A DNA stretch of 64,000 nt, taken from the NCBI GenBank assembly GCA_963779415.1, contig CAVZYA010000001.1:1504001-1568000 (forward strand), in the 5' to 3' direction. The stretch's first letter is position 1. The number at the start of each line of letters is the position of its first letter. Origin of the DNA: an uncultured Acidobacteriota bacterium. Lineage in GTDB: Bacteria; Acidobacteriota; Thermoanaerobaculia; UBA5066. Positions 1-64,000 of this stretch are shown here, one piece after another. The notes below the pieces were generated by a model. It saw only the letters and a program-made list of their open reading frames with translations, made no database searches and was not told the origin of the DNA. Both the position numbers and the translations under genes were made by a program.

Positions 1-1927
1 CCTCGGTCCCCGGGTAGTAGTGGCCGAGGATTTCGGCCGCCGACTTTCCCGCGAGAGCCATTCCGAAGGCTCCGTTCTGGCAGAGGCCGACGCCATGCCC
101 CCAGCCTCTTCCGTAGAACGTGAAGACCGGAGCGCCTCCCGGCTCCTTCCCCCGCACGACGGAGAAGAGCGTCTCGGGAAGCCCGAGGGAGAACCGGATC
201 TCGAGTCCCGCCAGAACGGTCGGCCCGGCGTCCGTCGTGACTTGGACTCTCCGGGCCCGTCCCGACGGCGTCCGCTCGAGGACCTCCACCTTCCGGACGA
301 CGGTGACCGGGCGCGACGGATCGCGCTCCCTCAGCTTCGCCGCGAGGTCGGCGCCGGTGAAGCGGCGCGTCCAGTGGATCCACGCCGACTCACGGTCGCT
401 CATCCCTTCCGCCGGGGCGGGCGCCCGCAGGAAACCGACGACACCCCCTCCGCGGAGGAAGAGGTGCACCCGGTCGCCGGGATAGACCCGAAGGGCGGCC
501 ACGGGAGTGGCCGCGTCCGCCGATCCGGAAAGGAGCGCCGGGACGGCGAACGGATACGAGCTTCTCCCCTTCGCCGTCTTCACGGTGATCTGCGGCGGCG
601 CGACGCTGACGAGCCGCCCCTCGATCTCGTCGAAATCGCCGAGGCGGGAAAGGATTCCGGCCCAGATGCCGGCGGCCTCCTCGGGCGAGAGAGCGCGTGT
701 CGTGGGGAGCGCGGTGCCCTCCGTGAACTGGAAGCGCGAAAGGAGCGCCCACGCCGAGCGCGCTTTCCGGCTCCATCCCTCCGGTGCCCCGGCACGCTCG
801 ACCTCCTCGGTCAGGAGATCGGCATCGGGAATGCCGGCCGCCTCGACGATCTCCGTGTAAGCCGACGCCGGCCAGAGAGGGTGCGCGCCGCTTCTCGGAG
901 GAAGGCCGAGCCGGGCGCGCACGGCGTTCCGTACCGCGACGAGACCGGCCGGAGTCGGGTCCTTCCCGAGCGCGGCGAGGAGCGCTCGTCCGCGGGCGCC
1001 GAGGAGCGTCGTCGGGCGCGACGTCCCCCGGGGCACCGCTCGTCCGGCGAGCGTCCACGGCATCTCCCCCGAGCAGGCGACCGAGACCAGGTACGGGCGC
1101 GGCGGAGATCCGTTCGGAAAGACCTCCGACGCGCTCTCCGTCCGCCCCCCGCACGTCGAGGTGAAGAGCGTCTCCGCGAGCGCCCCCTGGAAGACGAGGA
1201 CGAGTCCGGCCGTCTCCTCGACGGCCCGGGACGAGAGCGGCTGCTCGACGGCCGTTCCTCCGTAGACCTGGCAGCGCGGCGTCGCGCAGAGGTCGTACCC
1301 TTCCGCCGCCGATTCACCCCGGTGTCGGAGCGCGTAGCTGCGCGCCGCCACCGCCTGAGCTTTCAGCGCCTCCACCTCGTCGTAGACACGCGGCCCCATC
1401 TCGGCGGGAACGACCCCCTTGAGGTAGTCCTCCAGATTCACCCGGTTCACGACGTGGAGCGTTCCCCGCGGCGTCGCCCGGATGAAGAGAACGCCGCGAT
1501 ACGACGAATCGCCGAACGGGACGGGGCTTCCGTCCGGGCGGGCGAGGCCGACCGGAGACGGCTGTTCCTCGCTCCGGCCGTTCCCCTCGATGACGACGCT
1601 GCCGGCAGTCGCTGACGGACGGAAGACGAGGGCGCCCTTGCGGGCCTCGGTCCCCGGACCCGCCCGGAGGAGCCAGTCGCCGGGAGGAAAGGCAGCCGAA
1701 CGCCGGTCGATCCCGATCGCGACGTCGAGGACGACGGGCTTCACTTCCGGGAAGACGGGAGGCGGAGAGGGCGTCGGTGTCGGAACGGCCGTGGCCTTCG
1801 GACCGGGCGTCGGTGTCGGAACGGGGGGCGTGACGGGGGCAGGCGCCGGCGCGCAGGCCACCTCAAGCAGAAGGAGAAGCGACGCAGCCAACGGCGAGAG
1901 GCGGAGAAAACTCCGGCGGTACGTCAC
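1..1927 (-). CDS. SpoIID/LytB-domain lipoprotein (3' end runs off the window)
   Basis: Translated by hand because it is absent from the ORF track. GTG at 1927 overlaps the upstream TGA. Lipobox-like LEVAC, a Pro/Thr linker, SpoIID motifs VNRVNLEDYLKGVVPAEM, EALKAQAVAARSYA and DLCATPRCQVY, and ILGHYYPGT at the window edge. Confidence 0.85.
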   Translation of the reverse strand, partial: MTYRRSFLRLSPLAASLLLLLEVACAPAPAPVTPPVPTPTPGPKATAVPTPTPSPPPVFPEVKPVVLDVAIGIDRRSAAFPPGDWLLRAGPGTEARKGALVFRPSATAGSVVIEGNGRSEEQPSPVGLARPDGSPVPFGDSSYRGVLFIRATPRGTLHVVNRVNLEDYLKGVVPAEMGPRVYDEVEALKAQAVAARSYALRHRGESAAEGYDLCATPRCQVYGGTAVEQPLSSRAVEETAGLVLVFQGALAETLFTSTCGGRTESASEVFPNGSPPRPYLVSVACSGEMPWTLAGRAVPRGTSRPTTLLGARGRALLAALGKDPTPAGLVAVRNAVRARLGLPPRSGAHPLWPASAYTEIVEAAGIPDADLLTEEVERAGAPEGWSRKARSAWALLSRFQFTEGTALPTTRALSPEEAAGIWAGILSRLGDFDEIEGRLVSVAPPQITVKTAKGRSSYPFAVPALLSGSADAATPVAALRVYPGDRVHLFLRGGGVVGFLRAPAPAEGMSDRESAWIHWTRRFTGADLAAKLRERDPSRPVTVVRKVEVLERTPSGRARRVQVTTDAGPTVLAGLEIRFSLGLPETLFSVVRGKEPGGAPVFTFYGRGWGHGVGLCQNGAFGMALAGKSAAEILGHYYPGTE

Positions 1928-2652
1928 GAATTCGCGCGCCGCTGCTTGACCTCTCGCCGGTAGTCGGGGCCTGTGAGCGGGATCAGATCGCACATCTCGG
2001 CGAGCCGGCTCCGCATGGCCGTCCCAACACGGAGTTCGAGCGTCTCGCCCCCGGGTTTCTCCGGCGTGTCGCCGTAGTTCGTCGTCAGGAGAGTGATTCG
2101 CTTCCGGTTGTATCTCGTGTTCAGGAGACCATAGAGAATGTCGCGCGCCCAGTCGGTCGGGCGCCGGGCACCGAGCTCGTCGAGGACGAGAAGGTCCGCG
2201 TCCCGGTAGATCGCGAGAATCCCGTCCTCGCTCTCGTCGGACCCCTTCGAGAACGTCGCCTGAATCCGGGCCAGGAGGTCGGTGAAGTCGCAGAAGACCC
2301 CGCAGACGCCCATCGTGTCGACGAGTTCGGCGAGGACAGCGACGGCGAGGTGCGTCTTCCCGACGCCCACCGGCCCGACGATGAGAAGGCCGCGGTCGAG
2401 CGCGGGCCACTCGCGGACGAAGCGCCGCGCCACGGCTTTCGCGGCGCGCTGCGAGTCGGTAAGCTCGTTGAAGTTCGTCAGGCCGCAGTTGCGGTACCGC
2501 TCGGGGATCCGCGCCGCCCGCCGGCGCGCGTCGCGCTCGACCCCCGCGCGGCAGCGGCACGGCACGAGCTTCCGCCCGTCCGGCGACTCGAGCATGCCGA
2601 ACCCCTTGCAGACGGGGCACGCGGCCGGAGATTCAAGAAGGGGAAAAGCCAC
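1924..2652 (-). CDS. DnaC/IstB-like AAA+ ATPase (helicase loader family)
   Basis: N-terminal CxxC...CxC zinc motif, RIPERY, Walker A GPVGVGKT, Walker B LLVLDELG, TTN and RSRLAEM motifs. Confidence 0.85.
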   Translation of the reverse strand: MAFPLLESPAACPVCKGFGMLESPDGRKLVPCRCRAGVERDARRRAARIPERYRNCGLTNFNELTDSQRAAKAVARRFVREWPALDRGLLIVGPVGVGKTHLAVAVLAELVDTMGVCGVFCDFTDLLARIQATFSKGSDESEDGILAIYRDADLLVLDELGARRPTDWARDILYGLLNTRYNRKRITLLTTNYGDTPEKPGGETLELRVGTAMRSRLAEMCDLIPLTGPDYRREVKQRRANS

Positions 2653-2733
2653 GAAGGGATTCTAAGAGGAAGACCCTCACCGGAGATCGATTCACTTTCA
2701 AAGAAATGCGACGAGGCGATCGCCGGGGGCGTT

Positions 2734-3621
2734 TCAGTTGAGGTACGCCCGGAGCGCCCGGGACTTCAGGGTCCGCTTGATCCGGGCGATGGCCTGCGCC
2801 TCGATCTGCCGGACCCGCTCGCGCGAGAGCTTCAGCTCCTCGCCGATCTCCTGCAGCGTCATCGGCTCCCGCTCGCCGTCGCTCCCGTCCTCCGGGATGC
2901 CGAATCGCCGGCAGAGGATGGCCCGCTCCTTCCCGGGAAGGACGTCGAGGAGCTGGCGTGTCTGCTCGATCGAAGAGCGTCGCAGGAGCTGCTCGTCGGC
3001 GGCCGCGACGGTCGTCTGTTCGAGCGTGTCCTCGAGCGTCCGCTCCTCCTCGAGGCCGTAACTCTCGGAGAGCGACTCGGAGGTCCGTGACATCGCGAGG
3101 AGCATCTCGACCTCGGGGGGCGTGAGCGCCGCCTCCTCGGCGATTTCGGGCACCGTCGGCTCGCGCCCCAGGCTGCGCGCGAGCATCTCGCGGACGCGGA
3201 CGACCCGCGCGTGGAGGGTCGCCTGCTTGTGCGGGAGGCGGATCGCTCCCCACTGCTCCGACAGGGCGTGCGAGATGGCCTGACGGACCCACCAGACGGC
3301 GTACGTGATGAACTTCACTCCCCGCTCCGGATCGAAGCGGCGAGCCGCCTGGATGAGCCCGATGTTCCCCTCGTTGATCAGGTCGAGGAACGAGATCTCC
3401 GGGGAGTGAAACCGCTTCGCGTACGAGACGACGAACCGGAGGTTTCCGCGGACGAGCTCGTCCACGGCCTCCTTCCTCGCCTCCTCCGCGGACGCCGGAT
3501 CCTGGATCAGCCGCCCCAGCTCGCGTTCGCGCTCGGGGGTCAGGACGGGGTAGCGCGCGATGTCTTCGAGGTACTTCCGAAGGACCTTCGACTCGTCGTC
3601 GCCGCGGGGTCGGGTGGTCAC
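2734..3621 (-). CDS. RpoD/RpoS-family sigma-70 factor lacking region 1.1
   Basis: YLEDI, NLRFVVSYAK, DLINEGNIGLIQAARRFDPERGVKFITYAVWWVRQ, and region 4 TLQEIGEELKLSRERVRQIE. Confidence 0.92.
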   Translation of the reverse strand: MTTRPRGDDESKVLRKYLEDIARYPVLTPERERELGRLIQDPASAEEARKEAVDELVRGNLRFVVSYAKRFHSPEISFLDLINEGNIGLIQAARRFDPERGVKFITYAVWWVRQAISHALSEQWGAIRLPHKQATLHARVVRVREMLARSLGREPTVPEIAEEAALTPPEVEMLLAMSRTSESLSESYGLEEERTLEDTLEQTTVAAADEQLLRRSSIEQTRQLLDVLPGKERAILCRRFGIPEDGSDGEREPMTLQEIGEELKLSRERVRQIEAQAIARIKRTLKSRALRAYLN

Positions 3622-3656
3622 GCGAGGCCGATTATCCCCTCGCCTCGTCCGGCGCG

Positions 3657-4091
3657 TCAGTCGTGCCGGCGCACGAGGTCGCCGCGCGGCCGGACCGCGA
3701 GGGCAATCGAGTGGCCTCCCCCGCGCCCCGCGTGCTCGGCCGCCACCGCGCGGATCGCCTCCATGAGCCGCTCGACCTCCCCTTCCATCTTCTTCAGGCG
3801 CGACTTGAGGTCGAGGATGACCTCGACGCCGGCGAGGTTCACTCCCAGCTCGCGGGTCAGCGTGAGGATGATCTCGAGCCGTTCGACGGTGTCCTGGTCG
3901 TAGAGCCTCGTGTTTCCGGTGGAGCGCGGCGGGCGGATGAGCCCCTCACGCTCGTAGAGGCGCAGCGTCTGGGGATGGACGCCGAAACGGCGCGCCACGA
4001 CCCCGATCAGCACGTAGGAGGTCTCCCGGGGGCCTCGGGAGGGGGCCGAGGCCCGGCCGTGAGGCCGGGCCTCGTGTCGCTCGTGCCTCAT
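3657..4091 (-). CDS. hspR: HspR-like MerR-family heat-shock repressor
   Basis: IGVVARRFGVHPQTLRLYEREGLI..RSTGNTRLY..LTRELGVNLAGVEVIL; lies directly downstream of dnaK. Confidence 0.85.
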   Translation of the reverse strand: MRHERHEARPHGRASAPSRGPRETSYVLIGVVARRFGVHPQTLRLYEREGLIRPPRSTGNTRLYDQDTVERLEIILTLTRELGVNLAGVEVILDLKSRLKKMEGEVERLMEAIRAVAAEHAGRGGGHSIALAVRPRGDLVRRHD

Positions 4092-4098
4092 GGCCGGG

Positions 4099-6000
4099 TC
4101 ACTTCTTCTCCTCAACGACCTCGGCGTCGATCACGTCGTCGGCCTTCGTCTTCGGCCCTCCCTCCGGCGTGCCGGCCGGCGGCGCCTCCGGGGCGGGCGC
4201 CGACTTGTAGAGCGCCTCGGCGATCTTGTAGCTCGCCTTCTGGAGATCCTGCGCCGCGCGGCGGAGTGCCTCCGCGTCGCCGGCCTTCTCTTCGAGCACC
4301 TTCTTCGCGTCCGCGATGGCGCTCTTGACGCTCTCCTTCTCGGAGGGCGGGACCTTTTCCCCGCTCTCTTCCACGAGCTTCTCCGTCGCGTAGACGAGAG
4401 AGTCGAGCTGGTTCTTCGCCTCCACGGCGTCGCGGCGCGTCTTGTCCTCGGCCCGGTGAGACTCGGCCTGTTTCACGGCGCCCTCGACCTCGTCCTTCGA
4501 CAGGCCGGACGAGCCCTCGATCCGGATCCGCTGCTCCTTGCCGGTGCCGCGGTCCTTCGCCGCGACATGGAGGATGCCGTTCGCGTCGATGTCGAAGGTC
4601 ACCTCGATCTGCGGCATGCCGCGCGGGGCCGGCGGGATGCCGAGGAGCTGGAACGTTCCGAGCCTCTTGTTGTCGGTCGCCATCTCGCGCTCGCCCTGCA
4701 GAACGACGATCTCGACCGACGTCTGCCCGTCGCTCGCGGTCGAGAAGACCTCGGACTTCTTCGTGGGGATCGTCGTGTTCCTCTCGATGAGACGCGTCAT
4801 GACGCCGCCGAGCGTCTCGACGCCGAGAGACAGCGGCGTCACGTCGAGGAGAAGGAGGTCCTTCACGTCGCCCGCGAGGACGCCCCCCTGAAGGGCCGCG
4901 CCGACGGCGACGACCTCGTCCGGGTTCACGCCCTTGTGCGGCTCCTTGCCGAACAGCTCCTTGACGAGCGCCTGGATCCGCGGCATCCGCGTCTGGCCGC
5001 CCACGAGGACGACCTCGTCGATCTTCTCGGCCGTCAGGTCTGCATCCTTGAGCGCCTGCCGACAGGGGGCGACCGACCGCTGCACGATCTCCTCGACCAT
5101 CGACTCGAGCTTGGCCCGGGTCAGCTTGATCGTCATGTGCTTCGGGCCCGCCGCGTCGGCGGTGATGAAGGGAAGGTTGATCTCCGACTCCAGCGTCGTC
5201 GAGAGCTCGATCTTGGCCTTCTCCGAAGCCTCCTTCAGTCGCTGCATCGCCATCGGGTCCTTCCCGAGGTCGATCCCCTGGTCCTTCCGGAACTCGGCGA
5301 GGAGCCAGTCGGCGATCTTCTGGTCGATGTTGTCGCCGCCGAGGTGCGTGTCGCCGTTCGTCGACTTCACCTCGACGACCCCCTCGCCCACCTCGAGGAT
5401 CGAGATGTCGAACGTGCCGCCGCCGAAGTCGTAGACGGCGATCGTCTCGTTCTTCTTCTTGTCGAGGCCGTACGCGAGCGCGGCCGCCGTCGGCTCGTTG
5501 ACGAGCCGCTCCACCTTCAGGCCGGCGATCTGTCCCGCGTCCTTGGTGGCCTGGCGCTGAGCGTCGTTGAAGTAGGCCGGGACGGTAATGACCGCCCGCT
5601 CGACCTTCTCCCCGAGGTAGGCCTCTGCGGCCTCCTTGAGCTTCGTGAGGATCATCGCCGAGATCTCGGGGGGCGAGAACTCCTTCCCCTGGACCTGGAC
5701 GCGCGCGTCTCCGTTCGACGAGCGGACGACCTTGTAGGGGACCATCTTCATCTCGGCGCTCACCTCGTCGTAGCGGCGCCCCATGAACCGTTTGATCGAG
5801 TAGACCGTGTTCTCGGGGTTCGTCACGGCCTGCCTCTTGGCGACCTGGCCGACGAGCCGCTCGCCCGACTTGGCGAAACCGACGACCGAGGGCGTCGTCC
5901 GTCCCCCCTCCGAGTTCGCGATGACCTCCGCGCTTCCCCCCTCGAGGACGGAGACGACGCTGTTCGTCGTCCCGAGGTCGATTCCGATGATCTTGCTCAT
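4099..6000 (-). CDS. dnaK: Chaperone DnaK (Hsp70)
   Basis: [42 protein letters not shown] and a DVIDAEV tail. Confidence 0.99.
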
Positions 6001-6030
6001 GAAACCCTCCGGTCGTTGTCGACCGGGAGC

Positions 6031-6060
6031 AAGATAAAACCTTAGTCAAATATTGTCAAG
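6031..6060 (-). promoter_or_regulatory. Sigma70-type dnaK promoter overlapped by a HAIR-like HspR operator
   Basis: Minus strand reads TTGACA (6059-6054), N17, TATCTT (6036-6031). Plus strand CCTTAGT-N7-TGTCAAG (6040-6060) matches 10 of 14 positions of HAIR (CTTGAGT-N7-ACTCAAG). Confidence 0.7.
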
Positions 6061-6106
6061 TCGATCTCATCAAAAAATCTTCATTGCCACTGTATACTGC
6101 TGTAAA

Positions 6107-7393
6107 TCATTTGAATTCAATGGCTTCTTTGTCGGTCTTGTGGTCAGGTTGCTGGGCTTCCGGAGCTTTCAGGACCAGCGCCCTCGAGAAGAGGAGGTCC
6201 ACGTCGGTCCGGCCGTCCCGGTCGAAGCCGACGACGTAGAACTTGTTCCCCTGGACGATGTACCGATACTTGTTTCCGGACGGATCGGAAAGATCCCCCG
6301 GCTTGAGGATGTGGGACGAGACGAGGGGCTGGAGCGAGTCCGGAAAGCGGCCCGAGAGGAGACCATACAGGTCGACCCCTTCCGCCACGCGGCGAAGCCG
6401 CAGGAGCGACTCGGTCTTCCGGGCATCGTCGAGGATGGTCGACGGCCGCCGCGGAATCGCGACGAGGTTGAGGGGGTTTTGCGCCTGAAAGTGGAGCGCG
6501 ACCAGGCCGAGAAGAGCGAGGCCGAGACCGACGAAGAGTGTGATGTCGACGGGGCGCCGGGCCGCGGCCGGCGGCGCCGTGGGCGCCGCCGCCTCGCGGC
6601 GCGGCATGCCGATCTCTTCGATCAGACCGCGGCTCACGAGATCGTAGAACGCCTTGCACCCGTCGAACTCGGAGAGGAAGGTGACTTCGTTGATCTCCGC
6701 CACCGTCCGACGCCCGTCCACGAGCTCGTAGACGGCCCATTCCGCGCGGGAGATCCGGATCGGCTCGAGGCGGGATTCCCTCCCCACACGGTCGCCGGAC
6801 CCTTCGGCGTCGTCCACCAGCTCCTCGTCGTCGGCGGGGATCACGGGCTGGGCGACCGGGACGCGCTGGTAGACGAGGTCGAGAGAGCGGACGACCTTCT
6901 CGACGATGGGCCACTCGTCCACCATCCGGGCGCCTTCCATGAGGACCTGCTCGACGCCGAGCGGAGTCGTCGACTCGTGGTCGTAATCCACATGGTCGGT
7001 CTGCTCGAAGACGTAGTCACCGTCCGTCCACCGGAAGAGGCCGTACGCGATCCGGCGGATCTGGATGTCGAGTCCGTCCCGGAGGTCCTGCGCCGTGCAG
7101 AAGCCGTTCTTGAGGAGGATGAAGCCGAGGCGTTGCAGCGTCTGGGACTGGATCTCGAGGGCGCGCTGAAGGTCGTCCGGCGAAAGCCTCCGCGTCTTGA
7201 CGAGCACCGTGCCGAGGCGCGTGTCGAGACGCTGGGCCGACGACTCGGCCGAGACGAGCATTCCGTCGACGAACCCGAGCGTAACCGTGTCGGAAGGGCT
7301 CCGGACGTTCAGGAGCCCGGTCTTGTGCTGCAGCGCGATGAGCTGGAGGATGTCGGCGAGAGAGAAGTCGCTGAGGGTGCCTTCGAGCGCCAT
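6107..7393 (-). CDS. DUF4388 (PATAN-like) membrane protein with a C-terminal GspG/pseudopilin-like domain
   Basis: Starts MALEGTLSDFSLADILQLIALQHKTGLL; contains RLGTVLVK, one TM helix, then YGLLSGRFPDSL...DPSGNKYRY. Confidence 0.75.
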   Translation of the reverse strand: MALEGTLSDFSLADILQLIALQHKTGLLNVRSPSDTVTLGFVDGMLVSAESSAQRLDTRLGTVLVKTRRLSPDDLQRALEIQSQTLQRLGFILLKNGFCTAQDLRDGLDIQIRRIAYGLFRWTDGDYVFEQTDHVDYDHESTTPLGVEQVLMEGARMVDEWPIVEKVVRSLDLVYQRVPVAQPVIPADDEELVDDAEGSGDRVGRESRLEPIRISRAEWAVYELVDGRRTVAEINEVTFLSEFDGCKAFYDLVSRGLIEEIGMPRREAAAPTAPPAAARRPVDITLFVGLGLALLGLVALHFQAQNPLNLVAIPRRPSTILDDARKTESLLRLRRVAEGVDLYGLLSGRFPDSLQPLVSSHILKPGDLSDPSGNKYRYIVQGNKFYVVGFDRDGRTDVDLLFSRALVLKAPEAQQPDHKTDKEAIEFK

Positions 7394-7395
7394 CG

Positions 7396-9336
7396 TCAGC
7401 CTCTCCGCGCCGTCGTCTGTCCGAGCGTCCAGCCGGCGGCGGCCACGGCGCCCCAGAACACGAGACCCGGCAGCGACGTCATCAGCCCCGGCCTGGGAAT
7501 GACCGCGAATTGGTGGCGGAAAAAGAGCCCGATGAGCCCCGCGGAAAAGAGCAGGAGCGCGAAGAGGCCGGCGAGAACCCGCGACTCGAGGAACGCGGAG
7601 GTCCCGGGCAGGAAGAAGTTGAGCCCCGAATGGAGCCGGTCCTGGGCGGTCTTGCGGCGCCGCACGTCCTCCAGCTTCTGGAGCTTCGTCTCGATGGCGA
7701 CGCCGTCCTTCTTCAGGTAGACGTGAATGCACTGGGAGCAGAGGAGGCTGCTTTCGCCCGAGGGCTTGCAGAGCCGGCAGAACGTCCGGCCGCACTTCTG
7801 GCACTCGGAAGCGTAGCCGCGCCCGCGCTGCCGCCGTCGGTCGAGCAGGACGGCGGCCACCACGGCGAGGGGAATTCCGGCGAGGATCGGCGCGCTCCAG
7901 CCGACCGCCGGACGATAGGAACGGAAGAGACCCAGGAGGTGCCGTCCCCGCTCGTCCTTCTCGAGGGCCGCCGACTTCCGATGCGCCTCCTCGATCGTAT
8001 AGCCGATCGAGACGACGCGCACGAGCGTCGGGGCTTCCTGATACGACTGGATCATGGCGGCATCGAGCGCCCGCGCCTCGTTCAGCATCTTGACGGCTTC
8101 GACGGTCCGAAACGTCTCCGCATAGAGAAGGGCGAGGTTGTAGCGGGCCGGGACGTTCCGCGGATCGCGCCGCACGGCCTCCTGATAGTCCTCCTGCGCG
8201 GAACCGAGGTCGCCGTCCACGAACCGGATGTTCCCCCGGTTGATGAGAGCCCGGCTCTCGCGCGCCGAGATCTGCGCGGCCGAGGAGTACTCGACGACCG
8301 CCCGTTCGTTCTGCCCGAGCGCCTGGTAGACCCTCCCCAGGAGGAAGCGAAGGTCGGCGTCCTCGGGGAGAAGGGTTCGCGCCTGCTCGAGGCTGTCCAC
8401 GACGCGCTGGTCGTAGCGCGCCTCCTCGAGAGCCTCCGCGCTCCGGACGACCGGCGACGATGCCACGGCCAGCTCGTACGACGTCCGGTCGACGAGCGGG
8501 AGGATCGGCACGGTCAGCGCGAGCGCGGCGATCGCGCCTACGCGCTGCGGCCACGTCGCGTAGCCGAAGACGAGGACGAAGAGATAGAGGAGGAACCAGA
8601 GGACGTCGAGGGAGAGGAGAAGCGGCGCAAGGAGGAGGGCGATGACGAGAATGTCGGTTCCGAATCCCCCCGGGACGACGCGGCTCGCCGTCTCGGCAAG
8701 GTCGTGGACGAGACGCCGCCCGTGGCGGATGTAGAGGATCACGAGAACCGCCGCCGCGGTGGCAAGACCGGAGAATGCGAGGACGAGGATCCCCCGGGCC
8801 GCAAGAACGCGGCGCGACTCGCCGTCCGCGAGAGTCGCGCGGAAGGCCCCGAGGAGTTCCGGCACCACCCCCCGGTACTGCCGCGTCCGGATCGCGAGCG
8901 CGAGGCGCGCCCAGCGCGGCTCCGAGAGGTCCGGGTCGAGGCGGCTCGCGGACTGGAAGGCCTCGCGCGCGAGATCCGTCTTCCCTTCCTCCAGCTGGCG
9001 CCGGCCGAGGATCGTCGCCGCGAGGGCGAGGTCCGTGATCCGCCGGATCTCGATCCGCTGCGAGTACTTCAGGATCTCGTCGACCTTCGCCCGCGCCGTG
9101 ATCGGGTCCCCCTCCTCCTGCGCGGAGAGCCACGCGAACCACTGGCCCCGGATCTGCCGGCGGAAGGTCAGCTCGTTCGACTCACCCGGTCCGACGAGCG
9201 CCTGCGCGACCGCAGGTGCCGCGGCGAGGAGTCCGGCCAGGGCGACCCCAGCCGCGAGCGCCGCACGGCCGAGGCCTCTCTTCCCGCGGCCGCCCCGCGG
9301 CTCGATCCGGGCGGGAACGCCATCGCGTCCTCTCAG
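7396..9336 (-). CDS. Multi-TM TPR protein with a C-terminal Cys-rich zinc finger
   Basis: TPR motifs (LRFLLGRVYQALG, ALINRGNI, ARYNLALLY) and CQKCGRTFCRLC..CSQC. The frame stays open upstream of the track start (8868) through a signal peptide to a CTG at 9336. Confidence 0.75.
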   Translation of the reverse strand: MRGRDGVPARIEPRGGRGKRGLGRAALAAGVALAGLLAAAPAVAQALVGPGESNELTFRRQIRGQWFAWLSAQEEGDPITARAKVDEILKYSQRIEIRRITDLALAATILGRRQLEEGKTDLAREAFQSASRLDPDLSEPRWARLALAIRTRQYRGVVPELLGAFRATLADGESRRVLAARGILVLAFSGLATAAAVLVILYIRHGRRLVHDLAETASRVVPGGFGTDILVIALLLAPLLLSLDVLWFLLYLFVLVFGYATWPQRVGAIAALALTVPILPLVDRTSYELAVASSPVVRSAEALEEARYDQRVVDSLEQARTLLPEDADLRFLLGRVYQALGQNERAVVEYSSAAQISARESRALINRGNIRFVDGDLGSAQEDYQEAVRRDPRNVPARYNLALLYAETFRTVEAVKMLNEARALDAAMIQSYQEAPTLVRVVSIGYTIEEAHRKSAALEKDERGRHLLGLFRSYRPAVGWSAPILAGIPLAVVAAVLLDRRRQRGRGYASECQKCGRTFCRLCKPSGESSLLCSQCIHVYLKKDGVAIETKLQKLEDVRRRKTAQDRLHSGLNFFLPGTSAFLESRVLAGLFALLLFSAGLIGLFFRHQFAVIPRPGLMTSLPGLVFWGAVAAAGWTLGQTTARRG

Positions 9337-9785
9337 CCTCGCCTCGCGGGGGGCGGAGCCGGCGGACGGCCGGCGGGAGGAGCGGCGAGACGGGCGAAGA
9401 GGAGCTGAAGCTCGCCCAGAAGGTTTTCGAGGGCGTCGCTCTCCTGGAACGAGAGCCGACCGCGCGTCTTGTCGCGCAGGGCGGTCAGCGAGTCGATGAT
9501 CTGCCGCGCCCCCGCGAGGTCGATCTGCCGCCGTCCCGTGGCGGGATCGGGAAAGCCCTCCATGTAGAGCGCCGCCGTCTGACCCAGCATGTCGAGGAGC
9601 CGGAGGAACGCGGGCTGCGTCTCGGGGAGCGGCTCGGCGGGGCGCGCCGTCGCGGCGGGAGCGGTTGCCGGCGGCGGCGCGGCTTCCGGCTCCTCCATCT
9701 CGGCGCGGTATTCCTCCCGGACCTCCCCGTCCGCTGTGAAGAGTCGGCGGTCCACCACTTTGATCGTCTTCTCGCCTTCGGCCAT
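9333..9785 (-). CDS. DUF1844-family protein
   Basis: IKVVDRRLF, and DPATGRRQIDLAGARQIIDSLTALRDKTRGRLS..E..LLGELQL. Confidence 0.8.
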   Translation of the reverse strand: MAEGEKTIKVVDRRLFTADGEVREEYRAEMEEPEAAPPPATAPAATARPAEPLPETQPAFLRLLDMLGQTAALYMEGFPDPATGRRQIDLAGARQIIDSLTALRDKTRGRLSFQESDALENLLGELQLLFARLAAPPAGRPPAPPPARRG

Positions 9786-9834
9786 AGATCCCCTTTAAGG
9801 AGTCATTATTCTACGCAACGAGGAGGGCGAAGGC

Positions 9835-10665
9835 GTGAGCGAAGAGAGACCGCACCCCGGACGCGCCGCAGAGGCCGGCGCCGCCGTATCGGAGCTGGTC
9901 CGCCTGATGGACCGGCTCCGGACGGAGTGCCCGTGGGATCAAAAGCAGACGTTCGGGACCCTCTCGGGCTACCTTCTCGAGGAGTGCTACGAGGCGCTCG
10001 ACGCCCTCTCGCGCGAGGACTGGGACGAAACCGAGGCCGAACTCGGCGACCTCCTCTTCGAGATCGTCTTTCTCGCCCGGCTCGGAAGCGAGACGGGCTC
10101 GTTCGATCTCGCCTCCTCGGCAAGGCGGATCCACGCGAAGATGGTCGCCCGCCACCCGCACGTCTTCGGCGAGGCCGAGGTGCACGACGCAGACGCCGTC
10201 CGGACACAATGGGAGGCGATCAAGGAGAAAGAACGGGAGGCGACGGGAGCTTCCCCCTTTGACGGCGTCCCGAACGCCCTTCCCGCGCTCCTCAAGGCGG
10301 TCCGGATGACCTCGCGTGCGGCCGACCTCGGCTTCGACTGGGAGCGGGATTCCGACGTTCTCGCAAAGCTGGACGAGGAGGTGGCCGAGTTCAAGGCCGA
10401 GCTGACCGCCCCCGGCGGCGAGCGGAAGGAGCGCGTCGAGTCGGAGATCGGAGATCTGCTCTTCACCGTCGTCAACGTCGCCCGCCGGCACGGCGTCGAC
10501 CCCGAGGGCGCCCTCCAGCGGACGAACGAAAGGTTCCGCCGCCGCTTCGAGGAGGTGGTCCGGCGCGTCCGCGCGGCCGGAAAGGATGTCAAGGGGACGC
10601 CCCTCGTCGAGCTGGACGCGCTCTGGGACGAGGTCAAGTCCGCGGAGCGTCCGGGAGATTCCTGA
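9835..10665 (+). CDS. mazG: Nucleoside triphosphate pyrophosphohydrolase MazG
   Basis: LRTECPWDQKQT, EECYE, ELGDLLF, RHPHVFG, and a second EIGDLLF domain. Confidence 0.95.
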   Translation: MSEERPHPGRAAEAGAAVSELVRLMDRLRTECPWDQKQTFGTLSGYLLEECYEALDALSREDWDETEAELGDLLFEIVFLARLGSETGSFDLASSARRIHAKMVARHPHVFGEAEVHDADAVRTQWEAIKEKEREATGASPFDGVPNALPALLKAVRMTSRAADLGFDWERDSDVLAKLDEEVAEFKAELTAPGGERKERVESEIGDLLFTVVNVARRHGVDPEGALQRTNERFRRRFEEVVRRVRAAGKDVKGTPLVELDALWDEVKSAERPGDS

Positions 10666-10670
10666 CGACG

Positions 10671-11582
10671 TCAGGGAACGAGCTCCGAGACCCGGACGGC
10701 TCTCGGCTCATTCTTCCCTCTCCCCATCGCCTCCAGCTTCGGTCCGAGGTACGCGAGCGTCTCCTTGCGCGGGTGGCCGATCACGATCGCCTGGCCGTTC
10801 TTAGCCGCCACGTCGAGGGCGCCTTTCCACGCCGCGTCGAGCGCTTTCGGGGCGCCCCCCTTCGCGGCGGTCTCGGCAGCTACGTCGTCGAGAAAGACGT
10901 CCCGGGCGAGAAACGGCACGCCGAGCGAGGCGGCCTCCCGGGCGGCGACCGAGGCGTTCGTCGTCCGGGAGTCGAGGAAAAAGAGCCCCCGTTCCTTGAC
11001 GACCGCGAGGACGGCACGCATGACGCGAGGATCGGCCGTCGCCTTCGAGCCCTCGTGGTTGTTGAGGCCGATGGCCCCCGGCACCCTTGCGAGAGCGGCG
11101 AAGATCCGGGCGCGGATGGCCGCGTCATCATCCCGCGTCCCGATCGAGTCCGCCTCCGAAGGCCCCGACTCCGGCTCCATCGGAAGGTGGACGAGGAGGT
11201 CCCATCTCCTTTCTCTCGCGAGAGAGACGGCGCGCTCCGCGTGCGGCGCGCCCGGAATCACGGCCACCGCAAGGGGCACGTTCCAGCGCGCGAGAGTCTC
11301 GAGCGCGCGCTCGTCGTAGCCGAGGTCGTCCAGGACGACGGCCACGACACCTCCGGTGCCCCGCTCCCGCTCCACCGACTCGAAATCCGACGGGACGCCC
11401 GGCGGACGGGGCTCGCTCCGGGGCGCCGCGGGCGCGGCGCGGGACGCCCGCGCCGGGACCGGGCCGGCGCTCTCGCGTCCACGGAAGTAGAAGACGCCCG
11501 CCGCGATCGCTCCGGCCGCGACGAGGAAGAAGGCGGCGCGCCGGACGGCGCCGGTCCGTCCGCGCTTCCGCCCCCTCGTCAC
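10671..11582 (-). CDS. Divergent polysaccharide deacetylase (YibQ family)
   Basis: VVLDDLG, LVHLPMEP, GLNNHEGS, FFLDSRT, RDVFLD and IGHPR motifs. Confidence 0.92.
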   Translation of the reverse strand: MTRGRKRGRTGAVRRAAFFLVAAGAIAAGVFYFRGRESAGPVPARASRAAPAAPRSEPRPPGVPSDFESVERERGTGGVVAVVLDDLGYDERALETLARWNVPLAVAVIPGAPHAERAVSLARERRWDLLVHLPMEPESGPSEADSIGTRDDDAAIRARIFAALARVPGAIGLNNHEGSKATADPRVMRAVLAVVKERGLFFLDSRTTNASVAAREAASLGVPFLARDVFLDDVAAETAAKGGAPKALDAAWKGALDVAAKNGQAIVIGHPRKETLAYLGPKLEAMGRGKNEPRAVRVSELVP

Positions 11583-12874
11583 GCCGCGGCTTTCGGTCGC
11601 GACTCGGAGAGGATCTTGACGGCCCGATCGAGGAACGGATCGGCGGGCATGGTGGGGAGCGTCTCGTCGGGGGGGACGTGATAGACACGGTCGTCCGGGA
11701 TGATCCCCTTGGGCGAGAGCGCGCGTCCGGCGAGCGTCCGTATCTTCCCGACGGAGAGCTTCAGCGACCCGCCGCTCTGAAGCTTCACCGTCTCCTGGAC
11801 GAAGCCCATCCCGACGGTCGGCTCACCGACGAGCCGGACCTGCTTGCCGTTCCACGAGGGCGGCGAGCCGCCTTCGTCAGGGATCTCTTCGTCCTCCTCG
11901 GAATCGGCCTTCGGCTTCGACGTCCCCTTCTTTCCGACGGAGACGTTCATCGACTCCGCCACCGCCGCGGCGAAGAGCTCCGCCGGCCCGGCCGTCCCGC
12001 TGTCGACGATCAGGACGAGGCGGCTCTCGTGCACGCGCTCGCCCGGCTCGGCGCGAAACGCCTTCGTTTCGATCTTCCGCCCCTTCAGCTCGCCGAGCGG
12101 CCCGGCCGGGACGAAGAGCGCCGCCGCGCGGGCGGCCTCCTCGAAGGAACCCCAGGCGTTGTCCCTGAGGTCGAGGACGAGCGGCCGGGTCCTGTCAAGC
12201 GGCGCGAGGATCGTCTTCACCGCGGCCGCCGTTCCCGGGGCGAACGAGGGGATCTTCACCGCGGTCTCGCCGCCCGCGCGGCTCGCCGACGGAGTCGCCG
12301 GGGTCCAGCTTCCCCGGACGATGTCGATGGTGTGGCGCCGGGGTTTTCCCTCGCGGACGACGAGAAGGCGGACGCGCCCACCGGGCTTTCCTTCGAGGAG
12401 CGCTTCCACTTCCCAGAGGGCGAGACCCCTCGCCGGGTGGTCGTCGATCTTCTCGATCAGGTCGTCGCTCATCAGCCCGGCGGCCGCCGCCGGGCTTCCC
12501 GCGATCGGAGCCACCACGACGGGATAGTTCATCCGGCGCGCCAGGACGATCCCGAGCTCCGGAAGCTCCTTCGACCGCAACGCCTGGTAGCTCTTGAAAG
12601 CCGGCATCCGGTCGGGGGGAATGTATTCGGCGAACGGATCCATCGCCTCGGTCATCCCCGAAAAGGCTCCGGAGAGAAGTGCCTTGGTGTCGACCTGCTC
12701 GACGTAGTTGCCACGAACGAGCGAGATGACCTCCGTGAAGAGGCCGAGGGGTCGGTAGAGGCTCTCCCTCCCCGCCTTCTCCTTTTCGTCCGCCCCGATT
12801 CCGGGAAGAACGACGAAGAGCGCGAGAAGGAGCGTGGCGGAAGCGGCGACGCCGAGGAGACGGTTGCGGCTCAC
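11579..12874 (-). CDS. CtpA/S41-family PDZ protein with a degenerate active site
   Basis: GTG at 12874 overlaps the dinB stop. Signal peptide, FTEVISLVRGNYVE, PDZ (IAGSPAAAAGL), LDLRDN and KGIIPD. The track's 807-aa ORF is a frameshift fusion with dinB. Confidence 0.8.
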   Translation of the reverse strand: MSRNRLLGVAASATLLLALFVVLPGIGADEKEKAGRESLYRPLGLFTEVISLVRGNYVEQVDTKALLSGAFSGMTEAMDPFAEYIPPDRMPAFKSYQALRSKELPELGIVLARRMNYPVVVAPIAGSPAAAAGLMSDDLIEKIDDHPARGLALWEVEALLEGKPGGRVRLLVVREGKPRRHTIDIVRGSWTPATPSASRAGGETAVKIPSFAPGTAAAVKTILAPLDRTRPLVLDLRDNAWGSFEEAARAAALFVPAGPLGELKGRKIETKAFRAEPGERVHESRLVLIVDSGTAGPAELFAAAVAESMNVSVGKKGTSKPKADSEEDEEIPDEGGSPPSWNGKQVRLVGEPTVGMGFVQETVKLQSGGSLKLSVGKIRTLAGRALSPKGIIPDDRVYHVPPDETLPTMPADPFLDRAVKILSESRPKAAA

Positions 12875-14002
12875 GGGCGGATGATACCCGCCCCGAGGAG
12901 CGGAAGGTCCAGCGGGAGCTGCGGGTCGTCCGCCGCTCTCTCCTCGCGATCGGGGGATTCGAAGCCGTGCACCGAGACGCCCAGAAGGCGGACCGGCCGT
13001 CCCCCGGCCTCGGTCCTCGCGAGAAGCGCGGCGGCGCGCCGTCCGATCTCCGCAGCATCGCGCGTCGCCGGCCGGCGCGTTTCGCTCCGGGTGATCGTCG
13101 CAAAGTCGGCATAGCGGACCTTGAGCGTCACCGTCCGCGCGAAAAGGCTCCGCCGCGAGAGCCACCCGGCGACCTCCACCGCCATCCGCTCGATCTCGCT
13201 CCGCATCAGCCGGCGGTCGACGAGATCGCGCGAGTAGGTCTCCTCCGTGCCGCACGATTTCGCCGCGCGGTCGGGGACGACGGGGCGCTCGTCGATCCCC
13301 TGCGCGAGAGCGACGAGCGTCTCCGCCCAGCTCCCGACCGTCCGGCGGAGGAGCCCCGGGTCCGCCGTCCGGAGGTCGCACGAGCCTCTCGATCCCCGCC
13401 GCGCGGAGCTTCGCCGCCGTGACCGGGCCGACACCCCAGAGCGCATCGACCGGGAGCTTCGCGAGAAACGCCTCGACCTTTTCCGGGGCGATGACGGTCA
13501 GTCCGTCCGGCTTCTTCCAGCCGGAGGCAATCTTCGCGAGGAACTTGTTCGGCGCGACGCCGGCCGAGGCGGTGAGGCGCGTCGCGGCGAGGATCTCCGC
13601 CTTCAGCCTCCGGGCGACGTCCCGGCCGAGCGGCTCATGCCAGGCGTTCTCCGTCACGTCGAGGTACGCCTCGTCGAGGGAGAGGGGCTCGACGAGCGGC
13701 GTGACGGCGCGGAAGAGGTCGAAGACCTGCCGCGAGACGGCACGGTAGCGGGCGAAATCGGGCCTCACGACGACGAGCGAGGGGCAGAGGCGGACGGCCC
13801 GCGCCATCGGGATCGCCGAACGGACGCCGTACTCACGCGCCTCGTAGCTCGCCGCCGCGACGACCCCGCGCCCTTTCGGATCGCCCCCGACGGCCACGGG
13901 CTTTCCCTTCAGCTTCGGGTCGTCGCGCTGCTCCACGGACGCGTAGAACGCGTCCATGTCGACGTGCACGATCCGCCGGACGGGGCGTTCCGCGTCCCCC
14001 AC
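12871..14002 (-). CDS. dinB: DNA polymerase IV, with one +1 frameshift near 13379
   Basis: IVHVDMDAFYASVEQRD, SLDEAYLD and GVAPNKFLAKIAS in one frame; KSCGTEETY, TVTLKVRY and VRLLGV in the next frame. Confidence 0.92.
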
Positions 14003-14026
14003 CCCTTCATTCTGCGACGGCGGCGC

Positions 14027-15236
14027 CTACCGCAGCCAGGCCGCCGGGTCGACGGAGGCGCGGTTGTCGCGGATCTCGAAGTAGAGGCCCGGGATCTCGT
14101 CCTCGGACGACGGCGAGGCGAGGACGCCGACGGCTTCGCCGAGCGAGACGCGCTGGCCGCGCAGGAGCGTCGTCGGCGTGAGCCGCCCGTAGAGGGTGAA
14201 GACGCCGTCGCCGTGGTCGAGGACGACGAGGTTGCCGTATCCCCTCAGCCATTGGGCATAGACGACCTCCCCCGCGAAGATCGCCCGGACGGTCGAATCG
14301 GGAGGCGCGTCGATCGTCCAGCCCGACGAGCGGAGGAAGGTGTTCGGAAAGTTCGGGTTCGCGATCCGGCCGAACGGAGAGCGCGACTTTCCCCTTCGCG
14401 GGCCAGTCGAGCGCCCCGCGGAAATTCCGGATGGAGGCGGCGCCGGGGGGAAGGGTCCGCCCATGACTCTCGAGAAGGTCGAGGAGGGAGGCGAGTCGCT
14501 GCGACTTCTCCTCGAGCGTCGAGACGGCCTCCCGTTCCTCTTCGGAGCTCTTGCGGACCCGGGCAAGGAGAGCGGCCTGCTCCGCCCGCGCCGCCGCCAG
14601 GCCGCGCTCGCGCCGCCGCTCCTCGACGGCGAGGGCGGCGAGCTCGCGCCGCCGCTCCGAGAGCCCGAACTCGAGGGACGTGAGCGACCGGAGTGCTTCC
14701 TCGTAACGCGACAGCAGCGCCGCGTCGTGGCGCACGAGATGCGCGAGGACCTTGATCCCCTCGAGAAGCGCCGGGGCGCTCTCGGCCGCGACGATCGGGC
14801 GCAGGTAGCCGAGCCTTCCGAGGCGGTAGAGCGCCGCCATCCGGGCCGAGAGATCGGACCGGAGCGTCGTGACCGAGGCGGCCGCGGCGGAAAGCTCCGC
14901 TTTCGCCCGCGCGGCGCTCTGTTCGGTCTCGGCCTTTCGCAGCTCCACGACCCGGCGCTCGGCCGTCTGGATCTCGAGATTCAGCTCCGCGGCCGCAAGG
15001 GCCTCCTTCAGGTCCTTCTCCTTCTGCCGTGTCGCGTCGTACCGGCCCTTCAGCTCCGTGAGACGTCGCCGGAGAGCCGCCAGCTCCCGCTTCCGATCCT
15101 CGACCGCGACCGGCTCCTCGGGGCGCGGAGAGGAGGCTTCGGCCGGAAGGGGAACGGGAGCGTCCGGCGGAGGCGCCTGCGCCAGGAGCGTCCCGGCGCC
15201 GGCGAAGAGGAGCGCGGCGGCGAGAGCCCGTCTCAG
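14027..15236 (-). CDS. envC: Murein hydrolase activator EnvC-like (coiled coil plus degenerate M23 domain), frameshift near 14378
   Basis: Signal peptide, long coiled coil and RGALDWPAKGKV, then in the next frame GEVVYAQWLRGYGNLVVLDHG..LYFEIR..DP. Zinc ligands are absent, as in EnvC. Confidence 0.8.
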
Positions 15237-17392
15237 AACAGAGGCTCTCCGTCGAGCTTCTCGGGCGGCGGGACGCCGAGGGCCTTGAGGATCGTCGCCG
15301 GAACGTCGGCGATGGCGGCCGCATGGCCTGCCGGAAGCTTCCGGCTCGAGAAGAGGATTCCCGGGACGAGGTCCGGGTCGAGCGAGCAATGGTCGCCCGA
15401 CCAGACCTGCCGGTTGTCCTCGAACATCTCCTTGGTCACGACGCCGAGGCTGCTCTGCCAGCTCACCCGGTAGCCGCGTGTATTCGTCACGAAGAGGTCG
15501 GGGATGATGTCGGCGTCGAAGGCGCCGTAGGCCTCCTCGCGCGTGAAGACGCGCGAGACCGGGTGTTCGCCGCTCTTCGGGTCGACGACCGCGAGAAGTC
15601 CGTCGGCGATCTCCTTGCGTACCTTCTCGTACTCGGCGCCGGGCGCGACCGTCCCCTTCCCCTCGCGTCCCTTCAGGTTGATGTAGATCTCCCCGAGCCC
15701 CATCGAGTAGGCCTTCGTCCGCGACCAGTCGACGTTGGGCCAGAACTCCCCCTGTCCGAAGAGCTGCTCGAGGTCGGCCTGCTTCCCCTCCGCGCCCGTC
15801 AGGGCGAGGAAGCCGTGATCGACGAGCCACGTGTTGTAGTTTACCGACCGCCGCCACGTGGAGAAGCCGTGGTCGGAAAGGACGAGGAAGAGGTCGTCCG
15901 GACCGAGCCTCTTCATCGCGTCGCCCACGATGTCGTCCATCTTCTGGTAGGTCTCGAGGACCGCCGGGGCCCACCGGGCCGCCTCCGAAGCGTCGTAGGC
16001 GGGGTGCTTCGGGTCGAGGAAGCGCCAGAAGCAGTGCGCCACGCGGTCGGGGAACTCGTAGATCTGGACGAAGAGGTCGAGGTCCTTCTCGTCGAGAAAG
16101 CCGTCCATCATCTGGCGGAACTTGGCCTGGGTGAAGTCGACGTCCTCGAGAAAGGTCTTCTCGTCGATCGTCTGCTCGCTCATCGACCAGGTGTCGATCA
16201 GCCACCCCATCGTCTTGTAGAGGCCGTACGTCCTCACGAGCCGCTTCGAGAGGGACGCGGGCGCGGTGATCTTCACGGAGGGGGGGAGGTCGGCCGGATT
16301 GAAGTGGATCGGCGAGAGGTAGAGCTGGATCTCCGGCGCGAGGGTCGCGAGATGGAATCGGCCGATGCCGGTCATCTTCACGAGCGAATTGAAGGGAAAG
16401 GTGAAGACGACCCAGGGCGACCACTCCCCCGGCTTCAGCGTCACCGCTCCGGAGCCCTGGGGCTCGATCCGGAGCGCCGTGCCCCCCTCCTCCACCGTCA
16501 GCGTCATCGGAATCTTGATGACCGGCGGTTCCTTGAAGAGCTTGTTGTACGGGCCGAAGACCTCCGTCCGGATCGTCCCCGTGTTCGACTCGAGGCGGAT
16601 CAGCTCCACGGAGAACTCGTTCTTGTTCTTCGGCGCGAAGAACGGGTCCGACGTGTAGTAGCTCGGCGTCCCGATCCGCCCGCGGATGTCGGGGACGCCG
16701 AGGCCGGACATCAGGCGGCCGGCCGAAAAGTCGGCGGCCGGAAAGGTCACCGGCACGTGCATGACGACCGAGCGGATCCCCTGCTTCGCCGCGGCCTCCC
16801 AGAAGGGAACGCCGCGCCGGTTGTTCTTCACCGTGGGGATCTCCGTCGGAAGGAGCGCCGAGAGCCGGACCCCGAGAAAGCCCGCCCCGATCGCGGCCAC
16901 GAGCCCCCCCGCGAGCGCCACCTTCCCTCGCCGTCCCGGAAGGGCCTTCAGGAGCCCGCCGACGACCGCGAACGCGAGAAGACCGAGCAGGGCCGGCACC
17001 GCCACGCGGTTCCCTTTTCCGAGGAGAAACGGCTTCGTACCCTCCTCGGCGATGGCGAACTCCGGACGGTACGTCTTCGGATCCCGCTTGAGGAAGTCGA
17101 AGATCATCGTCCGCCCGGGGCAGAGCCCCGTCGAGAAGGTCGACCACGAGACGGGCGTCTGGGCCGGAATCGTCGGGCGGAGCTTCTCGAACGTCCCCTT
17201 CTCGGCCAGCTTCGCGAGGTTCGGAAGCTTCCCCTCGGCCATCCATTTCGACACCAGCTCGTAATCCGCGCCGTCGAAGCCGAGGACGACGACTCTTCCA
17301 TGCGGCGCGGCGGCCGCCCCCGACGCGGCGAGGAGGACGACGAGAAGGAGGACGCGGGCGCTCCGGGTGAAGAGCTGCGGTTTGATGTGCAC
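15233..17392 (-). CDS. Alkaline-phosphatase superfamily / nucleotide pyrophosphatase-phosphodiesterase protein
   Basis: VVVLGFDGAD, PTIPAQTPVSWSTFSTG, DRVAH, LSDHGF and SGDH motifs. Confidence 0.85.
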   Translation of the reverse strand: MHIKPQLFTRSARVLLLVVLLAASGAAAAPHGRVVVLGFDGADYELVSKWMAEGKLPNLAKLAEKGTFEKLRPTIPAQTPVSWSTFSTGLCPGRTMIFDFLKRDPKTYRPEFAIAEEGTKPFLLGKGNRVAVPALLGLLAFAVVGGLLKALPGRRGKVALAGGLVAAIGAGFLGVRLSALLPTEIPTVKNNRRGVPFWEAAAKQGIRSVVMHVPVTFPAADFSAGRLMSGLGVPDIRGRIGTPSYYTSDPFFAPKNKNEFSVELIRLESNTGTIRTEVFGPYNKLFKEPPVIKIPMTLTVEEGGTALRIEPQGSGAVTLKPGEWSPWVVFTFPFNSLVKMTGIGRFHLATLAPEIQLYLSPIHFNPADLPPSVKITAPASLSKRLVRTYGLYKTMGWLIDTWSMSEQTIDEKTFLEDVDFTQAKFRQMMDGFLDEKDLDLFVQIYEFPDRVAHCFWRFLDPKHPAYDASEAARWAPAVLETYQKMDDIVGDAMKRLGPDDLFLVLSDHGFSTWRRSVNYNTWLVDHGFLALTGAEGKQADLEQLFGQGEFWPNVDWSRTKAYSMGLGEIYINLKGREGKGTVAPGAEYEKVRKEIADGLLAVVDPKSGEHPVSRVFTREEAYGAFDADIIPDLFVTNTRGYRVSWQSSLGVVTKEMFEDNRQVWSGDHCSLDPDLVPGILFSSRKLPAGHAAAIADVPATILKALGVPPPEKLDGEPLF

Positions 17393-17531
17393 GCGGAATT
17401 CTAGCCTCTGGCATCTCGCGGGACTCTCGATCGCCGTCCACGCGGCGGGTCTCGCCGATGTCGAGACGATCGACCTCTTCGGCGACCTCACCTTTCTGAA
17501 GAACGTCGGGAGGAAGTGAGCGGAGCGGGCG

Positions 17532-18371
17532 TCACTTCCGCTGCAGCGCCCCATGGACCGTCCGGGCGGCGACGGCGGAAAGGACGATGGCGCCGCCGAG
17601 GGCGGCCCACGCCGTGGGGCGCTCGCCGATCCCGATGAGGACCCAGATCGGCGAGAGGACCGGCTCGAGCATCGAGAGAAGCGACGCCTCGGCCGCCGGC
17701 ACGACGCTGAGGCCCTTCACGTAGAGGAGGTAGCTGATTCCCATCTGGACGACGCCGAGGAAGACGACGAGAGCCGCCCCTTTCGCGTCGAGCGCGAGGT
17801 TCCCCCACGAGAACGGCAGGGCGAAGAGCGCGGCGAGGAGGTTCCCGAGGAGGACCGACGCCATGGCGTCCCGGGACGTGTCGCGCCGGAGGAAGAGGAT
17901 GACCCCCCCGAAGAAGAGGCCGGAGAAGACCGCGACGACGTTTCCGGCCAGCGCCCCCGCCTCGAGCCTGCCGACGAAAAAGAGCGTCATCCCTAGGAGC
18001 GACACGACGAGCGTCACGAGGTCGGCCCGGCGGAACGGCTCCTTGAGAAGGATCGGCGCGAAGAGGAGGACATAGACCGGCGCGGTGTACTGGAGAAAGA
18101 TCGCGTTGGCGGCCGTCGTCATCTTCGTCGCCGAGATGAAGCTCAGGATCATCGCGGCGTAGATGAGGGCCGTCGTCCACGAGGCACGCCGCCACCGGTC
18201 CATGCCGGGCCGGAGGACGACGATCAGAAAGAGCGCCGTCAGAAGAGAGCGCCAGAAGGCGACGCCGACGGCCGGCAGCGGGACGAGCTTGATGGCGAGA
18301 CCGCCGGTCGACCAGAGGAGCGCGGCGGCCGTGATCAGGAGACGGCCCTTTCGGGGCGTGACCGGGTTCAA
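17532..18371 (-). CDS. EamA/DMT-family transporter
   Basis: TTG at 18371 overlaps the upstream TGA. LWSTGGLAIK, ANAIFLQYTAP and LEPVLSPIW; about 10 TM helices. Confidence 0.88.
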   Translation of the reverse strand: MNPVTPRKGRLLITAAALLWSTGGLAIKLVPLPAVGVAFWRSLLTALFLIVVLRPGMDRWRRASWTTALIYAAMILSFISATKMTTAANAIFLQYTAPVYVLLFAPILLKEPFRRADLVTLVVSLLGMTLFFVGRLEAGALAGNVVAVFSGLFFGGVILFLRRDTSRDAMASVLLGNLLAALFALPFSWGNLALDAKGAALVVFLGVVQMGISYLLYVKGLSVVPAAEASLLSMLEPVLSPIWVLIGIGERPTAWAALGGAIVLSAVAARTVHGALQRK

Positions 18372-19495
18372 GCTCCGGGGATTCTGCGCCGGATCGCCGC
18401 GATCGAGACGTCGTCTTCCGGCGGCTCGATGCCGAGGAACCGCCGGAGCTCCTCCGAGAGCGCCGCGACGAGGAGCGACGGGGTCGCGAAGGCCCTCGAC
18501 GCGACCGCTTCCGCCCGCGGGTCGCCGAACTCCTCGCCGGAAGCGCTCCGCGCTTCGGGAAGGCCGTCGGAATAGAAGAGAAGCATCTCTCCGGTACCGA
18601 GCGCCCCCTCGAACGTCTTCCACTCCCCCTTCTCGCGGACGCCAAAGGGGTAGGCACCCGTCCCGATCCGCTCGGCGACCCGCCCGTCCGGGCCGAGGCG
18701 GAGAACCGGCGGATGCCCCGCCACGACAGCGGACCAGCCCCCTTCGGGCGAGAGGAGCATGACGATTCCCGCGAAGAAGGCACGCCCGCCTGAGGTCCGG
18801 CAGGCGCCGGTCCGGCAGAGCACCCGGTTCAGGGCGAAGGCAACGGCTGCGGGCGACGGGTCGCTCTCGATCTGCGTCCGGAAGGCCGACTGCGTGACGG
18901 CCATCAGGAGCCCGGCGGCCATTCCATGCCCCGAGGCGTCCCCGAAGAGGACGACGAGGCGGCCGTCCGGGAGGGGGACGAAGTCGTACAGGTCCCCGCC
19001 GACGGTGTTGGCGACGCGGTTGAAGCCCGCCAGCTCCCAGTGCGGCGTCTCCGGAAGGGCCTCGGGGACGAGATCGGCTTGCAGGTCGCGTGCCATCAGG
19101 AGCTCGTCCCGGAAGTGGAGCTTGTCGACCAGCTCGAGAGCGACGAGGACGATGAGGAGGATCACCGCGAGGAAGACGAGCCCGAACCCGCGGCTCGCGT
19201 CCGTGACCCGGTCCGGCGGGGCCACGACCCCGAGAAGGGCGAGGAGGAGTGCAAGGGTGAAGAGGATCCGACGGGCGGGAGTCAGCCTCCGGACCATTCC
19301 GTAAAGGAGGGCGTTCGCCCTCTTCAGCCCGCGCCGGAACCTTCGCGGCTCGGCGTCGATCTCGTCCCGGTGCTCCGCGAGAAAAACGCGGACCGCCTTC
19401 CGCCACTCGACGTCGTAGAGACCCTGGACGTCGCGCGCCTCGACGCCCCGGGCCGTCTCCCGGACCAGGGCCTTCCAATCCGAGCGGCTCGGCAT
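18368..19495 (-). CDS. Membrane PP2C/SpoIIE (RsbU-like) phosphatase
   Basis: ARDLQ, VGGDLYDF, GDASGHG, AGHPP, YSDGLPEA and DDVS motifs. Confidence 0.9.
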   Translation of the reverse strand: MPSRSDWKALVRETARGVEARDVQGLYDVEWRKAVRVFLAEHRDEIDAEPRRFRRGLKRANALLYGMVRRLTPARRILFTLALLLALLGVVAPPDRVTDASRGFGLVFLAVILLIVLVALELVDKLHFRDELLMARDLQADLVPEALPETPHWELAGFNRVANTVGGDLYDFVPLPDGRLVVLFGDASGHGMAAGLLMAVTQSAFRTQIESDPSPAAVAFALNRVLCRTGACRTSGGRAFFAGIVMLLSPEGGWSAVVAGHPPVLRLGPDGRVAERIGTGAYPFGVREKGEWKTFEGALGTGEMLLFYSDGLPEARSASGEEFGDPRAEAVASRAFATPSLLVAALSEELRRFLGIEPPEDDVSIAAIRRRIPGA

Positions 19496-19537
19496 ACGTT
19501 CTCTTGTACGCGCCCGGCGGGCGCGAGTTTCCGCGCC

Positions 19538-20155
19538 TCAGCCGGCCGGAGTCGGCGGAAGGAGCGGCAGAAGCTCCGCGAGCGAATCGATCCGTGCCCC
19601 GTCTCCGTACCGGTAGCCGACGAACGGGACGGGAGCCCGGAGGGCGGCCTCGGCGTCGTAGCGGGAGTCGCCGACGAAGAGCGACTCGGCGAGCGGAACC
19701 CCGAGGCGGGAGGCCGCGAGGTGGAGAAGGGCCGGATCGGGCTTTCCCGCCCCCGCCTCGTCCGCCGCGGCGACGTCGTCGACGAGCGGGAGAAGGCCGG
19801 CTCCCGCGAGAATCCTTCCCGCGAGGGGGCGCGTCGTGTTCGTGGCCACACACGTCGAGACGCCGCGCGCGCGCGCCTCGGCCAGAAGCGCCGGCGCCTC
19901 CGCGTTCGGCCGGATCCGGTCGAGGCGCCTCTCGAAGAAGCGGGCATAGGCGACGTTGATCTCCTCGACGGTCCGCTCGGGCATGTACATCGCCCGGTCC
20001 GCTTCCGTCCCGTTGCCGTAGATCTCCTCGAAAGCCTCCCGCGGGATCGCGGGATGGCCGAAGAATCCGAGCGTCTCGTTGTAGACGGCGTACCAGGCGT
20101 CCTCGGAGAAGACGAGGACCCCGTCCATGTCGAGGAGAAGGGCCCGTACGGTCAC
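19538..20155 (-). CDS. HAD-superfamily hydrolase
   Basis: LLDMDGVL, VATN, KPDP and FVGDSRYD motifs. Confidence 0.9.
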   Translation of the reverse strand: MTVRALLLDMDGVLVFSEDAWYAVYNETLGFFGHPAIPREAFEEIYGNGTEADRAMYMPERTVEEINVAYARFFERRLDRIRPNAEAPALLAEARARGVSTCVATNTTRPLAGRILAGAGLLPLVDDVAAADEAGAGKPDPALLHLAASRLGVPLAESLFVGDSRYDAEAALRAPVPFVGYRYGDGARIDSLAELLPLLPPTPAG

Positions 20156-20196
20156 CGCTGGCGATCTTGACATGGCCGGGTGAGAATCCGCCCCCC

Positions 20197-21591
20197 ATGG
20201 AGAAGCTCGATCTCCTCGTCGTCGGAACGGGGCCCGGCGGCCAGCGCGCCGCCGTCCAGGCCGCCAAGCTCGGAAAGAACGTCGCCATCTGCGAGCGCCG
20301 GGAGGTGGTCGGCGGCGTCTGCACGAACACGGGCACGATCCCCTCGAAGACCTTCCGCGAGGCCGTCCTCCACCTTTCCGGCATCGCCCAGCGGGGGATG
20401 TACGGCGCCTCGTACACCGTCAAGGAGAAAATCACCGCCGGGGATCTTCTCTTCCGCTGCAACGTCGTGATCCAGAGGGAGATCGAGAACATCCGCCTGC
20501 AGATGAGGCGCAACGGCGTCTCCGTCCTGACCGGGACGGCGTCCTTCGTCGATCCGCACCGCCTCGCCGTCACGAGCCGGGCCGGCACGGCGGAGGTCGA
20601 GGCGGAGAAGATCGTCATCGCGACCGGCTCCACCCCGGCGCGCCCGGAAGGGATCGAGGTGGACGGAGCCACGGTCCTCGACTCCGACGGGATCCTCCAC
20701 CTCACGGCGCTGCCGAGGACCTTGACGGTCGTCGGCGCCGGCGTCATCGGGACCGAGTACGCGACGATGTTCGCGGTTCTCGGGATCGACGTCACCCTCG
20801 TCGACAGGCGGCCGCGCCTCCTCGAGTTCGTGGACGGCGAGATCTCCGAGGCCCTCCAGTTCCTCATGCGGCAGTGGAACGTCACCCTGCGCCTCGGGGA
20901 AGAGGTCGCGACCGTGGCCATCGAGAGGCCGGGGCGCGCCGTCGCCCGCCTGAGGTCCGGCAAGCAGATCGACTCGGAGATGCTCCTCTTCTCGATCGGC
21001 CGGCAGGGGGCGACGGCGGAGCTGAACCTCGCCGCCGCCGGCCTCGCGGCCGACGCGCGCGGCCGGCTCCGGGTGAACGAGCGTTACGAGACGGAGGCTC
21101 CCCATATCTACGCCGTCGGCGACGTCATCGGCTTCCCCGCCCTCGCCTCCACGTCGCAGGAGCAGGGACGCCTCGCGGCCTGCCACGCCTTCGGAGTCCC
21201 GGCGTCTTCGATCCCCGCGCTCTTTCCGCTCGGCATCTACTCGATCCCCGAGATCTCGATGGTCGGAAAAACGGAGGAGGAGCTGACGAAGGAAGGGGTC
21301 CCGTACGAGTCGGGGGTCGCGCACTTCCGCGAGACCGCGCGCGGCGCCATCGTCGGGGACGTCTCGGGGTTCCTGAAGCTCCTCTTCCACCGTGAGACGC
21401 GGAAGCTCCTCGGGGTCCACATCCTCGGGACGAGCGCGACGGAGCTGGTCCACGTGGGGCAGGCCGTCATGGCCCTCGGCGGAACTCTCGACTACTTCGT
21501 CGAGACCGTCTTCAACTACCCGACCTTCGCGGAAAGCTACAAAGTCGCCGCGCTCGACGCCTGGAACAAGCTCGGTCCGAAGCCCGCCTGA
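20197..21591 (+). CDS. sthA: Soluble pyridine nucleotide transhydrogenase
   Basis: GTGPGGQRAAVQAAKLGK, VCTNTGTIPSKTFREA (no redox-active disulfide), GDVIGFPALASTS and FNYPTFAESYKVAA. Confidence 0.92.
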   Translation: MEKLDLLVVGTGPGGQRAAVQAAKLGKNVAICERREVVGGVCTNTGTIPSKTFREAVLHLSGIAQRGMYGASYTVKEKITAGDLLFRCNVVIQREIENIRLQMRRNGVSVLTGTASFVDPHRLAVTSRAGTAEVEAEKIVIATGSTPARPEGIEVDGATVLDSDGILHLTALPRTLTVVGAGVIGTEYATMFAVLGIDVTLVDRRPRLLEFVDGEISEALQFLMRQWNVTLRLGEEVATVAIERPGRAVARLRSGKQIDSEMLLFSIGRQGATAELNLAAAGLAADARGRLRVNERYETEAPHIYAVGDVIGFPALASTSQEQGRLAACHAFGVPASSIPALFPLGIYSIPEISMVGKTEEELTKEGVPYESGVAHFRETARGAIVGDVSGFLKLLFHRETRKLLGVHILGTSATELVHVGQAVMALGGTLDYFVETVFNYPTFAESYKVAALDAWNKLGPKPA

Positions 21592-21668
21592 AGTCCCGGG
21601 GAGTCCGTTGTGCGAAACTCGCGTGCGCCGGCAGGTGATTCCGCGCTCCGGCGCCACCTGGAGGGAAA

Positions 21669-22586
21669 TTGGAGACTGTGTGGGGCGTCCGGGATGAGGG
21701 CCTCCTGCGCGAGATCCTCGAGACCGTCGGGGACGGCGTCTACTTCGTCGACCGCGGCCGCCGGATCCTCTGGTGGAACCGCGGCGCCGAGCGAATCGCC
21801 GGTTTCACGCGGGGCGAGATCGTCCAGAGTCTCTGCTACGAAGACAAACTCCGCCACGTGGACGCCCGGGGAACACCCCTTTGTGTCAGCCACTGTCCGC
21901 TGGTCCACTCCATGGAGGAGGGCGTCCCACACACCAATCGGGTCTTCCTCCACCACAAGAGCGGGCACCGCGTGCCCGTCGAGGTCCACGTCTTTCCGCT
22001 TCGAAACGCGGAGGGATCCATCGTCGGCGCCGTCGAGGTCTTCCGAGACCTTTCGGTGCAGGAGGGGTCCGCGACGGACGAGGAGCTGCGGCGGATGGCC
22101 CTTCTGGATCCACTCACGGAACTCGCGAACCGCCGGTACGCCGAGATCAGCCTCGGCAGCCGGCTCAGCGAGATGAACCGTTACGGATCGACTCTTGGCG
22201 TTCTCTTCGTCGACATCGACCGCTTCAAGGAAATCAACGACCGGCACGGCCACGTCGTGGGCGACGACGCGCTCCGGATGGTCGCCCGCACGCTCCGGAA
22301 CACGGCCCGCGCCTCGGACACCGTCGGGCGCTGGGGCGGCGAGGAGTTCATCGTGCTTCTGCCCAACGCGAGCCACGTGGAGCTGACGGCGGCGGCCGAA
22401 CGGTTTCGGGCGCTGATCGAGAGCTCCGGATTGCGCCTTCCGTCGGGTCTCCTGAACGTCACCGCCTCGATCGGCGCCACGCTCGCCCGCCCGGAGGAGA
22501 CGCCGGAAGGCGTCGTTCATCGCGCCGACGCCCTCATGTATCAGGCCAAGCGGGAGGGTCGGAACCGCGTGGTCGTCGCCGTCTGA
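21669..22586 (+). CDS. PAS-GGDEF diguanylate cyclase
   Basis: PAS domain (DGVYFVD..WNRGAE), DPLTELANRR, DIDRFKEIND..GH..GD and RWGGEEF. Confidence 0.93.
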   Translation: METVWGVRDEGLLREILETVGDGVYFVDRGRRILWWNRGAERIAGFTRGEIVQSLCYEDKLRHVDARGTPLCVSHCPLVHSMEEGVPHTNRVFLHHKSGHRVPVEVHVFPLRNAEGSIVGAVEVFRDLSVQEGSATDEELRRMALLDPLTELANRRYAEISLGSRLSEMNRYGSTLGVLFVDIDRFKEINDRHGHVVGDDALRMVARTLRNTARASDTVGRWGGEEFIVLLPNASHVELTAAAERFRALIESSGLRLPSGLLNVTASIGATLARPEETPEGVVHRADALMYQAKREGRNRVVVAV

Positions 22587-22608
22587 GGGCGGGGAAGGCG
22601 GCCCGGGG

Positions 22609-24249
<1,641 letters not shown>

Positions 24250-24498
24250 GGTGCGGTCACTTTTTGCGAGTCGGCCCGAGATGTCAAGAGTCTGTTCGTC
24301 CGGCGTCCTCGCCGGCCTGGAATCGCGCGGCCTCGTCATGGAGGAGCAGCGGCGCCACGAGGAAGACGAGATCCGGAGACATTGAGTCCGATTCTCAAAA
24401 TCCCGTTGAGGAAAGCCGCCTCGCGGGGGTAGACTCTTCAACGTGCCGGATCGCGGAGGAGCCGCGCCGACGACGAGTTTCTCGAAGGGAGATCAAAG

Positions 24499-24831
24499 AT
24501 GAAAATGAAGTCGAAGCTGTTCGTCGCCATCGCTCTCGTGGCCGCTCTCGGGCTCGCCTCCGCGGCTTTCGCCGCGGACGTGACGCTCACCGGGAATGTC
24601 GCCTGCGCCAAATGCACCCTGAAGAAGGCCGACGCCAAGGAGTGCCAGGACGTTCTCGTCGTCGCCGGAGCGAACGGCGCCACGACCGAGTACTACATCG
24701 TCAAGAACGCCGTCCTGAAGGATTTCGGCCACACGTGCACGGGCGAGAAGGCGGTCACGGTCACCGGCACCGTCTCCGAGAAGGACGGGAAGAAGTGGAT
24801 CACCCCGTCCAGGATGAACGCCAAGAGCTGA
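24499..24831 (+). CDS. Small secreted Cys/His-containing protein (DUF6370-like)
   Basis: Signal peptide, TLTGNVACAKC..CQ..HTC and VTVTGTV; SD upstream. Confidence 0.7.
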   Translation: MKMKSKLFVAIALVAALGLASAAFAADVTLTGNVACAKCTLKKADAKECQDVLVVAGANGATTEYYIVKNAVLKDFGHTCTGEKAVTVTGTVSEKDGKKWITPSRMNAKS

Positions 24832-24834
24832 CGA

Positions 24835-26352
24835 TCAGACCGTCCGCATGCTCCCCGTCCGGAGGAGGTTCCGGTGCCAGCCGAAGGCCTCCTCGAGGAG
24901 GTGCGGGGTGTGCTTGCCGGGAGAGGTGAGAAGAGCGCGGCGGAAGTAGTCCCGGAGCGCCGGCCGGTAGTCGGGGTGGGCGCAGTTTTCGATGATCCGC
25001 TCGGCCCGCTGCTTGGGCGCGAGGCCCCGGAGATCCGCGAGGCCCTGCTCGGTCACGATGACGTGGACGTCGTGCTCCGTGTGGTCGACGTGGGTGACCA
25101 TCGGAATGATGCAGGAGACCGTCCCCTTCTTGGCCGTCGAGGGGGTCATGAAGAAGGAGATGTAGGCGTTCCGGGCGAAGTCGCCGGAGCCCCCGATCCC
25201 GTTCATGATCGCGGTCCCGTTCACGTGGGTCGAGTTGACGTTCCCGTAGATGTCGGCCTCGATCATCCCGTTCATGGAAAGGCAGCCGAGTCGCCGGATC
25301 AGCTCGGGGTGGTTCGAGATCTCCTGCGGGCGGAGGATGATGGCGCTCCGGTACCGGTCCATCTGCGCGCTGAGCTCGTCGTTCTTCTGCGGGCTGAGCG
25401 AGAAGGCCGTGGCCGAGGCGACGAGCATCTTCCCGGAGCGGATCAGCTCCAGCATCCCGTCCTGAAGCACCTCCGTATAGGAGGTCAGGTGGTCGAACGG
25501 CCCTTCCTGGAGGCCGAAGAGGACGGCGTTCGCGATGTTCCCGACGCCGGACTGGATCGGCAGCAGCTCGTGCGGAAGGCGCCCCTTCTTCACCTCGCTC
25601 CCGAGGAACTCCAGGATGTGGCCGGCGATCCGCCGCGACGCGTCGTCCGGAAGCGCGAACGGCGTGTTCCGGTCGGGCGCGTTGGTCTCGACGATGGCGA
25701 CGATCTTCTCCTGCGGGCAGTGGAAGTACGGCGTCCCGATCCGGTCCGACGGGTGGATGAGCGGGATCGGCCTCCGGTGGGGCGGGAGCGCGAACCCCTC
25801 GTAGATGTCGTGCATCCCCTCGAGCTTCTCGGACTGCGCGGAGTTGACCTCCAGGATCACCTTGTCGGCGTAGTCGAGCCAGACCTTGTTGTTGCCGACC
25901 GAGGACGACGGGATCAGGTCGCCGTTCGGAAGGATCCCCGTCACCTCGACGACCGCGAGGTCGAGCTTGCCGAGAAAGCCGGAGCGGACGAAGGCCCCGA
26001 CGTGGGAGAGGTGGATGTCGATGTACTCCATCTCTCCCGCGTTGATCTTCTTCCGGCAGACCGGGTCCGACTGGTACGGAAGCCGGAGCTCGACGCCGTC
26101 CACCATCGCGAGGGCGCCGTCCAGCTCGGGGGCCGTGGACGCTCCCGTCCAGATGCTGATCCGGAACTTCTCGCCGCGCAGGTTGGCGTCCATGATCCGC
26201 TTGGCCAGCGCCAGCGGAACCGCCTTCGGGTATCCGGCGCCCGTGAAACCGCTCATCCCGACGGTGACCCCCGCCGGGATCAGGGCCGCGGCTTCCTCGG
26301 CCGTCACGACCTTGTCGAGCAGGGCCTTGTTCAGAATCCGTGCGCCATCCAT
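24835..26352 (-). CDS. Acetyl-CoA hydrolase / succinate CoA-transferase (AarC/Ach1 family)
   Basis: SGFTGAGYPKAVP, QSGVGNIANAV, LRPQEISNHPE and GIGGSGDF. Confidence 0.93.
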   Translation of the reverse strand: MDGARILNKALLDKVVTAEEAAALIPAGVTVGMSGFTGAGYPKAVPLALAKRIMDANLRGEKFRISIWTGASTAPELDGALAMVDGVELRLPYQSDPVCRKKINAGEMEYIDIHLSHVGAFVRSGFLGKLDLAVVEVTGILPNGDLIPSSSVGNNKVWLDYADKVILEVNSAQSEKLEGMHDIYEGFALPPHRRPIPLIHPSDRIGTPYFHCPQEKIVAIVETNAPDRNTPFALPDDASRRIAGHILEFLGSEVKKGRLPHELLPIQSGVGNIANAVLFGLQEGPFDHLTSYTEVLQDGMLELIRSGKMLVASATAFSLSPQKNDELSAQMDRYRSAIILRPQEISNHPELIRRLGCLSMNGMIEADIYGNVNSTHVNGTAIMNGIGGSGDFARNAYISFFMTPSTAKKGTVSCIIPMVTHVDHTEHDVHVIVTEQGLADLRGLAPKQRAERIIENCAHPDYRPALRDYFRRALLTSPGKHTPHLLEEAFGWHRNLLRTGSMRTV

Positions 26353-26537
26353 CGCTCTTCTCCCTTCCGTCTCCCCGGGACCGCGGGGGCTGGAGGCGGA
26401 GCTTACGTCCCTCGGGGAGAAACCGTGCCGGCTGAAACGACGAGGCGCGCGGACCGTGGGATCGGGTGGACGTTTCAGCAGACCTGGCCCCGGCTTTTGG
26501 AAATGGGATCGAGCCTTCCTCACTTGAAGGTACGATT

Positions 26538-26570
26538 GCCTGTCTGAATTCGACCCCCGAAAAGGTACTT
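26538..26570 (+). promoter_or_regulatory. Candidate ECF-sigma promoter, copy 1 (probably leaderless mRNA)
   Basis: GCCTGTCTGAA-N18-ACTT, 5 nt upstream of the sigma ATG with no SD; the same motif recurs at 28519. Confidence 0.65.
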
Positions 26571-26575
26571 AGTTC

Positions 26576-27091
26576 ATGGATGTCGTTCCCGAGCCGCCGA
26601 AGGCCAGCGTAGAGGTGGCCGAGGCTCTCATGGCCGACCGCGAGCGGCGTCGCCGGCTCTGCGCGTATGCCCGGGTCAGGTTCGGGATCGACATGGAGGA
26701 CGCGGAGGACGTGCTGCAGGAGACGGCGATGGACGTGATGCGGGCGGTCGGCCCGATCCTCCGTCCGGAGGGGTTCGTCTTTCAGGTCTTTCACGCCAAA
26801 TGCTGCCGGCATCTGCGCGGAAGGCCGGCCCGGCGGGCCGTCGTGGCTCTGGCGGACGCTCACGGCGCCGTGCTCGCGCAATCGCCGGTCGGCCCCGGGT
26901 CAGAAGAGATTCTGGCGCTCCAGCAAGGACTGTCACGGATCTCGGCCAAATGTCGGCAGCTACTCCGGGCGCATTACCTCGAGGGGAAGAGCCTCCGGGA
27001 AACCGCGGACGAGATGTCCGTGGCCGGAAGCGGCGTCTGGAACCTCATCAACCGGTGCTTGCGGAGACTGAAGCAATGTCTGCAGCCCTGA
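26576..27091 (+). CDS. ECF sigma-70 factor
   Basis: Region 2 EDAEDVLQET and region 4 CRQLLRAHYLEGKSLRETADEM...NRCLRRL; 171 aa. Confidence 0.9.
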   Translation: MDVVPEPPKASVEVAEALMADRERRRRLCAYARVRFGIDMEDAEDVLQETAMDVMRAVGPILRPEGFVFQVFHAKCCRHLRGRPARRAVVALADAHGAVLAQSPVGPGSEEILALQQGLSRISAKCRQLLRAHYLEGKSLRETADEMSVAGSGVWNLINRCLRRLKQCLQP

Positions 27092-28503
27092 ACCACCTCG
27101 ACGATTGCACCCTTCTGCGCCACGTCGCCAGGGACCTGAGCGACTTCGAGGAGAGGGCGGCGCGGCGACACCTCCTTTCGTGCGACGTCTGCCGGAAGAA
27201 TCTAGAGAAGATCGAGGAACTCGATCACCTCCTCCGGGAAGCGGGTCCCGAGCTGTTCGGGGAAACGGAAATGGAGGGGCTGCCTTCCGGCGACCCCTTT
27301 TGCCTCCGGCCCGTACCTCGTGCACTGACGAAGCCGGCCGCCGCCGCCCAAGGCCGGGCGCGGGCGACCGAGTGTCTCGCCGCGGCGAAGGAGGCCTCCC
27401 GGAGAAAGAACTCGCTTCTCTCCTGCCGGGACGCGGGCGAGAAGGTTCTTCGGAACGCCTTCGATGGGTTGCGACTTTCCGAGCCGACAGACCGGTACAC
27501 CCTCGGTTATGCGCTCGAGGAGGCGGTTTCGCGGATGGTCGAAGCGCCAGCCCTCTGGCTCCGGTTCGCCGAGGCTGCCGTCTCCCGGCTGGCCGCGGAG
27601 CCGAAGGGCCGCCGATCGCCCTCGGTGGCCGATTCGGCCTACCCCCTCGCCGACCTCGTCGGCCGTGCGCACCTCCTGGCCGGCATCGCCCGGAACTGGA
27701 CCGGGGAGTTCGAGAGGGGTGGGCGCGACCTTCTCCTCGCCTACCGGGCCTTTGCAAGGGGAACCGCCTCCGAGGTCGAGCTGGCGCGCGTCGAGCTGGC
27801 CGAGGCCACGCGCCGGTCGTTCGTCGAGCGGGCGCCCGAGGGGCTGATCCTGGCCTCGCGGGCCGCGCAGACGTTCTCCGACTTCGGGATCGCGGACGAG
27901 GAGGCGCGGGCCCTGGCTGTGAAGGGGCTGGCGCTCTCGCGCGATGGACGCGGCGAAGAGGCCCTTCTCGCCTACCGGGAGGCGCTGCCCGCCTTCGAGC
28001 GACTCGGCCTCTGGAACGCCTACGTCTCGACGCTGCAAAACGTCGGGGCCACCCTGATGCACCTCGGCCGCCTCGCCGAGGCCCGGCGCGAGTACGCCCG
28101 GGCTCTCAGGAACGTCTCGCGCACCGAGCGTCCCGCCGTCCACGCCTTCATCCGGCGGAACCTCGCCCGGACGCTCTTCGAGGCCGGGAAATTCGCCCAG
28201 GCGGCCCTTGGGTTCGGTTCCGCCACGTCTCTCTTCGAACAGCAGGGGGCGACCGCCGACGCCCTCCTGACGCTCCTCTACCAGATAGAGTCCTTCGCCC
28301 GCGCCGGGGCCGGCGTGAAGGCGAGGTCCCTGATGGCCGGCTTTGAGCGGCGCGTCGGGGAGCTGGGCGTCCTGGACGCTTCGACCCTGAAGGAGCTCGC
28401 CGCCGCCCTGTCGGGCCGCAATCCGGATCTCGCCTCTCTCGTCCGCCTGCGCGACGGGGTCGAGGAGACTCTGCGAGATCGCCTCGAGAGGTCCGCCGGC
28501 TAG
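27076..28503 (+). CDS. Soluble zf-HC2 (ZAS) anti-sigma domain plus TPR protein
   Basis: ATG at 27076 overlaps the sigma 3' end. HLLSCDVC fits HxxxCxxC. TPR-like helices (EALLAYREAL, QNVGATLMHLGRLAEARREY, RNLARTLFEAG). No TM segment seen. Confidence 0.82.
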   Translation: MSAALNHLDDCTLLRHVARDLSDFEERAARRHLLSCDVCRKNLEKIEELDHLLREAGPELFGETEMEGLPSGDPFCLRPVPRALTKPAAAAQGRARATECLAAAKEASRRKNSLLSCRDAGEKVLRNAFDGLRLSEPTDRYTLGYALEEAVSRMVEAPALWLRFAEAAVSRLAAEPKGRRSPSVADSAYPLADLVGRAHLLAGIARNWTGEFERGGRDLLLAYRAFARGTASEVELARVELAEATRRSFVERAPEGLILASRAAQTFSDFGIADEEARALAVKGLALSRDGRGEEALLAYREALPAFERLGLWNAYVSTLQNVGATLMHLGRLAEARREYARALRNVSRTERPAVHAFIRRNLARTLFEAGKFAQAALGFGSATSLFEQQGATADALLTLLYQIESFARAGAGVKARSLMAGFERRVGELGVLDASTLKELAAALSGRNPDLASLVRLRDGVEETLRDRLERSAG

Positions 28504-28518
28504 AAAAAGAATCCACCC

Positions 28519-28551
28519 GCCTGTCTGAAAACACCCCCGGACCGGCCACTT
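28519..28551 (+). promoter_or_regulatory. Candidate ECF-sigma promoter, copy 2
   Basis: GCCTGTCTGAA-N18-ACTT, with ACCCCCG also shared inside the spacer; upstream of the 92-aa ORF. Confidence 0.65.
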
Positions 28552-28630
28552 TACGGAATGGAAGACGTCCGTAGAGCGCTCTCACCCGGCTTCCACGATT
28601 TCCCGGGAGCGGGAAATCAAGGAGGAGATA

Positions 28631-28909
28631 GTGAGAACACGTCCGGCCCTGCTGCTTTCATGCGCTCTTTTTCTGGCGCCTTCGGCCGCCCTCTACGCCG
28701 CTGACGCCCCCCGGCCCGTCCCTCCGGCGGTAACGGCCCCCAAGCCGGCCATCGGCGGCATCCTTCTGGACTTCGGCCAGTGGCTGAGGGATCGAGCCAG
28801 GGACCTGGGCAACCCCTTCGGGGCCCTGAGCAAGACGACCAGTCCGACCGCCCCCAAGCCTGTCCCTCTGGGGGATTGCGTCGATCGGTCGCACTGCCCG
28901 ATCGGATGA
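28631..28909 (+). CDS. Small secreted precursor protein (putative signalling peptide)
   Basis: SD GGAGG at 28621-28625 lies 5 nt before the GTG. Sec-type signal MRTRPALLLSCALFLAPSAALYA and C-terminus GDCVDRSHCPIG. Confidence 0.7.
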   Translation: MRTRPALLLSCALFLAPSAALYAADAPRPVPPAVTAPKPAIGGILLDFGQWLRDRARDLGNPFGALSKTTSPTAPKPVPLGDCVDRSHCPIG

Positions 28910-28942
28910 GGGTCCCGGCACCTGAATGAGACGAATCGGTCT

Positions 28943-30580
28943 GTGAAAGGCGACACCCGGATTCCCCCCGGCGCCGAGGAGGAGGGGGGCTGCCAGGCCG
29001 CAGCGCACAGCCCCCCGCCCCCGGGCGAATCTCCGACCCGGCCCGACAGCGCCACCCGCTTCCAGGCCCTCGTGAGCGGCGGGCTGGACGCTTTCTTCGT
29101 CTTCCGCAGCGTGCGCGACGAGAAGGGACGGATCGTCGACTTCGAGCTGTTCGACCTGAACAGACGAGGCGAGGAGCGCCTCGGCTTGACGCGGAACCAG
29201 CTCGTCTCGTCGCGCCTGCGCGAGATCCTGCCGGCGTTCCCTCCCGGCTTTCAGGAGAAGTGCCTCCGCGTGGCCGCCTCCGGCGAGATGCTGGAGGAGG
29301 AGGTCGCCCTCACCTCCAGCGGGCCCCAGGCGTCGTGGCTTCAGCTTCAGGTGGTCCGGATGGAGGACGGGGTCGGCGTGTCCCTGCGCGACATCAGCGA
29401 GCGAAAGCGGCTGGAGCGGCAGCTTCTCCACTCACAGAAAATGGAGGCCGTGGGCCGGCTGGCCGGCGGCGTCGCCCACGACTTCAACAACCTTCTGACG
29501 ACGATCCTCGGCTACAGCGAGCTGATGCTGATCAAGCTGCCCGAGTCGAGCCCGGCGCGCGCCGACGTCGAGGAGATCCTGAAGGCCGGCCAGCGGGCCG
29601 TGGGCCTCACCCGCCAGCTCCTTGCCTTCAGCCGCAAGCAGGTCGTCGAGCCGAAGGTCGTCAACCTGAACGCCGTCATCGAGGAGGCCGCCAAGATGCT
29701 GCGCCGCCTCATCGGCGAGGACGTCGACCTCGCGACGATTCTCGATCTCTCGCTCGGGACCGTCCGGGTCGATCCGGGCCAGATGGAACAGGTCCTGATG
29801 AACCTGGCCGTCAACAGCCGCGACGCCATGCCACGGGGCGGCCGGCTCACGCTGGAGACCTGGAACGTCACCATCGACGCCTCGGCCTCGCGCCTTCACT
29901 TCGGCGCCCCGCCGGGGGCCTACGTCCTTCTGGCCGTCAGCGACACCGGGACGGGGATGGACGTCGAGACCCGCTCCCACCTCTTCGAGCCCTTCTACAC
30001 GACCAAGGAGAAAGGGAAGGGGACGGGGCTGGGCCTGGCCACCGTCTACGGCATCGTCAAGCAGAGCGACGGCTACATCTTCGTCTACAGCGAGCCGGGT
30101 AAGGGGACGACCTTCAAGATCTACCTGCCGCGCGTGGAAGGCGTCGGGACGGACGCCGCCGCCGCCGTCCCGGCCTCGGCCGTGGCCGACGGAAAGGAGA
30201 CCCTCCTCCTCGTCGAGGACGAGGAAGCGGTCCGCCGCCTCATGCACCGCAGCCTCAGGGAACGCGGCTACAACGTCCTCGACGCACCGAGCGGCGAGGC
30301 CGCCCTCGCCGTCGCCACCTCCCACCCCGGGCCGATCGACCTCCTCATCACCGACGTCGTCCTCACCGGCGTCTCGGGCAAGAGCCTGGCCACGCTCCTC
30401 CTCACCTCTCGCCCCAAACTGAAGCTCCTCTTCATCTCCGGCTACACCGACGACACCGTCGTCCACCACGGCGTCCTCGCCAAGGAAGAGGCCTTCCTCC
30501 AGAAGCCCTTCACCCCCGACGCCCTCGCCCGAAGGGTCCGGGAGGTGCTGGATGCGAAACCGGCCGGAGCAGCCGGATGA
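28943..30580 (+). CDS. Hybrid PAS-histidine kinase-receiver protein (CckA-like architecture)
   Basis: [40 protein letters not shown], and receiver LLVED...LLITD...QKPF. Confidence 0.95.
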
Positions 30581-30889
30581 CACTCGCTCCGTCCGGCGCC
30601 CCAGCTCCGCAGCCGCCGAGGGGTCACTCGCTCTAGAACGAACCGCCGGCAGGAGGCGGGAAGCGACCGTCACTACCGAAGTCGGCAGGTCATTCAAAAG
30701 TAAATTGCGGTGCGACACTAAGGCCCGCTCAATACACCTAACGACTTCATCCCGCGATGGTGTAGTTTTGTTCGATGGCTCCCATCACATGCGTTGCCTG
30801 CGTCGGCCCTTCCTACGGGAGCCGGCCTTCGGCGTTACCAGCGTGAATTACGATTTCGCGGCGCTGCCCGGGAGTGCCGAGGCACCACG

Positions 30890-32428
30890 GTGAACCCTGG
30901 ACTGCGTGTCTTCGTCAGCTCTGTCCAGGAAGAACTGAAGGACGAGCGCCTCATCGTCCAGAACCTTCTAATACCGACTCGTATCTAGCTGCGCATTGCG
31001 CGCCGGTTCTCTATGAATACGAGCCGGCATCTTCGGAAAAGGCCCTGGAGGGCTGCCTCAGGGCGCTCGAAGGCTGCAACGCGGTCATCCTCATAATCGG
31101 CATCCGTTACGGGAAATCGGTAGGCGGACTTTCCAGTACGCACTCTGGTATAGGCGCGCAAAGGAATCGGGCTGTTGATATTCGGTTCATTAGCGGTAAT
31201 GCAGCGTTGAGCGCGAGGCGGAGACGGCTTTATTCTTGAATGAGGTGGATTCTGACTGCCTCAAGTACAAGCGCTTCGGCGACGTGGTCCAGCTCCCAGA
31301 AAGAGGTACGTGCTGCGCTCGTAAAACTCCTTCGAGAGAAGTTTGGCATCGTCCCAACCACAGATGAGAACGAGGTCGCAGCTCAGACCATCGAGGCGAC
31401 CTCACTCTTCGAATCTCAACCGCTGGAGCGAATCCCTTGGGTCGACCTCGACCACTCTGTCGCGCGCCGGCTTGTTGCCTCAGCCGAGGGGCTGGATGCC
31501 AACAGCCTTTCAGACGCGCAGGTACTCGCCGGGTCTTCGGTTCGTGGCCTCGTCTGGAGGAAATCCGAATCGGGCGAGTCTTTTGCGACTGCGGCTGGCA
31601 TCGTGCTTCTCGCGAGGGATCCGTCAGCGGTGTTTCCGCAATGCCGCGTCCTCGCGGACGCGTACCGCGGTTCCGAAGCGGACGGCGCGCCCCGCGACCA
31701 TGAGGACCTTCGGGGCCCGATGTCGGTCGTCATCGAACGTGCGCTCGCCTTCATCGACCGAAACACACGGCACCCGATGCGGGTAGTGGGATTCAATCGA
31801 GTTCGTCTTGACGAGTACCCGGAAGAAGCGCTGCGTGAGGCCTTAGTCAACGCTGTGGCACATAGACGTTACGACGACGCTGGCCGCAAGGTGCTTCTCG
31901 AGGTCTTCAGTGACCGCGTCGTCGTCCTGAGCCCCGGGCTTCCGCCTAGTCCGATCACGCTTCCGAACCTCCGGAATGGAAAGTGCCGACCCTGCTCACG
32001 GAATCAGATTCTCGCTCAGTGCATGTCTTTCTTCCTCCGATCGAGGTGCGCGGAAGCGGCATCCGGCGGAGCGTGACAAGATGCTGAAAGGGCTTTAACC
32101 GCTGTACTTGTCATCCGGTTATTTCTTGACGTGTCGAGGGCCCGCGATGACTGAGCGAATAGTGCCGGAGAAACTGCTCGTCGTGACCCCGTCGGTCGAG
32201 GCGCGGTTGAGCGACCGGCAAAAGAGGATCCTCGGACAGGCCCTTCGAGCTGGCTCCGTCAGCCGGCGATGGTGCGTAGCGGAGTTCGGGGTGGCTAATG
32301 ACACGGCTGGCCGCGACCTCAAGTCGCTGACAGAACGTGGTTTACTTGTGCCGCAGGGGAAGGGACGAGCCGTCCGATACGTGCCCCCACTCGTATCGGA
32401 ATCGACCGGCAATCGACCGGCTCGGTGA
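30890..32428 (+). pseudogene. DUF4062 + RecG-C/HATPase_c_4 + winged-HTH protein, multiply frameshifted
   Basis: Fragments in three frames: RVFVSSVQEELKDER...ILIIGIRYG (DUF4062-like), EYPEEALREALVNAVAHRRY..SPG..RN (HATPase_c_4), and LSDRQKRIL..TAGRDLKSL..GKGRAVRY (wHTH). Confidence 0.75.
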
Positions 32429-32488
32429 GGAAACCGACAGATGACGAATCGACCGAGAACCGACCGACCGATCGCCCAAATCGACCGA
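32400..32488 (+). repeat. Array of short AA(T/C)CGACCG repeats
   Basis: AATCGACCGGC twice in tandem (32400-32421), plus copies near 32447, 32458 and 32479 and a variant at 32431. Confidence 0.7.
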
Positions 32489-32648
32489 TGAGAGCAGACG
32501 GCTTCCCACGCTCTGATGGCGCCGAGGCTGCGCCGCAAGTTCGGGAGCTTCAGTTCCCGGAGGCGGGTGACGGGCCGATGGTAGCCGCATATGGCAGCGA
32601 CCGGCACGTTGGCCGCCTCGAAGACGAAACACGGGAGGGGAACATCGG

Positions 32649-33846
32649 ATGACCGACGAACAGACCAACCAGGGCAGCAGGGCGGCGCTTCGCGTCCTCT
32701 CGGCTGCGACCGGCGGCAACTGGGTGCCGTGCTCCCCGCTCCCAGAAGATGACGAGGTCACGCGTCTCCAGGCGACCAAGAATGGTGAGAGGCTTGATCA
32801 GCTCCTGACGGACATCTTGGTTTCCCAGAATCTTGCGGTCTTAGCTGGCCTCGGTACAACCATGTGCGTAAGAGCGCCGGGCGCCGCAACCTCGCCGCCA
32901 TCAATGGCAGATCTGTGGCACGCGGCCGCTACGGAAGCAGGAGCAGCATTCGAGAACATCAAGTTGAAGGTCCGCTACACAGCCCCTGCCGAGGGCGACA
33001 ATATCGAGGTGCTCCTCTCCAATGCCAGCTGGCCAGGCCCTTGATCCGTCTGAGGAAGTCAACGCGTTCATCACCGCGACAGAGGCGCTTATCGTAAGCC
33101 GATGTCGGTTTGTCTCACCGACCACTGAACGAACGACAAACAAAGCGTTCCTTCGTAAGGTAGCACGCCGATCCACTCGACTGCCGCGAACCAAAGTATT
33201 TACCACAAACTACGACCTCTCCTTTGAGACCGCGGGAAGCCATGCGCGGTTTACAATCGTCGACGGGTTCTCTCACACCCAGCTTCAGGAATTCGACGGC
33301 AACTACTTCACCTACGACCTCGTTCGCAGAGAACCGGACCGTGAGATCCCGGACTATATTCCCAACGTCTTCCACCTGCACAAAATCCACGGTTCTGTCG
33401 ACTGGGAGCTTAGGGATGATCAGGTCATCAAGACCACTGACGCTTCGAAGCCCCTCATCATTTATCCACGTCACAGCAAGTTCGAGGCGTCATACAACCA
33501 ACCCTTCATCGAGATGATGTCGCGGTTCCAGCTCGCACTCCGACAGCCGAACACCGGTCTGTTCGTGCTGGGGTCCGGCTTCAATGACACTCACATCTGG
33601 CAGCCGTTGCTGGCGGCGGTTCGCTCCAATGTAAGTCTAAAGGCCGTGGTCGTCGACCCGGCGTTGCCGCAGTCCACGAAACCCCCGGTTACGGAGATCA
33701 AGAAGCTCATCGCGGCAGGAGACTCGCGACTTGTTCTGATCGCCGGCGGGTTCGAAGCCTTCGTCCCGGTCCTGCCCGATCTCGTCGTGGCCACGGAGGA
33801 GGAGCGCCACCGAGAGCGACTCCGTTCGAAGGACACGACTCGGTGA
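32649..33846 (+). CDS. SIR2-family (SIR2_2) NADase of a SIR2-HerA system, frameshifts near 33020-33035
   Basis: AVLAGLGT..PSMADLW, VFTTNYDLSFE, DGFS, HKIHGSVDW and GFNDTHI; stop codon coupled to herA (GTGA). Confidence 0.88.
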
Positions 33847-35642
33847 GTTCAACCCTTCCTTTTTATCCCTTCGATCCCCAGCGTTGCATCGGAACGATCT
33901 CGGAAATAGGACCATCTTCCGCTACAGCCAACCTGCCGAACGCCAGCAAGCCCGACGGCCAGTCGCTCTACGGCGATAGGCTTGGGGCCGGTGAAGTCGG
34001 GGAGTTCGTCGTCGTGGAGTGCCGTGATGTGGCCATCTTCGGGCGCATTATTTCCGTTCGTCTGCCGGAACGGGAGCGTCGGAGTGTGGAGGCAGAGCTC
34101 GGCGTTCGACAGGATGCTCATCCGCTAGGCACGATCCAGCTCCTAACGACGATCTCGCTGAGGGGCGGCGAGGTACTCGGGGGTATCGCGCGGTACCCGC
34201 GACTTGGCAGCAAGGTCTATGCCGCTCATCCGGCCCTGGTTAAGTGGGTAGCAGAGTCGACCCAGCGCGCTAAACATCTAAAGAACCCGATTTCGCTGGA
34301 TCTCGCTTCTCTTCCGACCGCCAACGGCACGATCGTGAGTATCACTCCCGAACGCATCTTTGGCCGCCACTGCGCCGTCCTCGGCGCTACAGGCGGTGGG
34401 AAGAGCTGGACCGTGGGCCGCTTGATAGAGGAGCTTACTCGGTGCAAAGGAAAGGTCATCCTTTTTGATCCGACCGGCGAGTTCCACACCTTTTCAACTG
34501 GAGTTGACCATGTTTACATTGGCGCTGGCCAAGCAGAGCCAGCCACGGCTGGAGAGGTCGTGGTGCCTTACCGGGAACTCACAGAGGCTGATCTGTTCGC
34601 GCTGTTCAAACCCAGCGGTCAAACGCAGGCGCCAAAGCTCCGCGCAGCGATGAAGAGCCTCAAGTTGGCGAAATTGGCGGGCCCCCGATTCGCCCCTGCA
34701 GGGATTGTAATCAAGGCCGAACAGAAGAAGGAGAGAATCGAACGCGAGTATGCCAAGTATGCGGCGGCAATTGAGAGTCCCGTGGCTGATTTTGAAATCT
34801 CGAAGCTCACGCAACAGATCCTCGAGGAGTGTGTATGGCCCTCCGGCGGAAGTCAATCGGCTCCTGATTTCGGTGTCTGGGGAAGGGCTAACGAGTCCGA
34901 GAAGAGCTACTGCATCACCCTTATCACTCGCATCGAGGACATGCTGCAGGCGGTCGAGCTCGGGTGCGTGTTTCAGCCTGGCGGGAAGCCCCGGCTGACG
35001 TCTGCGATTGACGCCTTCTTGAAAGATTCAGGGAGAAGCGTACTGCGGGTGTCGCTGAAGTACCTACCGTTCGCCCACAATGCCCGCGAGATTGTCGCCA
35101 ATGCTGTCGCTCGCTACCTACTGTCTCTGGCGAGAACCGGTCGGTTTAGAAGCCAGCCATTGCTCGTCGTCTTGGATGAGGCTCACCAGTTTCTGGACAA
35201 GAACCTTGGTGACGAGAGCACAAGGTATCCCCTCGACGCGTTTGAATTAATCGCGAAGGAGGGGCGCAAGTTCTCGTTGAGTATCTGCATCGCGACTCAG
35301 AGGCCCCGAGACATTCCAGAAGGAGTTCTGAGCCAAATGGGTACCCTGATCGTCCATCGGCTCATCAACGACAAAGATCGGGAGGTTGTGGAGCGTGCAT
35401 CGGGCGACATCGACCGTTCAGCGGCTGCGTTCCTACCCACGCTGGGACCTGGCCAGGCAGTGATAATCGGAGTGGACTTTGCAGTACCGCTCTCGATCCA
35501 AGTCTCGCCCCCTGACCAAAAGCCTGACTCGCAAGGACCGAACTACCAGAAATGCTGGGGGATGAGCGAAGGGCCGGCGACCGATCGACAGGAGGCCGGG
35601 CCGGACGTCGAACTAGGGCCGGGGGACGAACCGTTGTCGTGA
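33843..35642 (+). CDS. herA: HerA-family ATPase (SIR2-HerA defence)
   Basis: HAS-barrel-like N-terminus, RHCAVLGATGGGKS, VLDEAH, IAKEGRKF, ATQRP and HRLINDKD. Confidence 0.92.
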   Translation: MSSTLPFYPFDPQRCIGTISEIGPSSATANLPNASKPDGQSLYGDRLGAGEVGEFVVVECRDVAIFGRIISVRLPERERRSVEAELGVRQDAHPLGTIQLLTTISLRGGEVLGGIARYPRLGSKVYAAHPALVKWVAESTQRAKHLKNPISLDLASLPTANGTIVSITPERIFGRHCAVLGATGGGKSWTVGRLIEELTRCKGKVILFDPTGEFHTFSTGVDHVYIGAGQAEPATAGEVVVPYRELTEADLFALFKPSGQTQAPKLRAAMKSLKLAKLAGPRFAPAGIVIKAEQKKERIEREYAKYAAAIESPVADFEISKLTQQILEECVWPSGGSQSAPDFGVWGRANESEKSYCITLITRIEDMLQAVELGCVFQPGGKPRLTSAIDAFLKDSGRSVLRVSLKYLPFAHNAREIVANAVARYLLSLARTGRFRSQPLLVVLDEAHQFLDKNLGDESTRYPLDAFELIAKEGRKFSLSICIATQRPRDIPEGVLSQMGTLIVHRLINDKDREVVERASGDIDRSAAAFLPTLGPGQAVIIGVDFAVPLSIQVSPPDQKPDSQGPNYQKCWGMSEGPATDRQEAGPDVELGPGDEPLS

Positions 35643-35660
35643 TAATAGTCTGCGTTTGTT

Positions 35661-35882
35661 GGGGTCGTGTCTCTGTTATCAATTATAGGACCAGGCCACG
35701 TCCCGTTGGGCCGCCGGGAAGTGGTGTCTATCCCGTCGTCGCGCTATCGTCAGGACCAGCAGTACCGGAGCCGCAGGGGTCGTGTCTCAATTATCCATTA
35801 TAGGACCAAGCCACGTCCCGTCGGGCCGCCGGGAAGTGGTGTCTATCCCGTCGTCGCGCTATCGTCAGGACCAGCAGTACCG
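35661..35882. repeat. Tandem direct repeat, 2 x 107 bp with a 115-bp period
   Basis: Copies at 35661-35767 and 35776-35882 both begin GGGGTCGTGTCTC and differ at 5 positions. Confidence 0.92.
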
Positions 35883-35910
35883 AAATCGTGACGAAGGGCG
35901 GGCATCCCGA

Positions 35911-36399
35911 ATGAATCCTGACGGTAGAGCGGTACGGGAATTCCTGAGGCACACGGTGGCGACCCTCGCCTACCGGGGAGGGAAGGCGATCCGTGGGGCT
36001 CCGCCGTCGTTCGCGGGGTTCCGGGCGAGCCCGACGACGCGCACGCCGGGCGAGGTCCTCGCGCACGTCTGCGATCTTCTCGACTGGGCCCTCCGCTTCT
36101 GCCGAGGCCAGCACCTCTGGAAAGACTCGACCCCGCAGGAGTGGGAGGCCGACTCGAAGAGATTCTTCACGGCGCTCGGGAGCTTCGATGCCTATCTCGC
36201 CTCGGACGACCCTCTCGGCGTCGGGGTGGAGAAGCTCTTTCAGGGACCGGTGGCCGACGCGCTCACCCACATCGGCCAGATCGCGCTGCTCCGGCGGATG
36301 GCAGGCTCGCCCGTCAAGGGAGAGAACTACTTCAAGGCCGAGATCGTGGCGGGATCGGTGGGCCCGGAACAGCCCGCCCCCCGGGTCGAATTCGACTGA
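35911..36399 (+). CDS. DinB/YfiT-like four-helix protein
   Basis: LRHTVATLAYR, ILAH-like VLAHVCDLLDW, and DALTHIGQIALLRR. Confidence 0.75.
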   Translation: MNPDGRAVREFLRHTVATLAYRGGKAIRGAPPSFAGFRASPTTRTPGEVLAHVCDLLDWALRFCRGQHLWKDSTPQEWEADSKRFFTALGSFDAYLASDDPLGVGVEKLFQGPVADALTHIGQIALLRRMAGSPVKGENYFKAEIVAGSVGPEQPAPRVEFD

Positions 36400-36635
36400 A
36401 AGCGAATTTCTTCCGGCGGCACGAGAAGCCGGCCCTCCCCGGTCGCACGCGCCGCGCGACAGATTTCAGCAGGGGTTTTCGAGGCAGGACGCCGTTTTTT
36501 TGTCGGATTCGGGCTGCAGGACGGTCCTGCCGGGCGGCGCGCGCCTTGCATCGGCCCTAAAAAGAACGCCCGGGAATCGGGTTTGGGGTTGCGGCGGTCG
36601 ACGGGTGAAACCGTTTAAGGGAGGGTTATCGTCCC

Positions 36636-37073
36636 GTGCCGATTGGAGGCCCCTCAGGCTTGCGCCCCGCAGAGGCGTCAGAAGAGTCCCTCTCCCTTCA
36701 GTTGCGGGTCCCCGAGGTCCTTCACACGCCCGATCCCACGAGTAGCGGCGCAAGCGGCGGCCTGATCGTCCATGTAGAGATCCGGAACCGGACGCCCCGC
36801 GTCTGGGAGGCGGTGTCACGCACCGGCCCCCTTCTCGAGGTGGTCGTTCTGGAGTCGGACGGCACCGAGCGGCCCCTCGTTCTCCGCCAGCTCCCGATGC
36901 TGGCATACCCGGCGAGCCTCGAGCCGGGGCGTGGCTTTCTACTCCCCGTGCGCATCGTCCTTTCGGATATCCCGGAAACGGGGGCGAGCTACCGCCTCCG
37001 GATCCGCATCGAACCCGGAACGGAGGAGACGACCGGTACCCTCCGTTTCGATCCGCGCCCGTCGCGCGGCTGA
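36636..37073 (+). CDS. Hypothetical beta-rich (Ig-like) protein
   Basis: GGAGG upstream; beta-strand pattern VHVEIRN...LEPG...YRLRIRI. Confidence 0.45.
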   Translation: MPIGGPSGLRPAEASEESLSLQLRVPEVLHTPDPTSSGASGGLIVHVEIRNRTPRVWEAVSRTGPLLEVVVLESDGTERPLVLRQLPMLAYPASLEPGRGFLLPVRIVLSDIPETGASYRLRIRIEPGTEETTGTLRFDPRPSRG

Positions 37074-37094
37074 GACCCGAGGAGGTTTCGGCTC

Positions 37095-37499
37095 TTGCCG
37101 CATCGCCCACCCGAGTTCTTCACCGCGCCCGACCCGGCGCTCGCGCGTCTTCCGTTCTCCGAGGCCGTCCGCGCCGGGGAGTTCCTGATCCTCTCGGGCC
37201 AGATCGGGAACGTCCCCGGCACGCTTGCCCTGGTTCCGGGCGGGATCGCCGCCGAGTCGAAGCAGGCGATGGAGAACATCAAGGCCGTCCTCGAGCGGCA
37301 CGGCGCGTCCCTGGACGACGTCGTCAAATGCACGGTCTTCCTCGCGGACGTGAGCGAGTGGGGCGCCTTCAACGAGGTCTACAGGACCTTCTTCCCGAAG
37401 CACTTCCCCGCGCGAAGCGCGCTCGGGGCCAGCGGCCTCGCGAAGGGGGCGCGGGTCGAGGTGGAGTGCGTGGCTTACGCGCCGGACGCGAGGCGCTGA
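37095..37499 (+). CDS. RidA/YjgF-family enamine deaminase
   Basis: PFSEAV, LSGQIG, VVKCTVFL, NEVY, PARS and VEVEC motifs. Confidence 0.93.
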   Translation: MPHRPPEFFTAPDPALARLPFSEAVRAGEFLILSGQIGNVPGTLALVPGGIAAESKQAMENIKAVLERHGASLDDVVKCTVFLADVSEWGAFNEVYRTFFPKHFPARSALGASGLAKGARVEVECVAYAPDARR

Positions 37500-37508
37500 C
37501 TCCCCGGC

Positions 37509-38480
37509 TCAGCCGATCGCCGCGCCGAAGCGCCGGACGATCGCTCCGGCGCTCTCGACGGAGCGGATCGTCGCGACGCTTTTCCCCGCCTGCCAGAAGT
37601 CCTTCGAGGACGCCCCTTTCATCGAGGCGTTCTTCAGCTGGAAGGCCGACCGGATCGAGTAGATCGCGCGCATCCAGTGCTTCGTCCGGTGCCCCGAGAG
37701 CATCCACCGTCCGATCGGGCCCGCCTTCGTCCCCATCCTCTCCACGAACGGCGTCCGGATTATCGAGAGCGGCACGCCCGTGATCCGCTCGGTCAGGACG
37801 ATGTCCTGCTCCTCGGCGCCGAGGATCGCCTTCTTGTAGTCGGCGTGTGCCGTGCATTCCTCCGTCGCGATGAAGCGGGTCCCCATCTGGACCGCCTGAT
37901 AGCCGAGATCGAGCATCGCCTTGAACTCGGCCTCGCTCCCGACGCCTCCCGCGCAGACGAGCGGGACGCCGAGATTCGAAAGTTCCGTGAAAAGCTCCTG
38001 CGGCGTCTTCCGCCCCGCGTGCCCGCCGGCGCGGCTGTTGACGCAGATGAGACCGTCGACCCCCTCGGCAATCCCTTTTTCGGCCCACTTCCGGTCGACG
38101 ACGTCGTGGAAGACGACGCCGCCCGCCGCGTGGGCGCGCCGGACGACCCAGTCGGGGTTCCCGAGCGCCGTGATGAAGAAGCGGATTCCGGCTTCGAGAG
38201 AGGCTTCGAGATATTCCTCCATCCGTTTCCGGTAGACGGCCGAGAGCGACTTCTCGGTCAGGATGTTCAGGCCGACGGGCTTCTTCGTCAGGCTCCGGAT
38301 CCGCTTCAGCCCTTCCCGGAACTCCAGCTTGTGGACGTAGACGAGCGAGAGAGGCTGGATGATCCCGAGTCCCCCGGCTTCCGACACCGCGGCGACCAGC
38401 TCCGGGTTCGAGCAGGGATACATCGGGCCGCAAAGAAGCGGAATCTCGACTCCGGCCATCTCCGTGAAACGGTTCTTCAT
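37509..38480 (-). CDS. Nitronate monooxygenase/FabK-family flavoprotein
   Basis: LVAAVSEAGGLG, AGGHAG, AGGVG, MGTRFIATEEC and AGKSV. Confidence 0.9.
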   Translation of the reverse strand: MKNRFTEMAGVEIPLLCGPMYPCSNPELVAAVSEAGGLGIIQPLSLVYVHKLEFREGLKRIRSLTKKPVGLNILTEKSLSAVYRKRMEEYLEASLEAGIRFFITALGNPDWVVRRAHAAGGVVFHDVVDRKWAEKGIAEGVDGLICVNSRAGGHAGRKTPQELFTELSNLGVPLVCAGGVGSEAEFKAMLDLGYQAVQMGTRFIATEECTAHADYKKAILGAEEQDIVLTERITGVPLSIIRTPFVERMGTKAGPIGRWMLSGHRTKHWMRAIYSIRSAFQLKNASMKGASSKDFWQAGKSVATIRSVESAGAIVRRFGAAIG

Positions 38481-38571
38481 CCGGAAGAACCCTCGCTTTC
38501 AAAGGCGGGCGGATGTTACGGCAGCGACGCGAGCGCGGCGTCTACAATCTCTCCCAGCCTGGATGTCGACG

Positions 38572-39486
38572 ATGAGACGTCCTCCCCGCCTGATCGCTCT
38601 CGCCGTTCTCGTCGCTTTTTCGCCGCTCGCCCTCGACGGCTGCGTCTCGGTCGGCGTCGAGCAGAGGCCGGCCCCTGCCGCCGAGGAGGCCGAGCACGCC
38701 TCCGGCGACATCGAGGTCTTCATCTACGAGACGCAGGGAGACAAGGACGCCTCCCGTCTCGTGGCCTACCCCGTCCTCTCCGAGATCTTCCGCGTCGAGG
38801 AGACGGGTGAGTCGCTCGTCGGGCGGTCGATGTCGGCCATGTGGGCGATCAACGATCTGACGCCCGGCCGCTATCGCGTCTCGGTGAGGAAGCGGATCAC
38901 GCCCGAGGGCGACATCGAGCCGCTCAAGGACCCCCAGGGCAAGACCTTCGACGTCGCGGCCGGGAAGGAATCGACGCTCCGCATCGTCCTGAAGAAAGTC
39001 CCGACGGGCTGGATCGTCCTCGGAGTGATCGCGGCGGCGGCGCTGATCTACTTCTCCGTCGACGCCGCATCGCACGGGAAGCTGCCCCCTCTCCCGCCGA
39101 TCCCGCCCGACGTCTTCGTCGGCGTCGTCCTTCTCGCAACGCCGGCCGCGCGGGCCGACGGGCCGGCGCCTACGGCGGCCGACGTCTTTCCGGCCCCCGG
39201 CTCGGTCGTCGCGGCCCGGAAGGTGACCGTCAACTTCCTCGTCGGCACGCCGCTCGCGCCGAACGGCATCGACGCTGACGCCATCCTCGCCCTCGGCTCG
39301 CTCTCGGGCGAGCTGCCCGGGACGATCTCCTATCAGGCCGAGGACCAGCTCCTCCGCTTCGCCCCGGACCGGAACTTCACCCCCGGGGAGAACGTGACCG
39401 TCACGCTAGACCTCGAGAAGGTGAAGGGCCTCGGCGGCCGCTCCGGCGAGGGAAAGGTCTCGACGACTTTCCACGTCGCGAGGTGA
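38572..39486 (+). CDS. Lipoprotein with a C-terminal Ig-like (Big_5-type) domain
   Basis: Signal ending in LDGC, DLTPGRYRV, an internal TM segment, and VFPAPG...FAP..F.PGE.VTVTL. Confidence 0.65.
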   Translation: MRRPPRLIALAVLVAFSPLALDGCVSVGVEQRPAPAAEEAEHASGDIEVFIYETQGDKDASRLVAYPVLSEIFRVEETGESLVGRSMSAMWAINDLTPGRYRVSVRKRITPEGDIEPLKDPQGKTFDVAAGKESTLRIVLKKVPTGWIVLGVIAAAALIYFSVDAASHGKLPPLPPIPPDVFVGVVLLATPAARADGPAPTAADVFPAPGSVVAARKVTVNFLVGTPLAPNGIDADAILALGSLSGELPGTISYQAEDQLLRFAPDRNFTPGENVTVTLDLEKVKGLGGRSGEGKVSTTFHVAR

Positions 39487-39487
39487 G

Positions 39488-40732
39488 TCACTTCTTCCCG
39501 GCAATCTCCTTGACGCCTTCGACGAGCCGGTCGACCTCCTCCCCGTTCGTGTAGCAGGCGCAGCCGGCGCGGACGAGGCCGTCGGCCGCGTGGCCGAGAC
39601 ATTTCACGAGGGTGGTCGCGTAGAAGTCGCCGTGTGTGACGAAAACACCTCGCCTCGCCAGCGCCGCGGCGACGTCGCCCGACCCGTGCCCCCGGACCGC
39701 AAAGGCGACCGTCGGAGTCCGGGGTGCTCCGGGGAAAGGCCCGTAGAGCGTGACGCCCGGAACGGCCCCGAGTCCTTCCCACATTCTCTGAAAGAGCGCC
39801 TCTCCCCTCGCGTGGAGCGCCGCGAACGTCCGGACCAGGCAGGCCCGGCGCTCTCCCGACCCCGCGAGCGAGGCGAGAAACCCGACGGCCGCTCCCGACC
39901 CGACGATCCCCTCGTGGTTGAGGGTCCCCGTTTCGAGCCGCTCCGGCGCCGCGTCGGAGGCGGGCTGAAGCTTCGGCACGTTGAGAGACGCGAGCAGGTC
40001 CCCCCGCCCCCAGAGGACTCCCGTGTGCGGGCCGTAGAACTTGTAGGGCGAGCAGGCCAGAAGGTCGGCGCCGAGCGCCCTCACGTCGACGAGGACGTGC
40101 GGCGCGTAGTGGACGGCATCGACGAAGACGAGGGCCCCGCGCGCGTGCACCGCCGCCGCGATGCGGGCCACGTCATTGATCGTCCCGACGGCGTTCGATG
40201 CGCCGCCGACGGCGACGAGGCGCGTCCGTCCCGTCAGCAGCCGCGGCAGGGCCTCGAGATCGAGTTGCGCGGTCTCCGGGAGGACCGGGATCGCCTTGAC
40301 GACGATCCCCTTCTCCTTTTCGAGCGCCCGCCATGGGTCGACGTTCGCGTGATGGTCCAGCTCCGTGACGACGACCTCGTCCCCTTCCCGCCACCCGCGG
40401 GCGAGGGCGCGTGCGACGTGAAAAGTCAGCGTCGTCATGTTCGCGCCGAAGGCGATCTCGGCGGGGTCGCCGCCGAGGAACTCCGAGACGGCGGCCCGTG
40501 CGCCGGCGAGGAGCGCGTCGGTCTCCTCGCTCGTCGGATACCTCCAGTGCGTGTTCGCGTTGTGGCGGAGCAGGTAGTCGACGACCGCCTCGGCAACCAC
40601 GCGCGGCACCTGCGTCCCTCCCGGGCCGTCGAAGTAGGCGATCGGACGCCCGCCGCCCCGACGCTCGAGGGCGGGGAAGTGGGCACGGATCGCCTCGACG
40701 GAGAGGACGCCGGCCTCGCGGGAAGAGGTCAT
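39488..40732 (-). CDS. Cysteine desulfurase-like class V PLP enzyme
   Basis: YFDGPGGTQVP, LDHHANV, DAVHYAPH, CSPYKFYGPH and ETGT. Confidence 0.92.
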   Translation of the reverse strand: MTSSREAGVLSVEAIRAHFPALERRGGGRPIAYFDGPGGTQVPRVVAEAVVDYLLRHNANTHWRYPTSEETDALLAGARAAVSEFLGGDPAEIAFGANMTTLTFHVARALARGWREGDEVVVTELDHHANVDPWRALEKEKGIVVKAIPVLPETAQLDLEALPRLLTGRTRLVAVGGASNAVGTINDVARIAAAVHARGALVFVDAVHYAPHVLVDVRALGADLLACSPYKFYGPHTGVLWGRGDLLASLNVPKLQPASDAAPERLETGTLNHEGIVGSGAAVGFLASLAGSGERRACLVRTFAALHARGEALFQRMWEGLGAVPGVTLYGPFPGAPRTPTVAFAVRGHGSGDVAAALARRGVFVTHGDFYATTLVKCLGHAADGLVRAGCACYTNGEEVDRLVEGVKEIAGKK

Positions 40733-40765
40733 CGAATCCGATTATCCGCCCGATAATCGAAGGGG

Positions 40766-41197
40766 ATGAGGCTCCGGCGACTCGCGCTCCTCCCGCTTCT
40801 CGCGTCTCTCGCGGCGCTTCTCCCGATCGCCGCGGTTCGGACACGGACCAACCTCTCGGTCGGTCTTCGGGGCCTTCGCGACGACGAGTTGACCGCGCGC
40901 CGGCGTGTCTGGGGCGACGCCTACGTCGAGGCGGTCGAGAAGATCCGGCGCGCGATTCCCGAGGGGGCCGAGTACCTGATCGTCGTGGAAGGCCGCCCCG
41001 GAACGCCCGATATCGTGGCCTACGACCTCGCGCCCCGGCGGCCGCTCTACCTTCCGGGGGTCTTCACGGCGGACGAGCTGCGCCGGGCCGGACCGCCTCC
41101 GGGCGCGCCGCCGTGGGTCGTCGTGGCGGTCCGGGCGACGAACCCGCCGCGGCTCTACACGACGGAGGAATTCTTCGGCAGGGCGGCGCTCCGATGA
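40766..41197 (+). CDS. Hypothetical exported/membrane-anchored protein
   Basis: Hydrophobic N-terminus; ATGA-coupled to the next gene. Confidence 0.6.
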   Translation: MRLRRLALLPLLASLAALLPIAAVRTRTNLSVGLRGLRDDELTARRRVWGDAYVEAVEKIRRAIPEGAEYLIVVEGRPGTPDIVAYDLAPRRPLYLPGVFTADELRRAGPPPGAPPWVVVAVRATNPPRLYTTEEFFGRAALR

Positions 41198-42621
41198 CCG
41201 ACGCCCTCACGAGGCTTCTCGGGCCGATTCTCTTTCTCGCGGCCGGCTGGGGGATCGTCGAGGCCTCCCGCGCGCTCGCGGGTCGGACGCTCCCGGTCCG
41301 GCTGGCCTGGGGATACCTCACGGGCGTCGCTGCGGTCGGACTCTTTCTTCACGCGGTGACGCAGATCGCCGGCCCCGTTCTGACGCGCCCCGTCGTTCTC
41401 GCCGTCTGCGCCTCGTTTTCGCTCCTTCTCCTCGTCGCGCACCCGCGGAGGTCCGGCGCGCCGTTTCCGCCCGCGGCGATCGTCCCGGCGGCGCTCGGCG
41501 CGGCCGTCTCGCTGGGGCTCTTCGCGGCCGCGGCCGGCCGGCCGGTCGCCGAGATCTCCGATTCGATCGCGATCTGGAACACGAAGGCCCGCCAGATCCG
41601 CGCGGCGCGAACGGTCGACGCCCCGGTCATCCGCGAAAGGCGCTATCAGATGGAGGTCCCGACCCATCCGGCGCTCATGCCCGTCGTCCAGGCGGCCGTA
41701 CTCGACGCGCTCGGGACGTCCGATGACGACCGGGGAGTGAAGCCTCTCTATGCCGCGTTCTATCCCGCCCTTCTCATCGTCGTCTTCGACGAGGCAAGGC
41801 GCCGGGCGGGCGCGGCCGCGGCCGCCCTGGCGGCGACCGCCGGCGCGCTTCTCCCGCAGATCTCCACGGAGCCCTTCGGGGGCGCCTCCGGAACCTACAG
41901 CGACCTTCCGCTTGCCTGCTTCCTCGGGACCGGTCTGATCCTCCTGTTCGACCGGCGGCCGACGCTCCGGACGGGCTCGCTCGCCGGGTTCCTCCTCGCC
42001 GCAGCCGTTCTGACGAAGATCGAGGGAATCCACCTCGCCCTTCTCGGCCTTCTCGCCTCCGCCATCGCGCTCCTCCCGTATCTCGTGGCGCTCGGCAGGG
42101 CCGGCAGGCCGCGCGCCGGCCGCCTCGCGTTTCTCGCGCCGGCGGCGGCGGGCGTCGTCGTGGCCGCGGCGTTTCTCGCCCTCTGGCTCTCGGGAGTCGA
42201 GGACCGGATGGGAAACGACTTCTCGGGGCTCTTCTCGGTTGCTGCTGTCGCACGGGGCCTCGTCGAGCGGAGCGGGAGCGTCCTGCGCGCCATCGCGGAA
42301 AGGAGCCTGAACAGGTGGGAATGGGGCTGGTTCTGGCTTGCCGCGCCGGTCGTCGTGATCGCCGGCGGCAGGGCGCTCTTCCGGAGGAGGTCGAGACCGA
42401 TCGTTCTCTTCCTCGCCCTCGCCCCTATCGTCCCGCTGGGCGGCTACCTGATTACCGGCCGCGTTCCGGCCAACCTCGTGGCGGCCACGTGGGACCGTTT
42501 CCTCGTCCAGACATCCACGTTCTGGCTCGTCCTTCTGGCGGTCTGCGCACGCGAAGCGTGGGGCCGGTCACTCCCCGCCCAGCGCGATGCCGGTAAACTG
42601 GGGACGGAGCTTCCACCGTGA
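41194..42621 (+). CDS. Polytopic membrane protein, GT-C (GT39/ArnT-like) glycosyltransferase
   Basis: DSIAIWNTKA, HPALMP, YSDLPLA and TKIEG motifs; many TM helices. Confidence 0.7.
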   Translation: MTDALTRLLGPILFLAAGWGIVEASRALAGRTLPVRLAWGYLTGVAAVGLFLHAVTQIAGPVLTRPVVLAVCASFSLLLLVAHPRRSGAPFPPAAIVPAALGAAVSLGLFAAAAGRPVAEISDSIAIWNTKARQIRAARTVDAPVIRERRYQMEVPTHPALMPVVQAAVLDALGTSDDDRGVKPLYAAFYPALLIVVFDEARRRAGAAAAALAATAGALLPQISTEPFGGASGTYSDLPLACFLGTGLILLFDRRPTLRTGSLAGFLLAAAVLTKIEGIHLALLGLLASAIALLPYLVALGRAGRPRAGRLAFLAPAAAGVVVAAAFLALWLSGVEDRMGNDFSGLFSVAAVARGLVERSGSVLRAIAERSLNRWEWGWFWLAAPVVVIAGGRALFRRRSRPIVLFLALAPIVPLGGYLITGRVPANLVAATWDRFLVQTSTFWLVLLAVCAREAWGRSLPAQRDAGKLGTELPP

Positions 42622-43778
42622 GCGCCCGTTGGGAACGCCGCGAGATCGTCCTTCGCACCACCGCGACCGGCCACCGGCTGACGGCCCCGGTCTTCTGGTG
42701 TCACGGACGGAACGAGCGCCCCCTCGCGTATCTCCAGGCCAACGTCCACGGCGGCGAGCTTCAGGGAAACGCGGCGATCCTCGCCCTCTTCGACCTCCTC
42801 GAGAAGGAGCCGCCGCGCGGGAGCCTCCTTCTCGTCCCGCGCGTCAACCCGATCGCCGCGAGCCAGCAGATCGGCGATTACGTGGCCGGCGTCTACGACT
42901 TCGGCTCGGGGCAGAATTTCAATCGCGGCTACCTCTATCTCACCGGCCCGTCGCGCGCGAGCAGCGCCCCCTATGTCGATGTCGACGCCTTCGCCGCCGT
43001 CCACCGTGACGCCACCCTCTCCGAGATCCGCGACGGCTTCCGCGAGGCGCTCAAGGCGGCGCTTCACGCCATCCGCGAGTCGGCGGCGACGTGGGGAATG
43101 GACACGCGGCTGGAGTTCGCCCTCGCCATCCAGGAGCTGGCCGTGGAGGCGGACGTCGTCTTCGACCTCCACACCGGAGACCGCGCGCCTCGCTATCTCT
43201 ACGCCCCGGACGGAGCGGTCGCGGCGACGCGCGCGTTCGGGATCCCCTTCGTCCTCGAGGTGCCGCCTCGGTTCGCCGGGGCGCTGGACGAAGCCTCGTT
43301 CGTCCCGTGGAACGATCTCTCCGAGGCGTTCAAGCGGGTCGCGCGCTCCGACGTCCGGCGTTTCGTGGACGGATTCACCGTGGAGCTCGGCTCGATGAAC
43401 GCCTTCTCGCTCGCGCAGGGCGCGGAAGACGCCAAGCGGATCGCCTCGGTACTCCGTCATTACGGCATCCTCGACGGCGAGCCGGACGAGCCGGCCTACC
43501 GGATCTCGGCCTGCGCCGTGGCCGACTACCAGTCGATCGCCGCTGAAGCGGGAGGACTCGTCGACGCGGCCGTCGCCCCCGGCTCGCCCGTCCGGAAAGG
43601 AGACCTCCTCGCCCGGATCGTCGACCCGGCTCTCTGCTCTCTTCCGCCCCGCTCGGCCGACGCCGTCATCGAGGTGCGCGCCCCGGAAGACGGGATCGTC
43701 ATCCTCTTCCACGCCTTCGCTTCGATCCCGAAGGGGGCGCGGCTCCTCTCGATGATGACGAAGGTGAAAGAACTGTAG
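42618..43778 (+). CDS. Succinylglutamate desuccinylase/aspartoacylase (M14) family
   Basis: QANVHGGELQG, VPRVNP, NFNR, DLHTG, TVELG and a C-terminal biotinyl-like domain. Confidence 0.9.
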   Translation: MSARWERREIVLRTTATGHRLTAPVFWCHGRNERPLAYLQANVHGGELQGNAAILALFDLLEKEPPRGSLLLVPRVNPIAASQQIGDYVAGVYDFGSGQNFNRGYLYLTGPSRASSAPYVDVDAFAAVHRDATLSEIRDGFREALKAALHAIRESAATWGMDTRLEFALAIQELAVEADVVFDLHTGDRAPRYLYAPDGAVAATRAFGIPFVLEVPPRFAGALDEASFVPWNDLSEAFKRVARSDVRRFVDGFTVELGSMNAFSLAQGAEDAKRIASVLRHYGILDGEPDEPAYRISACAVADYQSIAAEAGGLVDAAVAPGSPVRKGDLLARIVDPALCSLPPRSADAVIEVRAPEDGIVILFHAFASIPKGARLLSMMTKVKEL

Positions 43779-43780
43779 GG

Positions 43781-45577
43781 CTACTTCAAATACCCGAGGC
43801 TCTTCAGGTTCTCCACGTACTCTTTCGGGTCGATGGCCGCCACGGCGCGCGGGCGGACGCCCCACGACGCGACGGTGGCGGACGTGACCGCACCCGGCTG
43901 AAGAAGACCGGCCCGCACCTTCCCTGCCGCCTCGCGCGAAGCCGGGATTCCGAGCGCCGCGAGAACCGTGGGAGCGACATCGGCTGGAGCGAGGCTCTCT
44001 TCCGCACCCGGGCGCGCGAGGGGGCCGGCGAGGCGGAGGACTCCTCCCTCTTCGCCCCGGCCTCCATCGAAGAGGACAACGACGAGATCGATCCCTTCGC
44101 GCCAGGCCGGGTCGTCGAGGAACACGCGGATCTTCCGCGCTTCCGCGGTCACCGCCTCTGCCAGGGTCACGCGGTCCGCGGCGCTGCGCCCGGGATCGGA
44201 GAGCGCCGCGCCGAGAATGTCGAGTCCGGGGAGATAGAGGAGGGAGAGGCGGGGCCTCTCCCGCGAGAGGGCGTCGAGAAAGACGGCGAGCGCGAAATCG
44301 TCGAGTCCCGCGGCATCGGCCACGAGGCGATCCCGCGACCCCGCAGGCGGCGCCGCCCGCGGTGCCCGTGCCGCGGCACGGGAGACCGCCTCCGCCGGCC
44401 ATCCTTCCCCCGAGAGCGAGCTCCCCGCGCGGGCGGCGAAAAAGAGGTGGTTCGAGAGGATCGTCCCGCCTCCGTCGCCGGCCGGATAGGTGGTCCACCA
44501 GTTCACGACGAGCGACGCGACGCCGGCACGCCGGGCGACTTCCCAGGCCGCAGGCACTCTTCGCGCCGCAGCCGTCACCGACTCGCGACGCGCCACGCCG
44601 ATCGCCGGGAGGACCCTGCCGAGAAAAAAGGCGGAGACCCCGACGGGCCGAAAAGGCGAGCCGACCCCCGCGATCCGGACGAGATCGAGCGCGCCGATGC
44701 CGTGGCGCGACGCGTTCTCTCCCGTCGCCACCGTCGTCCAGAACGCGGCGGGATCCCGATCCGGCTTGACGTAGCGCGCCCCCGCCGCGCCGAACGAGGC
44801 GGCGAAAGTCTCCCCTTCGCCGAGATACCGGTCCGACCAGCCGTCGATCCCGACGACGACGACCCGTCGGGAGTTCGCCTCGACGACGAGCGGGCCGGAG
44901 GCCGCGCTCTCCGGCCGCGAAACCCAGAGAAGCGCCCCCGCGGCGAGGGCGACGAGGGCCAGGGCGAGCCCCGCGAGGCCGAGCCGCCGGGGGCTGCCGA
45001 AGGCGGCCCGGCCCGTCGCCAGGAGCGCTGCGAGGGTCACGCCGCGGGCGGTCCGAACCGCGATGAAGACGGCGAACGCGAGCGACACGAGGACCGCCGT
45101 CGCCGCGAGCGGGCCCGCGGCGCGAAGCGCCGGGACCGCGGCCGCGACCGCGCCGACCCCGGCCACGACTCCGAATCCCGCCGCGATCTCCCGGGCCACC
45201 CCTTCCGCATCCGCCCGTCCACGGACCCGGAGAAAGGCCGCGCTGACGAGGACGAGGACGATCACGGCGGCCACTCCGACCGAGCCTGCGGCGATCCAGA
45301 GAAAGAGGACGGCCGCGTCGCGGAGGGGAAGCGCCGCCGCGACGGCGTTGATGACCGTCTCGACGAGAGCGAGGGCGAGCGCGAGGAAGAACGCGCCCAC
45401 GGCCGCTCCGAAGAGGAGGCTCTGCGCCCGTGACCGGGTCGCCAGCGCCCCCTTCAGCACCGCGCCCTCCACGCCGCGGTCGAGGTAGCCCCGCTCGCGC
45501 AGCCTCTCGCGCGCCGCCTCGAACGAAAGCGGAGATTCTTCGGCTCCCTCCCGAGGGGGAGTTTCGCGCTCCGTCAT
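43781..45577 (-). CDS. Membrane protein with an alkaline-phosphatase-superfamily domain
   Basis: N-terminal TM bundle, VVVVGIDG, FWTTVATG..HG, DVAPTVL and LKSLGYL. Confidence 0.75.
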   Translation of the reverse strand: MTERETPPREGAEESPLSFEAARERLRERGYLDRGVEGAVLKGALATRSRAQSLLFGAAVGAFFLALALALVETVINAVAAALPLRDAAVLFLWIAAGSVGVAAVIVLVLVSAAFLRVRGRADAEGVAREIAAGFGVVAGVGAVAAAVPALRAAGPLAATAVLVSLAFAVFIAVRTARGVTLAALLATGRAAFGSPRRLGLAGLALALVALAAGALLWVSRPESAASGPLVVEANSRRVVVVGIDGWSDRYLGEGETFAASFGAAGARYVKPDRDPAAFWTTVATGENASRHGIGALDLVRIAGVGSPFRPVGVSAFFLGRVLPAIGVARRESVTAAARRVPAAWEVARRAGVASLVVNWWTTYPAGDGGGTILSNHLFFAARAGSSLSGEGWPAEAVSRAAARAPRAAPPAGSRDRLVADAAGLDDFALAVFLDALSRERPRLSLLYLPGLDILGAALSDPGRSAADRVTLAEAVTAEARKIRVFLDDPAWREGIDLVVVLFDGGRGEEGGVLRLAGPLARPGAEESLAPADVAPTVLAALGIPASREAAGKVRAGLLQPGAVTSATVASWGVRPRAVAAIDPKEYVENLKSLGYLK

Positions 45578-45636
45578 GGGAACTCGGAAGTTACCGTACT
45601 GTCGCTCTTCCTCTTAGAAAGAAAAGAAACCTCTCC

Positions 45637-46536
45637 TCAACTCGTCCTGTCGCGCAGAGCCACGGCGAACTCCTTCAGAAGCTCCGCCTTCTTCCCGAAG
45701 CCGGCGAGACTTTCGACGGCATGCTGGGTCAGCTCCGCCACGAGCCGGCGGGCGCCCTCGGCGCCGACATGCCGCGCGAAGCTCGGCGTCGGAGGGCGGC
45801 GCGACTCCTTCCCCGTCTGCGCCGACGGGTCGCGCTCGAGCAGGTCGTCCACGATCTGGAACGCGAGGCCGACGTTTTTCGCGTACGAGCGGACGGCCGC
45901 CAGCTCCTTCTCCCGTGCGCGGCCGAGGACCGCTCCGAGCTCGGCCGACGCGACGAAGAGAGCCCCCGTCTTCCGCGCGTGGATCGTCTCCAGCCGCTCG
46001 AAGGTCGCTGCGTCGGGAGGCGTCCGGAGATCGAGAGCCTGACCCGATGCGAGGCCCGCGAGGCCCGAGGCCTCCGCGAGGCGGCTGATCAGGTCGAGCG
46101 CGGCCGAGGCCGGAACGCCGCGGCCGGCGAGTCCGCAGTCGGCGAGAACGCCGAAGGCTCGCGCGAGAAGCGTGACGGCGGCGAGAATCGCGAGGTCCTC
46201 CCCCTGGGAGACGTGAAGGGCCGGCCGTCCCCGCCGCGTCGTGGCGTCGTCCATCGAGGGGAGGTCGTCGAGGGCGAGCGAGGCCGCGTGGACCATCTCG
46301 ACCGCGCAGGCGGGGTCGAGGAGGCGCTCGCGGGGCGTCCCGAAGAGATCCCCCGCGAGAAAGGCGAGTGCCGGACGGACGCGCTTGCCCGGGGAGAGAA
46401 GCGCCTCGCGCGAGGCGGCGGGGAGGAGATCGAGGGGATCGGCCTCGGGCCCGGCGAGAAGCTCCGGGAGCCGCGCGTCCACGGCCTCGCGAGCCGCGCG
46501 AAGGTCCCTCGAAAGACGCGTCTCCTCGGCGGGCAT
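45637..46536 (-). CDS. Polyprenyl (FPP/GGPP) synthase
   Basis: GKRVRP, HAASLALDDLPSMDDATTRRG, GQALD, KTG and AFQIVDD. Confidence 0.93.
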   Translation of the reverse strand: MPAEETRLSRDLRAAREAVDARLPELLAGPEADPLDLLPAASREALLSPGKRVRPALAFLAGDLFGTPRERLLDPACAVEMVHAASLALDDLPSMDDATTRRGRPALHVSQGEDLAILAAVTLLARAFGVLADCGLAGRGVPASAALDLISRLAEASGLAGLASGQALDLRTPPDAATFERLETIHARKTGALFVASAELGAVLGRAREKELAAVRSYAKNVGLAFQIVDDLLERDPSAQTGKESRRPPTPSFARHVGAEGARRLVAELTQHAVESLAGFGKKAELLKEFAVALRDRTS

Positions 46537-46592
46537 CGAGCCGATTCTCCTCTGCGGCGGGCGCCCGGCGCCCGCCGCCCGGGCCGTCCGGA

Positions 46593-46937
46593 TCAGGAGA
46601 AGCTGGCGACCGCGTCCTTCTCGTCGGAATAGACGTCGAAGACCGTGATCAGCTGCGTCACGGTCAGGACGTCGCTGATCTTCGGCGGCAGGCTCATCAG
46701 CTTCAGCTTCGCCCCGCGGTGCGTCGCCGTCGTGTAGCAGCCGACGAGCTCGCCGACGCCCGACGAGTCGATCGTCGTGACGTCCTTCATGTCGATGAGG
46801 ATCTTCTTTGCCCCGGCCGAGAGGGCGGCGTGAATCCCCTCGCGCATCTGCAGGTCGCCCGAGCCGATCGTGATCTTCCCGTGCAGCTCGATGACCTTGA
46901 TGTCGGCGGTGTCTCGCGTGGTGACGGTCTTGCTCAT
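46593..46937 (-). CDS. STAS anti-anti-sigma factor (RsbV-like)
   Basis: IDMKDVTTIDSSGVGELV motif; 114 aa. Confidence 0.92.
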   Translation of the reverse strand: MSKTVTTRDTADIKVIELHGKITIGSGDLQMREGIHAALSAGAKKILIDMKDVTTIDSSGVGELVGCYTTATHRGAKLKLMSLPPKISDVLTVTQLITVFDVYSDEKDAVASFS

Positions 46938-47395
46938 GAGGCTTCGACTCCCTTCGTCCTGGATGTCGTCCGGACTTTCTTCTTCAGGGTGAGGAGCGTT
47001 CCTCCCGTCTCCCCACGGGAAAACGAAACCTCGTCCATGAAGGTTCGCATGTAAAAGATGCCGCGGCCGGAGGTTTTCATCTGGTTCTCGGGCGCGAGGG
47101 GATCCGCCACGTCGTCCGGCGCGAAGCCCGCCCCCTCGTCCCCGACCTCGATCGTCAGCGACCCGGCGTCGGCCCGGAAGGCGAGGAGAACCCTCTTGCC
47201 GGCATCCTGGCGGTTCCCGTGCTTGATCGCGTTCGCGAGGGCCTCGCGGAGCGCCATTCCGATCCAGTGCTCGGTCTCCTCCACCACGCCCCGCTGGCGG
47301 CAGACGGTGTCGAGGAGAGCTTCCGCCAGCTCGATGTTCGGATAGCGGCTCGACAGCCACATCACGATCTCCGGCGGCGTGTCGGTTTCGATCAT
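46934..47395 (-). CDS. RsbW-like anti-sigma factor / Ser kinase
   Basis: EALANAIKHGN, DEGAGF and GRGIFYMRTFMD. Confidence 0.92.
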   Translation of the reverse strand: MIETDTPPEIVMWLSSRYPNIELAEALLDTVCRQRGVVEETEHWIGMALREALANAIKHGNRQDAGKRVLLAFRADAGSLTIEVGDEGAGFAPDDVADPLAPENQMKTSGRGIFYMRTFMDEVSFSRGETGGTLLTLKKKVRTTSRTKGVEAS

Positions 47396-47500
47396 CCGGC
47401 GTCGGGCGAGGCCGCCGGGACTCCGGCCGGCACGGCGCGGCCCCCTGCTAAGCTCTTCGCCCCGATGTTCACCTCCCCGAGGAATTTCGAGAGCCCGCGC

Positions 47501-48835
47501 ATGATACGCGAGGCCGGCTCGAGGCGTCCACAGCGGGCAGGGGTGGCCGCCGCTCTCTTCCTCGCCGCGATCACGGCTCTCCCGGTCTCTGCCCGGGACG
47601 CTTCCTCGGGGCTCCCGGATCGCCTCCCCGCCGCGGTGGCGGAAGCCCAGCGGCTGGTCGAGCAGATCCGCGGCGTCCCGTTTCCCGGCACCATCGCCTC
47701 GGCCGTCCTCCCGGAAAGGGAGCTGCCGCGCGTCCTCGAGAAGAAGCTCGCCGAGGACCTGCCGGTCTCCTTCGATCGCTACGCCGCGTCCCTCGTGGCC
47801 CTCGGGCTCGTCCCGCCGGAGCGGGACCTGAAGCGCCGGATGCTGAAGCTCTACTCGCGACAGGTGGCCGGCTTCTACGACCCGGAAGAAAAGAAGTTCT
47901 TCGTCGTTCCGGAGCGCTCCGCCGAGGCGGCTTCCAGCGCGGCAGGCTTCGGCGCGGGGGCGGAAGGGCTCCTCGAGGAGGCGCTCCTGACCCACGAGCT
48001 GACGCACGCGCTCCAGGACCGCCGGCTCGACCTGGTCCCGCGAATGGCGGCACTCCGCGACAACTCCGACGCCTCCCTCGCCCTTCAGGCGTTTCTCGAG
48101 GGGGAGGCGACCGTCGTCATGATGGAGGCGATCCTTGCGCGCCTCCCGGCCGAGACGAGAGCCGCCACCTCGGCCGAGCAGCTCCTCGGCTCCATGGCCC
48201 AGATCGCCTCCGGGGCGGTCGAAGGGGCCGAAGGGGTCCCCGAGTATTTCGTGAAGGAGCTCCTCTTTCCCTACACGGCCGGGACCGCGTGGGTCTCCGA
48301 GCGGCGGAGCCACGGCGGATGGATGATCATCGACGCCAACTACGACCATCCCCCCGAGACGACCGCCGAGATCCTCGAGCCGTCCCGGACGGGCGCGCCG
48401 CGGAAGCTCCTTCCGTTCTCGGCCCTTCCGTCGTCGGAGGACCTTCCCCCGAGGAGCCTGCCTCTCTACGTCGACCAGCTCGGTGCTTTCGTCCTTCGCT
48501 CCCTTCTCGAAGACGCCGGCGCCTCCGACGCCGGAGCCCTCGCGGAGGCGTGGCAGGACGACCGCGTCCTCTTCTACGAACGGAGCGGCGCGCCCGGCGG
48601 GCCGGTCGGTTTCGTCTGGAGCCTTCGTCTCTCCACGCCCGACGCCGCGCGGAAGGTGGCGGCCCTTCTCACCCCGTTCTATGCCGCGCGTGCTCCGGGC
48701 GCCGCTTCGGTTCTCGCCACGAGGGACGTCGTCCGCGTGACGCGTCGGCTCTCGCTCGCCGTCCGCCGTCCGGCCCCGGCGCTCCCGGCGCTCACTTCAC
48801 CGGCAGAAGCTTCAGTACCTCCGGCACGAAGATGA
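47501..48835 (+). CDS. Secreted zincin-like protein
   Basis: Signal peptide, AGFYDP, HELTHALQD, EGEA and FPY..G. Confidence 0.75.
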   Translation: MIREAGSRRPQRAGVAAALFLAAITALPVSARDASSGLPDRLPAAVAEAQRLVEQIRGVPFPGTIASAVLPERELPRVLEKKLAEDLPVSFDRYAASLVALGLVPPERDLKRRMLKLYSRQVAGFYDPEEKKFFVVPERSAEAASSAAGFGAGAEGLLEEALLTHELTHALQDRRLDLVPRMAALRDNSDASLALQAFLEGEATVVMMEAILARLPAETRAATSAEQLLGSMAQIASGAVEGAEGVPEYFVKELLFPYTAGTAWVSERRSHGGWMIIDANYDHPPETTAEILEPSRTGAPRKLLPFSALPSSEDLPPRSLPLYVDQLGAFVLRSLLEDAGASDAGALAEAWQDDRVLFYERSGAPGGPVGFVWSLRLSTPDAARKVAALLTPFYAARAPGAASVLATRDVVRVTRRLSLAVRRPAPALPALTSPAEASVPPARR

Positions 48836-49574
48836 AGAGCTGTATGGCGTTGAACGTGCCGTGCGCGAGCATCGGAGCCCAGATCGCCCCCGTCCTCCGG
48901 TAGGCCTCCGCGAGGACCACGGTGATCGCGAGGAGGCCGACGAAGATGAACGGCTCCCCGTAGCCGGCATGCGCGAGAAGGAAGAAGACCGAGGCGGGGA
49001 CGGCGCCGAGCCGCCGCTGGAGAAACGCGCGGAAGTGGAACTCCTCGACCGTCATCGCGCAAAGGACGACGAGGACGCGCTTGAGGATCGATAGCTCCGC
49101 GATCCACTGGACGAGCGGCGATGCGGCTTCCGGGCCGGGATAACCGAGGAGCCGGACGCCGAGCGCGAACGCGAGACCGACGACGAGCGTCAGAACCCAG
49201 CCGATCAGCCCGAGGCAGATCCCCGCCCCCGCCTCGCGAAGAGGGTGGCGGCTCCGAAGCGCGAGGAACTCCGCGAGCGGAGGCCGGCCGGCGAGGAACC
49301 ACCAGAGAGCGAGGAAGAGCGTCAGGAGCGCCTGCACGAGGAAGACCCCCCCGAAGGAGAGGCGGCTCGTGTCGATCGGAAAGGGGGTCTGGGAGACCGG
49401 GAGGAGCAGCGTGGCGACGAGGACGAGAAAGAGAAGCCCCATCGCCGCCCCCTTCCGGAGCGGCGTCGGGAAGCGGTCGACGGCGAAGCGTCCGCGCGCG
49501 TCGGCGACGGCGAGGATCGCGACGAGTAACGGAAGACCGGCCCCGAAGAGAAGGACCAGGTCGAGGCGATTCAC
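48792..49574 (-). CDS. CPBP (CAAX/Abi) intramembrane metalloprotease
   Basis: EEFHFRAFL, FLLAH and AHGTFN motifs. Confidence 0.88.
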   Translation of the reverse strand: MNRLDLVLLFGAGLPLLVAILAVADARGRFAVDRFPTPLRKGAAMGLLFLVLVATLLLPVSQTPFPIDTSRLSFGGVFLVQALLTLFLALWWFLAGRPPLAEFLALRSRHPLREAGAGICLGLIGWVLTLVVGLAFALGVRLLGYPGPEAASPLVQWIAELSILKRVLVVLCAMTVEEFHFRAFLQRRLGAVPASVFFLLAHAGYGEPFIFVGLLAITVVLAEAYRRTGAIWAPMLAHGTFNAIQLFIFVPEVLKLLPVK

Positions 49575-49796
49575 GACATCAGCCGCCGCGCGCGCGGCAC
49601 GGGTGGCGCACGATCCGGAAGGATACCGTGAGCGACGGCGGGCCTACGTCCCGCCGAGGACCTTCGAGAGGCTCGCGACCAGGGAGACGACGCCCGTCCG
49701 GGCGCTCTTGGCATAGAATGAGTCTCAGTTACTTGTATGGCGGCGCGGAAACGGCCCGCTCTCGCGTGCCGCTCCCGACGAGCGAAGGAGACGCCC

Positions 49797-52700
49797 ATGT
49801 CAGAAGAGAGACGGGTCGGGTTCGAGAGCTTCGCCTCCCGCGTCACCACCGTTCCCGGGGACCGCCGTTCCGCCCTGGCGCTCCCGATTGCCCTCCTCCT
49901 TGCCTGGACGGCTCTGGCGTGGCCGCAGAAGGCCGCGGCATTCGCCTGCCAGTGGACCGGGGCCACCAGCACCGACTGGGCCACGGCGAGCAACTGGTCA
50001 TCGTGCAACGGCACGACGCCGCAGTCGGGCGACACCGTGGCCATCCCCAGCGGCGGCAACCAGCCAGTCGTCGGAAGCGGTACCAGCACGGGCGTCTCGA
50101 CAGTGACGGTCAACACGGGTGCTTCGCTGACCGTGGCGAGCTCCGGCACGCTCACCCTGAACAGCGGGCTGACGGGGGGCGGAAACCTGACGGTCAACTC
50201 CGGAGGAACGCTCGTCTGGTCCGCCGGAACGATGGACGGCGCGGGAACGACGACCATCTCCGCGGGCGGAATCCTGACACTCTCCGGCTTCGGCAAGACG
50301 CTCGGGCGCACCCTGAACCTGGCCGCCGGGCAGACCGCCACCATGAGCGGCGCCTCGAGCTACATGTACCTCTCCACCGGCGGCACCTTCAACAACAACG
50401 GCACCGTCGACATCCAGAACGACAACGAAGGTTTCTACTCCTCCGGCACGCCGGGCCCCTTCAACAACGCAGGCCTCCTCAAACGGACGACGGGCAGCGG
50501 CATCGCCTACATCCAGTGCCCCTTCAACAACACCGGCTCCGTCAGCGTCTCGAGCGGCACGCTCTCGATCAGCGGCGACGGCACCCACACCGGGCCCTTC
50601 AACGCCACCGGCGCAACCCTGACCTTCGCCGGCGGCACCCAGACGCTCTCGGCCGCCAGCACGGTCACCGCCGCCAACCTGAACGTCTCGGGCGGCACGA
50701 TCACCTTCAACGGCGCCCTCTCCGTCTCGGCCGCCGTCAACTTCAGCTTCGGCACCGTCGTCGTCAACGCGGGCTACAGCGCCGGCACAAGCTCCTCCTT
50801 CGGCGGCACCGTCACCCTCAATCCCGCCGCCACGCTCACCTCCGCCGGCTCGACGCTCAATCTCTCCGGCATCGTCACCCTCAACAGCGGCGAGGCGATC
50901 TCCGTCACCTCGCTCAACCAGTCGGGCGGCACGCTGACCGGATCGGACAACATCACGGTCTCGGGCACGTTCGCCTGGACGGGCGGCACCCATGGCGGCA
51001 GCGGCACCACCAACGCCAACGGCCCGATGGACCTCTCCGGCTTCGGCAAGACGCTCGGGCGCACCCTGAACCTGGCCGCCGGGCAGACCGCCACCATGAG
51101 CGGCGCCTCGAGCTACATGTACCTCTCCACCGGCAGCACCTTCAACAACAACGGCACCGTCGACATCCAGAACGACAACGAAGGTTTCTACTCCTCCGGC
51201 ACGCCGGGCCCCTTCAACAACGCAGGCCTCCTCAAACGGACGACGGGCAGCGGCATCGCCTACATCCAGTGCCCCTTCAACAACACCGGCTCCGTCAGCG
51301 TCTCGAGCGGCACGCTCTCGATCAGCGGCGACGGCACCCACACCGGGCCCTTCAACGCCACCGGCGCAACCCTGACCTTCGCCGGCGGCACCCAGACGCT
51401 CTCGGCCGCCAGCACGGTCACCGCCGCCAACCTGAACGTCTCGGGCGGCACGATCACCTTCAACGGCGCCCTCTCCGTCTCGGCCGCCGTCAACTTCAGC
51501 TTCGGCACCGTCGTCGTCAACGCGGGCTACAGCGCCGGCACAAGCTCCTCCTTCGGCGGCACCGTCACCCTCAATCCCGCCGCCACGCTCACCTCCGCCG
51601 GCTCGACGCTCAATCTCTCCGGCATCGTCACCCTCAACAGCGGCGAGGCGATCTCCGTCACCTCGCTCAACCAGTCGGGCGGCACGCTGACCGGATCGGA
51701 CAACATCACGGTCTCGGGCACGTTCGCCTGGACGGGCGGCACCCATGGCGGCAGCGGCACCACCAACGCCAACGGCCCGATGGACCTCTCCGGCTTCGGC
51801 AAGACGCTCGGGCGCACCCTGAACCTGGCCGCCGGGCAGACCGCCACCATGAGCGGCGCCTCGAGCTACATGTACCTCTCCACCGGCAGCACCTTCAACA
51901 ACAACGGCACCGTCGACATCCAGAACGACAACGAAGGTTTCTACTCCTCCGGCACGCCGGGCCCCTTCAACAACGCAGGCCTCCTCAAACGGACGACGGG
52001 CAGCGGCATCGCCTACATCCAGTGCCCCTTCAACAACACCGGCTCCGTCAGCGTCTCGAGCGGCACGCTCTCGATCAGCGGCGACGGCACCCACACCGGG
52101 CCCTTCAACGCCACCGGCGCAACCCTGACCTTCGCCGGCGGCACCCAGACGCTCTCGGCCGCCAGCACGGTCACCGCCGCCAACCTGAACGTCTCGGGCG
52201 GCACGATCACCTTCAACGGCGCCCTCTCCGTCTCGGCCGCCGTCAACTTCAGCTTCGGCACCGTCGTCGTCAACGCGGGCTACAGCGCCGGCACAAGCTC
52301 CTCCTTCGGCGGCACCGTCACCCTCAATCCCGCCGCCACGCTCACCTCCGCCGGCTCGACGCTCAATCTCTCCGGCATCGTCACCCTCAACAGCGGCGAG
52401 GCGATCTCCGTCACCTCGCTCAACCAGTCGGGCGGCACGCTGACCGGATCGGACAACATCACGGTCTCGGGCACGTTCGCCTGGACGGGCGGCACCCATG
52501 GCGGCAGCGGCACCACCAACGCCAACGGCCCGATGGACCTCTCCGGCTTCGGCAAGACGCTCGGGCGCACCCTGAACCTGGCCGCCGGGCAGACCGCCAC
52601 CATGAGCGGCGCCTCGAGCTACATGTACCTCTCCACCGGCAGCACCTTCAACAACAACGGCACCGTCGACATCCAGAACGACAACGAAGGTTTCTACTCC

Positions 52701-54239
52701 TCCGGCACGCCGGGCCCCTTCAACAACGCAGGCACACTCGACCGTACTAGCGGATCCGGGACGGCCTATGTGGACGTGACCTTCCATAATACCGGCACAG
52801 TCTCCGTCCAGTCGGGGATCCTGTCGGTGAACGACTACACTCAGACGGCCGGGTCAACGGTCCTCGCGGGGGGCAACATCACTGCCGTCACGAACCCGCT
52901 GCGCCTGCAGGGCGGAACGCTGGCCGGCTCGGGCACCGTGACGGGCAATGTCACGTCCACGGCCGGTGCCGTCGTCTCGCCGGGCTTCTCGGCAGGCCTG
53001 ATCACGATCACCGGAAACTACATCCAGAGCTCGCCCTCGGCGCTCACGCTGGAGCTGGGCGGGACCTCCCCGTCCGATTACGACCGGGTCGTGGCCTCCG
53101 GGACGGCGACGTTCGGCGGCCCGCTGAATGTTTCGCTGATCAACGGGTTCTCCCCCGTCCAGCAAAACGCCTTTTCCGTCTTCACCTACGCCTCCCGCCT
53201 CGGCAGGTTCGACACCTACAATCTGCCGGCTCTCTCGGGAGGCCTCTCATGGGTCCCGCGTTACGGAGGGACGACCTTCCAGCTTCGCGTTCAGGCCATC
53301 GTTCCCACCCTCCCCCTCAACGTCGACCATCACCTTCCGGCCACGGGCTCCCCGAATCTGAACGGCGTTCTCGACCCCGGCGAGCGGGTTCTCGTCGAGC
53401 CCACCTGGTCCAACCCGAGCTTCTCCCCCGTCACTTTCACGGGCACCCTCTCCAACTTCACCGGACCGGCCGGCGCCACCTACACGATCAGCAAGCCCAA
53501 TGCCGACTACGGCACTCTCGTCTCCGCCCAGACGAACAACTGCTACGCCGCCACCGGCAACTGCTACGAGCTGTCCGTTTCGAACCCCACCACACGCCCG
53601 GCGACCCACTGGGACACCACGGTCGACGAAACGGCCTCGAACGGAGACCTCGCGTCGTGGACCATCCACATCGGGGGCTCCTTCACCGACGTGGCAGAGA
53701 CCTCGGGCCAGTACCGCTTCGTCGAAACCCTTCTCCACAATCTCATCACCTCGGGCTGCGGAAGCGGCCTCTTCTGTCCCGCTTCGAACGTGACCCGCGC
53801 CCAGATGGCCGTCTTCCTTCTGGTGTCCAAGTTCGGCGCGTCTTACCTGCCGCCCCCGGCCACCGGCACCGTGTTCAACGACGTCCCGGCCAATTCCTTC
53901 GCTGCCGCATTCATCGAGAATCTCTACGCGCTCGGCGTCACCGCCGGCTGCGGCGGTGGCAACTACTGCCCCAACAGCAACGCGATCCGAGCGCAGATGG
54001 CCGTCTTCCTCCTGCGCACGCTGGAAGGACCGGTGTACGTGCCGCCGGCCTGCGTCACCGCGACGTTCAACGACGTTCCCTGCTCATCGCCTTATGCCCC
54101 CTGGATCGAGGAGATCTACCGACGCGGCATCACCGCCGGATGTGGCGGCGGGAACTTCTGCCCCCTGTCCCCCGTCACCCGAGGGCAGATGGCCGTCTTC
54201 CTCACCACCACCTTCGGCCTCGTCCTGAACGGACCGTAG
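49797..54239 (+). CDS. Large secreted beta-helical surface protein with C-terminal SLH domains
   Basis: SD AAGGAG and a signal peptide. Gly/Thr/Ser-rich autotransporter-passenger-like repeats. Three SLH-type motifs (FxDV...GC..FCP..TRAQMAVFL). Confidence 0.88.
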   Translation: MSEERRVGFESFASRVTTVPGDRRSALALPIALLLAWTALAWPQKAAAFACQWTGATSTDWATASNWSSCNGTTPQSGDTVAIPSGGNQPVVGSGTSTGVSTVTVNTGASLTVASSGTLTLNSGLTGGGNLTVNSGGTLVWSAGTMDGAGTTTISAGGILTLSGFGKTLGRTLNLAAGQTATMSGASSYMYLSTGGTFNNNGTVDIQNDNEGFYSSGTPGPFNNAGLLKRTTGSGIAYIQCPFNNTGSVSVSSGTLSISGDGTHTGPFNATGATLTFAGGTQTLSAASTVTAANLNVSGGTITFNGALSVSAAVNFSFGTVVVNAGYSAGTSSSFGGTVTLNPAATLTSAGSTLNLSGIVTLNSGEAISVTSLNQSGGTLTGSDNITVSGTFAWTGGTHGGSGTTNANGPMDLSGFGKTLGRTLNLAAGQTATMSGASSYMYLSTGSTFNNNGTVDIQNDNEGFYSSGTPGPFNNAGLLKRTTGSGIAYIQCPFNNTGSVSVSSGTLSISGDGTHTGPFNATGATLTFAGGTQTLSAASTVTAANLNVSGGTITFNGALSVSAAVNFSFGTVVVNAGYSAGTSSSFGGTVTLNPAATLTSAGSTLNLSGIVTLNSGEAISVTSLNQSGGTLTGSDNITVSGTFAWTGGTHGGSGTTNANGPMDLSGFGKTLGRTLNLAAGQTATMSGASSYMYLSTGSTFNNNGTVDIQNDNEGFYSSGTPGPFNNAGLLKRTTGSGIAYIQCPFNNTGSVSVSSGTLSISGDGTHTGPFNATGATLTFAGGTQTLSAASTVTAANLNVSGGTITFNGALSVSAAVNFSFGTVVVNAGYSAGTSSSFGGTVTLNPAATLTSAGSTLNLSGIVTLNSGEAISVTSLNQSGGTLTGSDNITVSGTFAWTGGTHGGSGTTNANGPMDLSGFGKTLGRTLNLAAGQTATMSGASSYMYLSTGSTFNNNGTVDIQNDNEGFYSSGTPGPFNNAGTLDRTSGSGTAYVDVTFHNTGTVSVQSGILSVNDYTQTAGSTVLAGGNITAVTNPLRLQGGTLAGSGTVTGNVTSTAGAVVSPGFSAGLITITGNYIQSSPSALTLELGGTSPSDYDRVVASGTATFGGPLNVSLINGFSPVQQNAFSVFTYASRLGRFDTYNLPALSGGLSWVPRYGGTTFQLRVQAIVPTLPLNVDHHLPATGSPNLNGVLDPGERVLVEPTWSNPSFSPVTFTGTLSNFTGPAGATYTISKPNADYGTLVSAQTNNCYAATGNCYELSVSNPTTRPATHWDTTVDETASNGDLASWTIHIGGSFTDVAETSGQYRFVETLLHNLITSGCGSGLFCPASNVTRAQMAVFLLVSKFGASYLPPPATGTVFNDVPANSFAAAFIENLYALGVTAGCGGGNYCPNSNAIRAQMAVFLLRTLEGPVYVPPACVTATFNDVPCSSPYAPWIEEIYRRGITAGCGGGNFCPLSPVTRGQMAVFLTTTFGLVLNGP
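50280..52733 (+). repeat. Intragenic tandem repeat, 753-bp unit, about 3.26 copies
   Basis: Units begin at 50280, 51033, 51786 and 52539. The only difference noticed is GGC versus AGC (STGGTF/STGSTF) in unit 1. Confidence 0.95.
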
Positions 54240-54334
54240 AGGCTTTGCCGTTTCGGGAACGGCGGCTGGATCCCGCGTCAGCCCCGGCCCGGCGCGCCGC
54301 GGCCTCCTGACCGCGAAGCCTCTCCGCCCGGCGG

Positions 54335-55225
54335 TCAATCCCGCCTACGGAGCTGGACCATCGCGACGCCGACGAGGAGAACGGCCATACCGAGGACGAG
54401 GCGCGGCCCGACCGGCTCCCCGAGAAGCGCGGCTCCGAGGAGGACCGCGATCAAGGGGTTGAGATACGCGTACGTCCCGGCGCGTGCAGGAGGCCAGAGG
54501 CGTGTCAGGACGCCGAAGGCCGTGAAGGCAAGGCAGGAGCCGACGACGGCGAGATAGAGGACGGCCGCGAGGGCGTCGCGGCCGAGCGGAGCACGGAGGA
54601 ATCCGCCAGAGAGCCCCGCGGCCGTGAGCGCGATGGCGGCGGCCGTGACCATCTGGACCCCCGCATTCGTCAGCGGGCCGCCCCCCGTCACGTTCCGCTT
54701 GATGTAGAGGGTGGCCCAGGCCCAGAGAAGGGTCGAGGCGAGAATCCCCACGCTCGCCGCGAGCGACCCCGAGGCGGAGCGCTCCGGCGCCGTCAGGATC
54801 ACGACGCCGGCGAAGCCGAGGAGGACCCCGCCCCATCCGCGCGGCCCGAGCGGCTCGCTCCGGAGCGAGAGGAGGGCCAGGACGATCGGCACGGGCGCGC
54901 AGAGAACGGCCGCGAGCCCCGACGGGACGTGAAGCTCGGCCCAGGTCACGACGACGTTGCACACGCCGAGCATCAGAGCGCCCGAGACGGCGAGATGTCC
55001 CGCCACGGCGCGCGTGGGCCGCGCCTCGCCGAGGAGCCGCCCGAGGGCGAGACAGAGGATCGACGCCACGGTGAAGCGGACGGCGACGACCCCCCACGGC
55101 GTGAACGAGCGGAGGGCCACCGCGATGCCGAGGAAGGTGCTCCCCCAGACCACCGAGACGGTCAGATAGGCCGCCCACCCGAGAACGGTGTGACGGTTGT
55201 CGCCATCGGGAGCGGCACCCGGCAT
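54335..55225 (-). CDS. EamA/DMT-family transporter (YedA-like)
   Basis: VWGSTFLGI, VPSGLAA and TYAYLNPLIAVLLG. Confidence 0.88.
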   Translation of the reverse strand: MPGAAPDGDNRHTVLGWAAYLTVSVVWGSTFLGIAVALRSFTPWGVVAVRFTVASILCLALGRLLGEARPTRAVAGHLAVSGALMLGVCNVVVTWAELHVPSGLAAVLCAPVPIVLALLSLRSEPLGPRGWGGVLLGFAGVVILTAPERSASGSLAASVGILASTLLWAWATLYIKRNVTGGGPLTNAGVQMVTAAAIALTAAGLSGGFLRAPLGRDALAAVLYLAVVGSCLAFTAFGVLTRLWPPARAGTYAYLNPLIAVLLGAALLGEPVGPRLVLGMAVLLVGVAMVQLRRRD

Positions 55226-55327
55226 CTCGCCGCGATTCTCGCCGATGCCCGATTCCGGTGCCTTGCGATCTCCCTGCAACCCCTCCGGGGCCGGAATCGT
55301 CTAAGTTCCGCTTCGGGAGGACTCCTG

Positions 55328-56542
55328 ATGAAACCTCTCCGTGTCCGCCGAGCCTCTTCACTCCCTGCCGGCCTTCTCCCTCTTCTCCCCGCCCTCCTGC
55401 TGCTCGCCGGGGCCCCGCAGGCCCACGCGGAGAAGGCTCCGTCGCCGCACGCCTCCCTCTCCGCAGACTGCAAGGAGCCGATCCCGGACCTCTTCCAGCG
55501 CGTCTCGAAGGCGGTCGTCTCGATCACGGCGGCGTCGATCAACCCGTACGACTCCTTCGACCAGATGGTCCGGCAGATGGGCTCGGGATTCCTCATCGAT
55601 CCGTCCGGCCTCATCCTGACCAACTCGCACGTCGTCTTCGGCCAGCAGATAATCACGGTAACCCTCGACGACGGCGAGAACCTTCCCGCGCAGATCGTCG
55701 GAGCCGACCCGCTTCTCGACGTCGCCCTGATACGGATCGCGCCGGGCGACCCCGGGAAGCTCCCGGCCGTGAAGCTCGGGGACTCGGCCCACCTCCTCGT
55801 CGGCGAGGAGGTCTTCGCCATCGGGAACCCGTTCGGCCTCGACCAGACCCTCACGCGCGGCATCGTCTCGGCGGTCAACCGGATCCTCCCCGGCGGCTCG
55901 TGGTCCGTTCGGGAGCCGCTGATCCAGACCGACGCCGCGATCAATCCGGGAAACTCCGGCGGGCCGCTCGTCAATCGCTGCGGAGACGTCATCGGCATCA
56001 ATACGGCGATCCTCCCCGAAGCGCAGAGCATCGGCTTTTCGATCCCGATCCATCTCGCCACGGGCGTGATGCCCCAGCTCCTTCTCGACGGGCGGGTCAT
56101 CAGGCCGTGGATCGGCATCCAGGGTCAGCTCGTCTCGCCGGCGCTCAAGGAGCTTCTTCGGGCGCCGCTCGCCGACGGGTTCCTCGTCGAGGTCGTCGAG
56201 CCCCGGAGTCCCGCGGGAAAAGCGGGCGTCCACGGCGGCGATCTCGACCTGACGATCGGCGGGGACCCCGTTCTCATCGGAGGCGACGTCATCACGGAGA
56301 TGAACGGCGCGCCCCTCTCGGACGGGGAGACGATGTCTCGCGTGATCGCGACCCTGAAGGTGGGCGAGCCGGTCCGGCTGAAGCTCGTTCGAGACAAGGA
56401 GGAGCGCCAGGTGGAAATGACCGTCGTGGAGAGGCCGCTCCTGCCCGGAGATGTCTCGCCGAGGCGGACGGTGTCGCCGGTCGGAAGCAGCAGCCCCGCG
56501 GCGCGGCCTCGTTCCTTCGCGAGCCCCCGGAGAACTCTCTAG
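55328..56542 (+). CDS. HtrA/DegP-family serine protease with PDZ domain
   Basis: GSGF, LTNSHV, DVAL and QTDAAINPGNSGGPL, followed by a PDZ domain. Confidence 0.93.
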   Translation: MKPLRVRRASSLPAGLLPLLPALLLLAGAPQAHAEKAPSPHASLSADCKEPIPDLFQRVSKAVVSITAASINPYDSFDQMVRQMGSGFLIDPSGLILTNSHVVFGQQIITVTLDDGENLPAQIVGADPLLDVALIRIAPGDPGKLPAVKLGDSAHLLVGEEVFAIGNPFGLDQTLTRGIVSAVNRILPGGSWSVREPLIQTDAAINPGNSGGPLVNRCGDVIGINTAILPEAQSIGFSIPIHLATGVMPQLLLDGRVIRPWIGIQGQLVSPALKELLRAPLADGFLVEVVEPRSPAGKAGVHGGDLDLTIGGDPVLIGGDVITEMNGAPLSDGETMSRVIATLKVGEPVRLKLVRDKEERQVEMTVVERPLLPGDVSPRRTVSPVGSSSPAARPRSFASPRRTL

Positions 56543-56583
56543 CCCCGGATCGCCCGGCCCTGGATGGTATCGTCCGTCACTTC

Positions 56584-57741
56584 ATGATGGGCCTTCTGAC
56601 CCTCGCCAAGATACTGTCCGGAGCGGGTTTCCTCGCGTCGCTGGCGTACCTGACCTTCGCCCTCTCCCGCGTCCTCGCGTGGCGCCCGGCGCCCGTGAGC
56701 GTGCCGGCCGACCCGCCGGGGGTGACGATCGCCAAGCCGCTCTGCGGCCTCGAGGCCGAGCTCGAAGAGAACCTCCGCTCCTGGCTCGCTCAGGACTACC
56801 CGCGCCTCCAGGTCGTCTTCGGCGTGCGGGACGCCGACGACCCGGCCCTCCCCGTCATCCGGAAGGTGATGGCCGACTTCCCGGCCGCCGACACGGCGCT
56901 CGTCATTCACCACGGGGAGGAGCCCGGGACGAACCGGAAGGCCGCGACTCTCGTCCGGATCGGCCGCGTCGCGAAGCACCCGATCCTCGTCGTCTCGGAC
57001 GGCGACACGCGCGCGACGCCGGACACCGTCGCCGCGATCGCCTCGCGCTACGCCGATCCGGCGGTCGGGGCGGTCTCCTGCCTCACGGTCGGGCACCCCC
57101 GGCCGGGCCTCGCGTCGACGCTCGGAGCGATGTTCCTCAACGAGGAGTTCCTCCCTTCGGTCCTCGTCTCGCAGGCCCTTCAGCCGCTCGACTTCTGCCT
57201 CGGCCCGACGATGTCCGTCCGCCGGACCTCGCTCGAGGCGATCGGGGGCTTCGAGGCTCTGACGGACCACCTCGCCGACGACTACCTCCTCGGGAACCGG
57301 GTCGCGGCCCTCGGCCAGAAGGTGGAGATCGCCCCCCGTGTCGTGACGAACGTCCTCTTCGAACCGTCGCTCCGGGCCCTCTTCCTCCACGAGCTCCGCT
57401 GGGCCCGGACGATCCGTACGGTGCGGCCCCTCGGCTACGCCGGGACGGTCGTGACGTTCTCCGTCGTCTGGGCTCTCGGCGCCCTTCTCGCGTTCCGGTT
57501 CTCGCCCGCCGGATGGCTCGCACTTGCCGTCGCGCTCGCCCTCCGCGCGGGAATCCATCGGGCCGTCCGCCGGACGTTCGGGCTCGGGAGGAGACCCGCC
57601 GCCGGGTGGATGCCGTTGAGAGAAATTCTCAGCTTCTTTGTATACTGCGCGAGCCACGGGGGGCGGAGCGTCCTCTGGAAGAAAAACCAGTTCCGGCTCT
57701 CGGGAGACGGGCGCCTGCACCAGGAGGTCGACGAAACGTGA
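56584..57741 (+). CDS. hpnI: Hopanoid glycosyltransferase HpnI
   Basis: KPLCGLE, QDYP, NRK, SDGD, LADDYLLG and HELRWARTIR; adjacent to hpnJ. Confidence 0.85.
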   Translation: MMGLLTLAKILSGAGFLASLAYLTFALSRVLAWRPAPVSVPADPPGVTIAKPLCGLEAELEENLRSWLAQDYPRLQVVFGVRDADDPALPVIRKVMADFPAADTALVIHHGEEPGTNRKAATLVRIGRVAKHPILVVSDGDTRATPDTVAAIASRYADPAVGAVSCLTVGHPRPGLASTLGAMFLNEEFLPSVLVSQALQPLDFCLGPTMSVRRTSLEAIGGFEALTDHLADDYLLGNRVAALGQKVEIAPRVVTNVLFEPSLRALFLHELRWARTIRTVRPLGYAGTVVTFSVVWALGALLAFRFSPAGWLALAVALALRAGIHRAVRRTFGLGRRPAAGWMPLREILSFFVYCASHGGRSVLWKKNQFRLSGDGRLHQEVDET

Positions 57742-59158
57742 AGAAGACGCTCTTCCTCAATCCGCCGTCGTTCGGCAACTTCGACGGAGGGGCCGGCTCG
57801 CGGTACCAGATGCGCCGGGAGGTCCGCTCGTTCTGGTATCCGACCTGGCTCGCGCAGCCCGCGGCGATCGTTCCCGGGAGCCGCCTGATCGACGCTCCGG
57901 CCCGCGGCCTGTCGCTGGCCGACATCCTGCCGCTCGCGGGTGACTACGAGCTGGCCGTCCTGCTACACGAGCACTCCCTCCTTCCCTTCCGACGTCAAGA
58001 TCGCCGAGGCGCTCAAGGCGAAGAACCCGAACCTGATGATCGGCTTCGTCGGCGCCCATGTGGCCGTTCTCCCGGAGCCGTCGCTCGCGGCCTCGCCGGC
58101 GCATCGACTTCGTCGCCCGGAACGAGTTCGACTACACGCTCCTCGACGTCGCCGAGGGGAAGCCCTTCGCCGAGATCGACGGGATCAGCTACCGGTCGGA
58201 CGGGCAGATCGTCCACAACCGGGAGCGCGCCGTCCTCGAGGACCTCGACCGGCTTCCTTCCGTGCTCGACGTCTACAAACGCGATCTCGTGGTCGAGGAC
58301 TACTTCGGCGGCTACCTCCTCCACCCGTACCTCTCCTTCTACACCGGGAGAGGATGCCGCTCGAAGTGCACGTTCTGCCTCTGGCCCCAGACGATCTCCG
58401 GCCACCGGTACCGGACGCGAAGCCCGGAGAGCGTCGCGGCCGAGGTGGCCCGGGCGAAAGTGCTGTTCCCGCAGGTGAAAGAGATCTTCTTCGACGACGA
58501 CACCTTCACGGACAACCGCCCCCGGATCGAGGCGATCGCCCGGCTCATCGGACCGATGGGGATGACCTGGTCGTGCAACGCGAAACCGGACGTTCCCTTC
58601 GAGACGTTGAAGGTCCTGAAGGAGAACGGCCTCCGCCTCCTCCTCGTCGGCTACGAGAGCGGCAGCCAGAAGATCCTGAACAACATCCGAAAAGGGACGC
58701 GGGTCGACATCGCCCGCCGCTTCCAGGAGAACTGCCACAGGCTGGGGATCAAGGTCCATGGCTGCTTCATCGTCGGCCTCCCGGGAGAGACGAAGGAGAC
58801 GATCGAGGAGACGATGCGCTTCGCGATCGAGGTCAATCCGGAGACGATCCAGGTCTCCCTCTCGGCCGCCTATCCGGGGACGGAGCTCTTCCGGCAGGCG
58901 ACCGACAACCGCTGGCTCCTTCCCGGCCGCCTGCTGGGCGACGACGGCCTGCAGATCAGCTCCCTCAGCTATCCGGAGTTGTCGAGCCAGGAGATCTTCG
59001 ATTCGCTGCCGAGGTTCTACCGGCGCTTCTACTTCCGCCCGTCGAAGATCGGAGAGATCGTCGGCCAGATGCTCTCGAGCCCTCACTGGATGAAGAGGCG
59101 CCTCCGCGAAGGGTTCGAGTTCTTCCGCTTCCTCGCGACGCGGACGGAGCACGCATGA
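57738..59158 (+). CDS. hpnJ: Hopanoid-associated radical SAM protein HpnJ, two +1 frameshifts (near 57962 and 58102)
   Basis: KTLFLNPPSF..FDGGAGSRYQ..RSFWYPTWLAQP, TSTPSFPSD and GRGCRSKCTFCLWPQT. Removing 2 nt gives 473 codons. Confidence 0.9.
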
Positions 59159-59204
59159 GAAGGGAACCCGGAGCGGACAGGGCCTTGCCGCCGGCCCGCC
59201 TCGC

Positions 59205-60191
59205 GTGGAGCTGAAGCGACCCGCCTTCCGCCCCGCGCTTTCTCTCTTCCACCGGTTCGTTCTCGCGGCCGGTCTCGTGGCGCTCGGCGTCGCCGTCTGG
59301 AAGCTGGACGCGCGCGAGGTTCTGGAGATCGTCTCCCGCGTCGGCCCGGGGATTCTCCTCCTCGTTCCGATGGGGCTCGTTCCGCCGCTCCTCAACGCGG
59401 CGGCCTGGTGCCTCGCGTTCGCCCCGGAGGACGCCCGCACGTACCGGTTCTCGAGACTCCTGTCGCTCTACCTCGCCATGGAGGGGGTCAACTACCTCGT
59501 TCCGACCGGCACCGTCGCGGGTGAGGTCGCGCGAGCGACGCTCCTCGGAGGGACGCCCCCCTTCGAGGTGCGTGCGGCCTCCGTCGTGACGTCCCGCATC
59601 GCGCAGACGGTCGCCCAGGTGGCGATCATCCTCGCCGGCGTCGCCTTCCTCGTCGGTCCGCTTCCGCCGATGGAGCGACACCGCTGGATCCCCGCGGCCG
59701 CCGAGGCGCTGCTCGCCCTCCTCGCTCTGGCCGCCCTCGTCTATCTCGTGTCCGCTCCGCGCCTCCTTCGCGGTCCTTCCGGCCCCGGGGCCCTCCCGGA
59801 GCCGCAGGACGGCTGGCTCAAGCGGACCCCGGCCCGCCTTCGGCTCTACTTCGGCCGGTACCGTGCGCGCTTCAGCCTCGCGGTCCTCCTCATGGCCGCG
59901 GCCTACGCCTGGAACAGCCTCGAGGCATGGTGGATCTGCCGCCTGATCGGCCTTCCGGTCGGCCTTCGGACCGCGCTCACGATCGAGGTCCTCTCGATCG
60001 CCATCGACGGCATCTTCTTCCTCGTCCCGGCGAAGATCGGGACTCAGGAGCTGGGGAAGGTAGCCGTCTTCTCGCTCCTCGGCCTTCCGGCGCGCTTCGG
60101 GTTCGCCTTCGGCATCCTCCGGCATCTCCGCGAGTTCTTCTGGGCGATCGTCGGTTTCCTGATCTACGGAGCCCTCCGCCGGGAGGCGTGA
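59205..60191 (+). CDS. LPG-synthase TM / flippase-like membrane protein (HpnL-like)
   Basis: NYLVPTGTVAGE and FLVPAKIGTQE; follows hpnIJ. Confidence 0.75.
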   Translation: MELKRPAFRPALSLFHRFVLAAGLVALGVAVWKLDAREVLEIVSRVGPGILLLVPMGLVPPLLNAAAWCLAFAPEDARTYRFSRLLSLYLAMEGVNYLVPTGTVAGEVARATLLGGTPPFEVRAASVVTSRIAQTVAQVAIILAGVAFLVGPLPPMERHRWIPAAAEALLALLALAALVYLVSAPRLLRGPSGPGALPEPQDGWLKRTPARLRLYFGRYRARFSLAVLLMAAAYAWNSLEAWWICRLIGLPVGLRTALTIEVLSIAIDGIFFLVPAKIGTQELGKVAVFSLLGLPARFGFAFGILRHLREFFWAIVGFLIYGALRREA

Positions 60192-60246
60192 TCGGCTATA
60201 GTCCGCGCGCCTCCGGGTCGGAAGCCCGCTGTTTCGGGAGGGAGAC

Positions 60247-62409
60247 ATCACCGAAAATCCTCGCCGTGTCGCGGCTTCGGGAGGCTCCCTCGTCCTTCTC
60301 CTCCTGAACGTCCTCGCCGCCCTTCCGGCCTCGGCGGCGCCCGGATTCCATCTCTTTCCGGAGACCGCCGACCCAAAACCGGCCGGCTTCCGGCTCCAGC
60401 TCGACGGTCTTCCGCCCCCGGGGCCTCTGGCGGTTCGGAATGGCGCGCCCTCGCGCCCGGCTCCGGAGCGCGCGCCTTCGGCCCAGGCGTCCCTTCCTCC
60501 GCACCGGACGGAGAAGAACTTCGGCCTTGCGGCGGCCGAGCTCGTGGGGATCGGTGAGCTGGCCCCCTGGACCGTCAACCGCCTGACCAACTCACCGTGG
60601 GCCTACATCTCGACCGCGACGGCCCGATACAATCTTCAGACCGGGTTCACCTGGGACAACGACCCTTTCGCGACGAATCAGGCGTCCCATCCCTATCACG
60701 GGGGCGCGTACTTCAACGCCGCCCGGACGAACGGCTTCTCCTTCTGGGAGTCGGCTCCCTTCGTCCTCGCGGGAAGCTTCCTCTGGGAGATGTTCATGGA
60801 GAATCAGCCCCCGTCCATGAACGACCTCCTCAACACGACGATGGGCGGCATCGTCTTCGGCGAGGTGCAATTCCGGGCCGCGAACATGATCTTCGACAAC
60901 ACCGCGACCGGCCTTCAGCGGATTCTCCGCGAGGCCGGAGGTTTCGTCGTCAACCCGGTTGGCGGCTTCAACCGGCTCGTCCACGGCGAGATGTGGGCGA
61001 CCTTCCAGAATCCGCCGGACCGTCTCCCGAGCAGCCTCTACATCGAGCTGGACGGCCTGTATCGCCACGGCAGTGGGCCGGTACCGAGCCGCGCCGGCGA
61101 AGATCAGGGAGGACTTTCCGTTCTCATGCGCTACGGCGACCCATTCGAGGGCGTCCACCGGGATCCGTTCGAGTACTTCGACGTCAGCCTGAGCCTGCTG
61201 ACGCCGCACTCGGCCTTCATCACCGAAATCGTGGCGCGCGGACTCCTCATGGACGGGACGCTCTCCGCGAGTCCGTCGGCCGAGCAGCGCTTCGGCCTCT
61301 TCCTGGAGATGGATTACTTCAACCACGAGCAGGCCGTCTACGGCGCGCAGGTCGTCGGCGCCAGCCACCTGATGCGGGTTCCGCTCGGGGCCGAGACCGA
61401 GCTCCGGACCGAGGTCGGACTCATGGGAATTCCGATCATCGGTGTCGGGGTCGACTACCCCGAAGAGAACATCGCGAGCACGTCCGGCGTGACGTACGAC
61501 TACGGGGCGGGCTTCGGAGCGCAGGTGAGCGCGAGGCTGCGGCGGCGCGAGGTCGATCTCCTCGTCCTCGCCTGGTCCCTCGTCGGCCAGCGCGCGTCCA
61601 ACGGCATCTCGAAAAGCAGCCAGATTCAGGCGCTTTCGGCCGAAGCGCGCCTGCCGTTGACGAGGAACCTCGTCGTGGGCGGGGGCTGGTCGTGGGGCGA
61701 GCGCACGACGACCTACGACCGGCTTCCGACCGTGGACTCGTCGGGAACGGCCTGGCGGGTTTTCGCGGGCTGGGCGATCCCCACGAGGCCGGGTACGCCG
61801 GACCTGACGGCAGAATCGTCCTCCTCCTCCGCGACGCCCGATTCCCCGGGACCGTGGTCGGCCACCGCCTTCGGCGGACAATTCGTCGGCACCCGGGTCC
61901 GGACGGGGCCCGAGCTGAACGTTCTGATGCTGAACGCCCCGACGTACGGCCTCCGCCTCGGATACGGCGTCACGCGCGTCCTGACTCTCGAGGCCGGATG
62001 GTCGCGGGTGGCGACGACGCTTCGGCCGGAAATCCCCGAGACCGGCGATCCGTCCGGCCCGACGACGCCGGTGACCGTGAACACGTACGAGCTCGACGCC
62101 CTGTTCGGCTTCGGCGGCGCGACCGTGCGCGGGTACTTCGGCGTCGGAGCCGGCGCCCAGGACATCCACGCCCCGGCTCCGTACCTCCGCGCCGAGGGGG
62201 CGACGGCGCGCTTCGCAGCCAACATCGCCCTCGGCGGGCTCTACTTCCTGACTCCCGCGATCGCAATCCGCGCGGACGGGCGCTACCGGTTCCGCGCGAG
62301 CGACGAACGCCTCGCCGCCATCGGCTGTGACTACACCGGCTGCACGCGGTATGCGACGAACGTCTTCTCGAGCGCCGAGATCACCGGCGGCCTGATGATG
62401 AGGTTCTGA
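60247..62409 (+). CDS. DUF3943-domain outer-membrane protein with a C-terminal beta-barrel domain
   Basis: WDNDPFATNQASHPYHG..YFNAAR.NG..FWES..GS.LWE..E..PS.NDL..T.GG, ending in an aromatic residue (RF). The signal peptide lies upstream of the track start (60544). Confidence 0.78.
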   Translation: MTENPRRVAASGGSLVLLLLNVLAALPASAAPGFHLFPETADPKPAGFRLQLDGLPPPGPLAVRNGAPSRPAPERAPSAQASLPPHRTEKNFGLAAAELVGIGELAPWTVNRLTNSPWAYISTATARYNLQTGFTWDNDPFATNQASHPYHGGAYFNAARTNGFSFWESAPFVLAGSFLWEMFMENQPPSMNDLLNTTMGGIVFGEVQFRAANMIFDNTATGLQRILREAGGFVVNPVGGFNRLVHGEMWATFQNPPDRLPSSLYIELDGLYRHGSGPVPSRAGEDQGGLSVLMRYGDPFEGVHRDPFEYFDVSLSLLTPHSAFITEIVARGLLMDGTLSASPSAEQRFGLFLEMDYFNHEQAVYGAQVVGASHLMRVPLGAETELRTEVGLMGIPIIGVGVDYPEENIASTSGVTYDYGAGFGAQVSARLRRREVDLLVLAWSLVGQRASNGISKSSQIQALSAEARLPLTRNLVVGGGWSWGERTTTYDRLPTVDSSGTAWRVFAGWAIPTRPGTPDLTAESSSSSATPDSPGPWSATAFGGQFVGTRVRTGPELNVLMLNAPTYGLRLGYGVTRVLTLEAGWSRVATTLRPEIPETGDPSGPTTPVTVNTYELDALFGFGGATVRGYFGVGAGAQDIHAPAPYLRAEGATARFAANIALGGLYFLTPAIAIRADGRYRFRASDERLAAIGCDYTGCTRYATNVFSSAEITGGLMMRF

Positions 62410-62441
62410 CCCCCCCGGCCGTTCCGAGTAGAGTTTCGGCC

Positions 62442-63563
62442 ATGCGGCGCCTCAGACCCGTCGCCCTCGCGCTCCTTCTCGCCGTCCCGGAGGAGCTCCC
62501 GGCCGGGGACGGCCCCGACGTCGTCCTCTACCTCGTCGGGGATGCCGGGACGAAGGTCCCGGAGGCCGCCGTCGTCCTCGGGCCGCTGGCGGCCGACGCC
62601 GCCCGCGACCGGGCGCGAAGCGTGATCGCGATCCTCGGCGACAACCTCTATCCCGCCGGACTCCCTCCTCCCGGCGCACCGGACCGCGCGGAGATGGAGA
62701 CGCGCCTCGAGGCGCAGCTCGCCACCGCGAGGGCCGCGGGGCGGGCCGTCCTCGTGCCTGGAAACCACGACTGGGCCGCCTGGACGAGGGACGGCTGGAA
62801 CGCGATCCGGCGGCAGGACGACTTCGTGAACGCGCATGGCGGGGAGACGGTCTCCTTCGCTCCTCCGGGGGGTTGTCCGGGCCCTGTCGTCTTCGACGTG
62901 GGAGAGACCGTCCGGCTCCTCGCCCTCGACACCCAGTGGTGGCTTCACAAGCACGAGAAGCCGGTCGGGCCTTCCTCCCCCTGCGCCCAGAAGAGCGAGG
63001 AGGACGTCGTCGCCGCGCTTCGCGAGGCGCTCCGGACCGCAGGAGGGCGGAAAACGGTCGTCCTCGCGCACCACGCACTCGAGTCGGGAGGCTACTCCGG
63101 CTCGCACATCACCTGGCAGGACCACATCTTTCCCCTCACCTGGTTCGTCGACTGGCTCTGGCTCCCGTTGCCCGGCATCGGATCCCTCACGGTCGCCGGG
63201 CGCTACGCCTTCGGCAACCAGCAGTCCCAGATGGCCCCGAAGTACCGCAACCTGAAGGAGGCGATGGCCCGGGCCTTCGCCGGAGCCCCTCCCTTCATCT
63301 GGGCCGCGGGACACGACCACGACCTTCAGGTCATCCGCCTCCCCGGCAAGGGCCAGACCTGGAACCTCATCAGCGGTGCCGGCGGCGGGAAAGGCATCGC
63401 GGCGCCGGCCCGGGAGATCACCGGGACCGTCTACTTCCGGAGCGAGCCCGGTTACATGAGAATCGCCTTCGAGAAGGAGGGGCCCGCCCGGCTCACCGTC
63501 GTCGGGGTCCCGGGCCCCGGCGTAACGGAGACTCTCTTCTCGACGGACCTGAACCGGGAGTGA
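62442..63563 (+). CDS. Secreted calcineurin-like metallophosphoesterase
   Basis: VGDAG, LGDNLYP, PGNHDW, AHH and GHDH motifs. Confidence 0.9.
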   Translation: MRRLRPVALALLLAVPEELPAGDGPDVVLYLVGDAGTKVPEAAVVLGPLAADAARDRARSVIAILGDNLYPAGLPPPGAPDRAEMETRLEAQLATARAAGRAVLVPGNHDWAAWTRDGWNAIRRQDDFVNAHGGETVSFAPPGGCPGPVVFDVGETVRLLALDTQWWLHKHEKPVGPSSPCAQKSEEDVVAALREALRTAGGRKTVVLAHHALESGGYSGSHITWQDHIFPLTWFVDWLWLPLPGIGSLTVAGRYAFGNQQSQMAPKYRNLKEAMARAFAGAPPFIWAAGHDHDLQVIRLPGKGQTWNLISGAGGGKGIAAPAREITGTVYFRSEPGYMRIAFEKEGPARLTVVGVPGPGVTETLFSTDLNRE

Positions 63564-63728
63564 CGGCCTCACCGCCCGCTCCGGCTTCGCTTTCGGCATC
63601 GTCCGGCACGTCCGCGAGCTCTTCTGGGCTGCGGCCGGGCTCCTCGTCTACTTCATCCGTCGCCGGGCCGTGTCGCCGGGGACTCGCGCCGGCTGACCCC
63701 CGGACGGGCCGGACAGACCGCCCGGACG

Positions 63729-64000
63729 TCAGAGCTCCCCGTGCTCCGTGCGAGAGATGATCTCCTCCTGCAGAGTCTCGGAAAGGTCGCAGAAGTAGTC
63801 ACTGTAGCCCGCAACCCGGACGATGAGGCCGCGGTGGGCTTCCGGATCCGCCTGCGCCGCGCGGAGCGTCTCCGCCGAGACGACGTTGAACTGGACGTGG
63901 TGGCCGTCGGCCCGGAAATACGTTCGGACGAGATGCGCGAGACGGGAGAGCCCCTCGTCGCCTTCGAGGAGTGACGGAGAGAACTTCATGTTGAGAAGCG
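63729..64000 (-). CDS. Glycyl radical enzyme, C-terminal part (5' end outside the window)
   Basis: HVQFNVVS..L..AQ..PE...LIVRVAGYSDYF glycyl-radical loop. Confidence 0.9.
   Translation of the reverse strand, partial: LLNMKFSPSLLEGDEGLSRLAHLVRTYFRADGHHVQFNVVSAETLRAAQADPEAHRGLIVRVAGYSDYFCDLSETLQEEIISRTEHGEL

Follow-up and report, generated by a model that had tools for sequence, protein, structure and literature searches.

In the window, that is the whole 64,000-nucleotide stretch of DNA analysed, three consecutive genes on the forward strand encode a sigma factor, an overlapping 475-aa protein and a 92-aa product (Table 1), and coordinates and domain matches agree with this layout as proposed in the initial annotation. 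The first product shows the features of an ECF sigma factor, being small and comprising sigma-70 regions 2 and 4 only: it matched NCBIfam TIGR02937 sigma70-ECF (50.3 bits, cut-off 42.9) and Pfam Sigma70_r4_2 (26.5 bits, cut-off 25.7), with Pfam Sigma70_r2 slightly below its threshold (23.2 bits, cut-off 24) and none of the curated NCBIfam subfamily models at cut-off. Two further ECF traits are an anti-sigma factor co-encoded through the gene overlap and a conserved promoter motif upstream of the sigma gene. Of the 32 loci found in genome contigs, 28 have a sigma homolog immediately before the ZAS-TPR gene; the other four are locus L007 and three partial loci that begin within the anti-sigma gene.

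Table 1. Features of the three-gene locus and its surroundings (window positions).
Feature	Position	Strand	Evidence
ECF-type promoter of the sigma operon, TGTCTGAA-N18-ACTT	26541..26570	+	Duplicated, conserved in relatives
ECF (group IV) sigma factor, 171 aa	26576..27091	+	TIGR02937, Pfam region 2 and region 4
Soluble anti-sigma factor, 475 aa	27076..28503	+	HHCC, TPR_12, ChrR-type profile match
Second copy of the promoter, upstream of the peptide gene	28522..28551	+	Duplicated, conserved in relatives
Presumed 5' UTR of the peptide mRNA	28552..28630	+	Conserved GAGCGCTC (28574-28581), Shine-Dalgarno AGGAGGAG (28620-28627)
Small exported protein, 92 aa	28631..28909	+	Sec-type signal, conserved tail, 69 homologs
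Soluble hybrid histidine kinase PAS-HisKA-HATPase-REC	28943..30580	+	Domain matches; outside the conserved core

The anti-sigma gene starts with an ATG at 27076 and overlaps the sigma gene by 16 nt, and the two are translationally coupled. Its product joins an N-terminal class I anti-sigma domain to a TPR/helical-repeat domain that makes up about 350 aa at the C-terminus. The HxxxCxxC signature, initially taken as the mark of a ZAS domain, is part of a complete zinc motif, H7-x24-H32-x3-C36-x2-C39 (HHCC), whose four ligands do not vary among the 37 homologs aligned; set in an N-terminal helical domain, it has the form by which the ZAS motif is defined in the text of PMC6432622 (H/C-x24/25-H-x3-C-x2-C in an N-terminal helical domain). 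Pfam zf-HC2 scored below cut-off for the window protein alone (13.5 vs. 22.2 bits) and matched 21 of the 37 family members at E ≤ 0.01, and the family profile matched the anti-sigma domain of ChrR (E 1.8e-5, residues 5-88) as well as DdvA, RslA and RsiW, ZAS membership being thus borne out both within the family and against solved anti-sigma domains. Pfam TPR_12 was matched by the window protein (36.4 bits, cut-off 30.1) and by all 37 members. In 19-residue Kyte-Doolittle windows the most hydrophobic reached just 0.99, so the protein has no membrane helix, as first noted. On sequence grounds, the assignment of the first two genes to an ECF sigma factor and a ZAS anti-sigma factor holds. In profile searches the TPR domain also weakly resembled NprR, a peptide receptor (E 0.0047), a likeness to the RRNPP(A) family that is generic to TPRs, and the residues conserved specifically in clade B concentrate at 352-366 and are absent from the repeat-peptide paralog.

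The 92-aa ORF, described from the outset as having a strong ribosome-binding site, a Sec signal and a Cys-containing tail, is a real gene conserved in 69 homologs. It opens with a GTG preceded by the Shine-Dalgarno sequence AGGAGGAG, a strong version of which is found in all loci, and its stop lies at 28909. Two Arg and, after them, a hydrophobic stretch (KD 1.91) mark a Sec-type signal (residues ~1-24), which is followed by a conserved amphipathic helix (~43-60), a Pro-rich linker and a C-terminal Cys loop, C83-x2-R86-x-H88-C89-P90-I91-G92 (28877-28906), within the tail GDCVDRSHCPIG. A lipoprotein reading of the signal was dropped, the Cys it requires being unconserved. Removal of the signal would leave a predicted mature peptide of about 68 residues. 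Start, signal peptide, helix and tail are conserved across the 69 members, in which the tail always terminates exactly at the stop codon, and its P-I-G-ended sequence (...HCPIG in the window) is nearly invariant, without diversification into pherotypes. The conservation of the helix as well suggests that the mature peptide functions as an intact protein and is not simply a precursor. Searches of Pfam and NCBIfam with the window peptide, with a homolog from the g5 clade and with four of the repeat-type mini-ORFs described below gave no match (E ≤ 1 or E ≤ 0.1), and the peptide family profile matched just 26 clusters among 1.84 billion representatives.

The bipartite motif reported upstream of the first and third genes is identical at the two sites (GCCTGTCTGAA at 26538 and 28519) and conserved in position, but its 'ACCCCCG' half is not conserved in relatives, where the second conserved half is an [AG]C[CT]T element. 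At both window sites ACTT follows exactly 18 nt after TGTCTGAA; the pattern TGTCTGAA-N18-ACTT occurred twice in the window vs. 0.04 expected, a count reached in none of 100 shuffles, and the two window sites were its only occurrences in the 4,359,815-base genome, with the relaxed pattern as well, against three matches for the reversed pattern used as control. The promoter of the sigma gene ends 5 nt before the ATG (5-6 nt in relatives), which implies a leaderless sigma mRNA, while that of the peptide gene is conserved 73-80 nt upstream of the peptide start. Scored by mismatches with controls in place of a strict regular expression, which missed diverged sites and caught just 9/26 peptide and 6/17 sigma promoters, 13 of 17 sigma promoters of relatives agreed with at least 10 of 11 consensus positions, as did 16 of 26 peptide promoters (24/26 with at least 9), the latter compared with 3/102 control windows at 10 or more. 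The proposal that one sigma-type promoter is common to the sigma operon and the peptide gene is thereby upheld, its use by this sigma factor being probable from the motif. No shared promoter was found at the paralogous locus of the window genome or for the clade-A sigma genes, and in another genome (G323) the promoter type of the window occurs seven times, indicating that the circuit is not closed in every genome. Between promoter and peptide gene, the consensus fold of the presumed 5' UTR is weak (-7.15 kcal/mol), with possible anti-SD/SD pairing only, and positions 26400-29000 gave no match in Rfam. With 237 occurrences across the genome against 174 expected, the palindrome GAGCGCTC is not rare, and its sole notable feature is its fixed position.

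Across the loci of relatives (Thermoanaerobaculia), the three cassette genes are the sole syntenic unit. Lack of the small ORF downstream of homologous pairs had been named beforehand as a finding that would refute the circuit. In the orthologous subclade to which the window anti-sigma belongs (sigma1-type) this is not the case: 18 of 19 proteins have the peptide gene downstream, the only exception, L007, having also lost the sigma gene. No adjacent peptide gene was present among 29 clade-A proteins with enough downstream sequence, nor among six informative rows of the sigma2-type subclade. Seen from the peptide side, 20 distinct peptide genes were detected in 63 family genomes, and 16 of them follow a strong ZAS-TPR match on the same strand at a distance of 124-1026 nt. 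One peptide gene is solitary, with no sigma/ZAS-TPR pair within 12 kb, and another precedes its pair by 4.4 kb. With the anti-sigma alignment as query, metagenomes yielded 55 loci, 11 of which carry the peptide, with identical position and strand in all. A crude finder of signal peptides plus Shine-Dalgarno sequences recovered exactly the peptide ORF in 11/11 peptide-bearing loci and a single, unrelated ORF across 11 clade-A loci. The conserved cassette contains no transporter or processing gene (importer, protease); three OppA-type genes elsewhere in the window genome merely permit import.

Distant sigma/ZAS-TPR paralogs, with 26% identity to the window anti-sigma and one copy in the window genome, have small ORFs of their own downstream. 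About 150-175 nt after these pairs lie mini-ORFs of 44-56 aa that are unrelated to the window peptide and devoid of Cys and His, and at 10 of 10 loci, including the second locus of the window genome, they finish with 2-4 tandem units ending P-[IVL]-[GSN]. Open frames ending P[IVL]G make up just 0.06-0.10% of those in the window genome, and repeat mini-ORFs with such a tail were found at none of 24 clade-A loci. TPR domains commonly bind peptide termini, and the tails of the paralog mini-ORFs provide independent support for a direct link between peptide and TPR domain.

In the mechanism that we propose, the soluble anti-sigma factor would keep the ECF sigma factor inactive, and sigma, once free, would transcribe its own operon as a leaderless mRNA together with the peptide gene. 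The peptide's P-I-G tail would be the cognate partner of the TPR domain, which occupies the C-terminal place where ChrR-type proteins carry their sensor, and the peptide level would feed back on sigma release. The two could meet either after export and re-import, as with an autoinducer, or before export, in a secretion-coupled manner. That sigma and anti-sigma form a pair, that sigma regulates its own operon and that it controls the peptide gene is, in our judgement, highly probable. For the self-contained cassette as a whole, in which recognition of the peptide by the TPR domain closes the feedback on top of these elements, confidence falls a little short of even; a peptide feedback loop acting via the sigma/anti-sigma cassette is plausible, with peptide-TPR binding as its putative key step. 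The most specific version, close to the quorum-sensing-like loop first suggested, in which the Sec-exported P-I-G Cys-loop peptide re-enters the cell, is read by the ZAS-TPR protein and frees sigma to make more sigma and more peptide, as an autoinducer circuit of a diderm phylum, appears unlikely. Several observations count against the loop: the peptide carries an export signal and the TPR protein is cytoplasmic, the tail is near-invariant, unlike those of diversified pheromones, and the large sister clade A consists of sigma/ZAS-TPR pairs without an adjacent peptide.

The co-inheritance of peptide and pair could in fact follow from a target gene adjoining its regulator, in which case adjacency alone would suffice. 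This is what would be expected if the peptide were solely an output of a redox or metal response, with either the zinc site of the ZAS domain or the TPR domain sensing a cytoplasmic cue, for example thiol-oxidative, singlet-oxygen or metal stress. The released sigma would then produce more of itself and of a small Cys/His peptide of the periplasm, which would be sacrificed as a redox sink or would buffer metals and never meet the TPR domain. The HHCC spacing is that of ChrR and RslA, zinc sites of the ZAS type are described as highly reactive to oxidants (PMC6432622), a small regulon built around a periplasmic scavenger peptide has a precedent in SigF/NrsF-MrpX (PMC4436054), and an invariant Cys-x-x-Arg-x-His-Cys-Pro tail suits conserved chemistry more than a private signal. 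Nonetheless, such a response would leave the 350-aa TPR domain without a role and the P-[IVL]-[GSN] tails of unrelated, Cys/His-free mini-ORFs at the distant paralogs unexplained, and it lacks the linked reductase or partner enzyme known from MrpX/YedY, so that we regard it as somewhat improbable while giving it real weight.

A secreted effector, i.e., a bacteriocin-like, surface-active or RiPP-like product, would agree with a mature part composed of an amphipathic, Arg-rich (cationic) helix and a terminal Cys loop, and the tandem units of the paralogous mini-ORFs resemble multi-core precursors. The TPR domain would then receive its input from another protein, for instance the hybrid histidine kinase, whose gene starts 34 nt past the peptide gene with no terminator found in between and is possibly co-transcribed with it. 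Kinase homologs (47-59% identity) also adjoin five peptide-less sigma/ZAS-TPR loci (L022, L028, L029, L031, and L033), but none is present at any peptide-bearing locus other than the window, the cassette lacks conserved companion genes for a maturase, for immunity or for export, and no known peptide family is matched in Pfam or NCBIfam, which together make an effector quite improbable. As for the 92-aa ORF being no gene at all and the duplicated motif a product of chance or a repeat remnant, high-GC DNA such as this often contains long spurious frames, a 257-aa antisense frame overlaps the ORF and dN/dS is just moderately below one (~0.5, not decisive with dS near-saturated), but the start, signal peptide, helix and stop-terminated tail shared by the homologs, the ubiquitous Shine-Dalgarno sequence and the motif statistics, comparative as these data are, already contradict such a reading and leave it hardly any credit.

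Among known systems, ChrR/sigma-E of Rhodobacter (Cereibacter) sphaeroides (PDB 2q1z, 2z2s) is similar in that the anti-sigma factor is soluble, with an N-terminal class I domain (H-x24-H-x3-C-x2-C) and a separate C-terminal sensor, and in that its gene is coupled to that of an autoregulated ECF sigma factor. ChrR, however, carries a C-terminal cupin where the window protein has a TPR array of about 350 aa, and the window cassette differs further in its dedicated gene for an exported peptide and its Acidobacteriota lineage. With the RRNPP(A) systems (Rap-Phr, NprR-NprX, PlcR-PapR, AimR-AimP) the cassette shares a cytoplasmic TPR protein encoded beside a small Sec-type exported precursor, an extreme C-terminus as the conserved part of that precursor and an autoregulatory logic. 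RRNPP(A) proteins act through an N-terminal HTH or a phosphatase/protein-binding surface, whereas the window protein has an anti-sigma domain as its output module, expected to target an ECF sigma factor, and the former belong to Bacillota and their phages, the family being described as Gram-positive in published abstracts, while the window host is a diderm and its peptide tail invariant. With an anti-sigma domain at its N-terminus and a Thermoanaerobaculia/Acidobacteriota origin, the window protein is no RRNPP(A) member and at most a functional analogue.

Dependence of a cytoplasmic regulator on the export of a small partner is familiar from FlgM/sigma-28 and from IpgC with MxiE, IpgC being a TPR chaperone that binds secreted substrates. 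These systems use dedicated type III export, whereas the window peptide carries a Sec signal. NrsF is a membrane protein and not a TPR protein, whereas the window anti-sigma factor is a soluble ZAS-TPR protein. The SigF/NrsF-MrpX system of Azospira suillum is otherwise comparable as an ECF/anti-sigma pair whose small regulon centres on a strongly induced periplasmic peptide, yet MrpX is described as methionine-rich and working with a reductase (PMC4436054), while the window peptide has no linked enzyme partner. In ECF42-type sigma factors a TPR module likewise controls an ECF sigma factor, but there, according to the text of PMC7826278 and PMC8999054, it is fused to the sigma C-terminus and no anti-sigma factor is involved, whereas in the window it resides on a separate ZAS anti-sigma factor. 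Our literature search, with the ECF classification supplements (PMC7826278) lying outside it, found no described system with the sigma/ZAS-TPR/peptide architecture, in line with the initial view that none has been characterised, and the three-gene cassette is a real, undescribed variant of sigma/anti-sigma control.

The cassette may represent a gene switch that senses a peptide, which to date has been described in Gram-positive bacteria only. For soluble anti-sigma factors just three modes of control are named in the text of the review PMC8999054, i.e., conformational change, partner switching and a mechanosensing complex, and a TPR sensor tied to its own exported peptide would, if true, constitute a fourth type of input and, outside Gram-positive bacteria, the first candidate case of a cytoplasmic receptor that senses a peptide. 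Should the autoinducer reading be true, RRNPP-like logic would have been invented independently with a sigma factor as output, and the window cassette would be one branch of a larger Acidobacteriota superfamily in which ZAS-TPR proteins are matched by 'PxG-tail' peptides that derive from several kinds of unrelated precursor. Even as an output only, the peptide forms a new, unnamed family and the architecture of the anti-sigma factor is new.

ECF sigma factors are among the main signalling devices of bacteria. The cassette is compact, with three genes and two promoters that would form a closed loop in the window genome, so that the whole hypothesis can be rebuilt and tested in Escherichia coli; as the lineage is uncultured, such sequence-guided reconstruction is the sole route to its signalling biology.

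The three consecutive plus-strand genes of the initial annotation were borne out (see table), as was the reading of the second product as a soluble protein with a zinc motif and TPRs. The first ORF scored 50.3 bits against NCBIfam TIGR02937 (cut-off 42.9) and Pfam detected regions 2 and 4, with none of the curated ECF subfamily models at cut-off. The N-terminal motif of the second, H7-x24-H32-x3-C36-x2-C39, agrees in spacing with the published ZAS definition, H/C-x24/25-H-x3-C-x2-C (PMC6432622), the remainder of the protein gives TPR matches and, since the top hydrophobic 19-mer reaches just 0.99, a membrane helix is lacking. A homology search returned 41 homologs. An alignment of 37 full-length members keeps all four zinc ligands in every row (37/37); all 37 match TPR_12 and 21 match Pfam zf-HC2, for which the window protein alone stays below the cut-off (13.5 vs. 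22.2 bits). The profile of this alignment matched the ChrR anti-sigma domain (2q1z_B; E 1.8e-5, residues 5-88), the nearest solved relative of the N-terminal half, as well as DdvA, RslA and RsiW, and by these matches the N-terminal half belongs to the ZAS class I anti-sigma family. Going by match names, the family belongs to Thermoanaerobaculia/Holophagales (Acidobacteriota). A sigma homolog lies immediately 5' of the anti-sigma gene in 28 of 32 genome loci, the other four being L007, described below, and three partial loci that start within the anti-sigma gene.

Features of the cassette, its surroundings and related loci (window coordinates unless a locus is named)
Feature	Position	Strand	Remarks
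Malate synthase	22609-24441	-	one side of the DUF6370 gene
DUF6370 small exported protein, 110 aa	24499-24831		two CxxC-like pairs
Acetyl-CoA hydrolase/transferase	24835-26523	-	other side of the DUF6370 gene
TGTCTGAA-N18-ACTT, first copy	26541-26570	+	sequence pattern
ECF sigma factor, 171 aa	26576-27091	+	TIGR02937; Pfam regions 2 and 4
Anti-sigma, 475 aa	ATG at 27076	+	starts 16 nt inside sigma gene; zinc motif, TPR matches
TGTCTGAA-N18-ACTT, second copy	28522-28551	+	sequence pattern
Presumed peptide 5' UTR	28552-28630
Small protein, 92 aa	28631-28909	+	GTG start; preceded by AGGAGGAG
Soluble hybrid histidine kinase	28943-30580		PAS-HisKA-HATPase-REC; directly 3' of peptide gene
Defence-island-like stretch	30874-35642		3' of cassette
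DUF4062	30874-31239
HATPase_c_4 protein	31240-32076
SIR2_2 protein	33022-33846		overlaps HerA-type ATPase
HerA-type ATPase	33843-35642
Mini-ORF, 51 aa	L006:7934-8086 (G000:C2, about 1292.9-1293.1 kb)	-	SD-preceded; ~170 nt 3' of paralog, same strand
Closest genome locus	L007:1689-4864

The third ORF, previously described as having a Shine-Dalgarno sequence (SD), a Sec signal and a C-terminal tail, retained all three. At the N-terminus of its product two Arg residues precede a hydrophobic stretch (KD 1.91), and the C-terminus is GDCVDRSHCPIG. Seven homologs with 60-82% identity were recovered by a single-sequence search and 69 proteins of 46-199 aa (mostly 91-107 aa) by a profile search, while just 26 clusters at E<=0.001 emerged when the profile was run exhaustively against 1.84 billion cluster representatives. 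All source-named members of the 69 are "hypothetical". A Pfam domain (PF08530) was found in a single one, which is fused to unrelated sequence, and in none of the other 68; the family itself matched nothing in Pfam and NCBIfam. Nearly all members have in common a signal peptide of the Sec type, whose A-x-A site is clear in most cases, an LD[LF]ARWLxRRL-type helix, a Pro-rich linker and a C-terminal motif, C-x(0-7)-[DES]-R-x-[HQK]-C-P-x-G, which as a rule directly abuts the stop codon. The dN/dS of about 0.5 is of little weight because dS is nearly saturated. The shared features mark these ORFs as a real gene family.

The peptide gene lies 3' of the anti-sigma gene, on the same strand, in 14 of the 32 genome loci encoding an anti-sigma relative and, always in the same place, in 11 of 55 loci on metagenome contigs, and synteny between loci is limited to the sigma, anti-sigma and peptide genes. 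At class level, convincing matches (E<1e-6) occurred in 6 of 301 genomes, all within the family of the window; a further 16 listed matches scored 18-22 bits, many with stops or in long frames, and were treated as noise. Peptide and anti-sigma profiles were run against all 63 family genomes, a set that overlaps the 32 loci, the two counts not being independent. After two rows of one frameshifted gene were merged and a 22-bit row with three stops was dropped, 20 distinct peptide genes resulted: 16 follow a strong anti-sigma match at 124-1026 nt, one precedes its pair by 4.4 kb, one is solitary (no pair within 12 kb, second Cys replaced) and two are at contig ends. The genus with just weak paralogous anti-sigma matches had a peptide gene in 0/29.

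Homologous pairs were expected to keep the small ORF, and within the window's own subclade they do. Among the 61 full-length anti-sigma proteins placed in a tree (partial and near-duplicate rows excluded), the peptide gene is downstream in 18 of the 19 sigma1-type rows, the window included, in none of the 33 rows of the sister clade A (0 of the 29 with at least 450 nt downstream), directly downstream in none of the eight rows of the sigma2-type subclade (0 of 6 informative) and not in the single outlier; the split recurred in a careful tree of 28 rows. L007, the only sigma1-type row lacking the peptide gene, is also without its sigma gene, which has given way to that of a 551-aa membrane protein. 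A crude "SD plus signal peptide" finder returned exactly this ORF in 11/11 peptide loci and one unrelated ORF in 11 clade-A loci.

L007 is the closest genome locus to the window (anti-sigma 71%, neighbouring acetyl-CoA hydrolase 90% identical); the multi-pass membrane protein gene has replaced the sigma gene except for a short 3' remnant, the peptide gene is absent, a phage-baseplate-like ORF comes next, and the record is labelled Acidithiobacillales, at odds with its relatives. Several sigma2-type pairs stand in tandem just 5' of a sigma1-type cassette; both pairs then share one peptide gene. In one genome a sigma2-type pair is instead preceded, at a distance of 4.4 kb, by a diverged peptide (loop CPVPLER...). 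The loci concerned are L023, L079, L088 and L019.

As for the identical bipartite motif reported before the first and third genes, the two copies stand, but the "ACCCCCG" block is not conserved. The window holds two occurrences vs. 0.04 expected (0/100 shuffles reached two), and beyond these the pattern, relaxed form included, was not found in the 4.36-Mb genome, where a reversed control pattern had three matches. In relatives the same element ends 5-6 nt 5' of the conserved ATG-GAT start of the sigma gene and the sigma N-terminus (MDAEPRTPR...) is kept as protein, so the sigma mRNA is probably leaderless; before the peptide genes it ends 73-80 nt from the start codon. Scored over the 11 consensus positions of TGTN[GT]GA[AG]-N18-[AG]C[CT]T, at least ten were matched in 13/17 sigma upstream regions, 16/26 peptide upstream regions (at least nine in 24/26) and 3/102 control windows. 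Because the element is present just twice, the inferred regulon in the window's genome consists of the sigma operon and the peptide gene, and, since no terminator was found after the latter, may also include the hybrid kinase 34 nt further 3'. Closure of the circuit on these two units is not general, the genome G323 having the element seven times vs. once for the control pattern.

The G323 sites (L066-L071) have the form CTGTCTGAA-N18-CACTT, and some of the extra ones precede genes for a large secreted protein, a receiver-domain protein and a 146-aa ORF, the latter two leaderless. At two of these sites a conserved element, CACCGAAGGGCACGGAGTG, stands 60-70 nt further on, and a site in a third genome (G148, L072) has a CACCCAAGGGCACGGAGTG version 60-70 nt after the promoter; the window's genome lacks this element, which could represent a small RNA or a leader. 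In the presumed peptide 5' UTR, GAGCGCTC holds a fixed position in 14/15 aligned loci, with GGGCGCTC in its place in L013, and a CCUC stretch could pair with the SD; the consensus fold is weak and Rfam gave no match.

Paralogous sigma/ZAS-TPR pairs lie on another contig of the window's genome, where one ZAS-TPR paralog is 26% identical to the window protein. The mini-ORF at L006 has an aromatic and hydrophobic N-terminus and three perfect tandem 10-residue units ending VPVG (30-nt repeat 100% identical, 3.1 copies). Nine more paralogous loci, taken from weaker, near-full-length anti-sigma rows of the family-level search, each have, some 150-175 nt further 3', a comparable SD-preceded ORF of 44-56 aa whose product starts aromatic and hydrophobic and contains 1-4 units ending in TPIG, VPVG, VPLG, GPIG, GPIS or GPIN. 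ORFs with P-[IVL]-[GSN] unit ends were thereby found at 10/10 paralogous loci examined (L006, L128-L136), at none of 24 clade-A control loci and, apart from one spurious match, at none of 87 loci of other sets. Open frames ending P[IVL]G make up 0.06-0.10% of those in the window's genome. These mini-ORFs matched no known family and have no classical Sec n-region, and their role may be intracellular. A P-[IV]-G-type C-terminus, a short motif noticed after the fact, is thus common to two unrelated precursor types adjoining homologous TPR proteins.

The circuit originally proposed, in which the TPR domain binds the secreted peptide and modulates sigma release, is supported in part: it keeps its sigma/anti-sigma architecture, its conserved common promoter and a peptide with an export signal; domain architecture, gene coupling and co-inheritance are likewise observed. 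The anti-sigma would sequester sigma, free sigma would transcribe both units, and the peptide tail would be recognised by the TPR domain, feeding back on sigma release, either before export or once the peptide has been exported, perhaps trimmed, and taken up again (the genome has three OppA-type genes at other places). Against the peptide-TPR link, the cassette lacks genes for a transporter or protease, the tail hardly varies, a second element of the mature protein is conserved too, and clade A does without a peptide. The chief rival makes the peptide an output only, a periplasmic Cys/His scavenger or metal buffer, with a cytoplasmic cue acting on the reactive HHCC site, and has a precedent in SigF/NrsF-MrpX (PMC4436054). 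Arbitrary target genes would hardly explain the common tail of unrelated precursors, which is the best available argument that tail and TPR domain belong together functionally. The putative peptide-to-TPR step is the one decisive point of the interpretation.

Homologs of the hybrid kinase (47-59% identity) adjoin five peptide-less sigma/ZAS-TPR loci (L022, L028, L029, L031, L033), and, as an alternative, anti-sigma proteins of this family may partner with the kinase. Further 3', the SIR2_2 and HerA-type ATPase genes look like a SIR2-HerA pair.

The system may work like an RRNPP system, of which it is not a member, output module and lineage being different; its TPR similarity to the RRNPP receptor NprR (E 0.0047) is of a generic kind. 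For soluble anti-sigma factors, three mechanisms are named in a review of non-canonical ECFs, whose text lacks "quorum", uses "peptide" once and treats TPRs solely as sigma extensions in ECF42 (PMC8999054); the ECF re-classification gives TPRs for ECF42 and a FecR-like protein of ECF267 (PMC7826278). Full-text literature searches (anti-sigma with TPR, zf-HC2, RRNPP, Thermoanaerobaculia) found no description of the architecture in the text they cover; the supplementary group tables of PMC7826278 may list the pair. The cassette is an undescribed variant of sigma/anti-sigma control, and its peptide family has no name so far.
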